Shown: positions 1-64,000 of the stretch, one piece after another
Position numbering within the stretch: position 1 is the first letter of the stretch
Layout of the letters: each line of letters starts with the position of its first letter
Notes under the pieces: model-generated
Told to the model about the DNA's origin: nothing
Seen by the model: the letters and a program-made list of their open reading frames with translations, nothing else
Database searches by the model: none
From: an uncultured Acidobacteriota bacterium
Lineage (GTDB): Bacteria; Acidobacteriota; Thermoanaerobaculia; Multivoradales; JAHEKO01
Length of the DNA stretch: 64,000 bases
Direction: 5' to 3'
Assembly: GCA_963713825.1 (NCBI GenBank)
Contig: CAVQNG010000003.1
Coordinates: forward strand, 1,536,001 to 1,600,000
Position numbers and translations under genes: made by a program

Positions 1-2
1 GC

Positions 3-1622
3 GCCATCCTGGTCGAACCGACCGCGGGCCTGGAGACCAACCATCGCAAGGAGGAGCGGGAAGCGGTCGAGCTGGCCCGGAAGTACGGGCTAGAGCTGGT
101 CGACATGGCAAGGTTTCGGATCGATAACGACCTCCTGAGATCGATCCCCTTCGACATCATGCTGCGCTACAACTTCGTCCCCGAAGCCGAGGAGTCGGGT
201 CGTCTGATCGTCGTCATGGTCGACCCTGGCGACATCACCAAGCTGGACGAATTGGAGCTTCTGCTAGGCAAGCCAATTGAGGTCAAGTTGGGGCGCCGCT
301 CGGCCATCGAGGAGATCCTGAAGCGCTCCGAAGGCGCCCAGCGCGTTCTCGATGAAGCGTCGGAGGACTTTCGGCTCCAGTTGGTCCAGGAAGATGCGGA
401 TGGGGACGAGGTGCTGTCGCTGGACAGCATCACGGCCGACAGCAGCCCCATCATCAAACTGGTCGATTCGACGATCTTCAATGCCATCCAGCGGCGGGCG
501 AGCGACATCCATATCGAAACTCGTGAAACGGAAGTGGTCATCAAGTATCGGATCGACGGGGTCTTGTACCAGGCGATGGAGCCCATCGACCGGCGCCATC
601 ATCAGACCATCATCAGTCGCATCAAGGTCATGGCCGAGTTGGACATTGCCGAGAGGCGCATTCCGCAAGACGGCCGCTTCAAGCTCCGCTTCGAAGGGCG
701 CAATATCGACTTTCGCGTTTCCATCATGCCTTCGGTTCATGGCGAGGACGCGGTCATTAGAATCCTCGACAAGGAGTCCATGAGCAAGGAGTTCCGACAG
801 CTGCGGCTCGACGTGCTGGGCCTCGATGGCGCCACCATCCAAAAGATGCGGAAGTTCATTCGCGAGCCCTATGGCATGGTTCTGGTGACCGGGCCGACGG
901 GCTCTGGTAAGACCACCACTCTCTACGCCTGCGTGTCGGAGATCCAGTCCTCAGAGGACAAGATCGTCACTATCGAGGATCCGGTCGAGTATCAACTACG
1001 AGGTGTGACTCAGATCCCCGTCAACGAGAAGAAGGGGCTGACGTTCGCTCGCGGTCTGCGCTCGATCTTGCGCCACGACCCCGACAAGATCATGGTCGGT
1101 GAGATCCGGGACGAGGAGACGGCGCAGATCGCCGTGCAATCCGCCTTGACGGGACATCTGGTCTTCACCACCGTGCATGCCAACAACGTTGTCGATGTGC
1201 TGGGTCGCTTTCTCAACATGAACGTCGATCTCTACAATTTCGTTTCGGCTCTGAACTGCGTTCTAGCGCAACGTCTGGTACGCAACATCTGCACGCATTG
1301 TCGAACGGAAATGCAGCCATCGGAGGAGCTACTGCTGGACAGCGGTCTCGACCCGGCGATCACCAGCGATCGGAGTTTCTATGAAGGCAAGGGCTGCATC
1401 GAGTGCAGTGGAACCGGTTTTCTGGGACGTACCGCCATCTCCGAGCTATTGGACCTGTCGGATCACATCCGTGAGCTCATCCTGGAACGACGGCCCGCAT
1501 CGGAGATCAAGCGGGCCGCCCGAGAGGAGGGCATGACCTTCTTGCGCGAATCGGCTCTGCAGAGAGCTTTCGAAGGAGTGACGACGCTACGTGAGATCAA
1601 CAAGGTTACCTTCGTGGAGTAG
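3..1622 (+). CDS. GspE/PilB-family secretion/pilus assembly ATPase (5' end probably outside the window)
   Basis: Walker A GPTGSGKT, Asp box TIEDPVE, Walker B MVGEIRD, His box, CxxC..CxxC Zn motif. The frame is open from position 3 upstream of the ATG at 105. Confidence 0.93.
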   Translation, partial: AILVEPTAGLETNHRKEEREAVELARKYGLELVDMARFRIDNDLLRSIPFDIMLRYNFVPEAEESGRLIVVMVDPGDITKLDELELLLGKPIEVKLGRRSAIEEILKRSEGAQRVLDEASEDFRLQLVQEDADGDEVLSLDSITADSSPIIKLVDSTIFNAIQRRASDIHIETRETEVVIKYRIDGVLYQAMEPIDRRHHQTIISRIKVMAELDIAERRIPQDGRFKLRFEGRNIDFRVSIMPSVHGEDAVIRILDKESMSKEFRQLRLDVLGLDGATIQKMRKFIREPYGMVLVTGPTGSGKTTTLYACVSEIQSSEDKIVTIEDPVEYQLRGVTQIPVNEKKGLTFARGLRSILRHDPDKIMVGEIRDEETAQIAVQSALTGHLVFTTVHANNVVDVLGRFLNMNVDLYNFVSALNCVLAQRLVRNICTHCRTEMQPSEELLLDSGLDPAITSDRSFYEGKGCIECSGTGFLGRTAISELLDLSDHIRELILERRPASEIKRAAREEGMTFLRESALQRAFEGVTTLREINKVTFVE

Positions 1623-2574
1623 GGGTCTACTGGGCCTCGATCCGGTGCCGATGCCGCCGCATGTCTTTGCGGTCGACGGCCTCCGTTTGCGCTATGGCTG
1701 CTTCGAGGAAAGTGAGCAGGGCTGGAGCTTGAGCACCTATAGAGAGGTGGCGTTGAGTGCGGACGCTTTCGTGCCGGGACCGCTCGGTAGTAGCCTTCGA
1801 GATCCGGAGCGGTTGCGGGTCCCGCTGACCGAGTTGTTGAGAAGCCTCGACTCGACGATCACTGACGCTTCCCTGGTCCTGCCAGATTCCTGGCTGAGAT
1901 TGGCGGTAGTCGAGGCGGAGAAGCTCCCCAGGGGCAGTGGCGCGCGGGAGGAGATCCTGCGCTGGAAGCTGCAGCAGATCATCCCATTCAAAGTCGAGGA
2001 CCTGCGGATTCGCGAGATGGAGTTGGCCCAGTTGCAGAAGAGACAGGGTGTCAAGCGCGTCCTGATCGGCTTCGGGCTCGACCAGCCCATGAGTCAGCTC
2101 GAGGAGCTCTTCGCCGAGCAGGGCATTCGCATCGGCAATCTCGTGAACCAGAGTCTGAGCACATTGACTGCAGTGGCCCACAACTTGCGGAACGTGGAGC
2201 TCGGAGCCGTCGTCCTCCTGACCAAGGACGGCTACAGCCTTTCGTTCCTCTATCGTGGTGAGCCCTTGCTGCATCGCCATCGGACACTGGCCGGTCAGTC
2301 GATCGCCGACCTGCCCGAAGGCATGGTCACTCGGGACCTCAACCTGACCAAGGTATTTCTCGAAGATCTTGTCGGTGGAGTCGGGTTGGAGCGCATCCTC
2401 CTCGTGGGCCCTGCAGAGACGCTTGGACCCTGGGGGAAGTTGTTGGAAGAGGGTTTCGGAGTCCCCCCTCTGCCGCTGGAAACCGAGTACCTGGCCTTGG
2501 CTGGTGATCTGTCCGGATCTTCCATTGATGAGCTGGCTCCTGTATTTGGCGCTGCGGCCCAGAGGATCACATGA
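1591..2574 (+). CDS. PilM/GspL-like actin-fold pilus assembly protein
   Basis: Lies between the ATPase and PilN-like gene; LVLPDSWLR and EILRWKLQQIIPF are PilM-like segments. Start is uncertain. Confidence 0.7.
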   Translation: MRSTRLPSWSRGLLGLDPVPMPPHVFAVDGLRLRYGCFEESEQGWSLSTYREVALSADAFVPGPLGSSLRDPERLRVPLTELLRSLDSTITDASLVLPDSWLRLAVVEAEKLPRGSGAREEILRWKLQQIIPFKVEDLRIREMELAQLQKRQGVKRVLIGFGLDQPMSQLEELFAEQGIRIGNLVNQSLSTLTAVAHNLRNVELGAVVLLTKDGYSLSFLYRGEPLLHRHRTLAGQSIADLPEGMVTRDLNLTKVFLEDLVGGVGLERILLVGPAETLGPWGKLLEEGFGVPPLPLETEYLALAGDLSGSSIDELAPVFGAAAQRIT

Positions 2575-3320
2575 AGCCGGCTGCGATGAATCTGGCTTCG
2601 AGGCCATTCACCAACGAGCAGCCGGTGATTCGCTCCTCGGTCCTGCTGTGGATCTTGGGCCTGGCGCTTCTGGTCCTGAACATCACCCTCTATTACAGGC
2701 ACATCGAGGGCAAGGGTGAGTTGCAGGAATTGTTGCGGCAGACGGACAAGCGTTTGATCGAGGAAACGGAGGCGATCGAGCACCTGCGAGGCGAGTTGGG
2801 GCAATTGGACCTGGTGCGACAAAACGAGCAGGTGACGTTTCTCAACTCACAGATTGCCCTGCGGATCTTCTCGTGGAGCGCTCTGTTCGATCGGCTGGCG
2901 GAAGTCGTCCCTGCGGCGATCCAGATGAAAGGAATCTCGCCGAATATCGTCGAGGCCAAAGATGCCGATCCTCGCGGTCGGCGCGGCGACTCATCGGACG
3001 AGATGGTAAAAGTCGACTTGCAGGGAACGACCCGCAGTCCCGAAGCCGTCCTCGAGTTGGTAGACGCCTTGTTCGCTCATCCCAGTTTCCTGGATCCCGA
3101 TCTAACGCGGGAGTCCTTCGCGGCCGGTCAGGACAACAGTTTTGCTCTTTCGGTGTTCTACCTCCCGGGCCGGGCTGAAGAAGAGGTCCCCCTGGAGAAC
3201 TCGATGGACACGATGCCTGCGGAGACCGAGGAAACGTCCCTGGACGTCGATGAAGTCGACGAGGAGCTTGCCCAGGATCCTGTCACCCAGGGTCAGGTGT
3301 CGATGGAGGACAGCGAATGA
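2571..3320 (+). CDS. PilN-like inner-membrane protein
   Basis: N-terminal NLASRPF, one TM, coiled coil, WSALFDRLAEVVP segment, ATGA overlaps with neighbours. Confidence 0.75.
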   Translation: MKPAAMNLASRPFTNEQPVIRSSVLLWILGLALLVLNITLYYRHIEGKGELQELLRQTDKRLIEETEAIEHLRGELGQLDLVRQNEQVTFLNSQIALRIFSWSALFDRLAEVVPAAIQMKGISPNIVEAKDADPRGRRGDSSDEMVKVDLQGTTRSPEAVLELVDALFAHPSFLDPDLTRESFAAGQDNSFALSVFYLPGRAEEEVPLENSMDTMPAETEETSLDVDEVDEELAQDPVTQGQVSMEDSE

Positions 3321-3919
3321 TCTCGGCGCAGAGTCCCTGGCGGGCGCGACTCAAGATCTGGCTTCCGGCTCTGATCCTGGTGGTGCTGAACCTGGGGGTT
3401 CTCTCCACCTACCGCTTTCTGCTCGCCGGCCAGGCCCAGATCCAGGCCGGGAGGGTCGAGCGCAGACAGGCTCGGGTGGCAGAGCTCGAGGCGGAGCGCC
3501 TCGTTCTCGAAGAAGCGGCGACTGATGTCAAACGCAACAGAGAGCTCGTTGACAGGCTTTTCGAGGGGTGGCTTACCCCCGAGAGCGAGAGACTGACCGC
3601 CGTGATCGGGGAGGTCAAGGGTCTGGCGCAAGCGGCTGGAGTCGAGTACTCCAGCTTCAGCTATCCCGACCAGCTGCTCGAGGACGAGGGCCTGGTCAAG
3701 CGCTCGCTCGTTTTCACCGTCGAGGGTACTTATCTCGAGCTCCGAAGCTTCATCAATTTGATCGAGGTCTCCGACCTGTTCCTCATCCTGGAGTCGGTTC
3801 GACTGACCGGTGGATCCCGAGAAGGTCCGCAGGTCCGCGTCTCGATGACCGTTTCGACGCTCTTTGTTCTGGATGGACCGGACCCGGCAGGGAGCGACCA
3901 GCCGGAGATTTCGAGCTGA
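3317..3919 (+). CDS. PilO/GspM-like protein
   Basis: One TM, coiled coil, VEGTYLELRSFINLIE PilO-type motif. Confidence 0.75.
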   Translation: MISAQSPWRARLKIWLPALILVVLNLGVLSTYRFLLAGQAQIQAGRVERRQARVAELEAERLVLEEAATDVKRNRELVDRLFEGWLTPESERLTAVIGEVKGLAQAAGVEYSSFSYPDQLLEDEGLVKRSLVFTVEGTYLELRSFINLIEVSDLFLILESVRLTGGSREGPQVRVSMTVSTLFVLDGPDPAGSDQPEISS

Positions 3920-4524
3920 TGAGCACAGACCAGCGGAAGAGGGTGCTGTTTGGGGCGCTTCTGGTGGTGATGCTCGCCATCGTCTGGCGACAGGTCGGAC
4001 CACGGTTCGGGGGCGGCGGCGGGGCGAGCGACGTCGGTTCTCGCGCTCGGTCTGCCACGAATGGAGCCATCGTGTCGGTACTCGATTTACCCGAGGTCGT
4101 CGAATTGCGACTCGGGGATCTCGAGAAGATGGCCGGTCAGTTCAGGCCGGGCCGAGACCCCTTTCGTTTTGGAGAGGTCGAGGCGGTCGAGGCCGAGCCG
4201 ACGGCGGACGAGGCTGCCGATGCCGAGCGCGAGGCGGCGGCGTTGGAAGCCATGCGCCGGGCGATGGAAGCGCGACGAAGCCAGACTTCGGATGCTCCCA
4301 GCAGGCCAGCGCTGCCGGATCTCGACGTCAAGTTCCTGGGCAGTTTCGGACCTCGGCAGAAGCGGCTGGCGGTTTTCAGTGACGGTGACGAGATCTTCAA
4401 CGTTCTGGAGGGCGGGATTTTGAAGCGCCATTTCGTAATCAGGCAGATCGGTTTCGAGTCCGTAGACGTCGGCTACGCCGACTATCCGGACGAGCCGCCG
4501 ATTCGGTTGGCGGTGGGAGGGTAG
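3919..4524 (+). CDS. PilP/GspC-like periplasmic protein
   Basis: ATG overlaps the upstream TGA; N-terminal TM, GRDPF motif and C-terminal beta domain; lies directly before the secretin. Confidence 0.6.
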   Translation: MSTDQRKRVLFGALLVVMLAIVWRQVGPRFGGGGGASDVGSRARSATNGAIVSVLDLPEVVELRLGDLEKMAGQFRPGRDPFRFGEVEAVEAEPTADEAADAEREAAALEAMRRAMEARRSQTSDAPSRPALPDLDVKFLGSFGPRQKRLAVFSDGDEIFNVLEGGILKRHFVIRQIGFESVDVGYADYPDEPPIRLAVGG

Positions 4525-4525
4525 T

Positions 4526-7093
4526 ATGCTGAAGGCGGTGAAGATGTCAAGCAACCAAACTCGAAGACTCGCGGTGCTGGTCCTGGCGCTCATGGTAGCG
4601 GCCTGCTCCGGCTATCGAGACGCGCGGGATGCGCAGATCGCCGAGCAGAAGGGCGACTGGGACACAGCAGTGCTGCTGTACCTCGAGCTGGCGGAACAGA
4701 ACCCGAGTAACGTCTCGTATCGAACGGGTCTGCTGCGCGCCAAGATCAAAGCCTCCCAGATGCATTTTGAGCGTGGCAAGGACCTCTACGACGCAGGGGT
4801 CCTGGACCGGGCCATCGAGGAGTATCGGCAGGCGGTACAGCTCGATCCGAGCAATCAGTACGCGCAGGTCGAGTTGGAGAAATCGGTCTACGCTCTGGCC
4901 AGAGCCCAGGATGGATCGCAGCCAGAGACGCTGGCCGAGATGAAAGAGAGCATGCGGGGCAGTCGTGCCCAGCCGCCGGTGCTCAACCCGCGCTCCAACG
5001 AGCCGATTTCGCTCGCCTTCCCGAAGCCGGTGAGTGTCACCAGTATCTATCGCGCTCTTGGCAAGGCCTACGGCATCGACGTCTTGTTCGATCCCAAGAT
5101 GAGAGAGCAGGAGATCACCATCGAGTTGGAGGACGCGACAGCGAAAGAAGCTCTAGAGATCCTGATGAGGGCTGCCGGCCATTTCTACAAGGTTCTCAAT
5201 GAGCAGACGATCATTGTCGTCGAGGACAGTCCCCAGAATCGACGGGCCTACGAGGATCTCGTCATCCAGACCTTCTTCCTCTCGAACGCTGAAGTCAAAG
5301 ACGTGATGACCATGCTACGAAGCCTGGTCGGGGCGAAGAGTGTCGCCGCCAACGATCAGCTCAACGCCATCGCGCTGCGCGACACGGCCGACAAGGTCAA
5401 AGTGGCCGAGAGCATCATCCGGACGAACGACAAATCACGGGGCGAGGTGGTTGTCGACGTCGAGCTGCTGCAAATCAATACCAGCAAGCTGCAGGAGCTC
5501 GGGGTGTTGCTGACCGACTACTCGATCACGCAATTTCTGGACCCGGCGCTGCAGGTTGCCGATACGGGAGCGTTCCGAGTCTCGGATCTGGAGTTCATCA
5601 ACCAGGGCGATTGGCTGGTGACCATCCCGGGATTCGTCTATGACTTCGTCAAGACCAGCACCGAAGCGCAGCTGCTGGCCAGTCCGCAGGTCCGTATCAG
5701 CGACGGCGAGCAGGCCACCGTACATATCGGCGAGCAGGTTCCCATACCGGTGACGAGCTTCAATACCTCGGGGACCATCGGTGGCAACATCGTGCCGATC
5801 ACTTCCTTTCAGTACCAGGACATCGGCATCCGGCTCGATATTCAGCCCCGTTTGCACCACAACAAGGAGATCACGCTCGAGCTCAAGGTTGAAGTGAGCA
5901 ACATCTCCGGATTTGTGACTGGCGTTGGGGAGCAGCAACAGCCGATCATCGGCACACGCCGCGTCGAGTCCACCATTCGCCTCATGGATGGTGAGACCAA
6001 CTTCCTGGCTGGTTTGATTCGGACGGACGAAACAGTGACCGATACCGGCATTCCCGGGTTGATGGATCTGCCGCTGATCGGACGCCTGTTCACGCACAAG
6101 AAGACCGACGCCAAACGTACCGATCTGATCTTGACGCTGACCCCGCACATCATTCGGACCCCGAATGTGGATGCCGAGGATCTGGCGCCGATCTGGGTCG
6201 GGACCGAGGCCAACATCACTTTCCGAGGCGGCAGCCCCCGGGTCGAGTCGGATGTGGAAGGCCCCTTCGATGAGGGTGAGGACGAGGATGCCGAGCGGAT
6301 TCGCGAGATGATCCGACGCCGCATCCAGAATCTACCTCGTGGCTTGCAAGATGCGGCGGGGGAGGGAGAGCAGGGCACCGAGGAGCTCCCCGATTCGATC
6401 AACCTGACGCCTTCGGCGGCGCCAGGCGACATTTTCGACGGTCCGGTGGATCGTGAAACAGAAGGTGGGCCTCTGAGTGGAGATCCGCTGGACGAGCCGC
6501 CGCCCAACGACCAGGCCTCGAAAGCCTTCTCGACACCGCTCGCTCCGACGATGCTGACGGTTGCCCTTCAGGTCGATAGCGAGAAGACGGCCGAGAAGGG
6601 GCCGCCCAAAGTGGAACTCGAGCTCCAACCAGTGCGGCCGCTAGTGGCTCCCGGTGCCACATTCGATGTGAAGCTCGTGGTCAATGCCAGGGTGCCTGTC
6701 TCACATCTACCGGTGACCCTGACCTTCGATCCCCGGGTTCTGGAGGTGGTCCACGTCCAACGAGGCGGCTTTCTGGGTTCTTCGGGCCAGGCACAGTTCA
6801 TGGCGGACACTTCGAATCCGGGGCGAGTCGTGTTGGGTGCCAGTCGTGTCGGCCAGCGGCCTGGGGTCACCGGCACGGGCCTCGTCGCCAACCTTCGATT
6901 CCGCGCTCTGGAGGAGGGTCAGACGACTGTGGGCTTCGAAAAGGGCAGGGCTCTGGACCAGCGACTGAAGCCAATCAATCCCGTCGGTAGAGCCGTGGCC
7001 GTGGTTCGGGTCTCGGGTACCGCCAAGCGCAGAGATGCTGCCGAGAGGCCATCCCGGCCAGACGACTCCTCACCGCCTCCACGAGAGCGCTAG
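4526..7093 (+). CDS. Secretin (GspD/PilQ family) with lipobox, TPR N-terminus and C-terminal cohesin-like domain
   Basis: VAAC lipobox, TPR-like helices, secretin motifs (LASPQVRISDGEQA, GIPGLMDLPLIGRLF, LILTLTPHII) and a beta-sandwich tail. Confidence 0.9.
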   Translation: MLKAVKMSSNQTRRLAVLVLALMVAACSGYRDARDAQIAEQKGDWDTAVLLYLELAEQNPSNVSYRTGLLRAKIKASQMHFERGKDLYDAGVLDRAIEEYRQAVQLDPSNQYAQVELEKSVYALARAQDGSQPETLAEMKESMRGSRAQPPVLNPRSNEPISLAFPKPVSVTSIYRALGKAYGIDVLFDPKMREQEITIELEDATAKEALEILMRAAGHFYKVLNEQTIIVVEDSPQNRRAYEDLVIQTFFLSNAEVKDVMTMLRSLVGAKSVAANDQLNAIALRDTADKVKVAESIIRTNDKSRGEVVVDVELLQINTSKLQELGVLLTDYSITQFLDPALQVADTGAFRVSDLEFINQGDWLVTIPGFVYDFVKTSTEAQLLASPQVRISDGEQATVHIGEQVPIPVTSFNTSGTIGGNIVPITSFQYQDIGIRLDIQPRLHHNKEITLELKVEVSNISGFVTGVGEQQQPIIGTRRVESTIRLMDGETNFLAGLIRTDETVTDTGIPGLMDLPLIGRLFTHKKTDAKRTDLILTLTPHIIRTPNVDAEDLAPIWVGTEANITFRGGSPRVESDVEGPFDEGEDEDAERIREMIRRRIQNLPRGLQDAAGEGEQGTEELPDSINLTPSAAPGDIFDGPVDRETEGGPLSGDPLDEPPPNDQASKAFSTPLAPTMLTVALQVDSEKTAEKGPPKVELELQPVRPLVAPGATFDVKLVVNARVPVSHLPVTLTFDPRVLEVVHVQRGGFLGSSGQAQFMADTSNPGRVVLGASRVGQRPGVTGTGLVANLRFRALEEGQTTVGFEKGRALDQRLKPINPVGRAVAVVRVSGTAKRRDAAERPSRPDDSSPPPRER

Positions 7094-7119
7094 TCGGTTG
7101 GCGGAGGAAGCAGCAGGAG

Positions 7120-7602
7120 ATGTCCAGCATCCGATCGAGGTTCGACCCGCGCCGGAAGCGCGGCTACACCATGGTGGAAATGGTGGTCGTCTGCGCACTC
7201 CTGGTGATCGTGGCGGCGGTCGCACTCCCTACCGCCAAGTACTCCATCAAGCGCGGCAAGGAGATGGAGCTCAGGCAGGCCCTGCGCCAGATGCGCAACG
7301 CCATCGACGAGTTCAAGCGCTACAGCGACGCGGGGCTGATTCCAGTCGAGCTCGGCACCGATGGGTACCCTTCCGAGTTGGAGATCCTGATCGAAGGGGT
7401 CGAGGTCGTGGGTCAGATCGACAAGTCGGTCCGATTTCTGCGTCGCCTCCCGGTGGATCCCATGACCGGTGAGGCCGAATGGGGTCTGAGGAGCTTTCAG
7501 GACGATTTCGACTCCGACTCGTGGGGGGGCGAGAATGTCTTCGATGTCTATTCGCTGAGCGAAGGAGTGGGCCTCGACGGGGTCCCGTATCAGGAGTGGT
7601 GA
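7120..7602 (+). CDS. Type IV (pseudo)pilin, GspG-like
   Basis: Class III signal RRKRG|YTMVE, hydrophobic helix, GYPSELE and LRRLPVDPMTG motifs. Confidence 0.85.
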   Translation: MSSIRSRFDPRRKRGYTMVEMVVVCALLVIVAAVALPTAKYSIKRGKEMELRQALRQMRNAIDEFKRYSDAGLIPVELGTDGYPSELEILIEGVEVVGQIDKSVRFLRRLPVDPMTGEAEWGLRSFQDDFDSDSWGGENVFDVYSLSEGVGLDGVPYQEW

Positions 7603-7604
7603 AG

Positions 7605-8036
7605 ATGACTGATCGAACCAGAGGCTCTAGAGGAGGCGGGTTCACTCTGCTTGAGCTCATCGTCGTGGTGGCCATCGTCGGCATCTTGGCTACGATGGCG
7701 ATGCCGGCACTCAAGAACGTGCCCCGAAGAGCTGCCGAGGCGGTGCTCAAGTCGGATCTGAGGACGTTTCGGGACATCATCGATCAGTTCCATGCCGACA
7801 AGGGCCACTATCCTCCGACGCTGGAAGCCCTGATCGAAGAGGGCTATCTGCGCTCGATGCCGATGGACCCGATCACCAAGCGCACCGATACCTGGGTCGA
7901 GATCTACGAGGAGCTCGATCCGGACTTCATCCCGGCCGAGACCGACCTGCCAGAGGATGGCCAGCCTGGAATTGTGGATGTCCGCTCAGGCTCGACGATT
8001 CTCAGCGTGTCCGGCACGCCCTACTACGAGTGGTGA
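7605..8036 (+). CDS. Type IV (pseudo)pilin, GspG-like
   Basis: G|FTLLE prepilin site; YPPTLEAL and YLRSMPMDP motifs. Confidence 0.88.
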   Translation: MTDRTRGSRGGGFTLLELIVVVAIVGILATMAMPALKNVPRRAAEAVLKSDLRTFRDIIDQFHADKGHYPPTLEALIEEGYLRSMPMDPITKRTDTWVEIYEELDPDFIPAETDLPEDGQPGIVDVRSGSTILSVSGTPYYEW

Positions 8037-8869
8037 GGGGCCACCTCTTGAGTCACCCACGGAGACCAGGGATCGCGTCACGCTCGAGTCTCTCCAGGAG
8101 CCGACAGAAGGGATTCACATTGGTGGCCCTTGTCGTCATCACGACGGTGATGACGATTCTGGTAGCAGCGGCGATGCCCCTGTGGAGTCAGATCGTCAAA
8201 CGGGATCGCGAGGCGGAACTGGTCTTTCGCGGGCTGCAATACGCCGAAGCGATCCGTGTCTTCCAGCTGCGGTTCCAGCGTTATCCGGTCAGCCTGGAGG
8301 AGCTGCTGAATGCCAAGCCAAGGTGTCTGCGCCAGCTCTGGAAGGACCCCATGACCGACAGCGGGGAGTGGGGGCTCGTCGTGGCCCAGTCGGGAAGGCC
8401 CGCCGGGCAGGGGCGCCGCATTCCTCAGACCAGGGGAGAGCGGAGGCAGCGTCTGAGCCAGGTCAATCAGGAGCAGGAGGAGGCGCGGAAACAGGGCGGG
8501 CTGACGATCGGCGGCGATCCTCAGGATCTCGCTGGCGGTAGTGCTCCGGGCGGTCGAGCCAGCTCGCTGAGCGGCAGACAGGCTATGGGGCCCATTCAGG
8601 GTGTTCATAGCCGCAGCACCGAGTTGGGTGTCAGGACCTTCATGGGCAGCGAGGCCTACAACGAATGGCAGTTCTCGACGGATCTGCTGCCGGTGCCGGC
8701 GGTCGTGCCCGGCAGCCTGAATCTTCTCAGAGCGAACAACGACTCGGTGGGTCGCTCGTTTCCTCCTGGCCTGGAGCCCAAGCAAGGCGGGGCTCCCGGT
8801 GCAGGACAGACGCCAGATGGTCGTCGGAACCGAGGTCAGAAGAAACAGGGGGCGAGACCCGGTGGATAA
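8030..8869 (+). CDS. Minor (pseudo)pilin lacking Glu5 (GspK/PilX-like)
   Basis: QKG|FTLVALV with Ala at +5; YPVSLEEL and [10 protein letters not shown]; long low-complexity insert. Confidence 0.75.
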
Positions 8870-9314
8870 GGTAACGCTCCGTGTCCAAAGGTTGTCGCAC
8901 GCCGCCGACCTGCCTTTGCCGGAACAGGCCTCTGCCGGTAGTGCTGGGTTGGATCTTCGAGCCGCGGTCTCTGAGGATCTCTTGCTGGCCCCCGGGGAAC
9001 GGACGCTGGTACCCACCGGCATGGTTCTAGAACTGCCTCGAGGCTGGGAGGGTCAGGTACGGCCCCGCAGCGGCCTCGCCATCCGCAATGGGATCAGCCT
9101 GCTCAACTCGCCTGGCACCATCGACAGCGACTACCGGGGAGAGCTGAAGGTGGTGCTGGCCAATCTGGGAGGCGAGCCCTTCACCATCCGTCGAGGCGAT
9201 CGAATCGCCCAGCTCGTGGTCGCGCCGGTCTCGAGAGTGGAAGTGCTGGAGGCTTCGGAAGTGGGCACTACCGACCGGGGCTCCGGTGGTTTCGGTTCGA
9301 CCGGAGTCGACTGA
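8862..9314 (+). CDS. dut: dUTP diphosphatase
   Basis: [29 protein letters not shown] and [10 protein letters not shown] motifs; GTG start overlaps the pilin stop. Confidence 0.96.
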
Positions 9315-9843
9315 TCAGGCCCAATTCGGGTCCGATAACACCGCTTGCTACTTCTCGATTCGAGCCGCGGCGAAGCCTAAATCCTGCTGGCTCAGGCCGT
9401 TGCGGAATTGTCGAGAAATCGTCAAAAAACCTGTGTCTAGAGAGGGCCCGTGTGTAGTACACTGGCACGCACTCGAGAGACTTTTCCTCCCTCCGAAGAG
9501 CCTTCGAGAAGAGTGCCGGAGCCGACCGAACCATGTGTACTGGGAAGCACCCCCGGCTCCATGCAATTCAGGTGCTCGATGTAGTCTCGGGGACGGGTCA
9601 CCGAGCTCGACGACCAGGCGCCAGGGAGGTCCGGAAGCGGCCTTTGAAGTGCTTCTGGCACACCACCTCCCGGACGGAGATTGCTGCCTGACGCCGTGAT
9701 GCAGTCGTGGGAGTAGGGAGCGTGACCAGAGTCGAGCAGTACCACGCAGCACCCCTTTCAAACTCGCTAGCCGTTTTGCGGCTCCCGTTAGTGGAGCTTT
9801 CGAAGCCCATTCATTTTCACCTCGTCGAAGAAGGAGGACACCG

Positions 9844-12800
9844 ATGAAGTACCCGACTAGAGCCTTGGTCTTTCTGGGCTTGGCGCTCTGTGCCGGCATG
9901 GTGTTTGGACAGGGTCTCACCACAGGAGTCCTGTCCGGTGTGGTCACCGATGCCGACAACGCCGTCCTGCCTGGCGTCAGTGTCGAAGCTGTTCACATCG
10001 ACACCGGCACCCGCTATTCAGGTCAGACTGGAGCGGATGGTCGCTTCAGCTTTCAGAATGTTCGACCCGGTTCCTATATCGTCACCACCGCTCTTGAGGG
10101 CTTTCACCCACAAGAGGTGACCGATCCTGTGGTCGCCTTGGGTGAGGCGACCGTTCTCTCCTTTCGTTTGGAGCTCGAAACGGTCACCGAAACCGTGACG
10201 GTGGTGGGCGAGTCCAATCCGCTGATCACCCCATCGCGAACGGGTAACGCGAGCAATGTCTCGACTCAGCAGATCCAGAGTCTGCCCAACATCGATCGCG
10301 GGTTCAACGACTTCGCCCGTTTGAACCCCTTCATGGTTCCGCAGGCGGAGAACGAAGACCCCGATGCCATCAGCGTCGCCGGTCGCAGCACGCGCTTCAA
10401 CAACATTCAGATCGATGGGGCGGTGAACAACGACTTGTTCGGCCTGGCTGACTCGGGCACTCCAGGTGGTCAGACCGAGACGCCGCCCATCAGCATGGAT
10501 GCCATCCAGGAGATCAAGCTGGTGGTGGCCGACTTCGACGTCCGCAACGGCGGCTTCACAGGTGGCAGCATCAACGCCATCACTCGCAACGGCACCAACG
10601 CCTTCAAGGGCTCGGTGTTCTACTACTCCCTGGACTCCGATCTGGTCGGCTCCGGCAAAGAAGAGCTGGGCGAGCCCGGCACCTTCGATGAGGAGCAGTA
10701 TGGCTTCCGTATCGGGGGTCCTATCAAGAAGGACAAGATCTTCTTCTTCGCCAATGGCGAGGTCGGCGAGCGCAATAGTGCCACTGGATGGTCCCTGGAC
10801 GGAGCCAGTGGTCAGTGCTTCGGCGGCTGCGATCCCTTTGTCCAGGCCGAGGCGGCCCGATTCAAGAACATCCTTCAGAGCGAGTACAGTTTCAATCCGG
10901 GAGAGTTCTCCGAGTTGGTTCGACCCACCAGCTCGGACAGGTGGTTCCTGCGCTTCGACTTCAACGCCGGTACCCAACACCAGATCACGGCCCGTTGGAA
11001 CTACGTCGATGCGGCGAATCTGATCAACCGCCCCGGTTCCAGCACCTACGAGTGGGACAGCGAGGCCTACGACATCACTGACGTTACCAACTCTCTGGTG
11101 GCTGCGGTCAACAGCACCTTTGGCTCGAACAAGTTCAACGAGTTCCGGCTGACGTACCAGACCGTCGAGGATCGTCGTCCGCCGGTCTCCACCTTCCCCT
11201 GGATCGAGGTCGAAGACCTGAATCGGGACCTGGGTTACTTCGAAGAATTCGAGGCCGGGAGCGAGCCGTTTTCGGTGCGCAACGCCCTGGATCAGAATGT
11301 CATCGAGTTGACCGACAACTTCACCTGGTTGATGGGGAATCACACCCTCACTTTTGGAACTCACAACGAGTTCTTCAACTTCGACAATCTCTTTATCCAG
11401 AACGCCTACGGATCCTACGAGTTCCGCACCATGGATGACTTCGCAGAGGGGATCGCCTGGCGTTACCGCTGGACATTCGTCAACCCGGGTCAATCCGATT
11501 CACAGAAGTTCGATGTCAATCAGTGGGGCTTCTACGGTGGCGATCAGTGGGCGGTGAAGCCCAACCTCACCCTGACCTATGGTCTGCGGGTGGACATTCC
11601 GTTCTTCCCCGACGAGCCGAGCGCCAACCCCTTCACCGAGGAGACCTATGGCGTCGCGACCAACAACATGCCGGATGGCGAGCAGCTGTGGCAGCCTCGC
11701 TTCGGCTTCAACTGGGACATCGGCAACGACGGCCAGCAGCAGCTCCGTGGTGGCCTCGGTGTCTTTGCGGGCCGGACTCCTTATGTTTGGATCTCCAACC
11801 AGTACGCCCGAACCGGCATCGAGCAGACTTTCATTGAAGCCACGGGAGCGATCAGGTTCAACCCGGATCCATTCGGTCAGCCACCGGAAGACGCCGTTGG
11901 CAGCGCGTCGTTTGGTGAGTTCAATCTCATCGATCCGGGCTTCAAGTTCCCGCAGGTGATGCGGTACAACCTGGCCTACGACCGGCAGCTCCCCTGGTCG
12001 AATCTGGTCGGCTCTGCCGAGCTCATCTACACCGACAGCATCGAGGAGGTCGACTACAAGGACCTGAATATCACCGAGACGGGTGAGACGATTTCCTTCG
12101 ACGGTCGGCCGCTGTTCACCAGGGTCGACCCCGATGTGAGCGGTGCCTACTACATCACCAACACCGACAGGGGTGATTCCACCAATTTCGCCCTCAAGTT
12201 GGAGAAGCCCTACCGAGGCGGGTTGTGGGGATACGTCTCCTACGCCTATGGCGACTCCAATGTGGTCAACGACGGCACGTCGAGCCGGGCTGTCTCGAAC
12301 TTCCAGTACAACGAGCAGCTCAACCCCAACGATGCAATAGCGTCGACGTCTGATTTTTCGGTGGAGCACCGTTTCAATTTAACTCTCTCCTACCGATTCA
12401 ACGACGGAGGCCGATGGCCCACGACGATCTCGGGCTTCTACAACCTGCAATCGGGAAGGCCCTACACCTACATCTACGGCAGTCAGAACTTCCGGAGCAT
12501 CAACCAGGACAACTACTACTCCAACGACCTGCTGTACGTGCCGGCGGGGCCGGACGATGTCGTGCTGAGTAACGGTACCTGGGCTGACCTGGATGCCTTT
12601 ATCTCCTCGGAGGAGTGCCTCAATAGCAAGCGCGGTGGGATCGTCGATCGCAACGACTGTGCTGCGCCTTGGTTCGAGACGCTGGACATCCACCTGGCGC
12701 AGGACATCCCGATCAAGAACACCAACATTCAGGTCACCTTCGACATCCTGAATGTCATGAACCTACTGGACAGCGAGGCGGGTTCGGTCAGCTATGCCGC

Positions 12801-12966
12801 TTTTAATACCCTGAGTCCCATCAGCTATGACGGGATCACGGACGATGGCAAGCCGATCTACGGTCTATCTCGGGTCATCACCGATCCGGACGACAACAAC
12901 AAGTACGATTTCCACTCGCTCCAGTCGCGCTGGAGAATGAAGTGGGGAATCCGCTGGAGCTTCTAG
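9844..12966 (+). CDS. Oar-like TonB-dependent receptor with N-terminal carboxypeptidase-regulatory-like domain
   Basis: Signal peptide, LSGVVTD..LPGVSV domain, plug motifs (IDGAVNND, GGSINAITRNGTN), C-terminal Phe; SD AAGGAGG. Confidence 0.92.
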   Translation: MKYPTRALVFLGLALCAGMVFGQGLTTGVLSGVVTDADNAVLPGVSVEAVHIDTGTRYSGQTGADGRFSFQNVRPGSYIVTTALEGFHPQEVTDPVVALGEATVLSFRLELETVTETVTVVGESNPLITPSRTGNASNVSTQQIQSLPNIDRGFNDFARLNPFMVPQAENEDPDAISVAGRSTRFNNIQIDGAVNNDLFGLADSGTPGGQTETPPISMDAIQEIKLVVADFDVRNGGFTGGSINAITRNGTNAFKGSVFYYSLDSDLVGSGKEELGEPGTFDEEQYGFRIGGPIKKDKIFFFANGEVGERNSATGWSLDGASGQCFGGCDPFVQAEAARFKNILQSEYSFNPGEFSELVRPTSSDRWFLRFDFNAGTQHQITARWNYVDAANLINRPGSSTYEWDSEAYDITDVTNSLVAAVNSTFGSNKFNEFRLTYQTVEDRRPPVSTFPWIEVEDLNRDLGYFEEFEAGSEPFSVRNALDQNVIELTDNFTWLMGNHTLTFGTHNEFFNFDNLFIQNAYGSYEFRTMDDFAEGIAWRYRWTFVNPGQSDSQKFDVNQWGFYGGDQWAVKPNLTLTYGLRVDIPFFPDEPSANPFTEETYGVATNNMPDGEQLWQPRFGFNWDIGNDGQQQLRGGLGVFAGRTPYVWISNQYARTGIEQTFIEATGAIRFNPDPFGQPPEDAVGSASFGEFNLIDPGFKFPQVMRYNLAYDRQLPWSNLVGSAELIYTDSIEEVDYKDLNITETGETISFDGRPLFTRVDPDVSGAYYITNTDRGDSTNFALKLEKPYRGGLWGYVSYAYGDSNVVNDGTSSRAVSNFQYNEQLNPNDAIASTSDFSVEHRFNLTLSYRFNDGGRWPTTISGFYNLQSGRPYTYIYGSQNFRSINQDNYYSNDLLYVPAGPDDVVLSNGTWADLDAFISSEECLNSKRGGIVDRNDCAAPWFETLDIHLAQDIPIKNTNIQVTFDILNVMNLLDSEAGSVSYAAFNTLSPISYDGITDDGKPIYGLSRVITDPDDNNKYDFHSLQSRWRMKWGIRWSF

Positions 12967-12991
12967 TCGATCGACTGAAGATGAGAACTTT

Positions 12992-13021
12992 CGGGGACCG
13001 CCTGGCGGTCCCCGTTTTTTT
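12992..13021 (+). terminator. Intrinsic terminator
   Basis: CGGGGACCGC-CTG-GCGGTCCCCG stem followed by T7. Confidence 0.9.
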
Positions 13022-13066
13022 CGCCCACGCCCTTGGTCGCGGGCTCGGGAAGTGAGGTTGGAGCAT

Positions 13067-13174
13067 CCGTCCTCCTGCGAACCACCCGGACGGGTCTCCA
13101 CGAGAAGAGGATCATCTGCCCAGGACCCAGGACCCAGGACCCAGGACCCAGAACCCAGGACCCAGGACCCAGGG
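13067..13174 (+). repeat. Partial copy of the dispersed repeat (3' arm) plus an 8x CCCAGGA heptamer array
   Basis: CCGTCCTCCTGCGAACCACCCGGACGGGTCTCCACGAGAAGAGGATCATCTGCC matches 18182-18235; heptamers span 13119-13174. Confidence 0.85.
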
Positions 13175-13207
13175 CCTGCAGAGCCTGAACGATTTGCGGG
13201 CCCTGCT

Positions 13208-13945
13208 CTAGTCTTGCCGGTGCACGACGGTGGCGGTTGCCTGGTCGCGGGGGCGGACGACGATCTCGTCGATGTTGACGTGGGAAGGCCGGGTCGCCGC
13301 CCAGGTGATGCAGTCGGCCACGTCCTCGGAAGCCAGGGGCGTCATCCCCTTGTAGACAGCCGCTGCCTTTTCGGCGTCTTGATCGAAGCGGACCATCGAG
13401 AACTCCGTCTCCACCAGACCCGGGCAGATCTCCGTCACCCGGATCGGCTTGCCCACCAATTCGACTCGCAGGGTCTTGGTAAGGGCGCGAACGGCATGCT
13501 TGGCACCGGTGTAGCCAGCACCACCGGGATAGGTCTCGAAACCGGCGATCGAGCCGACGTTGACGACGTGCCCCCCCCCCGAGGCAAGGAGCGCTGGCAG
13601 AAGTGAGCGCGTCATGCGTGCCAGGCCGAGGAAATTCACTTCCCACATGGTTCTCCAGCGCTCGTCCGATGCCGCCTCGATCCGATCGACTCCCAAGGCT
13701 CCACCGGCGTTGTTGACCAGCAGGTCGAGCCTGTCGATCGGCGCCACGAATGCTTCGACGCTGTCCGGGTCCGTCACGTCGAGCTGTTGAAAGCGGGCGC
13801 CAATGGGCTCGGCCACCGCCTGCAGGCGCTCCGTCCTGCGCGCCCCGAGAAGCACTTCGAACCCAGCCTGACTCAGGGCTACCGCGGTGGCTGCACCGAT
13901 CCCAGAACTGGCGCCTGTCACGACTGCTAGTTTCTTCTCACCCAT
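13208..13945 (-). CDS. SDR family oxidoreductase (YdfG-like)
   Basis: TGASSGIG, NNAG, YxxxK (YTGAK), RPSHVNI. Confidence 0.92.
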   Translation of the reverse strand: MGEKKLAVVTGASSGIGAATAVALSQAGFEVLLGARRTERLQAVAEPIGARFQQLDVTDPDSVEAFVAPIDRLDLLVNNAGGALGVDRIEAASDERWRTMWEVNFLGLARMTRSLLPALLASGGGHVVNVGSIAGFETYPGGAGYTGAKHAVRALTKTLRVELVGKPIRVTEICPGLVETEFSMVRFDQDAEKAAAVYKGMTPLASEDVADCITWAATRPSHVNIDEIVVRPRDQATATVVHRQD

Positions 13946-13957
13946 CGCAAGGAGCTC

Positions 13958-14662
13958 CTATATCTCGGCCGCGGGACACAGGTCGAGCAGCACGCAGTCG
14001 GCGCAGGCCGGCTTGCGGGCCTTGCAGACCTGCCGGCCGTGGAAAATCAGCAGATGTGCCCAAATCGTCCAGTCGTCCTGTGGAACCAACGCCATGAGAT
14101 CCGACTCGATTTTCACCGGGTTGCTCTCGCCGGTGAGACCCAGGCGGTTCGACAGTCGCCCCACATGGGTGTCCACAACGACTCCCTCGTCGATTCCGAA
14201 AGCGTTCCCTAAGACCACGTTGGCGGTCTTGCGGCCGACACCGGGTAGGGATGAGAGCTCCTTCATCGTGGCGGGGACCTCGCCTTCATGGTCGCTTTGC
14301 AGAGCTTGACCGAGGCCCTGGAGGGACTTCGCCTTGTTGCGATAGAACCCGGTGGAGCGGATGATCTCTTCGAGCTCGACCATGTCGGCGGCGGCGAAGG
14401 AGGCGGCGTCTGGAAAGCGTTCGAACAGGGCCGGAGTCACCATGTTCACTCGCTTGTCTGTGCACTGCGCCGAGAGGATCGTGGCGACCAGAAGCTGGAG
14501 TGGGGAGCGGTGCTCGAGAGCGCAGCAGGCGTCGGGATACTCCTCCTTGAGTCGTTGGAGGATCTCTTCTGTCCGTTGCGCCTTTTTCGGCTTGGACTCG
14601 CGTCTCGCCTTGGCGGGCGTCAAGCGGCCCTTGCGGGTCACTTTCTCAGGCTGGGAAGTCAT
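13958..14662 (-). CDS. nth: Endonuclease III
   Basis: LSAQCTD, HhH LPGVGRKTAN, VDTHV, and C-terminal 4Fe-4S motif CKARKPACADCVLLDLC. Confidence 0.96.
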   Translation of the reverse strand: MTSQPEKVTRKGRLTPAKARRESKPKKAQRTEEILQRLKEEYPDACCALEHRSPLQLLVATILSAQCTDKRVNMVTPALFERFPDAASFAAADMVELEEIIRSTGFYRNKAKSLQGLGQALQSDHEGEVPATMKELSSLPGVGRKTANVVLGNAFGIDEGVVVDTHVGRLSNRLGLTGESNPVKIESDLMALVPQDDWTIWAHLLIFHGRQVCKARKPACADCVLLDLCPAAEI

Positions 14663-14675
14663 GGTCGAAGAGCCT

Positions 14676-15020
14676 TCAATCGCTGGAGAGGGCGCGAACG
14701 ATCCAGTTGAACAGCGCCATCACCAGGCCGCCGAGGATCGCCGGAAAGCAGCCGTCGATGGTCAGGCCATTGAGCAGAAAGCTCGCCAGATACAACAAGG
14801 CACCGTTGATGACGATGAAGAACAGGCCCAGGGTGAGGACGATGAAGGGCAACGAGAGGAGGACCACCAGGGGGCGTACCAGGAGATTGATGCCGCCGAC
14901 CACCAGGCCGGTGAGCAGTAGGTACCAGATATCTCCCTGGTAGTGAATGCCGGGCACGACTTTGGCCACCAGCAAAATGGCGATCCCGTTGAGTACGATT
15001 TGAATCAGGGCTCTCAACAT
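14676..15020 (-). CDS. YvlD/DUF360 ('phage holin 4'-family) membrane protein
   Basis: Four hydrophobic segments; INLLVRP and TLGLFFIVING motifs. Confidence 0.85.
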   Translation of the reverse strand: MLRALIQIVLNGIAILLVAKVVPGIHYQGDIWYLLLTGLVVGGINLLVRPLVVLLSLPFIVLTLGLFFIVINGALLYLASFLLNGLTIDGCFPAILGGLVMALFNWIVRALSSD

Positions 15021-15063
15021 GGCCGAAACTCCTTACACGATCTCGGGAGTCTGATCTCCCGTT

Positions 15064-15660
15064 TCAGTTGGTGGTTTCCTCGTCGTCAGGTAGCGTCCAC
15101 GAGGGCAGGGATGCCGGATCCAGGCCGACGGATTGCAGCGCAGATTCCCACATACCGTCAGGGTCCTCGGCGAAGAGGAGATCCTCCGACACGGGCGCTG
15201 TGAGCCAGTCATTGCGCACGATCTCGTCCATCAACTGCCCAGCTCCCCAGCCCGCATAACCGAGAAGGAGACGAAAGTGCTCAGGTGGGTTCTGGGCGAG
15301 CCTGTCGAGGTCTTCCAACTGCTGGCCGATCCGAATGCCGGGTTGGACCTCTGTCGTTGTCACCGAGTAGAGCGGGTCGTCCTCGGAACCGCGGTCGCGA
15401 AAAAGGAGCGTTCCCATCTGAGATTGGACGGGGCCGCCGAAAAAGGCGGTGGCATCCTTCACGCCGTGCCAGCGAATCTCCATACCATCGAGGATGTCTT
15501 CGATGGGTAGCTCCGTCGGTCGGTTGACGATGAATCCGACGCTTCCCTCCTCGTTGTGGTGCACCAGCAGGACCACGGCCTTGTGAAAGAACGGGTCGAG
15601 AACCTGCGGCATGGCCAGGAGCAGCACCGGGGTTTCGAGGTCAGTGGTACCCACAGACAT
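15064..15660 (-). CDS. YqgE/AlgH family protein
   Basis: LLAMP..DPFF, GFIVNRP, GGPV, GYAGWGAGQL..E...NDW. Start is 15660 or 15669. Confidence 0.93.
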   Translation of the reverse strand: MSVGTTDLETPVLLLAMPQVLDPFFHKAVVLLVHHNEEGSVGFIVNRPTELPIEDILDGMEIRWHGVKDATAFFGGPVQSQMGTLLFRDRGSEDDPLYSVTTTEVQPGIRIGQQLEDLDRLAQNPPEHFRLLLGYAGWGAGQLMDEIVRNDWLTAPVSEDLLFAEDPDGMWESALQSVGLDPASLPSWTLPDDEETTN

Positions 15661-15719
15661 TGACTTCATCTTATCCCGACTTGGAAGTCGCGAGGCTCGT
15701 CCTGCAAGGGCGAGGTAGC

Positions 15720-15748
15720 AAAAAAAAGGTCGCGCTTTTGCGCGACCT
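15720..15748 (-). terminator. Intrinsic terminator downstream of the tRNA
   Basis: On the minus strand AGGTCGCGC-AAAA-GCGCGACCT followed by a T-run. Confidence 0.88.
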
Positions 15749-15757
15749 CGGACTGGC

Positions 15758-15834
<77 letters not shown>

Positions 15835-15867
15835 TCAGTTGTCGCCGCCCCATAGGGCGGAGAAGCA

Positions 15868-15897
15868 ATGTTGGCATACCGTCGGCTGCGCTGTCAA
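15868..15897 (-). promoter_or_regulatory. Putative sigma70 promoter for the tRNA
   Basis: Perfect TTGACA, 18-nt spacer, weak -10 CAACAT. Confidence 0.45.
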
Positions 15898-16009
15898 TCA
15901 ATCTTGGAATGGGCCGCTGGGTAGGCGGCACCGCTGGCAGGTCGCTTGAGAGAGACCGAGTTTGCGGGTACTCTTGTTGGGGCTCGAACGGTAGGAGCCT
16001 TGTTGCTGA

Positions 16010-17359
<1,350 letters not shown>

Positions 17360-17367
17360 TTCGAAAC

Positions 17368-17736
17368 GTGTCCTCCGAGTCGCCAAGACCCTTTCCCCGC
17401 TTGCTGGCACTGGTTGTCGGGTGCTTTCTGTTGCTGCTCGGCCTGGCTGCCTTGAGCAGCTATCGGGACCTGGCTGCAGCGCGAGATCGCAGGCAGGCTT
17501 TGCAGGGGGAGATTCAGCAGACCGGGGCTGAGAATGACGAATTGGTGCGACGTATCGAGCGTCTGCGCAGTGACCCGGCGACCCTCGAGCGCCTCGCCAG
17601 GGAGCAGTACCGCATGATGCGCCCCGACGACCTCGTGATCGTCATTCCGGCGGGTCCCGAAGAAGTGCCTGCTATCGAGGTGGCCTCCGAGGTCGAGGAC
17701 GCCTCGCCGGCGATCACCCCCGACCCTGAGGGTTGA
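17368..17736 (+). CDS. ftsB: Septum formation initiator FtsB/DivIC
   Basis: TM plus coiled coil plus LERLAREQYRMMRPDD; conserved eno-ftsB synteny. Confidence 0.85.
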   Translation: MSSESPRPFPRLLALVVGCFLLLLGLAALSSYRDLAAARDRRQALQGEIQQTGAENDELVRRIERLRSDPATLERLAREQYRMMRPDDLVIVIPAGPEEVPAIEVASEVEDASPAITPDPEG

Positions 17737-18341
17737 GGCGTTCGGTCGTACCGCCCTCCCGTCCTGGGGCTTGGGCCCTGGGTCCTGCACAGAAGGCCAT
17801 CTTCGTGTAGAGCCCCATCCGGGTGGTCCGCAGGCTCTGCCCCGTCGATCTGAGCCGTTGGTCATTTGGGGGTCCGACGCGGGGCCCCCAGGGGGCTATC
17901 CTCCCTTCCACAGCAACCAACCCCCTGGAGGTCCCCACGCCGAACCCTCACACGTTGGAGAGACCTCGCACCGAGCTGTGGACTCCTGGGCCCTGTAGCC
18001 CGTAAGCCTGTACCGCCTCCTTTGGTGCTAGAGGTTCGTTCGGTTGGTTCGACAGGGGGGCTCTCGACCAGCGCAGCGCAGAAGCCGTCGAAGTGCACGA
18101 CAGATCTGGCGCGCCGGAGAGCGCAGGTGGCGGCCTGTCCGTCAAAGTCTGAGTAGCCGACCAAAGTCTGAGTAGCCGACGCCGTCCCCCTGCGAGCCAC
18201 CCGGACGGGCCTCTACGAGAAGAAGATCATCTGCCTGGGACGCAGGTCTCAAGTCCATGAGGGCCAGCCGAAGGTACGACGGCCACCTCAACCCCCACGC
18301 CCTCAAAGATCGTCCGGAAGCGACGCCCGGACGCCTCAACC
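17731..18341. repeat. Composite dispersed repeat between convergent ftsB and antiporter genes
   Basis: Bounded by GGTTGAGGCG/CGCCTCAACC. Contains an inverted 3'-arm copy (~17779-17834), a hairpin (17870-17947), the full core (18030-18214) and TCAACC hairpin units. Confidence 0.85.
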
Positions 18342-19775
18342 TGCTTTCTTGCGCTCTCCGCGCGCCAAGGTGACCTTGAGCACGGGTGGAGTCATCAGGG
18401 TGGTGACGATGACCATGATGACCACCGCAGAAAAGATGGCCGACGAGATGACTGGTCGGCCGTGAAGCACGAGGCTGGCGCCGATACCCGCGAAGATGAG
18501 ACCGACTTCGCCTCGCGGCACCATGCCGACAGCCACCGAGATTCGATCGAGCCCTTTTTCCAAGACACCGAAGGCGCAAACCATCTTGCCGATGATGGCC
18601 GCGACCGAGAGCAGCGCGGCAAAGCCCAGAACGCCCTTCTCACCAAAGGTCGAGAGATCGACCTTGATTCCCATCAAGACGAAGAAGACCGGAACCAGGA
18701 AGGTTGTGATGGGATGGATGAGCTCCTCCAATTGGTGTTCACCGCGGTTGAGAAAGTCCTGGAAGTGCGCATCTTCGAGGATTAGGCCTGCCGCGAACGC
18801 GCCGACGATCGGAGCCAGCTCGATGACATTGGCCAGGTAGGCAAGAAGAAAGCAGAAGGAGAGTGAAATCGTCAGCAGGAGGCCGCGAATCTGGAGCCGA
18901 CTGAAGACTCTGAAGAGTCGAGGCGAGAGCCAGCCTCCAAGGAGGATGGCTCCGACGAGAAACCCGGCCGCCTTGAGAACGATCAGCAGTACGTCCATGC
19001 TGGCCAGGGTGCCGCCAGTGTTCGCGGCGCTAATGACGCCGGAGACGACGGCCAGAATTACCAATCCGAGAACGTCGTCGATGACCGCCGCGCCGAGAAT
19101 GATCTTCGACTCGCGGGTCGTCACCTTGCCGAGATCGGTCAGGACCCTGGCGGTGATTCCGACGCTGGTGGCGCAGAGGGTGGCGCCAATAAAGAGATGC
19201 ACTAGAAGTTCTTCCTGGGGCAGAAACCAAGCCGACACTCCCCAGCCCAGAAAAAAGGGAGCCACGACACCGAGGATGGCAACGAGGAGGCTGGAAGCAC
19301 CGACAGAGAGCATTTCGCCGATATTGGATTCGAGTCCAACCTCGAAGAGCAGCAGGATGACGCCAATCTCAGCCAGAATAGCGATGCCCTCATTGGTGCC
19401 CAGAAATTCGAAACTCGTCACTCCGAGCAGAGCGAGGTTCCCGATCACGACACCGGCCACCAGCTCGCCCAGAACTGCCGGTTGATGGAATCGTTCAGCC
19501 AGCTCACCACCGATCTTGGCGGCGACGAGGATGATCACCAGCCCGAGGAGTACTGGAGTGACGGGGCTCGCATGACCGGCATGGGAGCCTTCGTCTGAGG
19601 AACCGTGAAAGGCCTGGTCGTCTCCCGCGCTGCGGCTCTCGGCCTCGTGGCTCTCCGCAGCGGCCGTCTCGTCCTTTTCAGCCTCCTGACTGCCAGTCGC
19701 CCAGAGCCCAGTGACTGGCCCGAGAAGGACACTAAGGATTGCGATGAGTAGACCCGCTGGAATTAGACGTCGCAT
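18336..19775 (-). CDS. Cation:proton antiporter (CPA2, NapA-like)
   Basis: Many TMs; LLFEVGLE, ATSVGIT, AAVIDDVLG, PRGEVGLI. Confidence 0.93.
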   Translation of the reverse strand: MRRLIPAGLLIAILSVLLGPVTGLWATGSQEAEKDETAAAESHEAESRSAGDDQAFHGSSDEGSHAGHASPVTPVLLGLVIILVAAKIGGELAERFHQPAVLGELVAGVVIGNLALLGVTSFEFLGTNEGIAILAEIGVILLLFEVGLESNIGEMLSVGASSLLVAILGVVAPFFLGWGVSAWFLPQEELLVHLFIGATLCATSVGITARVLTDLGKVTTRESKIILGAAVIDDVLGLVILAVVSGVISAANTGGTLASMDVLLIVLKAAGFLVGAILLGGWLSPRLFRVFSRLQIRGLLLTISLSFCFLLAYLANVIELAPIVGAFAAGLILEDAHFQDFLNRGEHQLEELIHPITTFLVPVFFVLMGIKVDLSTFGEKGVLGFAALLSVAAIIGKMVCAFGVLEKGLDRISVAVGMVPRGEVGLIFAGIGASLVLHGRPVISSAIFSAVVIMVIVTTLMTPPVLKVTLARGERKKAG

Positions 19776-19858
19776 CGGCTTCTCCTATTGGTCGGGATCT
19801 GCGAAACGGGACTCATCCTACCACTCGGGAATGAGCCTTTCGGGCTGGCGCTGCGGTC

Positions 19859-22800
19859 ATGCCATGGCTGTTCCCGAGAAGGATAGACTCAGCTGTGGTG
19901 GTGCTGAAAGAGACCCTGCCTGATCTATCCAGACGGCTCCGCGACAGTGTGGAGTACCGCAAAGTCGAGCAAGACCTCGGCTCGGTGGAGCGCCTGCCGC
20001 TGCCGGCCGCCGCCTGGGTTGTTGAACTGCTGAGCCAGGATCTGGAGCGGTCCATGTTGGTCGTCGTGCCGCATGAATCGGAGGCCCTGGCCTGGGCTGA
20101 ATCCAGCGAACTGTTCGGTGGCTCCGCAGCCTACTTCTCGACCCCGTCCCTGACGCCCTACCACGCAACCGAGGCTTCGTTGCAGGTCAGAGCTCTGGAA
20201 TCGGTAGCGCTTTGGCGGTCGCTGAGCGGCGCGGCTCGAGTTCTGGTCTGTACCCCGAGGGCTCTCTTCCGCCGACTCCCAACCAAGCAGGCTTTCCTAT
20301 CAGCCGTCCTCGAGATCGAGGCGGGTGAAGAGCAGTCCGTGGAGCAGCTGGCGGCGCATCTCACGCGCTACGGCTATCACCGCACGGACCTGGTCAACGA
20401 AGTCGGCGAATTCGCTGTGCGAGGGGGCGTTTTCGATCTCTACTCTCCCGGTGAAGAAACCCCGGTTCGCCTCGATCTCTTCGGCGACACGATCGAGTCA
20501 TTGCGCCGTTTCTCGGCCGAGGATCAGCGCTCGTCCGAGCCGCTTCCGAGCACGGTCATCTTGCCACTATCGTTGTTTCCGGTCGATGACGGGGTGGCTG
20601 AAGGCTTGGCTGAGGCGTTGGTGGAAATGGTCGGGAGAGAAGCGAGCTACGACGTTGTCGAGAAGGTCGAGGCTTTGCGGGAGAGCCGCGGCTTCGCGGG
20701 CTGGAAGAACTACCTGCCGCTGGTTGCCCCAGAGACCCAGGCGCTGTCCGATTGGCTCGATCGACCGCTTGTCGCCACCTATTCACCTCAGGATTCCCGC
20801 TCCGAGATCGAGCGCTACAGCCTGCGATTGCAGGCTGATTTCGAGGCTCGTGTCGAGCACCAGGAATTGGCTGTCGAGCCTGCCCTTTTGGAGCAATCAC
20901 CTGGGTTCGTTGAAGGCATACTGGACAGTTGTGAGCTCCGATTCGAGGACGATACGTCTGGCCCCCGGGCCCATGTGGTCGATTTCAAGGGCAGCACAAC
21001 GGACCTGTTTCACGGTCAGCTGCCCCGCTTCCCCAGAGAGGTCGAGACCGCCAGGGAGCGGGGCGAGCGCCTGCTGGTGGTGAGTCCTCAGGAGCATTGG
21101 CCGCGCCTGGAGCAATGGTGCCAGACGATCGGCATTCCTCTTGGAGCAGGCGGAGTGGAGCTGGTCGAGGGAGAGCTTCGAAGGGGATTTCGCCTACCAG
21201 CAGCAGCTGTAGTGGCCTTCGGAGAGCATCAGCTCTTTCCGCGCGTGGTATCCGACAGGGCGCGCCGCAAGAGACGCTTTGGTCCTTTTGTCTCCAGTTT
21301 GCGGGACCTGCGCATCGGCGATCATGTAGTGCACCAGGATCACGGCATTGGGCAGTTCGTAGCTTTGCGCACGGTGGGCACGGAAGAGCAGGACCTCGAC
21401 CATTTGCCGCCAGCCCTGGTGCCTCTTTTGGCTGGTGAGCAGTCCCTGGCGTCGGAGGTCATGGAGATCGCCTACGAGAGTGGCCGCCGGCTGTTGCTAC
21501 CGTTGAGCCGCCTGGACCAGATTCAGCGCTTTAGCGGCATCGAGGGCATGCCACCTCGCCTCGATCAGTTGGGTGGCACCTCGTGGACCCGCACCAAGGA
21601 TCGTGTCCGCCGAGGCATGCAGCGCCTGGCGGGTGATCTGGTGAAGCTCTACGCTGAACGCCAACTCGCCAAGGCGCCGGCGCTTCCTGGCTCGAGCGAT
21701 CTGATGTCCCAGTTCGAAGCGGCTTTCGAGTTCGAAGAGACCGAGGACCAGCGAGAGGCTATTGAAGCCATCAGGGAAGACCTGGAGCGGGAGCGCCCCA
21801 TGGACCGCCTGTTGTGTGGCGACGTCGGCTTCGGCAAGACGGAGGTAGCCATGCGAGCTGCCTTCAAGGCGGTCGAGGGTGGCTATCAGGTCGCAGTCCT
21901 GGCGCCTACGACCATTCTGGCTGATCAGCATCTGGAGACCTTTCGCCATAGGTTTGCCGACTATCCGGTGCGCGTAGAGATGTTGTCGCGCCGTCGCTCG
22001 ACTGCGGAGGTCAAAGAGATTCGGCAGGGCCTTGCCAGCGGCGCCGTCGATATCCTGATCGGTACCCATCGCCTTCTGGGTCGGGACGTGAAGCTGCCCA
22101 GGTTGGGCCTGCTCATCGTGGATGAGGAGCAGCGATTCGGGGTGGCTCAAAAGGAGCGGCTGCGGGAGCTGAAGAAGAACGTGCATGTACTCGCCATGTC
22201 TGCGACACCGGTACCCCGCACCCTTCAGCTTTCGCTGGCGGGGGTGCGAGATCTCTCGGTGATCGAGACCCCTCCCCGCGATCGGATGGCGGTCGAGACG
22301 ACCATCATGCCTTTCTCGGCCGAGCTCGTCCGCGAAGCCGTGGAGTTCGAGCTCGAGAGGCGTGGCCAGGTCTACTACGTCTTCAATCGCGTCGAGGGAA
22401 TCGAGCAGTTCGCGGCCTATTTGCGCCAGATTCTGCCGGCAGTGCGGCTGACCATCGGGCATGGCCAGATGGAGGAAAACGAGCTGGCGCGACGAATGCA
22501 CGCCTTCAAGAGAGGAGAGTACGATCTCCTGTTGGCTACGACCATCATCGAGAACGGCATCGACATCCCCAACGTCAACACGATTCTGGTGCATCAGGCC
22601 GAGCGCTTCGGGTTGGCGCAGCTCTACCAGCTCCGTGGTCGTGTCGGCCGCAGCGATCAACTGGCCTATTGCTATCTGCTGGTGCCGGGCGACCGAGTCT
22701 TGAAAGGTGAGGCGCGCAAGCGCCTGCATGCGATCCGCGAGTTTACGGAGCTGGGAGCTGGCTTTCGTGTAGCCGCCAGGGATCTCGAGATTCGGGGTGC

Positions 22801-23341
22801 GGGCAATCTCCTCGGAGCGGAGCAGAGCGGCCACATTGCGGCCGTTGGCATCGAGACCTATCTCAAGATGCTCGAAGAAACAGTACGCGAGCTGCGTGGC
22901 GAGGCGGTCGAGGCGGTCCCCTCCGTGGCCCTGGACCTCCCACTCAACGTCACTATTCCCAGCGAGTACTTGTCGGATGCGAATCTGAGGATGGAGATCT
23001 ACCAGAGAATCGCATCGGGCGAAGTTGAACGAGACGAGCTCCTGGCCGAGCTGCAAGACCGCTTCGGCCCACCTCCACCCCCTGTCTATGGGCTGCTCGA
23101 AGCGACATCACTGAAACGGTTGGCGGAATCCATGCGAGTCCAGTCGATCTCGCATCAGGGACAACGGCTGCAGATTCGCTTCCGCCGGGACTCGGGGGTC
23201 GACGTCGATCGCCTGGTGAGAATGGTCTCCGAGAAGCCGGGCTTGGCCTTCAGCCCCAGTGGGGTTCTCGTTCTCGAGCAGGTCGGAGGAGGCCAGGCAC
23301 TCGAGCGGGCCAGGGGCCTTCTCGAAGAGCTCAGCGTATGA
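19859..23341 (+). CDS. mfd: Transcription-repair coupling factor
   Basis: UvrB-homology GEFAVRGG, RID VVHQDHGIG, GDVGFGKT, DEEQRFG, QLRGRVGR, TRG motif DLEIRGAGNLLG. Confidence 0.97.
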   Translation: MPWLFPRRIDSAVVVLKETLPDLSRRLRDSVEYRKVEQDLGSVERLPLPAAAWVVELLSQDLERSMLVVVPHESEALAWAESSELFGGSAAYFSTPSLTPYHATEASLQVRALESVALWRSLSGAARVLVCTPRALFRRLPTKQAFLSAVLEIEAGEEQSVEQLAAHLTRYGYHRTDLVNEVGEFAVRGGVFDLYSPGEETPVRLDLFGDTIESLRRFSAEDQRSSEPLPSTVILPLSLFPVDDGVAEGLAEALVEMVGREASYDVVEKVEALRESRGFAGWKNYLPLVAPETQALSDWLDRPLVATYSPQDSRSEIERYSLRLQADFEARVEHQELAVEPALLEQSPGFVEGILDSCELRFEDDTSGPRAHVVDFKGSTTDLFHGQLPRFPREVETARERGERLLVVSPQEHWPRLEQWCQTIGIPLGAGGVELVEGELRRGFRLPAAAVVAFGEHQLFPRVVSDRARRKRRFGPFVSSLRDLRIGDHVVHQDHGIGQFVALRTVGTEEQDLDHLPPALVPLLAGEQSLASEVMEIAYESGRRLLLPLSRLDQIQRFSGIEGMPPRLDQLGGTSWTRTKDRVRRGMQRLAGDLVKLYAERQLAKAPALPGSSDLMSQFEAAFEFEETEDQREAIEAIREDLERERPMDRLLCGDVGFGKTEVAMRAAFKAVEGGYQVAVLAPTTILADQHLETFRHRFADYPVRVEMLSRRRSTAEVKEIRQGLASGAVDILIGTHRLLGRDVKLPRLGLLIVDEEQRFGVAQKERLRELKKNVHVLAMSATPVPRTLQLSLAGVRDLSVIETPPRDRMAVETTIMPFSAELVREAVEFELERRGQVYYVFNRVEGIEQFAAYLRQILPAVRLTIGHGQMEENELARRMHAFKRGEYDLLLATTIIENGIDIPNVNTILVHQAERFGLAQLYQLRGRVGRSDQLAYCYLLVPGDRVLKGEARKRLHAIREFTELGAGFRVAARDLEIRGAGNLLGAEQSGHIAAVGIETYLKMLEETVRELRGEAVEAVPSVALDLPLNVTIPSEYLSDANLRMEIYQRIASGEVERDELLAELQDRFGPPPPPVYGLLEATSLKRLAESMRVQSISHQGQRLQIRFRRDSGVDVDRLVRMVSEKPGLAFSPSGVLVLEQVGGGQALERARGLLEELSV

Positions 23342-24159
23342 ATCGAATGCAATCCATTCTGTGGCTCGGGCTGGGGGTTCTGCTGGTCGCGGGAAGCTGC
23401 AGAGAGGCACCTCCGGCGCCTGATGTCGTGGCTGAGGTCGGCGGCCAGGCGGTGCGCTTCGCCGAGTTTCAGGACTATCTCGCCAGCAATGCAGGTGAGC
23501 CAGAGGGCGATCTGGAGGACGAAGTCTCCAGTGCTTTGTTCGATGGATTTCTGGAGGAATGCCTGGTTCTGCGCTGGGCGGTGGACGAAGAGATGGTGCC
23601 ACCCGGGGCTGAAAGACGGGCTGGAGTCGATGCGGTCACGGTCGAACTGGCGGCGGTCGAGATCTCCGACACGGCGGTTGCCTCGTACTATGACGGGCGC
23701 CGCGATTACTTCCATCGGCCGGACAGGGTTCACCTCCAGCAGATCCTGCTCGGGGATCGCGTCGTGGCAGAGGAGGTTCGCGCCGAGTGGGGCGCCGGAA
23801 TGCCGTTCGAGGGCATCGTCGCCCTCTACTCTCAGGAGGGCCTGTTGCTCGGTGCCGACGAGGGGGAGCTGGCGAGAGAAGAGCTGCCGTTGATCTTTGC
23901 GGATGCCATTTTCGACCTGCAACCAGGTCAGGTGAGCAAGGTTTTCGCCGCCGACTATGGATTTCACGTGTTCAAGGTGACCGAACGCCTGCCTCCAGGA
24001 ACTCCGCCGCTGGACCAAGTGGAAGAGGCTGTGCGGCGGGACCTGGTGAAGCGCGAAGTCGCCGCAGGGCTCGGAATGTTGGTGGAGAAGGCCCGACGGC
24101 GCTACAATGTGCGGGTTTTCGAGGGGAACCTACCTTTCGACTATTCGGGTGAGTATTGA
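23338..24159 (+). CDS. Parvulin-type peptidylprolyl isomerase lipoprotein (PrsA-like)
   Basis: Lipobox-like AGSC; VHLQQIL, LQPGQVS, YGFHVFKV. Confidence 0.8.
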   Translation: MNRMQSILWLGLGVLLVAGSCREAPPAPDVVAEVGGQAVRFAEFQDYLASNAGEPEGDLEDEVSSALFDGFLEECLVLRWAVDEEMVPPGAERRAGVDAVTVELAAVEISDTAVASYYDGRRDYFHRPDRVHLQQILLGDRVVAEEVRAEWGAGMPFEGIVALYSQEGLLLGADEGELAREELPLIFADAIFDLQPGQVSKVFAADYGFHVFKVTERLPPGTPPLDQVEEAVRRDLVKREVAAGLGMLVEKARRRYNVRVFEGNLPFDYSGEY

Positions 24160-24163
24160 TTGC

Positions 24164-25315
24164 ATGCAAAGCTGTCTCAAGTACCTAGTGGTTCTGTGTC
24201 TCTTGCTGCCGATGGCCTCTGTCAGCGAGGCTCAGGTCAACGAAATCGTTCTACGCGTCAACGATCGGATCGCGACGACCCATGACTACGAAAGCGAGCG
24301 CATGGAGCGGTTTGCGGCGATTCAGCAGGCCGATAGCCTGACGGAAGAACGGAAGCAGGAACTCCTGGCCACGCTTGGCGAGACCGTGATGAAGGATATC
24401 TTCGAGCAGCTGCTGATGCTGTCCCGGGCCGATCAGTTGAAGATCCAGATCTCCCCGAGCGAGATCGAGGACGCCGTCGAGCGCACGATGCAGAACTTCG
24501 GGATCAAGAACCAGGCAGAATTCCAGGCCGCCCTCCAGTCCTCCGGCATGACGGAGGCGAAACTCCGCGCCAGGTTGGAGAAGACGCTGCTGACTCAGAA
24601 GGTGATGGGGGAGGAGGTCTACTCGCGGGTTTCTCTCGACGAAGAGGACCTGCGGCGTTACTACCAGTCGCATGCTGAAGATTTTCAGGTCCCACAGCGA
24701 CTGAATCTGCAGGAAGTCGTCGTGCTGGAGTCTGGTGGTCTCAATGACGAGGATTTGGCACTTCTGGCGGAAGAGATCCGCCAACAGCTGAGTACCGGGA
24801 GAGATATCGAGGAGGTTATCGCGCCCTACAGCGAGGAGGGTGTTTCGACCGGTGTTGTCGATCTTGGCTGGGTAAAAGTGGGAGATCTGAACCAGGATCT
24901 CGAAGAAGCCGTCTGGGGTCTCGAGACAGGAGGAGTGAGCCCAGCGGTCGAAGCTCGTGGCGGCCTGCACATTCTCGTCGTCGCCGAGCGGGAGGAAGCC
25001 CGGCTGCTCGACTTCCTCGAGGTGCAGGATCAGATCCGTTCGATCGAGCAGGGTCGCCTGATGCAGGACGAAATGGAGAAGTACGTCGCGGAGCTGAAGA
25101 ACAACTCCTATATCGTCGCCAATCCACCCCCTGAGGCGGCGGGCTTCAGGGCCTCCCTGGCGTCATCCCTGCCCAGCGAGTTGGATGCCTTCCGGGATAT
25201 CGAACCGGCTCTCGGCGAGGCGCTGCCGATGCAGATCCCGACTGAGATTCCCGCCGAAAACGAGGACCCACCCGCTTCTGAATCCTCTACGGATCCACCT
25301 CCGGAGGGAGGTTGA
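24164..25315 (+). CDS. SurA-like chaperone/PPIase
   Basis: Signal peptide, EIVLRVND SurA N-terminus, parvulin motifs DLGW and GLHIL. Confidence 0.85.
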   Translation: MQSCLKYLVVLCLLLPMASVSEAQVNEIVLRVNDRIATTHDYESERMERFAAIQQADSLTEERKQELLATLGETVMKDIFEQLLMLSRADQLKIQISPSEIEDAVERTMQNFGIKNQAEFQAALQSSGMTEAKLRARLEKTLLTQKVMGEEVYSRVSLDEEDLRRYYQSHAEDFQVPQRLNLQEVVVLESGGLNDEDLALLAEEIRQQLSTGRDIEEVIAPYSEEGVSTGVVDLGWVKVGDLNQDLEEAVWGLETGGVSPAVEARGGLHILVVAEREEARLLDFLEVQDQIRSIEQGRLMQDEMEKYVAELKNNSYIVANPPPEAAGFRASLASSLPSELDAFRDIEPALGEALPMQIPTEIPAENEDPPASESSTDPPPEGG

Positions 25316-25457
25316 TGAGGCAATTTTCTGCCGGCAATCGCCGTTGGATGAACGCCAGCCGCCTGTCGGACCGAAGCGTCGGTCGATCCCTGTTCCAACC
25401 CTTCGAATAGCCTGATTCACAAGGGTTTTTCGCCCTCTGGTCCAATTCGGATCAGTG

Positions 25458-25483
25458 GTGGACAATAATGGACAAAAGTGGAC
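25458..25483 (+). promoter_or_regulatory. Putative MraZ operator (3x RTGGAC with 10-bp period)
   Basis: GTGGAC 25458, ATGGAC 25468, GTGGAC 25478 upstream of mraZ; TAGACT -10-like box at 25492. Confidence 0.7.
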
Positions 25484-25531
25484 TGCAGTGCTAGACTGCG
25501 CAGCGATCTATTCCCATAGGTGGACGGGTCT

Positions 25532-25972
25532 ATGTTCCGTGGAAGCGCGCCCACAAAAATCGACGAGAAAGGCCGGCTCAAGGTGCCGACCGGCTTTCGG
25601 CGTCACATGGAGGAGAGGTACGGCAAAGACGTCTTCATCACCTCTGTTCTAGGAGACTCCGTCTTGTTGTACCCGTTGCAGGTATGGGAAGAGATCGAAG
25701 CTCGCTTGGCAGCGCTTCCATCGACCGACAGGGCCAAGCAACGCTACCTGGAAAGAGTCAGTTATTACGGTCAGCAGGGGAAGCTCGATGGTCAGGGCAG
25801 GGTCGTGATTCCTCCGCTGTTGAGGGATAGCGCTGCGATGAGCGGTGAAGTGGTGGTCAGTGCCCGTTTGGATCACCTCGAAGTCTGGAACCGGCAACGA
25901 CTCCAGACCCGCTTCGCCGAGCAACCCTTCGACGAAGAAGATTTCAACTACCTGAGCGAGAAGGGGATCTAG
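25532..25972 (+). CDS. mraZ: Transcriptional repressor MraZ
   Basis: MFRG..KIDEKGRL.VP and LDGQGRVVIP..LR, HLEVW. Confidence 0.95.
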   Translation: MFRGSAPTKIDEKGRLKVPTGFRRHMEERYGKDVFITSVLGDSVLLYPLQVWEEIEARLAALPSTDRAKQRYLERVSYYGQQGKLDGQGRVVIPPLLRDSAAMSGEVVVSARLDHLEVWNRQRLQTRFAEQPFDEEDFNYLSEKGI

Positions 25973-26021
25973 GTGTTCGGATCACCTTGTCGCTCGGCGG
26001 CAGTTCATTGAATCGGCGAAC

Positions 26022-26945
26022 GTGCGGCACATACCCGTTCTGCTAGAGGAGACCACTGCTCTCCTGGCGCCTGAGCGGGGTGGCCTGTTCGTGGACTGCA
26101 CGCTGGGTTTGGGCGGTCATTCAGCAGCTTTGCTGGAGGCCAGCCCGAAGGCCAGCGTCATCGGGATCGATCGCGACCCGGAAGCTCTACGGCTGGCCGA
26201 ATCGCGGCTGCAACCGTTCGCCGAGAGGATGCGTCTGTTGCCTGGGGAGTTTTCTCACCTGGAGCAGCTGCTCGAGGCGGCTCAGGTCGACAGGGTCGAT
26301 GGCATCCTCGCGGACCTTGGTGTGTCCTCGCTCCAGCTCGAAACAGCTGAGCGGGGATTCAGCTTCCGCTTGGAGGGGCCGTTGGATATGCGGATGGGAC
26401 CAGGCGAACTGACCGCCGGCGAGGTGGTCAACAAGTACAGGGAGGCCGACTTGGTGAGGATATTCAGAGACTACGGTGAGGAGAGGCAGGCGCGTCGAAT
26501 CGCGCGAGCTATCGTTGCTCGGCGCGATGAGCAAGCCATCCAGACTACCTCGGACCTTCGGCAGGTGGTGCACAGGGTACTCGGCCGGCCTCCGCGGCAC
26601 AAAAGACGGCGTATCGACCCGGCTACCCGTGTGTTCCAGGCCATTCGCATCGAGGTAAACAAGGAGCTTGCCGGCCTCGAAAGCCTGCTCGACCAGGCGG
26701 TTCGTCTGCTGCGGCGCGACGGACGGCTGGTGGTGATCTCCTACCACAGTCTCGAAGATCGCATCGTCAAGAACAAGCTACGAGATCTGGCCAGAGGTGA
26801 GGTCGACCAGATCACGGGCCGGCCAAGGTCGGAAACCCAAGTCATCGAGGTGCTGACCAAGCGGCCCGTCCGGCCCGGCGAAGTCGAAATAGCTGCCAAC
26901 CCCCGAGCCAGATCGGCCCGGTTGCGGGCTGCCAGGAGGCTATGA
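26022..26945 (+). CDS. rsmH: 16S rRNA m4C1402 methyltransferase
   Basis: HIPVLL, DCTLGLGGHS, DLGVSS, ISYHSLEDR, NPRARSA. Confidence 0.97.
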   Translation: MRHIPVLLEETTALLAPERGGLFVDCTLGLGGHSAALLEASPKASVIGIDRDPEALRLAESRLQPFAERMRLLPGEFSHLEQLLEAAQVDRVDGILADLGVSSLQLETAERGFSFRLEGPLDMRMGPGELTAGEVVNKYREADLVRIFRDYGEERQARRIARAIVARRDEQAIQTTSDLRQVVHRVLGRPPRHKRRRIDPATRVFQAIRIEVNKELAGLESLLDQAVRLLRRDGRLVVISYHSLEDRIVKNKLRDLARGEVDQITGRPRSETQVIEVLTKRPVRPGEVEIAANPRARSARLRAARRL

Positions 26946-26949
26946 CAGC

Positions 26950-27294
26950 TTGAGAAGCGCCTACGTTGTTCGCCGACCGGTCATCAACAGCTATCTGGTC
27001 CGCCAGAAGGACCGCAAGCGCCGCCAGGAGCTGGGACTCGTCCTGGTCATCATTCTGCCCCTGGCGATTGGGCTTCTGGGATACGTCTGGCTGAATCTGG
27101 AGCTGATCGATATCGGCTACCAGGTGCATGACCTCGAGCGCACACTCAAGCAGCAGGAGCAGTACCAGCGCGAGCTGTTCGTGGAGTCGGCCTACCTGTC
27201 CAGTCCAGCGCAGGTTCAGTCGCGGGCCACCCAGGAGCTGGGGATGGTTCCTGCGACCCTCGAAAAGGTCGTCTTCCTCGAGGAGATCCCATGA
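26950..27294 (+). CDS. ftsL: Cell division protein FtsL
   Basis: TM plus coiled coil ending ELGM; located between rsmH and the PBP. Confidence 0.85.
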   Translation: MRSAYVVRRPVINSYLVRQKDRKRRQELGLVLVIILPLAIGLLGYVWLNLELIDIGYQVHDLERTLKQQEQYQRELFVESAYLSSPAQVQSRATQELGMVPATLEKVVFLEEIP

Positions 27295-29291
27295 AAGGTC
27301 GCCTAGCCCTGAGTCTGGTGATCCTGGCGCTCTGGAGTGGTGGAATCGTTTACCGCCTGGTGCAGCTCCAGATTCGGGATTACGAGCACTACAGCCTCCG
27401 GGCCCAGGGGCAGCATCACCGTAAAGTCGAGTTGCAGGCCCCCCGCGGCACGATCTTCGATGTCCGTGGTCGCGAGTTGGCTGTCTCGGTCGAGGTGGAC
27501 TCTGTTTGGGTAGACCCGTCGAGGGTCGAGGATACGGCAGAGATGGCGGGCCAGCTCGCAGACCTTCTGAAGATCGATCGAGCCTCGCTGACTCGCAGCA
27601 TGGATGAGGCGCGAGAGTTCGCATGGGTAGCTCGCCTCCTGGATCCACCCCAGGCTGCAGCCGTCCGCGAGCTGCGCCTTCCCGGGGTCGGATATCTCAA
27701 AGAGAGCAAGCGCTACTACCCGATGCGACAGGTGGCATCCCAGGTCGTGGGCTTCGCCGGGGTAGACAACCGAGGGCTCGAGGGTATCGAGGGGACGTAC
27801 AACAACCTGGTCGCCGGTCAGGTGGCGATGCGTGGCGTCCTGCGAGACGCTCGGCGTGGAACGGTGCTGCTCCCGAACCTGTCGTTTCGGGATCCGCAGC
27901 CAGGCAATGATCTGTATCTGACCATCGACGTCTGGATTCAGTACCTGTTGGAGAAGGAACTGGCCGCGGCGGTCGAAGAGACCGAGGCGAAGAGTGGAAC
28001 GGCTCTGATTCTCGACCCCAACACTGGAGCTATCCTGGCGATGGCGTCGATACCGACCTTCGACCCGAACCACTTCGGTGAGTACGGCCGAGAGCAGTGG
28101 CGGAACAGGGCAGTCACGGACGCACTCGAACCCGGGTCCACCTTCAAAATGGTCACTGCGGCAGCAGCTCTCGAGGGCAACCTCGTCGATCCGACCGATG
28201 TCTTCGACTGCGAGAACGGTAGTGTGGTGGTGAAGGGCAAGCGAATCAATGACCATCATCCATTCGGCAAGCTGACCTTACGGGAGGTCATTGCCAAGTC
28301 CAGCAATGTGGGGGCGATCAAAGTCGGGCTCTTGTCGGGCGAGTCGGCACTCTACGATCAGATACGCAAGTTTGGTTTCGGACGGCTGACCGGAATCGAT
28401 CTGCCCGGCGAAAGCGCCGGCCTTCTTCAACCTGTCGAGCGTTGGCACAAGCGCGCCACGGCATACATCTCGTTTGGGCAGGGTTTGTCCGTGACCTCGG
28501 TGCAGTTGGCTTCCGCCTTTGCGGCCGTAGCCAACGGTGGGCACCTCTACCGTCCATACGTGGTGGAGGCGATGGGTAGGGATGGTGTCCGCCAGCCAGT
28601 CGAAGGCAAGCCGCACCAGGTAGGTAGAGCGATCAGCGCCAGTACAGCTCGAACGTTGGAGCGGCTCCTCGAGGCCGTTGTCGAAGAAGGGACGGGCAAG
28701 AAAGCGGCGATCGACGGCTACCGGGTGGCCGGAAAGACCGGCACGGCCCAGAAAGCGGCAGCGAGTGGCGGCTACGCTCAGGGGCGGTACGTGGCCAGCT
28801 TTGTCGGGTTTGCGCCGGCTAGACAGCCGAGATTGGTCGGACTCGTGGCCCTCGACGAGCCCAACCCGAGACTGGGCTATCACGGTGGCGACGTGGCGGC
28901 CCCGGTTTTCTCCGCTGTCGTCGGTCCCGCGCTGCTCTATCTCGGCGTGCCTCCCGAGCGCGAACCCATGGAGGTCTGGCCCGGGCAGCAAGATCCCTCA
29001 GAGCAGCCAGTCCGGACAGCTTCGATTTCAGCCACGGATTTGCCGCCCGGCAGCGTGCACGAGCAGCAGCGAATTGATTTGGGCATGGAGGGCATGGAGA
29101 GCGAAAGCTCTCTGCCCGACTTCACGGGTTTGACCGCCAGACAGGCGGTGGTAGAGACCGCAACGCTCGGGTTGAGGGTGAACCTCCACGGGCGAGGACT
29201 TGTCAGTCGCCAGTTGCCATCCCCTGGATCCCCCGTCGAGACGGCTGACGGCAGGATCGAGCTCTGGCTGGCAGGAGATGCTGGCCGATGA
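27291..29291 (+). CDS. ftsI: Division transpeptidase PBP3 with C-terminal PASTA-like domain
   Basis: RGTIFD, EPGSTFK, SSNVG, GKTGTAQK; tail LPDFTGLT. Confidence 0.95.
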   Translation: MKGRLALSLVILALWSGGIVYRLVQLQIRDYEHYSLRAQGQHHRKVELQAPRGTIFDVRGRELAVSVEVDSVWVDPSRVEDTAEMAGQLADLLKIDRASLTRSMDEAREFAWVARLLDPPQAAAVRELRLPGVGYLKESKRYYPMRQVASQVVGFAGVDNRGLEGIEGTYNNLVAGQVAMRGVLRDARRGTVLLPNLSFRDPQPGNDLYLTIDVWIQYLLEKELAAAVEETEAKSGTALILDPNTGAILAMASIPTFDPNHFGEYGREQWRNRAVTDALEPGSTFKMVTAAAALEGNLVDPTDVFDCENGSVVVKGKRINDHHPFGKLTLREVIAKSSNVGAIKVGLLSGESALYDQIRKFGFGRLTGIDLPGESAGLLQPVERWHKRATAYISFGQGLSVTSVQLASAFAAVANGGHLYRPYVVEAMGRDGVRQPVEGKPHQVGRAISASTARTLERLLEAVVEEGTGKKAAIDGYRVAGKTGTAQKAAASGGYAQGRYVASFVGFAPARQPRLVGLVALDEPNPRLGYHGGDVAAPVFSAVVGPALLYLGVPPEREPMEVWPGQQDPSEQPVRTASISATDLPPGSVHEQQRIDLGMEGMESESSLPDFTGLTARQAVVETATLGLRVNLHGRGLVSRQLPSPGSPVETADGRIELWLAGDAGR

Positions 29292-30754
29292 GGGTGGCAG
29301 AGATCATCGAAGGCATGGCTGTCCAAAGTTCGTCGGGCGCCGATCCGGAAGTAACGGGAATCACCTGTAATTCCAGACAGGTCAAGCCTGGTGACCTCTT
29401 CGTGGCCCTGACGGGCCAGCGGTTCGACGGTCGAGTGTTCGTGCCCGGCGCGATCGAGCGTGGAGCCGTCGCGATCCTGGCCGCAGGAGGTCCGCCGGCA
29501 GAGTTCGAGGGACTGTGGTTGACGGCGGCCGAGCCCAGATGGTTGATGGGTCCGATCGCTGCCAGGGTCTACGACCATCCGGAGCGCGATCTCTTGATCA
29601 CCGGGGTGACGGGGACCAATGGCAAGTCCACGCTGGTGCATCTGATGGAAGCCATTCTGAATGCCGCTGGCATTCCGAGTGGATGCATGGGGACGCTGGG
29701 GTATCGATTCGAGGATCAGATCTATCCGGGAGAGCGCACGACGCCGGAGTCGGCGGATCTCTACAGGACTTTCCGGAAGATGCGCGACGCTGGTGCCGAA
29801 GCGGTCTGCATGGAGGTCTCCTCGCACGGGCTCGAGCAGGGAAGAGTCGAGGGTTTGCGCTTCGACCTGGCCATCTTCACCAACCTGTCACGGGATCACT
29901 TCGACTTCCACAACGGCTTCGAGGACTACTTCGCCGCCAAGCGCAAGCTGTTTGAAAAACTGAAGCCCGATGGCTGGGCTGCGATCAATCTCGACGACCC
30001 CTATGGCAGTCGCATGGCGGCCGGGCTGTCGCAGGTTGTCACCTATGGCAAGCAAGGGGATGTTCGAGTACTCGAGGCCGAGTTGGACTCTGAGGGGATT
30101 CGGGCCAACCTGGCGACGCCGCGCGGCCCCTTGAGCATCCAATCGCCGCTCTTGGGTAGTTACAACCTCGAAAATCTCCTGGCAGCGGTGGCCGGGAGCG
30201 AGGCCCTCGGATTGCCCGCCGAAGCTGTGGTTCGAGGGCTTGCCGGTCGCCCCCCTCTGTCGGGTCGTATGGAGCCGATCGAGTGTGGCCAGCCCTTTCC
30301 CGTGCTACTCGACTACGCCCATACCGACGCCGCCCTCGAGGCCGCGCTTCGATCCCTCAAGGACTTCTCGAAGAGAAAGATTCTTCTGGTATTCGGCTGC
30401 GGCGGCGATCGAGACACCGGCAAGCGCCTCCTGATGGGCAGAGTTGCGGGGAGATTGGCTGATTTTTCGATCATTACGTCGGACAACCCGCGCCGCGAGG
30501 ATCCGCTGGCCATCATTGCCAGCATCGAGGAGGGCATCAAGGACAGCGGCGCCAGTGAGTATCGGATCCTGCCGGACCGTCGGGAGGCGATCCGCAAGGC
30601 CGTCGGTCAGGCGGACTCCGACTGGGCAATCCTGCTGGCCGGCAAGGGACACGAGGAAGTGCAGATCCTGGGTGATCAAGAGCTGCCCTTCTCGGACCGT
30701 CAAGAAATGCGGCGAGCTTTGGAGGATCGTTTTGGTTCAGGGAAGACTGGGTGA
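29288..30754 (+). CDS. murE: UDP-MurNAc-tripeptide synthetase
   Basis: GVTGTNGKS, MEVSSH, DYAHT, and DNPR (meso-DAP-type motif). Confidence 0.96.
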   Translation: MRVAEIIEGMAVQSSSGADPEVTGITCNSRQVKPGDLFVALTGQRFDGRVFVPGAIERGAVAILAAGGPPAEFEGLWLTAAEPRWLMGPIAARVYDHPERDLLITGVTGTNGKSTLVHLMEAILNAAGIPSGCMGTLGYRFEDQIYPGERTTPESADLYRTFRKMRDAGAEAVCMEVSSHGLEQGRVEGLRFDLAIFTNLSRDHFDFHNGFEDYFAAKRKLFEKLKPDGWAAINLDDPYGSRMAAGLSQVVTYGKQGDVRVLEAELDSEGIRANLATPRGPLSIQSPLLGSYNLENLLAAVAGSEALGLPAEAVVRGLAGRPPLSGRMEPIECGQPFPVLLDYAHTDAALEAALRSLKDFSKRKILLVFGCGGDRDTGKRLLMGRVAGRLADFSIITSDNPRREDPLAIIASIEEGIKDSGASEYRILPDRREAIRKAVGQADSDWAILLAGKGHEEVQILGDQELPFSDRQEMRRALEDRFGSGKTG

Positions 30755-32117
30755 GGCAGCCACGATCATGAAAGGAGAGATGATCTCCGGCTCTGCGGCC
30801 GCCACGTGGCGAGGCGCCACCCTCGACTCACGGCAGGTGACCGGGGGAGAGCTGTTCTTCGCTCTCGCCGGCGAGCGCACTGACGGGCATCGCTTTGTCC
30901 GTCGAGCTCTCGAACTGGGTGCGGCTGCTGCGATCGTCCAACGCGAGATCGAGATTCCTGCAGGCGAAGGAGCGATCCGGGTGCCCGACACCCTCGAAGC
31001 CCTCCACAGATTGACTCGGGAGGTTCGGACGCGCGAGCCGCGCCAGTTGGTCGGAATCACAGGCTCGGCTGGCAAGACCACCACCAAGGAGCTTCTCGCT
31101 GCCATGCTGGGCCGGCAGTTTCGCGTTGCCCGCAACCCGGGCAGCCTGAACAACACCCTGGGATTTCCGGTGGCCCTGCTGGGCATACCCGAGGGTACCG
31201 AGTGGATGGTGGCCGAGATGGGGATGTCCACCCCGGGAGAGCTCCGGCAGGTGAGCTGGTTGGGTAAGCCCGACGTGGCTGTCTTCCTCAATGTCCGCCC
31301 CGTTCACCTGGAAGCCTTCGGCACCGTGGAGGCCATTCGAGAGGCCAAGGCTGAGCTGCTCGACGGACTCGCCGAGGACGGTCTGGTCGTTGCCAACCAG
31401 GACGACGAGCACGTCGTGGAGATCGCTCGCCGCCATTCGGGTCGGTTGGTGTGGTTCGGGCGGCAGGAGGCTGCGGACTACCGTGTCGAGGATGTCGTGG
31501 CACTGACGAATGGCCGGGTCGGTAGCCGATTCAACCTGGTGGCTTCCGAGGAGGTCGTGCAGGTCGAGTTGCCGATGCATGGCCTCTACAACGTCGACAA
31601 CTTCCTTGCTGCGGCGGCCTGCGCGCATACCCTCGGCGTACCGCTGTCCGACCTTGCCGAGGCCGTGCAGGGTGTCGAGCCACCTCCCATGCGTGGTGTG
31701 GTGTATCGACTGGCTGACGACTCCACGGTTGTGGACGACTGCTACAACTCCAACCCGGAAGCGCTGACCGAGGCTCTGCAGAGCGCCCTCGAAATTCCTG
31801 GAGAACGTCATTGGGCGATCCTGGGTGACATGTTGGAACTTGGTGAAGCCGCTGAGGGCTTCCACCGACGAGCTGGAGAAACAGCGGCGGAGCTTGGATT
31901 CTCGCCGATCGTGGGAGTCGGGCCCTTGGCGCAAAGGATCGCCGAGGGGGCTCGGAGCGTGGGAGCCGAGAGCCGGTGGTACGCGGATGCGGAGGCGGCC
32001 GCCGTCGAGGTCGATCGGCTTCGAGCCGGAGACACCCTGTTGGTGAAGGGCTCGCGGGGCGTGGGTTTGGAGGTTGTTGTACAAGCGCTGCTGGCAGCGG
32101 CGGAGGTGGTGGGCTGA
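30732..32117 (+). CDS. murF: UDP-MurNAc-pentapeptide synthetase
   Basis: [38 protein letters not shown]; TTG start with GGAGG SD. Confidence 0.95.
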
Positions 32118-33205
32118 TGCTGTTTCATCTGCTCTATCCCCTCGCCGAGCAGTACCCGGTGTTCAATGTCTTTCGGTACATCACTTTCCGCACGGCGGGT
32201 GCGGTCGTGACGGCGGTCCTACTGTCACTCTGGTTGGGCCCCTGGTTCATTCGAATGCTGCGCCGACTGTCGATCGGTCAGAACATCCGCGACGTAGGGC
32301 CGGAGCGACATCAGGTCAAGGCTGGCACTCCGACCATGGGTGGGCTGCTGATTCTCTTCTCGGTGCTGCTCCCGACACTGCTGTGGGCCAACCTGGCCAA
32401 CCCCTTCGTTTGGTTGGCAGTCGGAGTGATGACGGGTTTTGGCGCCATCGGGTTCCTGGATGACTACCTGAAGATCCGACGCCGACAGAATGAAGGCCTG
32501 TCCGTGCGGTTGAAGCTGATGCTGCAGATCCTGGTCGCGGTGGGGGCCGGAGTCGCCGTGTTGTCCCTACCCGAGTCTTTCGGTTTCGAAGGCACGATCG
32601 CATTTCCCTTCTTCAAGCGAGCCGTCTACAGCCTGGGCCTCCTCTACGTGCCGTTTGTGGCCGTTGTCCTGGTTGGATCGTCCAATGCGGTCAACCTGAC
32701 GGATGGGCTCGACGGATTGGCGATTGGCGCCACGCTCATCGCCGCTGCAACATACGTGATCTTCACTTACATAGCGGGCAATTCGGTGGTCGCCGGCTAC
32801 CTGCAGGTGCCGTATGTCAGGGGCGTGGGCGAAGTGGCTGTGTTTTGTGGTGCCCTGGTGGGTGCGAGCCTCGGCTTCCTGTGGTTCAACTCCCACCCGG
32901 CGGAAGTCTTCATGGGAGACGTGGGCTCGCTGGCTATTGGCGGCGCCATCGGCATGGTGGCCGTGCTCTCGAAGCAGGAAGTAGTCCTGCTGTTGGTCGG
33001 AGGACTGTTCGTCATCGAGGCCCTGTCGGTGATCATCCAGGTCGGATTCTTCAAGGCTAGTGGGGGGCGGCGAGTATTTCGCATGGCCCCGTTGCATCAC
33101 CATTTCGAGTTGAGCGGCTGGGCGGAGCCCAAGATCATTGTCCGTTTCTGGATTCTGTCTGTCTTGTTCGCACTGATCGGTTTGTCGACGTTGAAGTTGA
33201 GATAG
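32117..33205 (+). CDS. mraY: Phospho-MurNAc-pentapeptide transferase
   Basis: [41 protein letters not shown]. Confidence 0.97.
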
Positions 33206-33207
33206 AG

Positions 33208-34563
33208 ATGAGCTCCGCAGCGGAAAACTGGCATCGCGCCCTGGTCTACGGCCTCGGAATCTCCGGCAAGGCCGCGGCTCGTCTGTTGCGATCGAGGGGT
33301 ATCGAAGTCGTAGGAGTGGATCGCCGAGGTGTCGAGGATCTGGATCTCGGTGAGTTGGCAGGTGATCCTGGCGTCGAGCTTCATCTCGGTCGAGAGCCCG
33401 AGGTGCTGCCCTCTGGCGTCGATGCAGTGGTCATCAGTCCTGGTGTACCGCCCGCGCAGCCGTTGCTGAAGGCGGCGCGGCAAGCCGGCCTCCCCGTCGT
33501 GGCGGAGATCGAGTTGGCCTCCTGGTATCTCAACGGTCCTATCGTTGGAATCACGGGCAGCAACGGTAAGAGCACCACGACAGCCCTGACGGGAGAGTTG
33601 CTCCGCGCCTCGGGATTCGACGTCGAGGTTTGTGGCAATATCGGGCTGCCGCTGAGTGCCTGTGTCGAAGGCGAGGCTGGGCGGATCTTCGTGACTGAGC
33701 TCTCCAGCTTCCAGCTGGAGGGTATCGACGGGCTCCGGCCACGAGCCGCAGCCCTCCTGAATCTGGCTGACGACCATCTCGATTGGCACGGCGGACAGCA
33801 AGGCTACTTTGCGGCCAAGGCAGCCATCTTCCGGAATCAGGCCGCCGACGATGCCGCTGTTCTCAACGCCGATGACTCCCGGGTCGTGAATCTCGATACG
33901 GCATCCCATCGTCGTGTCTTCTCTCGCCAGGCGCCGGTGGAGGACGGGTGCTACGTAGAGGGAGACATCGTTGTCGAGGTGGCCCCGGGTGAAGCGGCCA
34001 AGCCACTTTTCAGCTGCGACGACCTGGTCCTAGAAGGCGAGCACAATCTGGAGAACGCGATGGCAGCCGCGCTGCTGTCGAGGGCCATGGGAGCCGATGG
34101 CTCGGCGTTTCCGGCCGCCCTGGCGCTGTTTCGAGGTCTGCCGCATCGGCTGGAGAAGGTCGCGAGCCGACAGGGAGTGAAGTGGGTCGACGATTCCAAG
34201 GCGACCAACTTCGCAGCCGCACAGCGGTCCTTGGAGGGCTTTCCAGACAACAGTGTCCACATCATTCTCGGTGGCCGGAACAAAGGCGGCGACGCCACGG
34301 TGCTGTCAGACATCGCAGTACGCAAGGTCAAACGGGCCTACCTGGTCGGCGAAGCTGCGGAGGAGCTCGGTCGTGTGCTGGCTGGCAGTGTGCCGTGTCA
34401 GATGGTTGGGGACCTGTCGGGGGCGGTCGATGCGGCAGCGCAAAGAACCGTCGAAGGAGACGTCGTCCTGCTGTCCCCGGCCTGCGCCAGCTTCGATCAG
34501 TATCGGAGCTTCAATGAGCGTGGGGATCATTTCAAGCGGCTGGTGGAGGCCCTGAATGGCTAA
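33208..34563 (+). CDS. murD: UDP-MurNAc-L-Ala:D-Glu ligase
   Basis: GLGISG, GITGSNGKSTT, ELSSFQL, DDSKATN, LLSPACASFDQ. Confidence 0.96.
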   Translation: MSSAAENWHRALVYGLGISGKAAARLLRSRGIEVVGVDRRGVEDLDLGELAGDPGVELHLGREPEVLPSGVDAVVISPGVPPAQPLLKAARQAGLPVVAEIELASWYLNGPIVGITGSNGKSTTTALTGELLRASGFDVEVCGNIGLPLSACVEGEAGRIFVTELSSFQLEGIDGLRPRAAALLNLADDHLDWHGGQQGYFAAKAAIFRNQAADDAAVLNADDSRVVNLDTASHRRVFSRQAPVEDGCYVEGDIVVEVAPGEAAKPLFSCDDLVLEGEHNLENAMAAALLSRAMGADGSAFPAALALFRGLPHRLEKVASRQGVKWVDDSKATNFAAAQRSLEGFPDNSVHIILGGRNKGGDATVLSDIAVRKVKRAYLVGEAAEELGRVLAGSVPCQMVGDLSGAVDAAAQRTVEGDVVLLSPACASFDQYRSFNERGDHFKRLVEALNG

Positions 34564-35638
34564 GAAGCTGGCCTACGACAAGGTGCTCTTCACCACGGTC
34601 ATTCTGCTGGTGGGATTGGGACTGATCTCGGTCTACTCGGCCAGTGCGGCCTTTGCCCGGGATCAGGGTAGCGGCTGGAACATGTACCTCGCCAAGCAGA
34701 GCGTCGCTGCCGTCATCGGCCTCGTCGGAATGTGGATCTTGATGCACATCGACTATCGGCATTTCCGCCGTCCGCAGGTGTTGTATCCGATCCTGGTCGG
34801 CTCACTGGTACTTCTCGTGGCGAGCCTCTTCGGTCCGGAGCTCAACAACACACGTCGGTGGCTCTTCGTAGGGGGGGTGTCGATTCAGCCCTCGGAGCTG
34901 GCCAAGCTGGCGGTCATCGCCTTCGTTGCCTACCAGATCGAGCGCACCGAGGACCGTGATAGCCGAGAGTTGGTCTTGCCGGTGTGCCTGCTCCTGGGCC
35001 TGATGGCCAGTTTGATTCTGATGCAGCCCGATCTGGGTACGGCGGTGCTCCTGTGCGGCTCCACCGTGTTCATGCTTTTCCTGGCTGGTGTGCGCTGGAG
35101 CTACTTCGTGGGCGGCGCACTGGCCTTGCTGCCGGCACTCTGGTTGGCGGTCTACTCGGTGCCCTATCGCCGACAGCGATTCATGTCCTTTCTGAACCCC
35201 GATCTGGAGCCGCTGCGATCCGGGTATCAGGCGCGTCAATCGCTCATCGCCGTCGGGTCCGGAGGCCTGATGGGACGAGGGCTGGGGGAGAGCCTTCAGA
35301 AGCTCTACTTCTTGCCGTATCCGCACTCGGACTTCATCTACTCGATCATCTCCGAGGAGCTCGGGCTGATCGGTGCGGTCGGCGTACTGATGTTGTTCGG
35401 CATCTTGTTTTGGAGAGGTATTCGGGCCGGTGTCAAGGCACCGGATACATTCGGACGCTATCTGGCTTGGGGCATTGCGGGACTGATCACTCTTCAGGCG
35501 CTGATCCATATCAGCGTGGCACTAGCCTTGATGCCCACCAAGGGAATCCCGTTGCCGTTCATCTCGTACGGTGGCTCCTCCCTTGTTGTCTGCCTGGCCG
35601 GGTCCGGGGTACTGCTGAATGTGTCGCAACATGGATGA
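34556..35638 (+). CDS. ftsW: SEDS peptidoglycan polymerase FtsW
   Basis: IQPSELAK, QPDLGT, LPYPHSDFI, LPFISYGGSS. Confidence 0.96.
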   Translation: MAKKLAYDKVLFTTVILLVGLGLISVYSASAAFARDQGSGWNMYLAKQSVAAVIGLVGMWILMHIDYRHFRRPQVLYPILVGSLVLLVASLFGPELNNTRRWLFVGGVSIQPSELAKLAVIAFVAYQIERTEDRDSRELVLPVCLLLGLMASLILMQPDLGTAVLLCGSTVFMLFLAGVRWSYFVGGALALLPALWLAVYSVPYRRQRFMSFLNPDLEPLRSGYQARQSLIAVGSGGLMGRGLGESLQKLYFLPYPHSDFIYSIISEELGLIGAVGVLMLFGILFWRGIRAGVKAPDTFGRYLAWGIAGLITLQALIHISVALALMPTKGIPLPFISYGGSSLVVCLAGSGVLLNVSQHG

Positions 35639-35698
35639 GGGACTGGGGTCGAAGAGCCCGGTGGATGGTGAAGTTGGACTACGAACGGCGTGGAAACG

Positions 35699-36784
35699 AT
35701 GGCGAATGAGCATGCACTCATGGCTGGAGGCGGTAGTGGTGGACATGTGTTCCCCGCCCTGGCGGTCGCCGAGGAGCTGCGCCAACGGGGTTGGAAGGTG
35801 AGTTGGATGGGACGCATGTCGGGGATGGAGAGGGAGCTTGTCGAAGCCCATGGGCTGCCGTATCACGGCTTGCCGGCGAAGGCTGTCGTCGGCCGTGGAT
35901 GGACCCAGAAGGTGGGCGCTCTCGGAACCCTTGGAACCTCGTCCTGGCGAGCCCGCCAGAGGATTCGTGATCTACAGGCCGATGTGGTTTTGGGCACTGG
36001 TGGCTATGTCTCTGTACCAGGAGTTCTCGGTGCTGTCTTGAGCCAGCGCCCCATCGTTCTACTCGAACCGAATGCCGATGCCGGAGCGGCGAATCGATGG
36101 TTGTCGCGTTGGGCTTCCTCGGCCGCCGTCGCCCTTTCAGGAGTGGAGTCGCAGCTGCGTTGCCCCTCACGCGTAACGGGCGTGCCCGTTCGTCGGGAGT
36201 TCTTCGATGCTGGCGATCCCCGGTCTTTTGGTGGCCCAGTCCGCCTGCTGGTTCTTGGCGGTAGTCAGGGTGCGCGCCAGCTGAACGAATTGGTGCCGGC
36301 GGCCCTGAAGGTGCTCGGAGGCAGCCTGGGTGGTCTCGAAGTCGTCCATCAAACCGGCGAAGTGCTATTGGCAGAGGCGCAAGGCGCCTACCGGGAGAGC
36401 GAGCTCGGTACCGTCGATACACGGATCGTTCCCTTTCTGGACGACGTTGCTGGCGAGATGGCTGCCGCCGACCTGGTGATCTCACGAGCCGGTGCCATCA
36501 CGGTGGCCGAGATCTGCGCCGCGGGGCGGGCCGCATTGCTGGTGCCGCTGGCTCTGGCAGGCGGGCACCAGGTGGCGAACGCACGCCGATTGGAATCGAG
36601 CGGTGGCGCCGTCGTGTTGGAGCCCGAGGCGGCGGCAGCGGAAAGTCTCTCGCGGTTGCTGGCGTCGCTCCTCGAGGACCGACAGCAGCTTCGGACCATG
36701 GGTGACAAGCTGCGTGGGCTTGCCTGGCCTCGTGCCGCCGAATCCGTCGCTGACCTTCTGCAGCAAGCAGTGGAGGCTGCCTGA
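35699..36784 (+). CDS. murG: Lipid II GlcNAc transferase
   Basis: AGGGSGGHVFP, GGYVS, GGSQGA, SRAGA, HQVANA. Confidence 0.96.
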   Translation: MANEHALMAGGGSGGHVFPALAVAEELRQRGWKVSWMGRMSGMERELVEAHGLPYHGLPAKAVVGRGWTQKVGALGTLGTSSWRARQRIRDLQADVVLGTGGYVSVPGVLGAVLSQRPIVLLEPNADAGAANRWLSRWASSAAVALSGVESQLRCPSRVTGVPVRREFFDAGDPRSFGGPVRLLVLGGSQGARQLNELVPAALKVLGGSLGGLEVVHQTGEVLLAEAQGAYRESELGTVDTRIVPFLDDVAGEMAAADLVISRAGAITVAEICAAGRAALLVPLALAGGHQVANARRLESSGGAVVLEPEAAAAESLSRLLASLLEDRQQLRTMGDKLRGLAWPRAAESVADLLQQAVEAA

Positions 36785-38175
36785 TGTTCCGCCGCTTCAC
36801 CAATCTGGCCGCGGTCCACTTCATCGGTATCGGTGGTGCCGGCATGAGCGGCATAGCCGAGGTGCTTCTGGACTACGACCTGGAGGTGAGCGGTTGTGAT
36901 CAGTCCTTGAGCGAGACGACCGAGCGGCTGTCGAAGCTTGGGGTAACCATTCATCAGGGGCATTCTCCGGAGCATGTCGAGAGGGTCGATCTGGTCGTCA
37001 TCTCTTCGGCGGTATCGAAGGACAGCCCGGAGGTCGTGGCGGCCCGACGGAACAACATCACCGTGGTGCGGCGAGCCGAGATGCTGGGTGAGCTCATGCG
37101 GTTGAAGTACGGCATCGCGGTCGCCGGGACTCATGGCAAGACCACAACGACTTCCCTGATTGGCACGGTGTTGACAGAAGCGGGCCTGGATCCGACGGTC
37201 ATTGTCGGTGGCCGACTGCGAGTCTCCGGCACGGGCGCCCGCCTCGGGAAGAGCGAGTATCTGGTTGCCGAAGCCGACGAGTACGACCGCAGCTTTCTCC
37301 GGCTGCAGCCCATCGTCGCAGTAGTCACGTCAATTGATGAAGATCATCTGGACACGTATGCGAGCCTCGATGAGATCCGCGGTGCCTTCGTGACCTTTGC
37401 CGGCAAGGTGCCGTTCTTCGGGCAGGCCATTCTCTGCCTGGACGACGCCAACATTCAGGAGCTTCTACCACGGTTGAAGAAGGAGCACCGGGTCGTCACC
37501 TATGGACTCTCGCCTCAGGCCGATCTCAAAGCGACCGACTTCGAAAGCACTGCCTCTGGCTCGCGCTTCAACGTCGTCGATTCTCGCCAGGGTGAGTTGG
37601 GCACCGTCGAGCTGCCGATGCCGGGCTTGCACAACGTCCGCAACTCGCTGGCCGCAATCGCGGTGGCGCAGGCGATGGGAGTTCCCTTCGACAGTATCGC
37701 CCGGGCCCTGTCGGGCTTCTCGGGGGTGCACCGGAGGTTCGAGACCAGGGGTGTTTGGCGGGGTGCCAAGGTCATCGACGACTACGCGCATCATCCGACC
37801 GAGGTGACGGCGACTCTAGAGGCCGCCCGACAGGCATTCCCAGGCGCCGTCATTCATGCGGTCTTTCAACCCCACCTCTTCTCGCGAACGCGCCACCTGG
37901 CAGATGAGTTCGGCCGCTCGTTACTGGGCGCCGACAAGGCCGTTGTGACGAACATCTACCCGTCGAGGGAGCAGCCGGAGCCGGGAGTGACCTCTGATCT
38001 GGTGGTCGACGCGGCCAAGAGGAGCGGCCATCGTGACGTTCGGCTCTGTGCCGAGTGGCGAGAGGTTCCACCGATTCTGGCGGCCGACGTGCGAGAAGGA
38101 GACGTCATTCTGACGCTTGGTGCCGGCGATATCTACCGGCTCGCAGAGCTGCTCGTCGAGGAGGCTGCGGCATGA
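36784..38175 (+). CDS. murC: UDP-MurNAc:L-Ala ligase
   Basis: HFIGIGGAGMS, GTHGKTTT, EADEYDRSFL, DDYAHHPTE. Confidence 0.97.
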   Translation: MFRRFTNLAAVHFIGIGGAGMSGIAEVLLDYDLEVSGCDQSLSETTERLSKLGVTIHQGHSPEHVERVDLVVISSAVSKDSPEVVAARRNNITVVRRAEMLGELMRLKYGIAVAGTHGKTTTTSLIGTVLTEAGLDPTVIVGGRLRVSGTGARLGKSEYLVAEADEYDRSFLRLQPIVAVVTSIDEDHLDTYASLDEIRGAFVTFAGKVPFFGQAILCLDDANIQELLPRLKKEHRVVTYGLSPQADLKATDFESTASGSRFNVVDSRQGELGTVELPMPGLHNVRNSLAAIAVAQAMGVPFDSIARALSGFSGVHRRFETRGVWRGAKVIDDYAHHPTEVTATLEAARQAFPGAVIHAVFQPHLFSRTRHLADEFGRSLLGADKAVVTNIYPSREQPEPGVTSDLVVDAAKRSGHRDVRLCAEWREVPPILAADVREGDVILTLGAGDIYRLAELLVEEAAA

Positions 38176-38978
38176 GTCGGCAGGAGATCCAGGTGTCGAG
38201 CCCGAGTCCGTTTCGGCGGCGACGATTCGTGGCGCCGCACCGGCGGCGAAGTCCGCTGCTGATGCTGGCGCGACCCTTCCTGACCGCACTGCTGCTGGTC
38301 GGTCTGCCGGTTGCCGGCGGAGCGTGGGTCATAACGTCGCCGCGGTTCCTGCTCAGCAGTATCGAGGTCAGTGGCACGAGCCGGGTGCAGCCCTCCGAGG
38401 TCGGAGAGGCCCTCGAGCCTCTCCGGGGGAAGCATCTTCTGCTGGTCTCCCTGGCGGACGTCGAGAATCGACTGGCGGAGAACCGGTGGATCGAAGGTGC
38501 CAACCTGCGCAAGAGAATGCCCGACAGTCTCGTGGTGGAGATCAGGGAACGACAACCGGTCATGCTGTTGAGGCGCGAAGAAGGGCTCTTCTATGTCGAT
38601 CGCGGCGGCACGGTGATCGACCTCTACGATCCAGCCCGAGAGGCCGATCTGCTCCTGCTGAGTATCGGCACGGGTGCCAGATTGGAAGTGGAGCCGGCGC
38701 TCGCGGTCGCCGCCGAGTTGGAATTGGTGGCGCCGGACTGGGCGACGGGGCTGTCCGAGGTGGAGGTTCTGGGAGGCGGCGATTTCCGTCTATTCACGGC
38801 GGCGCTGCCGTTTCCGGTTTTGGTGAGCCTCGGCGGAGTCGGTAGGCAGGTGAGGAAATTCAGGGAAGTGATGCCCGAGATTACCCGACGCTATGATCGG
38901 GTGGCGGCGGTAGACCTTCGCTTTTCGCGTCAAATTGTCATTCAACCCGCGGTGGACCCGCGTAGTCAGGAGGGGTGA
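38172..38978 (+). CDS. ftsQ: Cell division protein FtsQ/DivIB
   Basis: TM, POTRA (IEVSG..WIE...LRKRMPD.L.VEIRER), VDLRF. Confidence 0.88.
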   Translation: MSRQEIQVSSPSPFRRRRFVAPHRRRSPLLMLARPFLTALLLVGLPVAGGAWVITSPRFLLSSIEVSGTSRVQPSEVGEALEPLRGKHLLLVSLADVENRLAENRWIEGANLRKRMPDSLVVEIRERQPVMLLRREEGLFYVDRGGTVIDLYDPAREADLLLLSIGTGARLEVEPALAVAAELELVAPDWATGLSEVEVLGGGDFRLFTAALPFPVLVSLGGVGRQVRKFREVMPEITRRYDRVAAVDLRFSRQIVIQPAVDPRSQEG

Positions 38979-38983
38979 GGCTT

Positions 38984-40225
38984 ATGCCCAAGGCGGACTC
39001 ATACATCGTTGCCATCGATATCGGTTCTTCGAAGATCGGAGTATTGATCGGGCAACGAGACGAGCGAGGAGATCTCGAAGTGGTGGGCAAGGGCGTCGCC
39101 ATCAACCGAGGGACCCGAAGAGGGAACATCGTCAACGTCGAGGCGACGGTCGATGCACTCAAGCAGGCCACCGAGGAAGCGGAGGTCATGGCAGGCATCG
39201 AGGTGTCGCGAGCCTATGTCGGCGTTGCCGGCACCGATATCCGCAGCATCAATTCACGCGGCATGGTGTCGGTGGCGAAAAAGGACCAGGATCGAGAGAT
39301 CACCCGGCAGGATATCGGCAGAGTGCTCGAGGCAGCGCAGTCGGCCGCTCTGCCGTCGGACCGCGAGGTCCTGCACGCGATCCCGCAGGACTTCATCGTC
39401 GACGAGCAGGGGGGAATTTCGGATCCCTTGGGAATGCTGGGAAGTCGTCTCGAGGTCGCCGTGCACCTCGTGACCGGCAATATCACCCGGCGCAAGACAC
39501 TGTTGACCTGCATCAATCGAGCTGGCATCGAGGTCATCGAGTTGATCTTCGAGCCCCTGGCAACGGCCGAGGCGGTTCTCATGCATGACGAGAGAGAGCT
39601 CGGGGCCCTGCTGCTGGATATCGGCAGTGGGACCACGGAGTATGCGGTCTTTGGTGACGGGGAAGTGCAGCACAGCGCGGTCCTGCCCGTGGGTGCCGGG
39701 CATTTCACCAACGACATCGCCATGGTTCTGCGTACGCCTTTCGCGGAGGCCGAGCAGATCAAGATCAAGCATGGCTGTTGTCTGAGCGGCATGGTGGGAG
39801 AGGAAGAGGGGATCTCGGTGCCAACCGTGGCTGGTGGTCCGCCCAGGGTCGTACCCAAGCGGGAGCTTTGCGGCATCCTGCAACCGCGAGCCGAGGAGAT
39901 GCTGACGCTGGTGCGGGACGACCTGAGCAAGTATGGGTTGGAAGAAACGCTGCGGGGCGGCCTGGTACTGACCGGTGGCGGTGCGCAGCTCGACGGCTAC
40001 CTCGAACTGGCGGAGCAGGTATTCAACTGCACGGTCCGCTATGGCCTGCCTCAGGGCCTGGGTGGTCTGGTGGACGTCATCAGCTCACCGACCTGGACGG
40101 CAGCCTCTGGCCTCCTGCTCTACGGTCGGAGCTCAGAAGACAGGCACAGTAGGACAGTCAACACAGGTTTCAGCGTGCGGGGAGTAGTGACCAGTCTCCG
40201 CAGTATGTTTTCGGATTTGCTGTAG
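38984..40225 (+). CDS. ftsA: Cell division protein FtsA
   Basis: [27 protein letters not shown]. Confidence 0.96.
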
Positions 40226-40257
40226 GAAGTAGAACCACCCGGAAGGAGAGCAAGAAG

Positions 40258-41505
40258 ATGATTTTATTTGACGATCACGAGATGGAAGGTAGCCTCCCAA
40301 TCACCCTGGATGAGGCAGAGGGCACGGCGGCCAAGATCACCGTCGTCGGTGTCGGGGGTGGTGGGGGCAACGCGGTCAACCGGATGATCGACTGCCAGAT
40401 GCGGGGCATCGAGTTCATCGCTGGCAACACTGACATGCAGGCTCTGCGCAAGTGCAGTGCGCCGGTCAAGCTTCAGTTGGGCCCGACCCTGACCAGGGGT
40501 CTCGGCGCTGGCGGCGACCCGGAAGTCGGCCGCAAGTCGGCCCTCGAGGACACCGAGCGAATTCTGGAGCTCCTCGACGGGTCCGACATGGTCTTTCTCA
40601 CCGCCGGGATGGGTGGTGGAACGGGCACCGGTGCCATTCCGATTGTCGCGTCACTGGCCTCTGAGCTGGGCGCTCTGACCGTCGCTGTGGTGACGAAACC
40701 ATTCACTTTCGAGGGTCGCCGTCGGATGGAGTTGGCAGAGCGGGGTATTGAAGAGCTGCGAGGTGCTGTCGACACTCTGATCACGATTCCCAATGAAAGG
40801 CTGCTCAACTTCGTCGAGCGAGGTACTCCTCTCAACGAGGCCTTTCGCATTGCGGACGACGTCTTGCGCCAAGCGGTCCAGGGCATTTCCGATCTGATTA
40901 CGGTACCTGGCGAGGTCAACGTGGACTTTGCGGACGTCAAGACCATCATGACTGGCATGGGCATGGCGTTGATGGGCACGGGTGTGGCCAAGGGCGAGAG
41001 TCGAGCCATCGAGGCGGCACAACGCGCCATCTCCTCGCCCCTGCTGGAGGAGACTTCGGTCCAGGGCGCCAAAGGAGTGCTCATCAACATCTCTGGCGGC
41101 CCCGATCTGACTCTCCACGAGGTGGACGAGGCGGCAAAGGTCATCGCGGAGGCCGTGGATTCGGCGGCCAATATCATCTCCGGTCTCGTTATCGACGAGT
41201 CGATGGAGGAGGAGATGAAGGTCACAGTGATCGCGACTGGCTTCCAGGCAGCGAATGCACCGGTCTTCAGCCAGCCGTATCTGCCCACAGCGGAGCATGA
41301 GGAACCGGTCTACGCACCGGAGCCGGCGCCCGCCGAGAGGCAGGTGGAGCCAGAACCCGCTGCTGAGAAGAAGGAAGAGGACATACCGTTTTATCGCAAG
41401 GTCATCGCGCAGACTCAGCAGGACGACCCCAACGGGTACGGACCGAACTGGTCGAACGTCGATGACTTCGACATTCCGACAGTGCTGCGAAAGCAGATGG
41501 ACTAA
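40258..41505 (+). CDS. ftsZ: Cell division protein FtsZ
   Basis: [23 protein letters not shown]-terminal DIPTVLRK. Confidence 0.98.
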
Positions 41506-41616
41506 GAGGGAAGACAGGGAATATCAGGCGCATCGAGAGCAGCAGGCAGCAAGGCCAAGAACGCGGTTGTCACTCTCGACGACTCCAGACTTCCGGGTGG
41601 ATCGTCTCCAGGTGAA

Positions 41617-42222
41617 ATGGGCTTCACCTCCGCACGCGAACGACGACTGTGGCTCATGGCAGGCAGCTGCCTGCTGCTCATTTTTTCGACACTCTACATC
41701 GCCAGACCCATCACCAACTGGCTGCGGGACGCCAACCTTCTGCGCCTCGCGGTTGTGGGCTCCTTTGTTCTGGCGGCAGCATGGATTGGCCTGGTGCTCC
41801 TTCGGACTCGGCCCGGATGGCGGACGTGGGTCGTCTTGTCTGCGATCGCCACCGTTTATGTGCTTCTATTATCTCGATTCAAGCTTCCCGAAGAACGCCT
41901 TCACTTTCTCGAGTATGGAATTGTCGGCGGCCTGGTGTTCGCGGCGCTTCTCGAACGGCAGAAGAACACAGGTGACACCTCTGGCGGTACTCCAGGCCGC
42001 CGCGGTCCTCTGTGGCCAGCGGTGGGGGCCTTTCTGATCAACGGCGCCGCAGGATGGGTCGATGAAGGGATCCAGGAGATCATTCCGAACCGTTTCTACG
42101 ATCTCAGAGACGTCGCCATGAACGCGGCGGCTGGAGCTCTGGCCATAGGCTCGATTTGGATTCTCGGCCTTATCCGGCAGATCGAGGCAGGGTCACCGAG
42201 TCGAGGGCAGGGCAGAGGCTAG
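41617..42222 (+). CDS. VanZ-like membrane protein
   Basis: Multi-TM; HFLEYG and DEGIQ..IPNR...RDVAMN motifs. Confidence 0.75.
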   Translation: MGFTSARERRLWLMAGSCLLLIFSTLYIARPITNWLRDANLLRLAVVGSFVLAAAWIGLVLLRTRPGWRTWVVLSAIATVYVLLLSRFKLPEERLHFLEYGIVGGLVFAALLERQKNTGDTSGGTPGRRGPLWPAVGAFLINGAAGWVDEGIQEIIPNRFYDLRDVAMNAAAGALAIGSIWILGLIRQIEAGSPSRGQGRG

Positions 42223-42346
42223 AGCCTCGGCCCACAGGGTTTGTAGTAAGCGCTGTTTCGACCAAGGTCCCTTGCAGTTTGCCGAGAACCCGAAACTTCC
42301 TCTGGTAGACTTCGAGCGAATTTCCACTCTGTTTGGAGGTTTCTTC

Positions 42347-42877
42347 ATGGAACAAGGTTTCGACGAGGCAAAGGCCCAACGCAACTGGCTGGAGCGCCTG
42401 GGCGAGAAGATTCCCGGCTTTCGGGGTTTCCAGGATCGGGAGCTCCGAAGAGAGGTCGACAAGCTGCAGCGAGAGTACCTCGCCAGCCAGATAACACAGT
42501 ACAAGTCCTCCCTGCGCAAAGTTGCCGAGCGCTATACGGACGCAGGCAAGATCGGGGTCCTGCATCTGTTCGACCGACTCGACAAGCGATTGGACGGTCT
42601 GGCCCGAGCCGTGAAGTTCAGCGACTATGGAGCGACGGGCTTTTTCGATGTGATCAAAGTCGATGCAGGGGCTCTCGAGGAGCTCTATCAGTTCGATCTC
42701 GCGCTGATCGAGGAGCTGTCTGGGCTGGGTGATGACATTGCAGGGATCCCAGCGCCCGCCGCTGGCGACCCAACCGAAGCTCTGGAAGTGACCTTGGACC
42801 GTCTCCAGCGCATGGAAGACCGTTGGGCCGCTCGCGAAGGCGCAGTCAACAAAGTAGTAAAGACCGCAGGCGACTAA
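42347..42877 (+). CDS. Hypothetical alpha-helical protein heading the SPFH cluster
   Basis: GGAGG SD; charged helical sequence; directly upstream of the SPFH gene. Confidence 0.8.
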   Translation: MEQGFDEAKAQRNWLERLGEKIPGFRGFQDRELRREVDKLQREYLASQITQYKSSLRKVAERYTDAGKIGVLHLFDRLDKRLDGLARAVKFSDYGATGFFDVIKVDAGALEELYQFDLALIEELSGLGDDIAGIPAPAAGDPTEALEVTLDRLQRMEDRWAAREGAVNKVVKTAGD

Positions 42878-42904
42878 GAACCTGCGTTCCCAGGAGGATT
42901 CTCG

Positions 42905-43942
42905 ATGAAGGTCATTCAATATGTAGATCCAACCGGTCAGACGATGGTGGCCAGGGTCCCACAACAGGGAACCGATGCCATCAAGATCGGCAGCCAGCTG
43001 ATTGTCGAAGAGAGCCAGGAAGCGGTGTTCTACCGTGATGGCAAGGCCCTCGACACGTTTGGTCCGGGACGCCACACCCTGGCGACGCAAAACCTGCCGT
43101 TCCTGACCGAGTTGCTCGGAGTACCATTCGAGGGCAAGTCCCCGTTCCAGGCAGCGGTCGTCTTCGTGTCGACCAAGACTTTCCTGGATCTCAAGTGGGG
43201 CACGAAAGAGCCGGTTGTCTACCGCGACAGCGAGTTGGCAATGGTGCGACTGCGGGCGTTTGGCAAGTTCGCGGTACGGATTGTCAATTCCCAGGTCTTC
43301 GTCAACGGGGTCGTCGGCACCATGGGCGTCTACACGACCGACGGCGTGGAGTCCTACTTCAAAGACGTCATCGTCGCCCGTTTGACCGATGTGCTGGGCG
43401 AGAACCTACAGTCGATCTTCGACCTGCCGCAGGTCTATGACGAGCTGTCGATGGCGCTCAAGGCCCGCGTTGCCGAGGATTTCTCGAAGTATGGCATCGA
43501 GTTGGTGGACCTCTACCTTGGCGCCATCACGCCGCCGACCGAGGTCCAAAAGCTGATCGACGAACGTGCCGGCATGGCGGCAGTGGGTGATATGAACGCC
43601 TACCTCAAGTTCAAAGCCGCCCAGGCCATGGGTGATGCAGCACAGCAGTCGGGAGGTGAGACTGGAGGCGGCGTCGGGGCCGGTCTCGGAGTTGGCATGG
43701 GGGCGGGAATGGGCATGATGCTGCCGCAGATGATGAAGGAAGCGATGACCGATTCCAGTGGCAGCCAGGCTGCGCCTGGTGAAGCGCCGGCCGAGGGCAA
43801 GCCTCAGGCGACCGACGAGGGTGCAGTCCCCGCAGCTGCGGGGACGGCAGCCGCGGCTGCGGCTTTCTGCCATTCCTGTGGTGGCAAGCTGCCAGAAGGC
43901 GCCCGGTTCTGTCCCAGCTGTGGCACCAAGGCTGCCGAGTGA
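42905..43942 (+). CDS. SPFH/Band-7 domain protein (YdjI-like) with C-terminal Zn ribbon
   Basis: GSQLIVEESQEAVF..DGK....GPGRHTL.T.NLP, KWGT, LRAFG, Gly-rich linker, CHSC..CPSC. Confidence 0.88.
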   Translation: MKVIQYVDPTGQTMVARVPQQGTDAIKIGSQLIVEESQEAVFYRDGKALDTFGPGRHTLATQNLPFLTELLGVPFEGKSPFQAAVVFVSTKTFLDLKWGTKEPVVYRDSELAMVRLRAFGKFAVRIVNSQVFVNGVVGTMGVYTTDGVESYFKDVIVARLTDVLGENLQSIFDLPQVYDELSMALKARVAEDFSKYGIELVDLYLGAITPPTEVQKLIDERAGMAAVGDMNAYLKFKAAQAMGDAAQQSGGETGGGVGAGLGVGMGAGMGMMLPQMMKEAMTDSSGSQAAPGEAPAEGKPQATDEGAVPAAAGTAAAAAAFCHSCGGKLPEGARFCPSCGTKAAE

Positions 43943-44006
43943 TCGCAAGACGACTGCGGAAAGAGTCCGTTGTCGAAGCCTGTCGACCGACTCGAGACAT
44001 TTTTGA

Positions 44007-44771
44007 ATGCCGCCGGAAGTGAACGATAGTCGCTTCGTTTGCACACAATGTGGTGGCGAAGGAGCCCTGGAGTCGGGGCAGCGTTTCCTGACATGCCGTT
44101 TCTGCGGGGCGACGCTGTTCGTCGACCGATCGGGCATCGTAGGGCACTACCGACTGCCGCGTCTGTTGGGAGCGGATGAGGCCAAAGCGGCCTGTCGACG
44201 GTGGATGGCCGGCAATGAGACCGTCAGGGATCTCGACACCAAGAGCACGATCGAGTCGATCGAAGCGGTCTCATTTCCGGTCTGGCTCTTTCGGCTCCAG
44301 GCCCAAGGTGGGGAGGAGGTCGTCATCGAGCCGGCGGCGGCCACGATGATGCCGCAGCTGGCCGATCTCAAGTTGCCTGCCGGTGAGCTCGAACCATTTC
44401 ATGCCGATGAAGAAGGGGTCACCGCTGTACCAGAGACGATTCCGCTGGAGACTGCGCGTGGGTGGCTAGAACAGCGCGGACAGGGACACCTGACCGAGAC
44501 TGCGTTGGTTCGTCTGCCCTTGTGGAGGTGCCGGTACAGCTTCGAGGGCGACACCTACCAGGTTCTGGTAGATGCCTCCACCGGTGCCGTCATGGCAGCT
44601 GTCTTCCCGGAGAAGGCGGAGAGTCCCTACTATCTCGTGGCCGGCCTCGGCCTCGTGCTCTTTGCCATCGAGGGGTTGGCAATCACGAATCCGGTCGTCA
44701 AGTTCGTCGCTTACGCGATCACTGCCGTGCCTCTGGTGTTACTTGCGTACTGGGTGGCTCGCAAGATATGA
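44007..44771 (+). CDS. Zn-ribbon membrane protein (YdjG-like), paralog 1
   Basis: CTQCGG..CRFCG, LPLW..RY....YQVLVDA..G, two C-terminal TMs. Confidence 0.75.
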   Translation: MPPEVNDSRFVCTQCGGEGALESGQRFLTCRFCGATLFVDRSGIVGHYRLPRLLGADEAKAACRRWMAGNETVRDLDTKSTIESIEAVSFPVWLFRLQAQGGEEVVIEPAAATMMPQLADLKLPAGELEPFHADEEGVTAVPETIPLETARGWLEQRGQGHLTETALVRLPLWRCRYSFEGDTYQVLVDASTGAVMAAVFPEKAESPYYLVAGLGLVLFAIEGLAITNPVVKFVAYAITAVPLVLLAYWVARKI

Positions 44772-45892
44772 GTGGGGCCACTGATTCCACTGGTGGGACG
44801 CTGGCACCCGATGAGGGGGTCGAGTCCGGGGTCTCGGGGCGGGTCGAGGGTCTGGGTTGTCCGAGTTGTGGAGGCACCCTCGACGTCGTCACAGGTCTGC
44901 GGGTGGTCACCTGCCCCTATTGCGAAAAGTCGCTGCTCGCCAGTCCGGAAGTGGGGGTTCGGCGCTGGGTGGTCAAGCCCCGACTCCGTCTCGACAAAGC
45001 CCGCGACATCGGCAGGCGCTGGCTATCCAAGGGATGGAACAAGGACTCGAGAGTCGGGCGTGAGGCCGAAATTGGCGAGACGATTCTTTGCTTCGTGCCG
45101 TTCTATCGGGTGGAAGCCGACTGTATCGGATTCGCTCTCGGCACCGAGGAACGCCGTCGATCGCGCGGCTCCGGAAACAAGCGCCGCGTCGAGGTGGAAG
45201 AAGTCGATGTGGAGCGCTCGGTGGCCAAGAGCTACGATGCTACGTTTCCCGCCCTCAATGTAGCCGAATGGGGTATCCAGAGGATCGATCTGCAGGGTGA
45301 TCAACTGGTGCCCTACGACAGCGTAGCGCTCGAGAGCCACGGAATGGTCTTCCCTCCTACGGGTTCGGAGACCATCGTCAAGAAGTCTGCGATCGAGCAG
45401 TTCAAGTGGCAGTCGGACCCGGCTCGCGGCCTCAAGAAAGTGCGATTCCGCTTCCTCGAGACCCTTCGGGAGCGCCTCAGTGTCATTTACTACCCTCTCT
45501 GGGTCGTGCGGTATCGCTTCAGGAATCGCTCCTACCAGGTGCTCGTCGATGCCGAAGACGGCACCCTGGCGTACGGCAAGTCCCCCGGCAACGACCTCTT
45601 TCGGGCGGCGATGCTCGTTGGGTCTCAAGCCGTGGCGTTGTTCTTCGGAACGACTGCTCTGCAGTTTGTCGGTGGTAGCCCCATGGGACTGCTCGTGATC
45701 GGCGCCGCCACAGTGCTGGCTCTGGCTTGGGGCTGGAAGCGCTTTCGCCACGGTGGAGTCGTTGTTGAAGGCTCGGGGGTCGACCCGGAACTGGATCTGG
45801 GTGAAGCTTGGAGCACACTGACGGACCAGAATACGCAGGAGCAGCTGCTGCGTGACCTCATGCAGGGGCGTCTGCCGGGGAGCGGTCGATGA
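44768..45892 (+). CDS. Zn-ribbon membrane protein (YdjG-like), paralog 2
   Basis: CPSCGG..CPYC, YPLW..RY....YQVLVDA..G, two TMs; ATGA overlap. Confidence 0.75.
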   Translation: MSGATDSTGGTLAPDEGVESGVSGRVEGLGCPSCGGTLDVVTGLRVVTCPYCEKSLLASPEVGVRRWVVKPRLRLDKARDIGRRWLSKGWNKDSRVGREAEIGETILCFVPFYRVEADCIGFALGTEERRRSRGSGNKRRVEVEEVDVERSVAKSYDATFPALNVAEWGIQRIDLQGDQLVPYDSVALESHGMVFPPTGSETIVKKSAIEQFKWQSDPARGLKKVRFRFLETLRERLSVIYYPLWVVRYRFRNRSYQVLVDAEDGTLAYGKSPGNDLFRAAMLVGSQAVALFFGTTALQFVGGSPMGLLVIGAATVLALAWGWKRFRHGGVVVEGSGVDPELDLGEAWSTLTDQNTQEQLLRDLMQGRLPGSGR

Positions 45893-46515
45893 GCGGCGGG
45901 GCCGATTTTGCGCTGATACCGCTGGACTGTCCCACCTGCGGGGCGGGAATCCAAGCCCGCGGCGAGGACATCGTCTACTACTGTACGGCGTGTCGCAACG
46001 GCTATCTCCTCGACGAATTGGACTGGGGCCTGCATCGGATCGAGACGACCTTTGTGGCGGCTGCCCATATTCAGGCGCAGGAGTACAGGCCCTTCTGGCT
46101 CTTGCCTGCGACGATCAGATTCACCCGCCGGCAAGCCAGCGGCGGTGGATTCACGGGGCTCCTACGCTCCTTCTTTGGCGCGGAAGGGGTCGAGGATGTG
46201 GCGGGCGAAGGGATCTTCGCAGTGCCGGCATTCCATGCATCGCTAGAGTCTGTGACCCGTCTCGTCCGCAGCTACACAGAGGGTCTCCCAGAATTGAAAG
46301 AGAGGCTCGGAGAGCGGCTCTTGGGGGGGTGCTACGGCAGGCAGGACGCCGAAAAGCTGGCCCACTATGCTCTGATTGCCACCGAAGTGGCGAAGCCCGA
46401 CATGCTGCAGGACTTGCAGTACGAGCTCGAGTTCGGTGAACCTCGCCTTCTCGGAGTGCCGTTCTACAAGAAGGCCGATGCAACGCTGGACGCATTCTTC
46501 AATATCGAGGTCTGA
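45889..46515 (+). CDS. Soluble Zn-ribbon protein, paralog 3
   Basis: CPTCG..CTAC, PFW motif, no obvious TM; ATGA overlap. Confidence 0.72.
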   Translation: MSGGADFALIPLDCPTCGAGIQARGEDIVYYCTACRNGYLLDELDWGLHRIETTFVAAAHIQAQEYRPFWLLPATIRFTRRQASGGGFTGLLRSFFGAEGVEDVAGEGIFAVPAFHASLESVTRLVRSYTEGLPELKERLGERLLGGCYGRQDAEKLAHYALIATEVAKPDMLQDLQYELEFGEPRLLGVPFYKKADATLDAFFNIEV

Positions 46516-46636
46516 TCGTCCTTTACCCTGAGCTCGTGTCCTGGCAGTGGCTTGCAGGCTGTTGCCCACCTGGTTGCCGGGTCTGTTGGCAAGGGTGCAT
46601 GGGGATGACGAGACTCTCAGAAAGGCAAACGAAGCA

Positions 46637-47473
46637 GTGAGCGAAATCGAAAGTGTGAACATTGACGGCGTCGAGCTCTATCTGGGCTCTGCGGTAGAGC
46701 AGGTGCCGCCTTGGATCGGACAACGGGAAGTCCTGATGCAGCTGCTGGCCGCTTGGTCTCGGGTCGAACCGGCAGATCTGCCGCTGAACCCCCGCCTGCT
46801 GGGCAAACCGGGTGTGGGCAAGACTACTCTCGCGTGTGCCGCGGCACGAGAGCTGAGCCTCGATATCTATATCGCGCAGGCCACCATGGACACCCGTCCG
46901 GAAGATCTCATCGTCTCGCCGGTCCTGGCACCCGGTGGCGGCGTTCGATACATGGCTTCGCCCTTGGTCTGCGCCATGGTCCGAGGGGGCGCCCTGATCC
47001 TCGATGAGGGAAATCGCATGAGCGAGAAGTCGTGGGCCTCGCTGGCTCCGCTGCTCGATCATCGCCGCTACGTGGAGAGCCTGGTAGCAGGAATTCGCAT
47101 CCCGGCGCACGACGACTTCCGCTTCGTGACGACCATGAACGAAGATGCCTCGACCTACGAGCTGCCCGAGTACATCCACTCGCGGCTGATGCCGCAGATC
47201 TACATCGACTTCCCCGAGGAAGACGAAGAGAGGGAGATTCTCCGCGCCCAGGTGCCGTTTGCTGACGGGGAGGTTGTCGAGTACGTCTTGTCATTCCTCC
47301 GGGCCGCACATGATCGAGACCTCCGCTACACCGTTCGCGATGGCATCAATCTGGTCCGCTACGCCATGAAGGTCCTCAAACGGGGTGAAGCCGAGAGTGC
47401 GCCGGATGCCGTCGATCTGGCCTTGAGACTCTCTGTGGGTGACGACCAGTTGGAGGAGTTCGAAATCTCGTGA
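46637..47473 (+). CDS. MoxR-like (AAA_5 type) AAA+ ATPase
   Basis: GKPGVGKT, LILDEGNR, FRFVTTMN, SRL Arg finger. Start is uncertain. Confidence 0.88.
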   Translation: MSEIESVNIDGVELYLGSAVEQVPPWIGQREVLMQLLAAWSRVEPADLPLNPRLLGKPGVGKTTLACAAARELSLDIYIAQATMDTRPEDLIVSPVLAPGGGVRYMASPLVCAMVRGGALILDEGNRMSEKSWASLAPLLDHRRYVESLVAGIRIPAHDDFRFVTTMNEDASTYELPEYIHSRLMPQIYIDFPEEDEEREILRAQVPFADGEVVEYVLSFLRAAHDRDLRYTVRDGINLVRYAMKVLKRGEAESAPDAVDLALRLSVGDDQLEEFEIS

Positions 47474-49476
47474 CCCGGTCGAATGACGCTGACGCCGAGC
47501 TGGACCGGGTGGCTCCGGAGGTGAGGGAGGGCATTCGCCTGGTGCCGGTCGTTCACGAGCGCATCGAGCTGGCCAGTGTGGCGCGAGGAGTCTTGGAGGC
47601 TGTGGAACCGGCGGCGGTAGCCGTTGAGCTGCCGACGACCCTCCGAGAGGCCGCAGCCCGGGCCGTCGGGAGGTTACCGTTGATTTCTCTGGTGATCTCG
47701 GAGGAACCGGGGGAAGAAGCGCTGGTGTGGGTCGTGGCGCCCGGTGACCCCCTGGTGGAGGCCATCCGGTGGGCACTCGATCACCAGAGGCCCTTCCTCT
47801 GTATCGACCCCGATCTCTCCTACGAGGAACGACACGCCGACCGGGTTCCAGACCCTCACGCTCTGTGGCAAATGGGCGTCGGCGACTATCTCCAGAGCCT
47901 GCGACAGGGTCTGCGCAGCGGTGGAGTGTCCGCAGTGGATGATCGCCGAGAAGCAGGAATGGCCTTTCATTTGCGACAGGCGCAGGAAGAGATCGCGGCA
48001 CCGATCGTGGCATTCGTCGGGGCGGCCCACCTGGAGGGCGTCCGATCTCGGCTCGATGGACCACTGGCACACCCGTTCGCACGGACCCAGCGCAGCCGGG
48101 TTCTGGTGCGGCACCTGGCTCCCGACAGTCTCACGGCATTGCTGCCAGACGCTCCGTTGGCACACGCCGTCTGGGAGCGGGTCCGAGAGGGTCAGGCTCC
48201 CACTGACGCGGAGCTCGGATCCACCCTCTCGCGGCGCCAGTCTGTGGTGCGCTTCGGTCTTCGTGTTATCCATGGGGAGCGGGGAAGCGACGAAGCTGAT
48301 CGGAGCGAGAGGCTCGTGGACTATGCCAGCAAGCACGGCACCCGAGAGGGCTTCGGTGGCGGAGTCGCTCCGGACAGGGCCCGGCTTGGCGGTGTTGTCT
48401 GGCGGATCGCGGCAGGATCGTACACCGAGCAGACCGGGGAGACCGTGGCCGCCTGGCAGAGGAGACTGTTCTTCGACTTTTCGAGGCGCTGTGCCAGGGT
48501 ACAAGGCAATCTGATGCCAGGTCTCTACGAATGGGTGATCGCGGGACGGGGTGTCGGTGATGACAACCTGGCCTGGGAGATCTTCGATGTCTCTCGAACC
48601 TTCCCTTGGCAAGAAGACCAGGCGGAGATCGAGACCGTTTCCGTCGATGGAGAGGAACTGGATCTCGGCACTCGCAAGCTAAGGTTTCGGCGCCGTTTCC
48701 TGCGCGTCAAGCAGCGGCCCGTTGCCATCCCCGTTCGGGAGCACCCTCATCCCGACAGCCCGGAGGATTGGTTGCGGGCTTTCGATTCGACCGGCCTTTG
48801 CTCCTATCCTCCCGAAGACCTGGTGATCGAGGACTACGGGCGTTTTCTGCAGCAGAAGGCCCTGTCGGTGCTGTCAGCCGAACGCAAGAGGACCGAGCCC
48901 TTCGTTTGTAGCCTGTTGGACGGGATCGACATCCGAGAGACACTCCGCAATGTCCATGAGGACCGGATCTATGTGGAGGAGAAGGGCCGAGTGCCGGGAG
49001 ATGCGGGTTCGGTCGTCGTCGTCTTCGACCGCGACGTGGACAACGAGCGCTACCCCTTTGCCATGACCTGGCTGGGGGAGCATGATCAGGAGTCGGACAT
49101 GGCGTTCTATGCCACGAATCCGGCAGATCAGGTGGTGGGTCCCGGCATGATGCGGGCCACCTACGGCGGGTTCGTGCTGACCCAACCGAGAGGCAGGCTG
49201 TCCGACGTCTGGTCGGATCCGGACTATCGATTCGCCCGCAGCAGGGCGGAGATCTTGCTGATGGCGGCTATCGACTACAGCCTCGAGAAGATCGTGGTGC
49301 ATCTGGCCTCAGACCCTCCCGTCGAGAGACTGCGCCAGTACGCCGCCGTCCAGGGCAAGCAGATCCTCCACATTCCCCTAGCCTCGCTGTCTCCCGTGAC
49401 ACTCAAGAAGATCCGTGTCATGCACATCCTCGCCGGCCACGACAAGCGCGCCATGGCCAAGGACTACATCTGGTGA
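47470..49476 (+). CDS. TraB/Tiki-like domain protein, partner of the AAA+ ATPase
   Basis: VVH..., AVAVELP, RREAGMA, VGAAHL motifs; C-terminal GIDIRETLR; GTGA overlap with the ATPase gene. Confidence 0.7.
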   Translation: MTRSNDADAELDRVAPEVREGIRLVPVVHERIELASVARGVLEAVEPAAVAVELPTTLREAAARAVGRLPLISLVISEEPGEEALVWVVAPGDPLVEAIRWALDHQRPFLCIDPDLSYEERHADRVPDPHALWQMGVGDYLQSLRQGLRSGGVSAVDDRREAGMAFHLRQAQEEIAAPIVAFVGAAHLEGVRSRLDGPLAHPFARTQRSRVLVRHLAPDSLTALLPDAPLAHAVWERVREGQAPTDAELGSTLSRRQSVVRFGLRVIHGERGSDEADRSERLVDYASKHGTREGFGGGVAPDRARLGGVVWRIAAGSYTEQTGETVAAWQRRLFFDFSRRCARVQGNLMPGLYEWVIAGRGVGDDNLAWEIFDVSRTFPWQEDQAEIETVSVDGEELDLGTRKLRFRRRFLRVKQRPVAIPVREHPHPDSPEDWLRAFDSTGLCSYPPEDLVIEDYGRFLQQKALSVLSAERKRTEPFVCSLLDGIDIRETLRNVHEDRIYVEEKGRVPGDAGSVVVVFDRDVDNERYPFAMTWLGEHDQESDMAFYATNPADQVVGPGMMRATYGGFVLTQPRGRLSDVWSDPDYRFARSRAEILLMAAIDYSLEKIVVHLASDPPVERLRQYAAVQGKQILHIPLASLSPVTLKKIRVMHILAGHDKRAMAKDYIW

Positions 49477-49478
49477 TT

Positions 49479-49950
49479 GGGGGGTTGAGGCATCCGGTGC
49501 GTTGCACCGGCTGATCCTTGAAGGCTTGGGGGTTGAGCCGGCAGCACTTCGTGTCGGCCGTTCTTTGAGGGCCTGGGGGTTGAGACGGCCGATCGGACCA
49601 GGGATCTCCCCCGTCTGCGGTCTCACCCGACCATGCCCCTCCGACGAGGGAGACCCATGGCCCGATCTACCACCTTCGACACACATCAATCATCGGATTG
49701 CTGACTCACTCCCTACGCCCTTAAGCCCCTACTACCCTCACCGGTGCCAGAGGTTCGCGCGGGTGGTTCGACAGGGGGCGCCGAGTCGAGCGCAGCGCAA
49801 GGGCCACGATAGAGCACCACCAATGGGGCGCGATGACGAGACGATGTGGCGGCCCCCCATTGCAGTCTGAGTCGCCGACACCGTCCGCCTGCGGACCACC
49901 CGAACGGACCTCCACGCGATGATAGTCGCCAGTTCAGGACCCAAGCCCCA
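49479..49950 (+). repeat. Composite dispersed repeat (GGGGGTTGAG hairpin units plus 165-nt core)
   Basis: Near-colinear with the reverse complement of 57490-57820 apart from a central insert; core at 49749-49913. Confidence 0.9.
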
Positions 49951-49996
49951 AAGATCAGCTGGAAGGGACGCCCGGCTGCTTCAGCCAGTTGAGCTT

Positions 49997-50758
49997 TCAG
50001 CTCAACTGGCCGTAGTAGACGTGCGTGTCGTACTCGATGTTGACGTGATCGTCGACTTCGTGGGCTTCGAAAATTTCGCGCAGGGCTCGCAGCATGTCCG
50101 TATGGCGAGGATGATTCGGACCAGGGGTGTAGGAAGACGACAGGAGGCGTGCCTTCAAACCGTCGAAACGGAAGCTCTGGTGGTTGTCGAAGGCGGCGGT
50201 TGCATAGGTCTCACTGCCGTAGAAGGCCTGAATCTCCTTGGATCCGATCCGAGTGTGATCCACCTTTTCGTAGTCGGTTCCGTAGGCCAATAGCAACTCT
50301 TCGTAGGCTTGCAGAAATGGGCTACCCAGCTTTCTGCGATCGTTCCAGATGAGAACCACCCATCCTCGAGGCCGCAAGATTCTGGCGAACTCGCGGCGTG
50401 CCGCCTTGGCGTCGAACCAATGGTAGGCCTGGCCGGCCGCAATCAGGTCAGCGGAATCGTCGGGCAGCCCAGTGTCTTCGGCGGTGCCGTCGAGGCTGGC
50501 GAAGAGGCGGTAGGTTGCCAGCAAGGCCTCCCCGGCGCGCCGCATTTCGACGTTGGGCTCCACCCCATAGACTCGACAACCGTTGTCCAGGAAGAGTCGG
50601 CTCAGAATTCCGGTTCCAGAGCCGATGTCGGCCACGGCCCATCCCGGTGTGAGGCCGCATTCGACTTTCAAGAGCTCTGCGACTTCCTGTGGGTAGGCGG
50701 GCCGGGAGCGGACATAGCTCTCGACACGCCGGCCGAATCGATCTGCTGGTTTCGTCAT
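49997..50758 (-). CDS. Class I SAM-dependent methyltransferase
   Basis: DIGSGTG, GVEPN, GTAEDTGL, QAYHWFD, RILRPRG. Confidence 0.92.
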   Translation of the reverse strand: MTKPADRFGRRVESYVRSRPAYPQEVAELLKVECGLTPGWAVADIGSGTGILSRLFLDNGCRVYGVEPNVEMRRAGEALLATYRLFASLDGTAEDTGLPDDSADLIAAGQAYHWFDAKAARREFARILRPRGWVVLIWNDRRKLGSPFLQAYEELLLAYGTDYEKVDHTRIGSKEIQAFYGSETYATAAFDNHQSFRFDGLKARLLSSSYTPGPNHPRHTDMLRALREIFEAHEVDDHVNIEYDTHVYYGQLS

Positions 50759-50838
50759 GGTCCTCGTACTGGATGAGCTGCCACCGTCTTCGAGCAGGTA
50801 GCTCGTGTGCGGCGGCCTGGCCTCGGTCTGATTCGGTC

Positions 50839-51186
50839 CTACGGATCCTGTTCGGTCAGGGCGACCTTCAGCGCTTCGACATCTTCGGGCGTCAGGTCGA
50901 GAAACTGCAGCCCGACATCGTAGGACGCCGCTTCGCCTTCCGGTAGCTCCTGAACCCAGGCAACCTCCGTCAGGAGGGTCAGTGTCGACTCGTCCGGGAG
51001 CCTCAGCTCGACCTCAAGTCGCCGCCCAGGCTGCATCGGATCGTCGCTGTAGACCCGAACACCGCCAAGACCCAGATCGATGGGCTGCCCACCCTTCGCG
51101 GCCAGTGGTCCCACTGGGCGGCAGTAGGCCGGCACCTGCAGCCGAGGATAGCGCCTTCTCTCTTGGCGTTGCGCTTCGTCAGTCAT
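50839..51186 (-). CDS. Stand-alone PilZ domain protein
   Basis: ERRRYPR, DLGLGG, EVAW, GLQF. Confidence 0.85.
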   Translation of the reverse strand: MTDEAQRQERRRYPRLQVPAYCRPVGPLAAKGGQPIDLGLGGVRVYSDDPMQPGRRLEVELRLPDESTLTLLTEVAWVQELPEGEAASYDVGLQFLDLTPEDVEALKVALTEQDP

Positions 51187-51278
51187 GATGTTGCTCGAAC
51201 TCTCGCCCTTCGATTCAACAAGAGTTTACCATCTGAGCTCGAGGCTTCGGCACCAGGGTTGTGGCCGCCGGCCCAAGG

Positions 51279-53207
51279 CTACATCCTGTCTGGGAGAGGC
51301 AGTCCGAGAAGATCGCTGAGGATGGTGAGGCCCAGAACGAACACCTGCATCGTGGCGAGTCGGGCATTGCGTAGCCCCGGGTCGGACTCCTGCAGAATGG
51401 GATGACGATGGTAGATGGCGTGGAACTTCTGGGCCAGTTCGAGCGCATGCCGCGCCAGCAGTGATAGCTCCAGGGACTCCCCGGCTGCCCTGGCTTTCTG
51501 CGGGATCAGTGCGACTGCCAGAATCAGGTCCCAGAGATCGTCGGCCCAGACCTCCGGTGGCAGGGTGCCCACTGCCGATGGGGCGACCTCTGTGGGTAGG
51601 CCAGCCTCGCCGAGGCGGCGGCCGATGTTGAGTGCTCTGACCGCCGAGTACTGCAGGTAGGGTCCAGAGTCGCCCTCGAAGCTCAAAGCCTCATCGAGGT
51701 CGAAGGCGATGACCCGATTGGTCGTGGCCTTGACCATGAAGAAGCGCAGAGCCGCGATCGCGATCTGGCGTGCCAGGACGTCGAGGGCCTCCGGGCTGAG
51801 CTCACGATTCCGCGCGCTGATCTCCTCACGACTCTTGGCTTCCAGCTGGTCGATGAGATCGTCCGCTTTGACCCCGATGCCCTTGCGCCCGGACATCTCG
51901 AGATTGCTGGCCGACCCGTCGTCGTCCTCTTCGAGAAATCCGAACTGTCGGGCGGTGGACGGTGACAGAGTCACCATTTCATAGGCGAAGTGAATCGACT
52001 GTTGGGCCTGTTCCTGGTACCCGAGCGCTTCGAGTCCGGCTCGGACGATCTTCTGGAGATAACTCTGGCGGATGTCGATGACGTTGATCACGCGGTCCGC
52101 CTTGCCGAAGGCCGGGTGGCTGGGCACGCCACCGGCGACCGTGGTTTCCCATACGTCCTCTGCCTGCCAGAAGCGGTATTCGAAATCCCGGTCGAGCAGG
52201 CCGAACTTCCACAGCTGGTAGGCGATGTCTTTGCCGACATAGGTCACGGTGCCGTCGGAGCGGACGATCACCTTGTCGGGATCTTCGAGGCCGGCGAACT
52301 CCTCGCTGTCCGATAGCGGCATGACCCAGCAGCCTTTGTTCTTGCCATCGTCCTCGAGATGGACGGCGCCGGTCGACTTGAGCTGCTCGAAGGCCTCGGT
52401 AAAGAAATCGAGGCCCAGAACAGCTCCCTCGTGGGTCAAGAGGTCGTAGGCGATGCTCAGCCTCCGCATCGTTGCCAGGTGTCGGCTGACGACGCGGCGT
52501 GAGACGAGACGACCCATTTCGGCGCGGGGCCCAGAGCCCTCTTCGAGCTCTTTCAGTGTCTGGCGCCTGAGCTCCTGATTCTGTGGGTCCGCTTCGTACC
52601 ACTTGCCGACTTCACTGTAGAGGTCCCAACAATAGTAGTCGAACGGCTCAGGCAAGCCAGCCACTTCGTCGATGTTCATTTGCCGCAGGTCCATGAAGCC
52701 CACGATGACGTCGGCCAGCTGCACGCCGGTATCGTCGATGTAGTTCTCCACCTCGACCGTGTGGCCCAGGGCGCGTAGTACCTTGCTCAGCACATCTCCG
52801 AGAACTGCGTTGCGAAGATGACCGATGTGAGCGGCCTTGTTGGGGTTGATATTGGTGTGCTCGAGAACCACCCGCTCTCCAGCTCCCGCTTCGGGCCGAA
52901 TCAACGGTTCCGACAGCAGTTGACTGGCCACCAGGCTGCGGTCGAGGAAGAAGTTGAGATAGCCGGCTGCCTCGACTCGAAGGTCGCGAACAAAATCGGG
53001 CGAAGGGAAGTCTGCCGCCAGCTCTGCAGCGATACCGCGTGGATTCCGCTTCAAAGTGCGAGCCAGATGCAAAGCGGCCGGGAAAGCCAGATCGCCCAGA
53101 TCCCGGCGAGGTGGAACCTCGACGACTGGTTCGTAGTCGACTCCGTAGAGGGACTCGATTCGGTCGGCTAGAAGTCGCGACAACTCGCTCTTGAAGTCGC
53201 TCAGCAT
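51279..53207 (-). CDS. argS: Arginine--tRNA ligase
   Basis: GDLA, EHTNINPNKAAHIGHLRN, MSGRKG, GDSGPYLQY, C-terminal RM. Confidence 0.96.
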   Translation of the reverse strand: MLSDFKSELSRLLADRIESLYGVDYEPVVEVPPRRDLGDLAFPAALHLARTLKRNPRGIAAELAADFPSPDFVRDLRVEAAGYLNFFLDRSLVASQLLSEPLIRPEAGAGERVVLEHTNINPNKAAHIGHLRNAVLGDVLSKVLRALGHTVEVENYIDDTGVQLADVIVGFMDLRQMNIDEVAGLPEPFDYYCWDLYSEVGKWYEADPQNQELRRQTLKELEEGSGPRAEMGRLVSRRVVSRHLATMRRLSIAYDLLTHEGAVLGLDFFTEAFEQLKSTGAVHLEDDGKNKGCWVMPLSDSEEFAGLEDPDKVIVRSDGTVTYVGKDIAYQLWKFGLLDRDFEYRFWQAEDVWETTVAGGVPSHPAFGKADRVINVIDIRQSYLQKIVRAGLEALGYQEQAQQSIHFAYEMVTLSPSTARQFGFLEEDDDGSASNLEMSGRKGIGVKADDLIDQLEAKSREEISARNRELSPEALDVLARQIAIAALRFFMVKATTNRVIAFDLDEALSFEGDSGPYLQYSAVRALNIGRRLGEAGLPTEVAPSAVGTLPPEVWADDLWDLILAVALIPQKARAAGESLELSLLARHALELAQKFHAIYHRHPILQESDPGLRNARLATMQVFVLGLTILSDLLGLPLPDRM

Positions 53208-53292
53208 GGCCAGCGGAGTCTATATCAACTAGCCCCAGCGGTCTGGCTTGATATGATTAGGCGTCTCCTGGACAGTGAGGAGAGAACAGCAC

Positions 53293-53847
53293 ATGGCCAA
53301 GAAGACCCAGAAGAACCTCGTCTCCATCCAGTTGAACGGGACCCGTCTCGAGCTCTTGGAGGGCGACATCACCGAGCTCGTGCTGGATGCCATCGTCAAT
53401 CCGGCCAACGAGAAGCTCGAATTGGGCACGGGTGTGGCGGGAGCGATTCGCGAGAAGGGCGGCCCTTCGATTCAGAAGGAGTGCGACCGGATTGGTGGGA
53501 CGGCAGTGGGAACAGCGGTCATCACAGGCGCTGGGGATCTGCCGATCAAACACGTCCTGCATGCCGTTGGCCCGCGAATGGGCGAAGGCGACGAAGATCG
53601 CAAGCTTGCCTCCGCCGTGCGCGCTTCGCTGGCGCTGGCCGATCGTCATGGCCTCAAGTCGATAGCGATTCCCGCTATTTCGACGGGGAACTTCGGGTTT
53701 CCGGTCAACCGGTGCGCGCGGGTGACCCTGACCGAGATCCACCGCTATCTGCAGGGAGGCACCAAGCTCGAGAGAGTCGTGGTCTGCCTGTTCGACAAAG
53801 ATACCTTCACGATCTTTCGGAACGAGCTCCGCAGAGGCTTCCGCTAG
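53293..53847 (+). CDS. Macro domain protein (ADP-ribose/O-acetyl-ADP-ribose hydrolase-like)
   Basis: GDIT, IVNPAN, GVAGAI, HAVGP, PAISTGNFGFP. Confidence 0.92.
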   Translation: MAKKTQKNLVSIQLNGTRLELLEGDITELVLDAIVNPANEKLELGTGVAGAIREKGGPSIQKECDRIGGTAVGTAVITGAGDLPIKHVLHAVGPRMGEGDEDRKLASAVRASLALADRHGLKSIAIPAISTGNFGFPVNRCARVTLTEIHRYLQGGTKLERVVVCLFDKDTFTIFRNELRRGFR

Positions 53848-53850
53848 GAC

Positions 53851-55068
53851 TCAAGCTCCGAACTTGGCCAACCGACCCGCGTTGGCCAACAACAGTCCCA
53901 TCAACTCGCTGGCAGGAAATGTACCCAGGTGACCCTGGGTAGCTGCAGCTTCCGTGAACTCCTGACAGCTGTCGACAAAGCAGACCGGAGAATGCACCAA
54001 CAGGGGAACGGGGTGCCAGCTGTGCGCGGCCATGGGGGCCGGCGTAGAGTGGTCGCCCGTGATGGCCAGCACCGTTGGCTCCAGGGCGAGCAATTCGGGA
54101 AGGGCAGCGTCCACCTGTTCGAGCACTTGGATCTTGGTCTTCAGGTCGCCATCTTCACCGGCCTTGTCAGTCTGTTTGACATGCACAAAGAAGAAGTCGA
54201 AGTCGGACCAGTTCTCCCTGACCGTGGGGACGATCTCGCGGAAGTACTTGCCGCAGGGAATCACCTCCATGCCGCAAGCTCCAGCCACTCCCCGATAGAG
54301 TGGGTAGCCAGCAAAGGCTCCAGCTCGAAGGTTATAGAGATCCGGGAACTGCGGCAGACGGGGTAGCTGCGATACTCCCCTGAGCAGCACGGTATTGGCC
54401 CTCGGCTCGTCAGCGATGACGGCGTTCATCCTGGCGATGATCTTGGCGAGGAGTGCGGCAGTCGCCTCGGACTCGTTGGTCACTGGCTGCGGAGGCAATG
54501 GCGGCACGCCAGTCTTCTGGGGATCGGTGTCCGCCACGTCTACCGAGTATCCGTCGCCGCGAAGAATCAACACAAAGCGGTGCTCTTCGCCGGCGAAGAT
54601 CTCGACCCGAGCCTCCTCGAAGGAGCTCAAGTCCGCTTGCAGCTCATCGACAAGCCGCTGGCACTCTGCCGTTGGGATGCGACCAGCGCGGCGATCGGTC
54701 AGGTTGCCGTCGGCATCCACCGTGGCGAAGTTGCCGCGCGCTGTGAGATCCCCCGGGCCCACTGAGAGACCCAGTCCCAGTGCCTCGAGAACACCTCTTC
54801 CGATGTCGGCTTCGGGGAGCGTCGGCTCGTAGCCGAAAAGAGACAGGTGGCCAGGGCCGCTGCCTGGTGTGACGCCAACACTCACCGGCACGATTCGACC
54901 GAGGGCGGAGTTTCTGGCCAGGGAGTCCATATTGGGTAGCTCGGCCCGATCGAGAGCCGTCGCAGGTTGATCCGCGGTGCGAAGGTCGCCGACGCCGTCG
55001 AGGACCAGCAGCACGATTCGGCTGTCGTTCTCGATCGCCAAACGGGCCAGAAGATCGATGTGGTTCAT
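53851..55068 (-). CDS. apgM: Cofactor-independent phosphoglycerate mutase, ApgM type
   Basis: LVLDGVGD, PGSGPGHLSLFGY, DRRAGRI, HVKQTD, TGDHSTP, HSWHPVP. Confidence 0.9.
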   Translation of the reverse strand: MNHIDLLARLAIENDSRIVLLVLDGVGDLRTADQPATALDRAELPNMDSLARNSALGRIVPVSVGVTPGSGPGHLSLFGYEPTLPEADIGRGVLEALGLGLSVGPGDLTARGNFATVDADGNLTDRRAGRIPTAECQRLVDELQADLSSFEEARVEIFAGEEHRFVLILRGDGYSVDVADTDPQKTGVPPLPPQPVTNESEATAALLAKIIARMNAVIADEPRANTVLLRGVSQLPRLPQFPDLYNLRAGAFAGYPLYRGVAGACGMEVIPCGKYFREIVPTVRENWSDFDFFFVHVKQTDKAGEDGDLKTKIQVLEQVDAALPELLALEPTVLAITGDHSTPAPMAAHSWHPVPLLVHSPVCFVDSCQEFTEAAATQGHLGTFPASELMGLLLANAGRLAKFGA

Positions 55069-55125
55069 AGCGGACTCCGAGCTAGTTCTGCTTTGCAGGG
55101 TCGGGTGCGATGTCGAAGATGGAGA

Positions 55126-55548
55126 TCAGGCCACGAAGTAGGCTGTGGCTCGAATCTGCAGACGAGCGCGGGGATGGAAGCCACCCCCGGCCAGGGCGAA
55201 AGCGCTCTTCGCGGCGAAGACGGGCAGGACCAACCAACCATCGAACGAGTTCCCCGGTTCATAGGGTGGAACGACGGGCTCGATCTCTGCCAACTTGTAC
55301 CAGTGCTCTTCTTTGTTGTCGAACCAGCCTCGAACCTCGACATAAGCCCGGTCGAGGTCGATCGTCCGGCGGTTCGAGGGGTACCAGAGGGACATCAGCA
55401 GCCGCGTCTCGTCGTAGGTACCGGTCGGCACGTGACTGCCGCCATCGACCAGCAGCGGAAACCAGAAATTGCCGCCACTGTCGGTGGCGAAGATCTCGGG
55501 CGTCGGGTCGAAGTGGACCTGCTTCGGCTTCGCTGGAGGAGTGCTCAT
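55126..55548 (-). CDS. Hypothetical protein (aromatic/beta-rich)
   Basis: ATGA overlap with the aldolase stop; protein-like composition; no recognised motif. Confidence 0.65.
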   Translation of the reverse strand: MSTPPAKPKQVHFDPTPEIFATDSGGNFWFPLLVDGGSHVPTGTYDETRLLMSLWYPSNRRTIDLDRAYVEVRGWFDNKEEHWYKLAEIEPVVPPYEPGNSFDGWLVLPVFAAKSAFALAGGGFHPRARLQIRATAYFVA

Positions 55549-56198
55549 GAGGCGCCCTGGACTCTTGCCAGCCGCAGCGCCTTGGCGATCTGCTGCCGGG
55601 TACCTTCTTCGTCATTGCCGAGCAGCGGAGCGCCGATCCCGAACGCCGCAGCTCCAGCGGCCCGGTACTCCGGGATCTCGTCGACAGTGAAGCCGCCCGC
55701 TGCCAGCATGGGAATGTCGCCCAAGGGCCCGCGGATCGTAGTGAGATAGCCCGCGCCGCCCACGGGTGGCAGGGGATAGACCTTGACGATATCGGCTCCC
55801 AGATCACGGGCTTCGACAATTTCGGTACAGGTGAGAGCCCCGAGAATCAGGTAGAGACCGGCTCGCCGGGCAACTGCGGTGACGACCGAGCTGACATTGG
55901 GCGAAACCAGGAACTCGGCACCGGCCTCGACCGCAGCCTCGGCTCGTGGCATATCGGTCACCGTTCCCATGCCGATCCAAGGAGGGCCAGAGTCAGGACG
56001 GCCGGACAGTAATTCCCTCACCAGGCTCAGAGCATCGGGGACCGTAAAAGTGACCTCGATCAACTCGATTCCATTGGCCATAAAGAGTCCCGCCTGGCGC
56101 CGGGCTTCTTTCATGCTGGAGGTCCGCACTACCCCGACGATTGGGGCTTTGGCCAGCGAAGTTGCGACCAGAGTTCGTGTGTCGATTGGCTCATTCAT
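55545..56198 (-). CDS. eda: KDPG/KHG aldolase family protein
   Basis: IEVT, IGMGTV, AGAEFLVSP, Schiff-base VKVYP, GPL..IP..AAGG. Confidence 0.85.
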   Translation of the reverse strand: MNEPIDTRTLVATSLAKAPIVGVVRTSSMKEARRQAGLFMANGIELIEVTFTVPDALSLVRELLSGRPDSGPPWIGMGTVTDMPRAEAAVEAGAEFLVSPNVSSVVTAVARRAGLYLILGALTCTEIVEARDLGADIVKVYPLPPVGGAGYLTTIRGPLGDIPMLAAGGFTVDEIPEYRAAGAAAFGIGAPLLGNDEEGTRQQIAKALRLARVQGAS

Positions 56199-56270
56199 AG
56201 GGCGACGCAGTCTATCATCGTGGCTGGTAAAGGTGGTCCACTGGCCGGGTCGGTTCGACGGCCTCAACGA

Positions 56271-57017
56271 TCATGTCTCGTCGCTTGAAGGGCTGCTCAG
56301 ATTGTGAAGGGCGCGACGACAGATCCCCCTGAGGAGGCTCACTTCGCGCTCGGTGAGGCCGGCTCTGGTTGACAGCTGACGCAACTCTCTCGACACGCCT
56401 GCAAAGGTGCTGTCGCGAGCGAAGCCGATTGCCGTCATGACTTCGGAGGCCTGGGACATGAGTCCTTCGACCTGCTCGGCGGGCGCAGCCGGTGGGCGGG
56501 TTACAAGGGAATCCTCTGCCCGTTGCCGCTTTTGAAATAGCTCCCAGGCCAGGATCAGCACGGCCTGACTGAGATTCAATGTTGGCTGCTTGGGCGAACA
56601 GGGGATTTGCACGACCTGGCCGCAGTGAGCCAGCTCTTCGTTCGTCAGGCCAGATGGCTCGGATCCGAAGACAAGCGCACTTCTGGAGTTCTCGCTCTCC
56701 CTGCTGAGGGTGTCGGCCAGCTCGCCGGGGGACAAGACGTGGGCCGTTGGCTCTCGGCTGCGAACCGAGCTGGTCCCGATGATTCGCTGAAAGGGCTCGA
56801 GAGCGCCGCTCAGAGAATCGGTCGTCATGGCATTGTCCAGAATTCCGCGGGCACCGACGGCGAATGCATAGGCAACCCGGCCGAGACCGGTGGCTGGCTG
56901 CACGAGACGTAGATGCTCGAGCCCCATGTTGGCCATCGCACGGGCGGTGGCGCCGATGTTGCCTTCCTCTTGAGGGCGGACGAGCACGATGGTGGGAGTC
57001 AACGGGCCGGAGCTCAT
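56271..57017 (-). CDS. trmJ: TrmJ/LasT family SPOUT tRNA methyltransferase
   Basis: NIGATARAMANMG, LVFGSEPSGLTNEEL, LNLSQAV, EVSLLRG. Confidence 0.85.
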   Translation of the reverse strand: MSSGPLTPTIVLVRPQEEGNIGATARAMANMGLEHLRLVQPATGLGRVAYAFAVGARGILDNAMTTDSLSGALEPFQRIIGTSSVRSREPTAHVLSPGELADTLSRESENSRSALVFGSEPSGLTNEELAHCGQVVQIPCSPKQPTLNLSQAVLILAWELFQKRQRAEDSLVTRPPAAPAEQVEGLMSQASEVMTAIGFARDSTFAGVSRELRQLSTRAGLTEREVSLLRGICRRALHNLSSPSSDET

Positions 57018-57065
57018 GGAGTGAATCTACCGCGGAGAATGGCTCGAGAGCGAGCCCGACAGCGC

Positions 57066-57094
57066 TTGACAGTCCAGGCGACCGAAGTTATACC
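57066..57094 (+). promoter_or_regulatory. Putative sigma70 promoter
   Basis: TTGACA-17 nt-TATACC upstream of the 57174 ORF. Confidence 0.65.
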
Positions 57095-57173
57095 TTGATT
57101 GGCACAGGGCCGATTCCAGTCGCCCATCTCGCGGGAGGACCTCGCATCGGCACAGCTCAATGAGAGGAGAGCC

Positions 57174-57485
57174 ATGACGGAAGGCAAAACGCCGCAGACC
57201 TATCTCATCTTCACGGGCACTGGCCCGATTCTGGTTCTGTCGACTTATCCGGAGCTGACCGACGAACGGCTGCTGAAGAAACTCCGTTACAAGGGCATCA
57301 ACAAGTTCATCGCCTACGAAGTCGATACCGGAGCCGTTCAGAAGCGGTATCACGGCTCTTTCGAGGGCATCGCCGAAGACCTGCAGAGTGTCGAGGACAT
57401 TCGGGTGCTGGACTTCAATGGCCACCAGATCATGGCCAACTTCTCGCTCGACGAGCTCGGAGCACCCATCAAGTACAGCGGATGA
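57174..57485 (+). CDS. Small hypothetical cytosolic protein
   Basis: SD GAGGAG, own promoter, 103 aa with normal codon use. Confidence 0.8.
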   Translation: MTEGKTPQTYLIFTGTGPILVLSTYPELTDERLLKKLRYKGINKFIAYEVDTGAVQKRYHGSFEGIAEDLQSVEDIRVLDFNGHQIMANFSLDELGAPIKYSG

Positions 57486-57489
57486 GCCC

Positions 57490-57820
57490 CCGTAGAGGTC
57501 CGTCCGGGCGGCCCGCCGGGGGACGGCGTCGGCTACTCAGACTGCAACGGGGGGCCGCCACCTCGTCTCGTCATCGCGCCCCGTCTCCTGTGCTCTATCA
57601 AGGACCTTGCGCAGCGCTCGACTCGGCGCCCCCTGTCGAACCACCCGAACGAACCTCTGACACCAACAGGGGCATAAGGGCTTAGGGCAGTAGGGGCGTA
57701 AGTGGTGTGGATCGGCTGCTCCCTCGAGCCCCAAAGGGCGGCCGACACGGAGTGCGGCCGGTTCAACCCCCAAGCCCTCAAGGATCGTCCGGAGGTACGA
57801 CCGGACGCCTCAACCCCCAA
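57490..57820 (-). repeat. Composite dispersed repeat (inverted relative to the 49479 copy)
   Basis: Core at 57494-57658; TCAACCCCC units at 57763 and 57810. Confidence 0.9.
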
Positions 57821-57828
57821 AGGACCGA

Positions 57829-58434
57829 CTAGGTCCGAAAATCCAAGATGTCGTAGGACAACTGCTGGAACAGGGAGCGGGTCAGAGGCAAGGGCAGGCC
57901 CACGACGTTCGTGTAGTTGCCGACGACCCTTTCGACAAAAAGGGCACCGAGCCCCTGAATGGCATAGGAGCCGGCCTTGTCCAGAGGCTCGCCAGTCGAC
58001 ACGTACCAGGAGATCTCGTCTTTGTCGAGAGCGGCGATCCGCACCTCCGATCGGTCCGTGGCGGAGACCAGGGTGTCACGATCGGGCTCGAAAAGAGCGA
58101 CGCCCGTATAGACATCATGCTCTCGGCCGGTCAGACTGCTCAACATCTGGTGCGCCTCGGCTGTGTCGGCAGGCTTGCCGAGAATGCGGCCCTCCAGAAC
58201 GACAACGGTGTCAGCTGCCAGGACCAATTCGCCCGGCCGTGCCACGGCCTGAGCCTTGGCTCGGGCGAGGCGCAACACATGATCTTCGGGTAGCTCGTCG
58301 GTGAGGGCGCTCTCGTCGATCTCGGCCGATCGGACCTCGAAGTCGAGCTGGAGACCTGCAAGGAGATCTCGTCGTCGTGGTGAGGCTGAGGCCAACACCA
58401 GTTGCTCCGGCAGCCTTGGAATCGAGCGGATCAT
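57829..58434 (-). CDS. maf: Maf/YhdE nucleotide pyrophosphatase
   Basis: LASASPRR, ADTVV, LGKP, DKAGSYAIQG, NVVGLP. Confidence 0.95.
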   Translation of the reverse strand: MIRSIPRLPEQLVLASASPRRRDLLAGLQLDFEVRSAEIDESALTDELPEDHVLRLARAKAQAVARPGELVLAADTVVVLEGRILGKPADTAEAHQMLSSLTGREHDVYTGVALFEPDRDTLVSATDRSEVRIAALDKDEISWYVSTGEPLDKAGSYAIQGLGALFVERVVGNYTNVVGLPLPLTRSLFQQLSYDILDFRT

Positions 58435-58470
58435 GCGTCTCCTGACGGACTCCTTTTCCCTGAAGGGGAC

Positions 58471-61038
58471 TCAGGGATAGTAGCCGGGAACGGTCGTGGC
58501 CTCCAAGTCGGGCAGCGCAAGCTCGACCTCGACGCGGCGGAACTCGTCGCCCTGGCTATCGTTGGATTGGTAGGCCAACAGGTACTGGAACCGGAGCTCC
58601 TTCTCGATCGACTCGTAGATCGCCTCCAGCTCGCTGGCTCGACTGATGAAGAAGTAGCGTCCACCGGTGTCGGTGGCGATCCGCTGGAGTCGCATGCGAG
58701 CCTCCATCTCTCGACTGGCCCGTCCGAGGCCGATGCTGTAGATGGCAACACCGGAGCGCTTGGCGAACTCCAGGGTCTCGTCGAAACTGTAGCGGCTGGA
58801 AGAGTCCTCTCCGTCAGAAAGCACAATCAGTGCACGTTTCCCCTTGATTCCGGAGAAGTAGTGCAGCGCGAAAACCAGACTATCGAAGAGAGCTGTCTCG
58901 CCTTCGGCCTGCAGGTCCGCAAGCCCGCCGGCCAGCACCCGGTGGTTGCTGGTGAACGGCACCGCCAGTCTGGGCTCATCGTTGAACACCACCACAGCGG
59001 CCCGGTCTCTGGGCCTGACAGTACTCTCAAAGAACCGCAGCGCAGCCTCGACGGCCTCAGAAAGCTCCTCGACCATGGAGGTGGAGGTGTCCAGCAGGAC
59101 ACCGGCGTGAATCGGTAGGTCTCGGACCCGCTCGAAGCGGCGGATGGTCTGGGGCACGCCTGCCTCGAGAATCTGAAAGGCCTCGCTCCGCAGGCCCTCC
59201 ACTGGAGAGCCGGAGCGGTCGGAGACACTGGTGTAGAGCTCCACGAACTGGATCCGCAGGCGATCCATGTGATCCGGAGTGTTGATAAAGACCAGATCTT
59301 CCGACGAGTTGCCGTCCCGCAGGTAGGCGACGGCGCGAACATACGTGATGCGTTCCTGCTCGGGCAGTAGCAGAGGTTGGGCGTAGGGCGGTTGGAAGAG
59401 AGTCGCCAGGAGGTTGTTGTTGAGGTAGAGCTCGACTCGGTCGAGGACTTCGCCTCGAGGCACATCCACTTCGGCCAGAGCCTGAAGGCTGCTGACGAAC
59501 CGCTCTCCCTGTCGAGGCTGGATCAGGCGCACAGCGAAGCGGTGGGGACCGGCATTGATCGGCACGCGATCGCGAGCCAGTACGCCGCCGGCGTCATCGA
59601 AGGCCACCGCCTCCAGCCTGTGGAGCCGAGGTGAGGGCCCCAGATCGATCTCCACACTGTAGGGTGGGCGGGTTTTACTCATCACCGGTTGGCCGTTGAG
59701 GATGAATGTCACCTTGGCGATTGCCTCTCCCCTGGCGGTCGCTTCCACCCTGAGGCGATCCGTATGCAGCTCGTTGGAGGGAGTCAAGAGCTTGAGATCG
59801 TGATTTCCGGCGCTGAGTGCGGCATCGGCCTCTGCATACAGAATCCCGGTACGTTCCGACCCCTCGACGATCTGGGGCTCGGGCCCTGGTTTCGTGCCGT
59901 CCCGCGGCTGTGAGATGGCCAGTACCTGGATCTCTCGCTCATGGCGGGAGAAACGCTCGGAGTTTCGGTCCTGCACACGAAGGACGATCGTGTAGACCCG
60001 GGGTCGTAGGAATCGTTGGAAGACAAGCGGGATGAAGTCACCGGAGATCTCACCTGCTCGCAGCTCATATCGATAGCGAAAGCTCTCCAGGAGACGGTCA
60101 TCTCGAATGACTTCGCCGTCTACCTCGAATCGGTACCCCTGCTCGTCACCCATGTTGCTCGGAGTGGCCTCTGCGATCGGTATCGAGATCAGTCCCTGCA
60201 CGATCGTTTGGTGACGATGTCGGCCGGGATATTCGAGCTCGAGGGTCGTGGGCAGGGGATTCGTTGCGGAGGGCAGATCTGTCGAACGAGCGAGAAACTC
60301 GTCGGCCCACTGAGCGGAGGGCTGTGGAACGAGCTCGGAATCGGCTCTCAACTGATGCCAATCAGTGGCAATGGCCAGCGCGGCGAAGACCTCGGCACCA
60401 TCCCTACACTGACGGACCCAGGACGGCCTTCCGGATCGCTTCTCGAATGGCGAATCGACAGGTTGGCTCACGAGGGAGCCAAGGCCGTTCGTCGGCGCCC
60501 AGTGGACGAGGCTGCCGGGTGCTGCGGCAGACGTCTGTAGAAAGACCAGGGTAATGGGCTCGGGCAGCTGAGGGCTGGCGTTGAAGAGCCAGATCTCCAT
60601 GGGCTCGAGCTGCTGGGGACAGGGTCCCGTCAAGATCTGATGCGGTGGACCCGCTAGCAGCACCGTCTCGGCCCGATCATCTCTCCGGTCGGGAAAGCGC
60701 TCCTGCACGAGCTGCAGGCGCTGCTGCCAAACCTCGAGAAACTCGTTGTGGCTGGTCTCCTGAAATGGATCACGTTCGCCCCAAAATCGATCGATGAACG
60801 CCTGGCGTCGATAGTCGTGCTGCAGTGACCTGTAGACCGATGCCTCGAACGGGGTAATCAGAGAATCGACAGTGTCGAGCCAGGCGAGCGGATCGGGCGT
60901 CAGCTCATCGGCCGGTGGCAGATCGGCGGCTGCGGCTGAGCCGATTTGGACGGGGACCCAGACAGCGAGTAGAAGACAGAAGAACGCGGCAGCAGGTCCC
61001 GCTAGGTAGGCTGGAGACTCGACCCTGCCCTGTCGCAT
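58471..61038 (-). CDS. Exported GWxTD-like + Ig-like + VWA domain protein, paralog B
   Basis: Signal peptide; FIDRFWGERDP..N, DR...LLAGPP, EIW; two Ig-like repeats; MIDAS DTSTS..T..D. Confidence 0.8.
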   Translation of the reverse strand: MRQGRVESPAYLAGPAAAFFCLLLAVWVPVQIGSAAAADLPPADELTPDPLAWLDTVDSLITPFEASVYRSLQHDYRRQAFIDRFWGERDPFQETSHNEFLEVWQQRLQLVQERFPDRRDDRAETVLLAGPPHQILTGPCPQQLEPMEIWLFNASPQLPEPITLVFLQTSAAAPGSLVHWAPTNGLGSLVSQPVDSPFEKRSGRPSWVRQCRDGAEVFAALAIATDWHQLRADSELVPQPSAQWADEFLARSTDLPSATNPLPTTLELEYPGRHRHQTIVQGLISIPIAEATPSNMGDEQGYRFEVDGEVIRDDRLLESFRYRYELRAGEISGDFIPLVFQRFLRPRVYTIVLRVQDRNSERFSRHEREIQVLAISQPRDGTKPGPEPQIVEGSERTGILYAEADAALSAGNHDLKLLTPSNELHTDRLRVEATARGEAIAKVTFILNGQPVMSKTRPPYSVEIDLGPSPRLHRLEAVAFDDAGGVLARDRVPINAGPHRFAVRLIQPRQGERFVSSLQALAEVDVPRGEVLDRVELYLNNNLLATLFQPPYAQPLLLPEQERITYVRAVAYLRDGNSSEDLVFINTPDHMDRLRIQFVELYTSVSDRSGSPVEGLRSEAFQILEAGVPQTIRRFERVRDLPIHAGVLLDTSTSMVEELSEAVEAALRFFESTVRPRDRAAVVVFNDEPRLAVPFTSNHRVLAGGLADLQAEGETALFDSLVFALHYFSGIKGKRALIVLSDGEDSSSRYSFDETLEFAKRSGVAIYSIGLGRASREMEARMRLQRIATDTGGRYFFISRASELEAIYESIEKELRFQYLLAYQSNDSQGDEFRRVEVELALPDLEATTVPGYYP

Positions 61039-61041
61039 TCT

Positions 61042-63573
61042 CTAAGGATAATAGCCCCTCAGGGTCTTTGCCTCGAGATCCTTGCCGGTGACATCGACCT
61101 GGACGAAACGAAACTCGTCGTCCTCGGCGGTATTGGTGGATTGATAGGCGATGTAGTAGCGGGATCGAAGCTCTTCCTGGATCGCGCTGTAGATTGCTGG
61201 CAGCTCTTCCGCGGCATCGACAAAGAAGCTGCGGCCTCCGGTCTCCTCGGCCAGCCGGGTGAGCTTCTTCTTGGCATCGCCGCTCTTCCGGTTCAGACCG
61301 AGCCCAATCGAATAGATGGCGACACCGGCCCGCCTCGCATACTCCATCGTGTCCTCAGACGTGAACCGACTGTGCTCGTCCTTACCGTCCGACAGGATGA
61401 TCAGAGCCCTCTGGCCCTTGATGCCGTTGAAGTAGTAGAGCGAGAAGACGACACTGTCGAAGAGCGCCGTTCCTCGCTCGGCTTTGAGGCCGGCCAGGCC
61501 GCCTGCCAGATCGGCCACCTCGTTGGTGAACTTCACCGCCAAATTGGGGTGGTCGTTGAAGGTCATCAGGGCCGCGCGGTCCTTCGGTGTCAGGTTATCC
61601 TGGAAGAACTCCAGGGCTGCCCGCTGCGCCATGTCGAGGCTCTCTTCCATGGAGGCCGAAATGTCGAGGAGAATCGCTGCGTGGATCGGCAGGTTGGTGA
61701 CGCGATCGAAACGCCGGATCTCCTGCGCCGCCTCGTCTTCGAACACGGTGAAGGCGCCCTGTTCCAACCCCAGTACAGGGTGCTTTTCCTTGTCGAGCAC
61801 GGTGATGAAGAGCTCGACGAATTGGACCTCGAGATTCTCCATGTAGTCGGGAGCGTTGACGAAGACCGTATCCTCGACGTAGTTGCCATCGGGGCGGTAG
61901 GCGACCACTCGCACGTAGGCCAACTCCCCAGCGGAGTCGAGGAAGATGGGCTGCGACCAGGGCTCCTGGTAGAGGGTGGAAACGAGGGTTTCATTGAGAT
62001 AGAACTCGACTCGCTCGACGGCGCCGCCGTCCGGCACCTCGATCTGCGCTTCGGCTCTCAGGCTGCGTTCGTACTGCCGGTTGCTCCGAGGCTCGACCAG
62101 TCGAGCGTCGAAACGATGGGATCCGGCATTGATCTCTTTCTGATCGCGCGCCACCTCGACACCCTGATCATCACGGGCAATTGCGGTCAACGTCCTCATG
62201 CGCGGCAGTGAGCCGAGATCGAGCTCCACGGTGAATGGTGGCACTCGCTTGATCAGCTGTTCGTGTCCGTCGAGGATGAAATCGACCGAGCTGATGTCCT
62301 TGCCAGTGGTCATGGTGTCGATGCGCAGCATGCCCGTCTGATACCGACCACGTGGCGGGACGATTTTGATGGTGTTGTCACCGGACGAGATCGCGGCATT
62401 GGCCTCGGCCAGGAGACGGGCGGTTTCTGGATCGGAAGGTGCGGGAGGCCTCAGGTGCTCGACCCGCGGTACGTCGATGTGAAGCATGACCCGATGGCTT
62501 CTTTCGGCATTGAGGTCATCGACCCTCAGCGCCAGTTCGTACTCTCCTGGTCTCAGATAGCGCTCGAATACCAGGGGAATCGTCTCGGTCTTCAGCTGCG
62601 TGGCCGGCAAGTTGTATTGATAGCGAAAAGAATCGAAGAGTCGGTCATCGCGGATGATCTCACCCGTGGCGACGAAGTTGTAGGAGGCGCCGATGTCACT
62701 CAGCTCGGACACCTGGACGGCGGATTTGTCCACGGAGATGACGCCCTGGGTGACCGTGCGATTCTGATGCCGCCCCGGATACTCGATCGCGACCTCGACC
62801 GGGAAGGTCTCAGCATCGTCGGGCAGGTCCGTGGAATAGGCGTTGAACGCGGAGACCCACTCCCCGGTGGGGGACTCCGGGGTGTCCATCAACTCGGCCA
62901 GCATGGTCATGAATCCCATGGGTCCAACCTTGTTCATCAGGGAAAAGGCCGCTCTGAGCGCATCGATCTCGCTCTGGCGACACTGCTGAATGCTGGACCA
63001 CGGATCCGAGCCCGGGAATCTGATCAGTCCGCTCAGCCCCGCTCCCGGATAGAAGATCCGATAGGAGCCCAGCCCACCTTGCTGGTAGAAGATCAGCGCC
63101 ATCTCGCTACCCAGATTCTCGGCCCTTTGGTAGTACCAGACCTCGGCCGGCCAGAGCTCGATGCACTTGATGAGTATGCGAGCCGTGGGAATCCCGTTGA
63201 GCAGCAGAATGCGGGAGCGATCTTCAGTCAGATTGCCAAAGAGCGTCTTCGCCTCGCGGACCCGCGCCAGCCAGCGTTCCTGCAGCTCGTTACGAGGCGT
63301 TTGCGGGTAGGGGTCGCGGCTGCGCCAGAACCGCTCGATGAAGGCATCCCGCTGGTAGTCCTTCTCGAGCTCGAGGAATGCCTTGAGCTCGTCGTCACTG
63401 ATGAGAATCCGCACAGACTCGACCCAAAGCCGGTACTCCTCGGGCAGCGCCTCCACCTTGGCCTTGATTTCCTTCTTTTCGCCATCCTTGGCTCGTGCCG
63501 GACTCACGGAGGCCAGAAGGCCGAGGCCCAGACCGATGGCGAGGACGAAAAGGACGAGTCTGCGGTGCATCAT
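61042..63573 (-). CDS. Exported GWxTD-like + Ig-like + VWA domain protein, paralog A
   Basis: Signal peptide; RDAFIERFWRSRDP..N, DRSRILLLNGIP, EVWYY; Ig-like repeats; MIDAS DISAS..T..D. Confidence 0.82.
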   Translation of the reverse strand: MMHRRLVLFVLAIGLGLGLLASVSPARAKDGEKKEIKAKVEALPEEYRLWVESVRILISDDELKAFLELEKDYQRDAFIERFWRSRDPYPQTPRNELQERWLARVREAKTLFGNLTEDRSRILLLNGIPTARILIKCIELWPAEVWYYQRAENLGSEMALIFYQQGGLGSYRIFYPGAGLSGLIRFPGSDPWSSIQQCRQSEIDALRAAFSLMNKVGPMGFMTMLAELMDTPESPTGEWVSAFNAYSTDLPDDAETFPVEVAIEYPGRHQNRTVTQGVISVDKSAVQVSELSDIGASYNFVATGEIIRDDRLFDSFRYQYNLPATQLKTETIPLVFERYLRPGEYELALRVDDLNAERSHRVMLHIDVPRVEHLRPPAPSDPETARLLAEANAAISSGDNTIKIVPPRGRYQTGMLRIDTMTTGKDISSVDFILDGHEQLIKRVPPFTVELDLGSLPRMRTLTAIARDDQGVEVARDQKEINAGSHRFDARLVEPRSNRQYERSLRAEAQIEVPDGGAVERVEFYLNETLVSTLYQEPWSQPIFLDSAGELAYVRVVAYRPDGNYVEDTVFVNAPDYMENLEVQFVELFITVLDKEKHPVLGLEQGAFTVFEDEAAQEIRRFDRVTNLPIHAAILLDISASMEESLDMAQRAALEFFQDNLTPKDRAALMTFNDHPNLAVKFTNEVADLAGGLAGLKAERGTALFDSVVFSLYYFNGIKGQRALIILSDGKDEHSRFTSEDTMEYARRAGVAIYSIGLGLNRKSGDAKKKLTRLAEETGGRSFFVDAAEELPAIYSAIQEELRSRYYIAYQSTNTAEDDEFRFVQVDVTGKDLEAKTLRGYYP

Positions 63574-63718
63574 TGGCGAATCCTACGTCGCGACCCAATC
63601 ATGAACAAATCTCCAACGAGCCTCCGGAGCTAAGGCTCCGGTGGCGCGATGAAGCTCCTCTAGCGAGGTTCTGTTTGCAAAGTCGATGCCGGAGTGCCGC
63701 GATAGAATCGGCCATTCG

Positions 63719-64000
63719 ATGCCAGCGATCTATTTCGACCACAACGCGACGACGCCTCTGGACCCGCGGGTGAGAGCGGTCATGGAGCCGTGGCTGGGAG
63801 AGCAATACGGCAATCCGGCTTCCCTGCATGCCTTCGGGCAGGTGGCTCGTGATGCCACGGAGGTGGCACGGGAACAACTCGCGAGTCTGCTGGGAGCAAG
63901 GCCGGCCGAGCTGGTATTCACGGCATCCGGCACCGAAGCCAACAATGCCGTACTGCTCGGCCGCAGCTGGGAGGGAAATCTGGAGGGTCATTTGGTGGTC
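63719..64000 (+). CDS. Cysteine desulfurase (IscS/NifS type), truncated by the window end
   Basis: Not in the ORF track. Translates as MPAIYFDHNATTPLD...GNPASLH..G...VFTASGTEANN. Confidence 0.92.
   Translation, partial: MPAIYFDHNATTPLDPRVRAVMEPWLGEQYGNPASLHAFGQVARDATEVAREQLASLLGARPAELVFTASGTEANNAVLLGRSWEGNLEGHLVV

Follow-up and report, generated by a model that had tools for sequence, protein, structure and literature searches.

The sequence at 49749-49913, here named E165, belongs to a family of repeated sequences which is indigenous to a single uncultured lineage within Thermoanaerobaculia, and which is shaped by the folding of one specific strand. The best explanation, held with about even confidence, is that E165 is a non-autonomous multi-copy intergenic element, in the sense used for MITEs and REPINs, propagated via a folded single-stranded intermediate. 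No repeats of this kind in Thermoanaerobaculia were found in the literature searched, and the family is regarded as undescribed, both in that literature and in Rfam 15.

The window, i.e. the whole stretch of 64,000 nucleotides that was analyzed, corresponds to positions 1536001-1600000 of contig C3 in a Thermoanaerobaculia/Acidobacteriota MAG (G000, hereafter the source genome; 5,419,041 bases in 38 contigs, 61.3% G+C, completeness 96%). Its genes include those for enolase, ArgS, Mfd, Maf and a VWA protein of acidobacterial type. The DNA runs bearing the locus are sediment metagenomes, and no RNA run was listed for it. An exact-word scan of a species collection located E165 in MAGs whose titles read Thermoanaerobaculia bacterium or else Acidobacteriota bacterium; four non-acidobacterial MAG contigs containing an 18-mer were discarded as chance matches, as nhmmer finds no element there. 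The E165 copies of the window and the repeats next to them are listed below; bit scores refer to R1, a covariance model built from 43 copies of six congeneric genomes.

13067-13098, plus strand: solo 3'-arm fragment of E165 (nhmmer E 2.9e-5).
17779-17834, minus strand: remnant made up of an E165 3' arm and module D, in inverted orientation (repeat depth about 25-30).
17866-17950, plus strand: module B repeat, an alternative upstream partner of E165 (about 31 BLAST matches).
18030-18214, plus strand: full E165 copy of the type II inner-sequence subfamily (153.7 bits).
18262-18345, minus strand: two module C hairpins, in terminator orientation for a convergent CPA2-antiporter gene.
49478-49589, plus strand: module C, a short hairpin repeat of REP-like or terminator-like character, present in two copies that begin 2 nt past the stop codon of the upstream gene.
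49590-49705, plus strand: module A, a repeat that forms a hairpin of its own (about 44 BLAST matches in the genome).
49706-49748, plus strand: tandem repeats of degenerate, C-rich 8-9-mers, which end in CGGTGCC and abut the 5' side of E165 (copy depth 65-86).
49749-49913, plus strand: full E165 copy, the subject of this work, with the closing stem P1, a junction and the inner helices P2/P2b and P3 (167.8 bits).
49914-49952, plus strand: module D, i.e. the 3' tail (YACRAGA...) and, after it, GGACCCA/AGCCCCA heptamers (depth about 30).
57494-57658, minus strand: full E165 copy between maf (minus strand) and a convergent ORF (plus strand) (179.1 bits).
57659-57822, minus strand: 8-9-mer repeats together with a pair of module C hairpins, forming the 5' flank of the preceding copy as far as the maf stop codon.

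A first-pass annotation of this DNA had reported the three full copies and the two partial 3'-arm copies, and all five were found again, including the tandem duplication of 19 nt that the copy at 18030 carries in its P3 loop region (18143-18161 and 18162-18180). The remnant at 17779-17834 is weak by nhmmer, which matches 17811-17834 only (E 0.26). When aligned, the three full copies have a mean column identity of 80%; the pairing of the 5' and 3' arms over about 30 nt, the A/G differences opposite a T in the 3' arm and the conservation of short segments, all claimed from the letters, were borne out. The limits of 165 nt proved too narrow for the element: it is preceded by a conserved GGTGCC, each base of which is kept in 58-65 of 72 copies, and followed by a YACRAGA-like tail.

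The 8-9-mers ending in CGGTGCC are a component of the repeated unit. Module A is found 5' of many E165 copies, and module D follows roughly one third to one half of them; module C gives 194 nhmmer matches genome-wide, with one terminator-like site at 49537-49558. The three intergenic regions of the window which hold full copies consist, from stop codon to stop codon, of repeats of differing copy number, forming mosaics in which modules A, B, C and D, the 8-9-mers and E165 itself (depth about 93) occur in variable combination.

Iterated nhmmer searches (E <= 0.001) of the whole 5.4-Mb source genome detected 94 matches, 76 of them near full length, i.e. extending from profile position 5 or earlier to 160 or later; the reported multi-copy nature of the element is thus far beyond chance. 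The copies are spread on 10 contigs, in both orientations, and nhmmer found none on the 414-kb contig C1. Integron attC sites, which are arrayed in one orientation with gene cassettes beside an integrase, fit poorly with this dispersal, the copies lying beside housekeeping genes such as eno, argS and maf. By BLAST, many copies were found in five out of five congeneric genomes, and E165 was found in none of 19 genomes from other genera of the family. With the covariance model R1, diverged versions were also detected outside the genus: among 45 genomes of the family, 27 had matches in multiple copies, and these belong to 12 of 20 genera. When 121 genomes sampled from the class were searched, R1 matched six and left the remaining 115 without a match; the sole matching genome outside the family was G144, with seven matches. 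In low-copy genomes the neighbors of E165 are, by eye, ordinary genes, such as SDR-like or TonB-receptor-like frames.

The plus strand of 49749-49913 is predicted to fold at -84.6 kcal/mol (z -3.85 versus shuffles) and the reverse strand at -81.4 kcal/mol (z -2.49). In the fold of E165 on one strand, a closing stem of 21-27 bp ends in a junction, from which two or three short inner helices depart. The junction core is conserved in sequence (CGAGCGC, GGCGCGA, GAGG, AGUC, CCGU); in other genera these segments are retained, and the closing stem has changed in sequence with its pairing kept. An alignment of 43 congeneric copies from six genomes defines 41 pairs, among which pair 31/96 is U-A in 18 copies, C-G in 17 and G-C in 8, and broken in none.

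The first-pass annotation had staked strand-specific folding on covariation in a larger alignment, and strong covariation was indeed found in A6, a cross-genus alignment of 42 sequences. In A6, 94.2% of the cells pair, against 38-51% with slid partners, and both sides have changed in 39 of 41 pairs. The covariation score is 0.656, versus 0.08-0.12 for slid partners and 0.18 for shuffled alignments, and none of 500 shuffles scored as high; A6 was fitted to the model, which favors structure, and kinship among its sequences inflates these figures, the effect being still very large. Covariation supports the helices P1 (21 pairs), P2 (31-35 with 89-95) and P3 (97-103 with 129-135), and an invariant GCGC/GCGC helix between tandem G·A pairs was read by eye from the alignment. 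An all-against-all scan of columns for covariation was too permissive, any U column 'pairing' with any R column, and was used only for pairs 33/102 and 34/101. A compensatory inner helix proposed earlier (AATGGGG/CCCCATT and its counterparts) did not hold up, as it fits only two of the window copies: in an alignment-independent test on the 92 parsable copies among 106 from the genus, the longest complementary run between the putative segments averaged 4.36 within the same copy and 4.18 across copies (p = 0.12).

Paired change of the arms is also expected for inverted repeats bound by a transposase, and for this reason the decisive feature is the asymmetry between the strands. Over the stem pairs predicted by RNAalifold in 66 copies of 160-168 nt from the source genome, 2,113 cells are Watson-Crick, 411 G·U, 15 A·C and 33 of other kinds; in 33 rows from other genera, G·U cells outnumber A·C cells 65 to 15. 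With RNA parameters, 59 of the 66 copies are more stable as the top strand; with DNA parameters, 64 are. Together with the cross-genus covariation, these figures uphold the claim that the folding of one specific strand shapes the element.

The stem variants were then divided according to their sharing among paralogs, using 64 copies of the source genome, after dropping two segmental duplicates, and 43 column-variants. Variants private to a single copy comprise 7 G·U and 13 A·C; those present in two or three copies, 10 G·U and 1 A·C; those present in at least four copies, taken together with the consensus pairs, 12 G·U and no A·C. The last class differs from all variants found in three copies or fewer (17 G·U, 14 A·C) with a Fisher p of 0.004, and the 106 genus copies follow the same trend of propagated G·U and private A·C. 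Because private A·C is at least as common as private G·U, changes which break the pairing appear to accumulate freely in resident copies, and these private mismatches speak against strong selection on each resident copy. Further copies would have arisen only from lineages in which the top strand still pairs, and shared G·U with private A·C is the pattern to be expected if selection acts during copying, the numbers being small. Older variants have been exposed to selection for longer, and slow purifying selection on resident copies, as an alternative source of the pattern, keeps some residual probability.

Movement of the element was evaluated by comparing the three window loci with five congeners. 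The spacer holding the copy at 49749 is reduced to about 16 nt, free of repeats, in G002, contains E165 and module D in inverted orientation in G003, and retains 3'-arm remnants only in G004 and G001. The maf spacer (copy at 57494) is without E165 in G003 and G004, and in G002 it carries the element inverted and nearer to maf; at the 18030 locus, G003 has no E165 and G002 an inverted one. A site cleanly lacking E165 and nothing else was found neither in the source genome nor in its congeners or other genera, and no target-site duplication was found in the flanks of 76 copies from the source genome and 31 from other genera. In one subfamily, with copies of about 206-214 nt, a 54-nt palindromic mini-IS is inserted in the P3 loop, as seen in each of the seven long copies inspected; its ends are the same as those of a full IS481-family element found at the same position in one copy. 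Since all seven carry the mini-IS, the composite itself must have multiplied.

In the mechanism that we favor, new copies would arise from the top strand in single-stranded form, which would have to fold in order to be recognized by a protein acting in trans; once landed, mainly in the repeat-filled space between convergent genes, copies would decay neutrally. The intermediate is taken to be ssDNA, as in the IS200/IS605 and REPIN-RAYT systems, rather than RNA, a ranking which is based on the lack of a reverse transcriptase, of a bias for the sense orientation and of a shared promoter. The first-pass annotation had listed an ssDNA-mobilized element as the last of its alternatives under the heading of a candidate novel RNA motif. 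The strand-specific fold behind that heading is retained, and its RNA reading is the less supported one: mobilization of a single strand fits better than a resident functional RNA, given the excess of G·U in propagated variants, the absence of sense bias and the differences between orthologous sites.

Candidate mobilizers were searched for in the source genome. The reverse transcriptase domain RVT_1 (PF00078) and TnpB (PF07282) gave no match there, while control genomes responded. Four genes encoding Y1_Tnp proteins (PF01797) of about 313 aa are present, with no repeat modules within 1.5 kb of them. Homologues occur in 39 of 45 genomes of the family, regardless of E165: G015 has 26 Y1 matches and no E165, G006 (which enters the family tallies only) has 8 and no E165 match, and G045 has 11 E165 matches and no Y1. 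When five further genomes were searched for the Y1 domain, G023 and G044 had one match each, G058 had two, and G045 and G059 (89% and 81% complete, respectively) had none. As a mobilizer of E165, Y1_Tnp is supported neither by flanks nor by distribution. There are also three IS110-family genes, one of them about 200 nt from a partial E165 match; a bridge-RNA-like relation was rejected, since R1 finds no E165 there and the 3' arm is preceded by an end of the 54-nt mini-IS, marking a nested insertion. No autonomous IS with E165 arms as termini was found in the source genome. The sole IS joined to such arms is the IS481-family element, which has its own TGTAGGGG... termini and is nested in the P3 loop, and among the nhmmer matches no other pair of arms encloses a gene.

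In IS200/IS605 elements the fold of one strand, and not the duplex, is the substrate, and target sites are not duplicated. Transposition of ssDNA of this type predicts an orientation bias, with the folding strand on the lagging-strand template, and the known HUH substrates are small subterminal hairpins at each end of the element. E165 resembles them in its strand-specific folding and in lacking target-site duplications, and differs in consisting of one 165-nt junction, in the absence of TnpB and in the lack of bias relative to replication, the top strand being leading in 46 cases and opposite in 43 (six largest contigs, partial matches included, direction inferred from GC skew). The link of such transposition to the replication fork is mentioned in the excerpted text of PMC3116915.

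REPINs are, judged by likeness in behavior, the nearest known analogue. In the portions of PMC3116915 drawn on here, they are short non-coding elements in many copies, folding into long hairpins in which compensatory changes of both sides are common, are thought to be mobile as ssDNA by analogy with IS608, and persist for long times in a lineage. E165 shares with them the hairpin, the covariation, the putative selection at copying, asymmetric tails (GGTGCC on the 5' side) and presence across a clade of family rank, and it combines compensatory hairpin change with copying within the genome, as is typical of REPINs. A REPIN, however, is made up of two inverted short REPs and a variable spacer, whereas E165 is a single 165-nt unit with a three-branch fold and a conserved interior. 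Moreover, RAYT genes are flanked by their REPs, unlike the Y1_Tnp genes described above, which lack flanking modules and do not co-occur with E165. With neither a REP doublet nor a flanking RAYT gene, E165 lacks the features that define REPINs.

BIMEs of enterobacteria and BOX elements of pneumococcus, as described in part of PMC3049150, fill intergenic space with modules in variable order, and show over-representation between convergent genes and highly base-paired predicted structures. E165 is similar to BOX, RUP and BIME-type repeats in residing in mosaics of several modules and in favoring convergent spacers. It has no sequence relation to them, is longer and branched, and is conserved across genera with covarying stems; a strand-specific G·U pattern like that of E165 is not described for BIME or BOX in the excerpts of that paper used here.

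Some observations stand against an ssDNA intermediate. The analysis yields no ssDNA enzyme as a candidate and no bias for either replication strand; moreover, the branched fold, the conserved unpaired core, the tandem G·A pairs and the approximately 15% of G·U pairs look like those of structured RNA.

These RNA-like traits are shared by the first rival explanation, which we consider unlikely: E165 would be a cis-acting RNA kept by the host, its top-strand fold lying in the far 3' ends of transcripts and serving to terminate, insulate or stabilize them between convergent genes, a role attributed also to REP/BIME or ERIC elements. The very stable fold is in keeping with such a function, and so is the genomic location. 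On a crude ORF model (3,860 ORFs), 38 of the 76 full copies of the source genome lie between convergent genes, 13 in tandem sense, 13 in tandem antisense and 10 in divergent contexts, the other two being at contig ends. Thus 38 of 74 copies are convergent, compared with 683 of 3,822 intergenic regions (17.9%; p = 7e-11). In addition, the 3' end of a convergent copy is usually near the stop codon of the opposite-strand gene, the downstream distance being shorter than the 5' spacer in 32 of 38 cases in the source genome and in 14 of 16 in other genera. This polarity is, however, explained in the source genome by the co-repeated 5' modules, and E165 also lies there farther out than the terminator-like hairpins (module C) of the genes on either side. 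The equal numbers of sense and antisense copies in tandem contexts also argue against a role in transcripts, a result repeated in other genera (7 sense versus 5, possibly 6, antisense), as do the tolerance for private A·C pairs and the finding that orthologous sites in sister species are empty or inverted. Under the preferred reading of a single-stranded mobile element, a landed copy may, as a side effect, form a strong hairpin in transcripts that read through it, and a hairpin role useful to the host between convergent genes and mobility may go together.

A further reading, which we entertain only tentatively, takes E165 as a new class of persistent single-strand replicator, with the three-way-junction core as the recognition or catalytic center of a novel mobilization system. 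In that case the core would have persisted in two or more families of Thermoanaerobaculia, with the closing stem drifting by compensatory change. Its partner could be a new protein acting on a large folded ssDNA; alternatively, the element could be an active RNA, ribozyme-like or protein-recruiting, copied by a route that does without a canonical reverse transcriptase.

Less probable, and in our judgment doubtful, is a family of independent structured ncRNA genes (protein-binding, ribozyme-like or regulatory), dispersed in the genome with promoters of their own. E165 resembles the structured RNAs of Rfam in its size of about 165 nt and in having a conserved core and covarying helices, found in at least five genera, and its strand specificity is also reflected by R1, whose score at the same loci is about 150 bits higher for the given strand than for its reverse. 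No Rfam family, known self-cleaving ribozymes and Acidobacteria motifs included, reaches its gathering threshold on E165: the search with Rfam 15 found only a tRNA in the 64-kb window, the best E-values around the copy at 49749 were 2.1 and 2.9, far below gathering scores, and seven loci of other genera gave one unrelated weak match (E 0.12). The first-pass annotation, which did not recognize a known family and suggested this comparison, is supported on that point. No sigma-70-like promoter was found in the two loci scanned, and in several genera the upstream flanks are unrelated between copies, which implies that no promoter is shared. Copy number ranges from 1 to over 90 between related genomes, private mismatches are not purged, and the conserved P3 loop can be replaced by the 54-nt insertion while copying continues; all of this speaks against the reading as RNA genes.

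A double-strand MITE, with the arms as terminal inverted repeats used in trans by a DDE transposase and the strand asymmetry as an accident of the founder, is somewhat more improbable still. E165 is like classical MITEs (Correia, ERIC, Nezha) in its size class of about 100-200 nt, in its many intergenic copies, in its nested IS and in its terminal inverted repeats, the arms pairing over about 30 nt in all full copies; long terminal inverted repeats, intergenic location and nested IS are presented as typical in the parts of PMC3049150 used here. Co-evolving binding sites of a transposase would likewise produce arms that change in pairs between genera. MITEs are, on the other hand, described in the same parts of PMC3049150 as AT-rich, as making target-site duplications and as sharing their terminal repeats with an IS, unlike E165, which has 67-71% G+C, no duplication and no matching IS, the only IS inside a copy being the IS481-family one with different termini. 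A duplex model also does not predict the strand-specific mismatches, with 6 G·U versus no A·C among consensus pairs and 16 versus 1 among shared non-consensus variants, nor does it account for covariation of the inner helices P2 and P3. Across genera, the arms of E165 vary and the interior is conserved, which is the reverse of the usual MITE pattern. The weakest explanation, a retro-mobile element whose folded top-strand transcript is recognized as RNA by a reverse transcriptase and re-inserted as a copy, agrees with the RNA-like features and with strand-specific selection at propagation, and is highly improbable given the missing RVT_1 domain, the lack of a conserved promoter and flanks devoid of poly-A or other hallmarks of retro-insertion.

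Interspersed hairpin repeats are common in bacteria, and the route by which they spread and the role of their fold are mostly obscure. With about 90 paralogs in one genome and homologues in many genera, E165 provides an unusually clean natural experiment, in which the contrast between inherited G·U and non-inherited A·C separates selection at copying from selection on residents and points to the active strand. The conserved junction core is a defined target for finding the mobilizing factor. Repeats of this kind fill intergenic regions of an abundant uncultured sediment lineage. Around 48900-50500, Logan contigs from four runs are short pieces, broken in the repeats, and none of them bridges or skips E165; as such contigs fail to span the repeat region, the covariance model would help both annotation and binning.

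The repeats that form mosaic clusters with E165, the folded intergenic repeat of about 165 nt, are located in the window as listed here, together with the sole Rfam match detected in it.

Module A, 49590-49705: about 44 copies; inner hairpin TCTCCCTCGTC...GACGAGGGAGA
Module B, 17866-17950: about 31 copies; hairpin CCAGGGGG...CCCCCTGG
C-rich 8-9-mer tandem repeats, types CCCCTAAG/CCCCTACG, 49706-49748 and 57659-57700: found 5' of most E165 copies
Module C, 49478-49589, 18262-18345 and 57727-57822, and also genome-wide: repeat of about 50-70 nt
tRNA gene, 15761-15834, minus strand: the Rfam match

Modules A and B are both structured repeats, which alternate in the position upstream of E165, and the 3' end of module B (GAGAGACCTCG) is similar to that of E165. 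The 8-9-mer module is also found standing alone, without E165, in a congeneric genome (G003, locus L091). On the opposite strand of these 8-9-mers, at least four GGGG runs are separated by 4-5 bases, a G-quadruplex-type pattern.

In module C, a GC-rich hairpin precedes a TCTTTGAGGG-like tail, and 194 matches to the module were detected genome-wide by using nhmmer. Its elements start a few bases from stop codons, in a terminator-like orientation relative to the adjoining gene; within tandem gene contexts, 51 are in sense and 29 in antisense orientation. One copy passed a simple terminator scan.

Transposase-related sequences of the source genome are reported below by contig.

C3:766599-767954 (about 400-1755 of locus L073): intact IS481-family element, inserted in the loop of the inner helix P3 of an E165 copy
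C3:1521336-1521454 and C3:486830-486953: end fragments of the IS481-family element
C26:21361-22343 (979-1962 of locus L145), minus strand: IS110-family transposase gene, DEDD_Tnp_IS110 and Transposase_20 domains
C3:1031156-1032094, C3:1152157-1153095, C3:1296426-1297331 and C5:483000-483905: four paralogous Y1_Tnp proteins of about 313 aa

The IS481-family element encodes a 343-aa rve/LZ_Tnp_IS481 transposase and is bounded by TGTAGGGGAGGGGC... and ...GGGGCTCCCCTACA; in seven other E165 copies, the same P3-loop site is occupied by a 54-nt derivative carrying its ends. The IS110-family gene, of which two more identical copies are located on C6 and C35, is separated by about 230-280 nt from a 3' arm of E165, and this arm is preceded by the end of the 54-nt mini-IS. 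The Y1_Tnp paralogues combine a weak Y1_Tnp (IS200-like HUH) domain with a long C-terminal extension. Homologues are found in 39 of the 45 family genomes sampled, with up to 26 matches per genome, and the group appears to form an independent gene family that is mobile or expanding.

On contig C1 (414,271 bases) no E165 match was found, against about 7 expected from the genome-wide density; this contig could be a replicon of its own, a region of recent acquisition or an artefact of binning.

Finally, a short GGCCGGCAGGGNCGCCGGCC-type hairpin, followed by GCTTCA, is common to the E165 flanks of different genera (g12, g19 and g5), being present in loci L106, L111, L116, L121, L126 and L131 of one family genome (G016) and in L107, L104 and L132. 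It is also located 3' of some E165 copies in the source genome, and may represent a family-wide terminator-like repeat.
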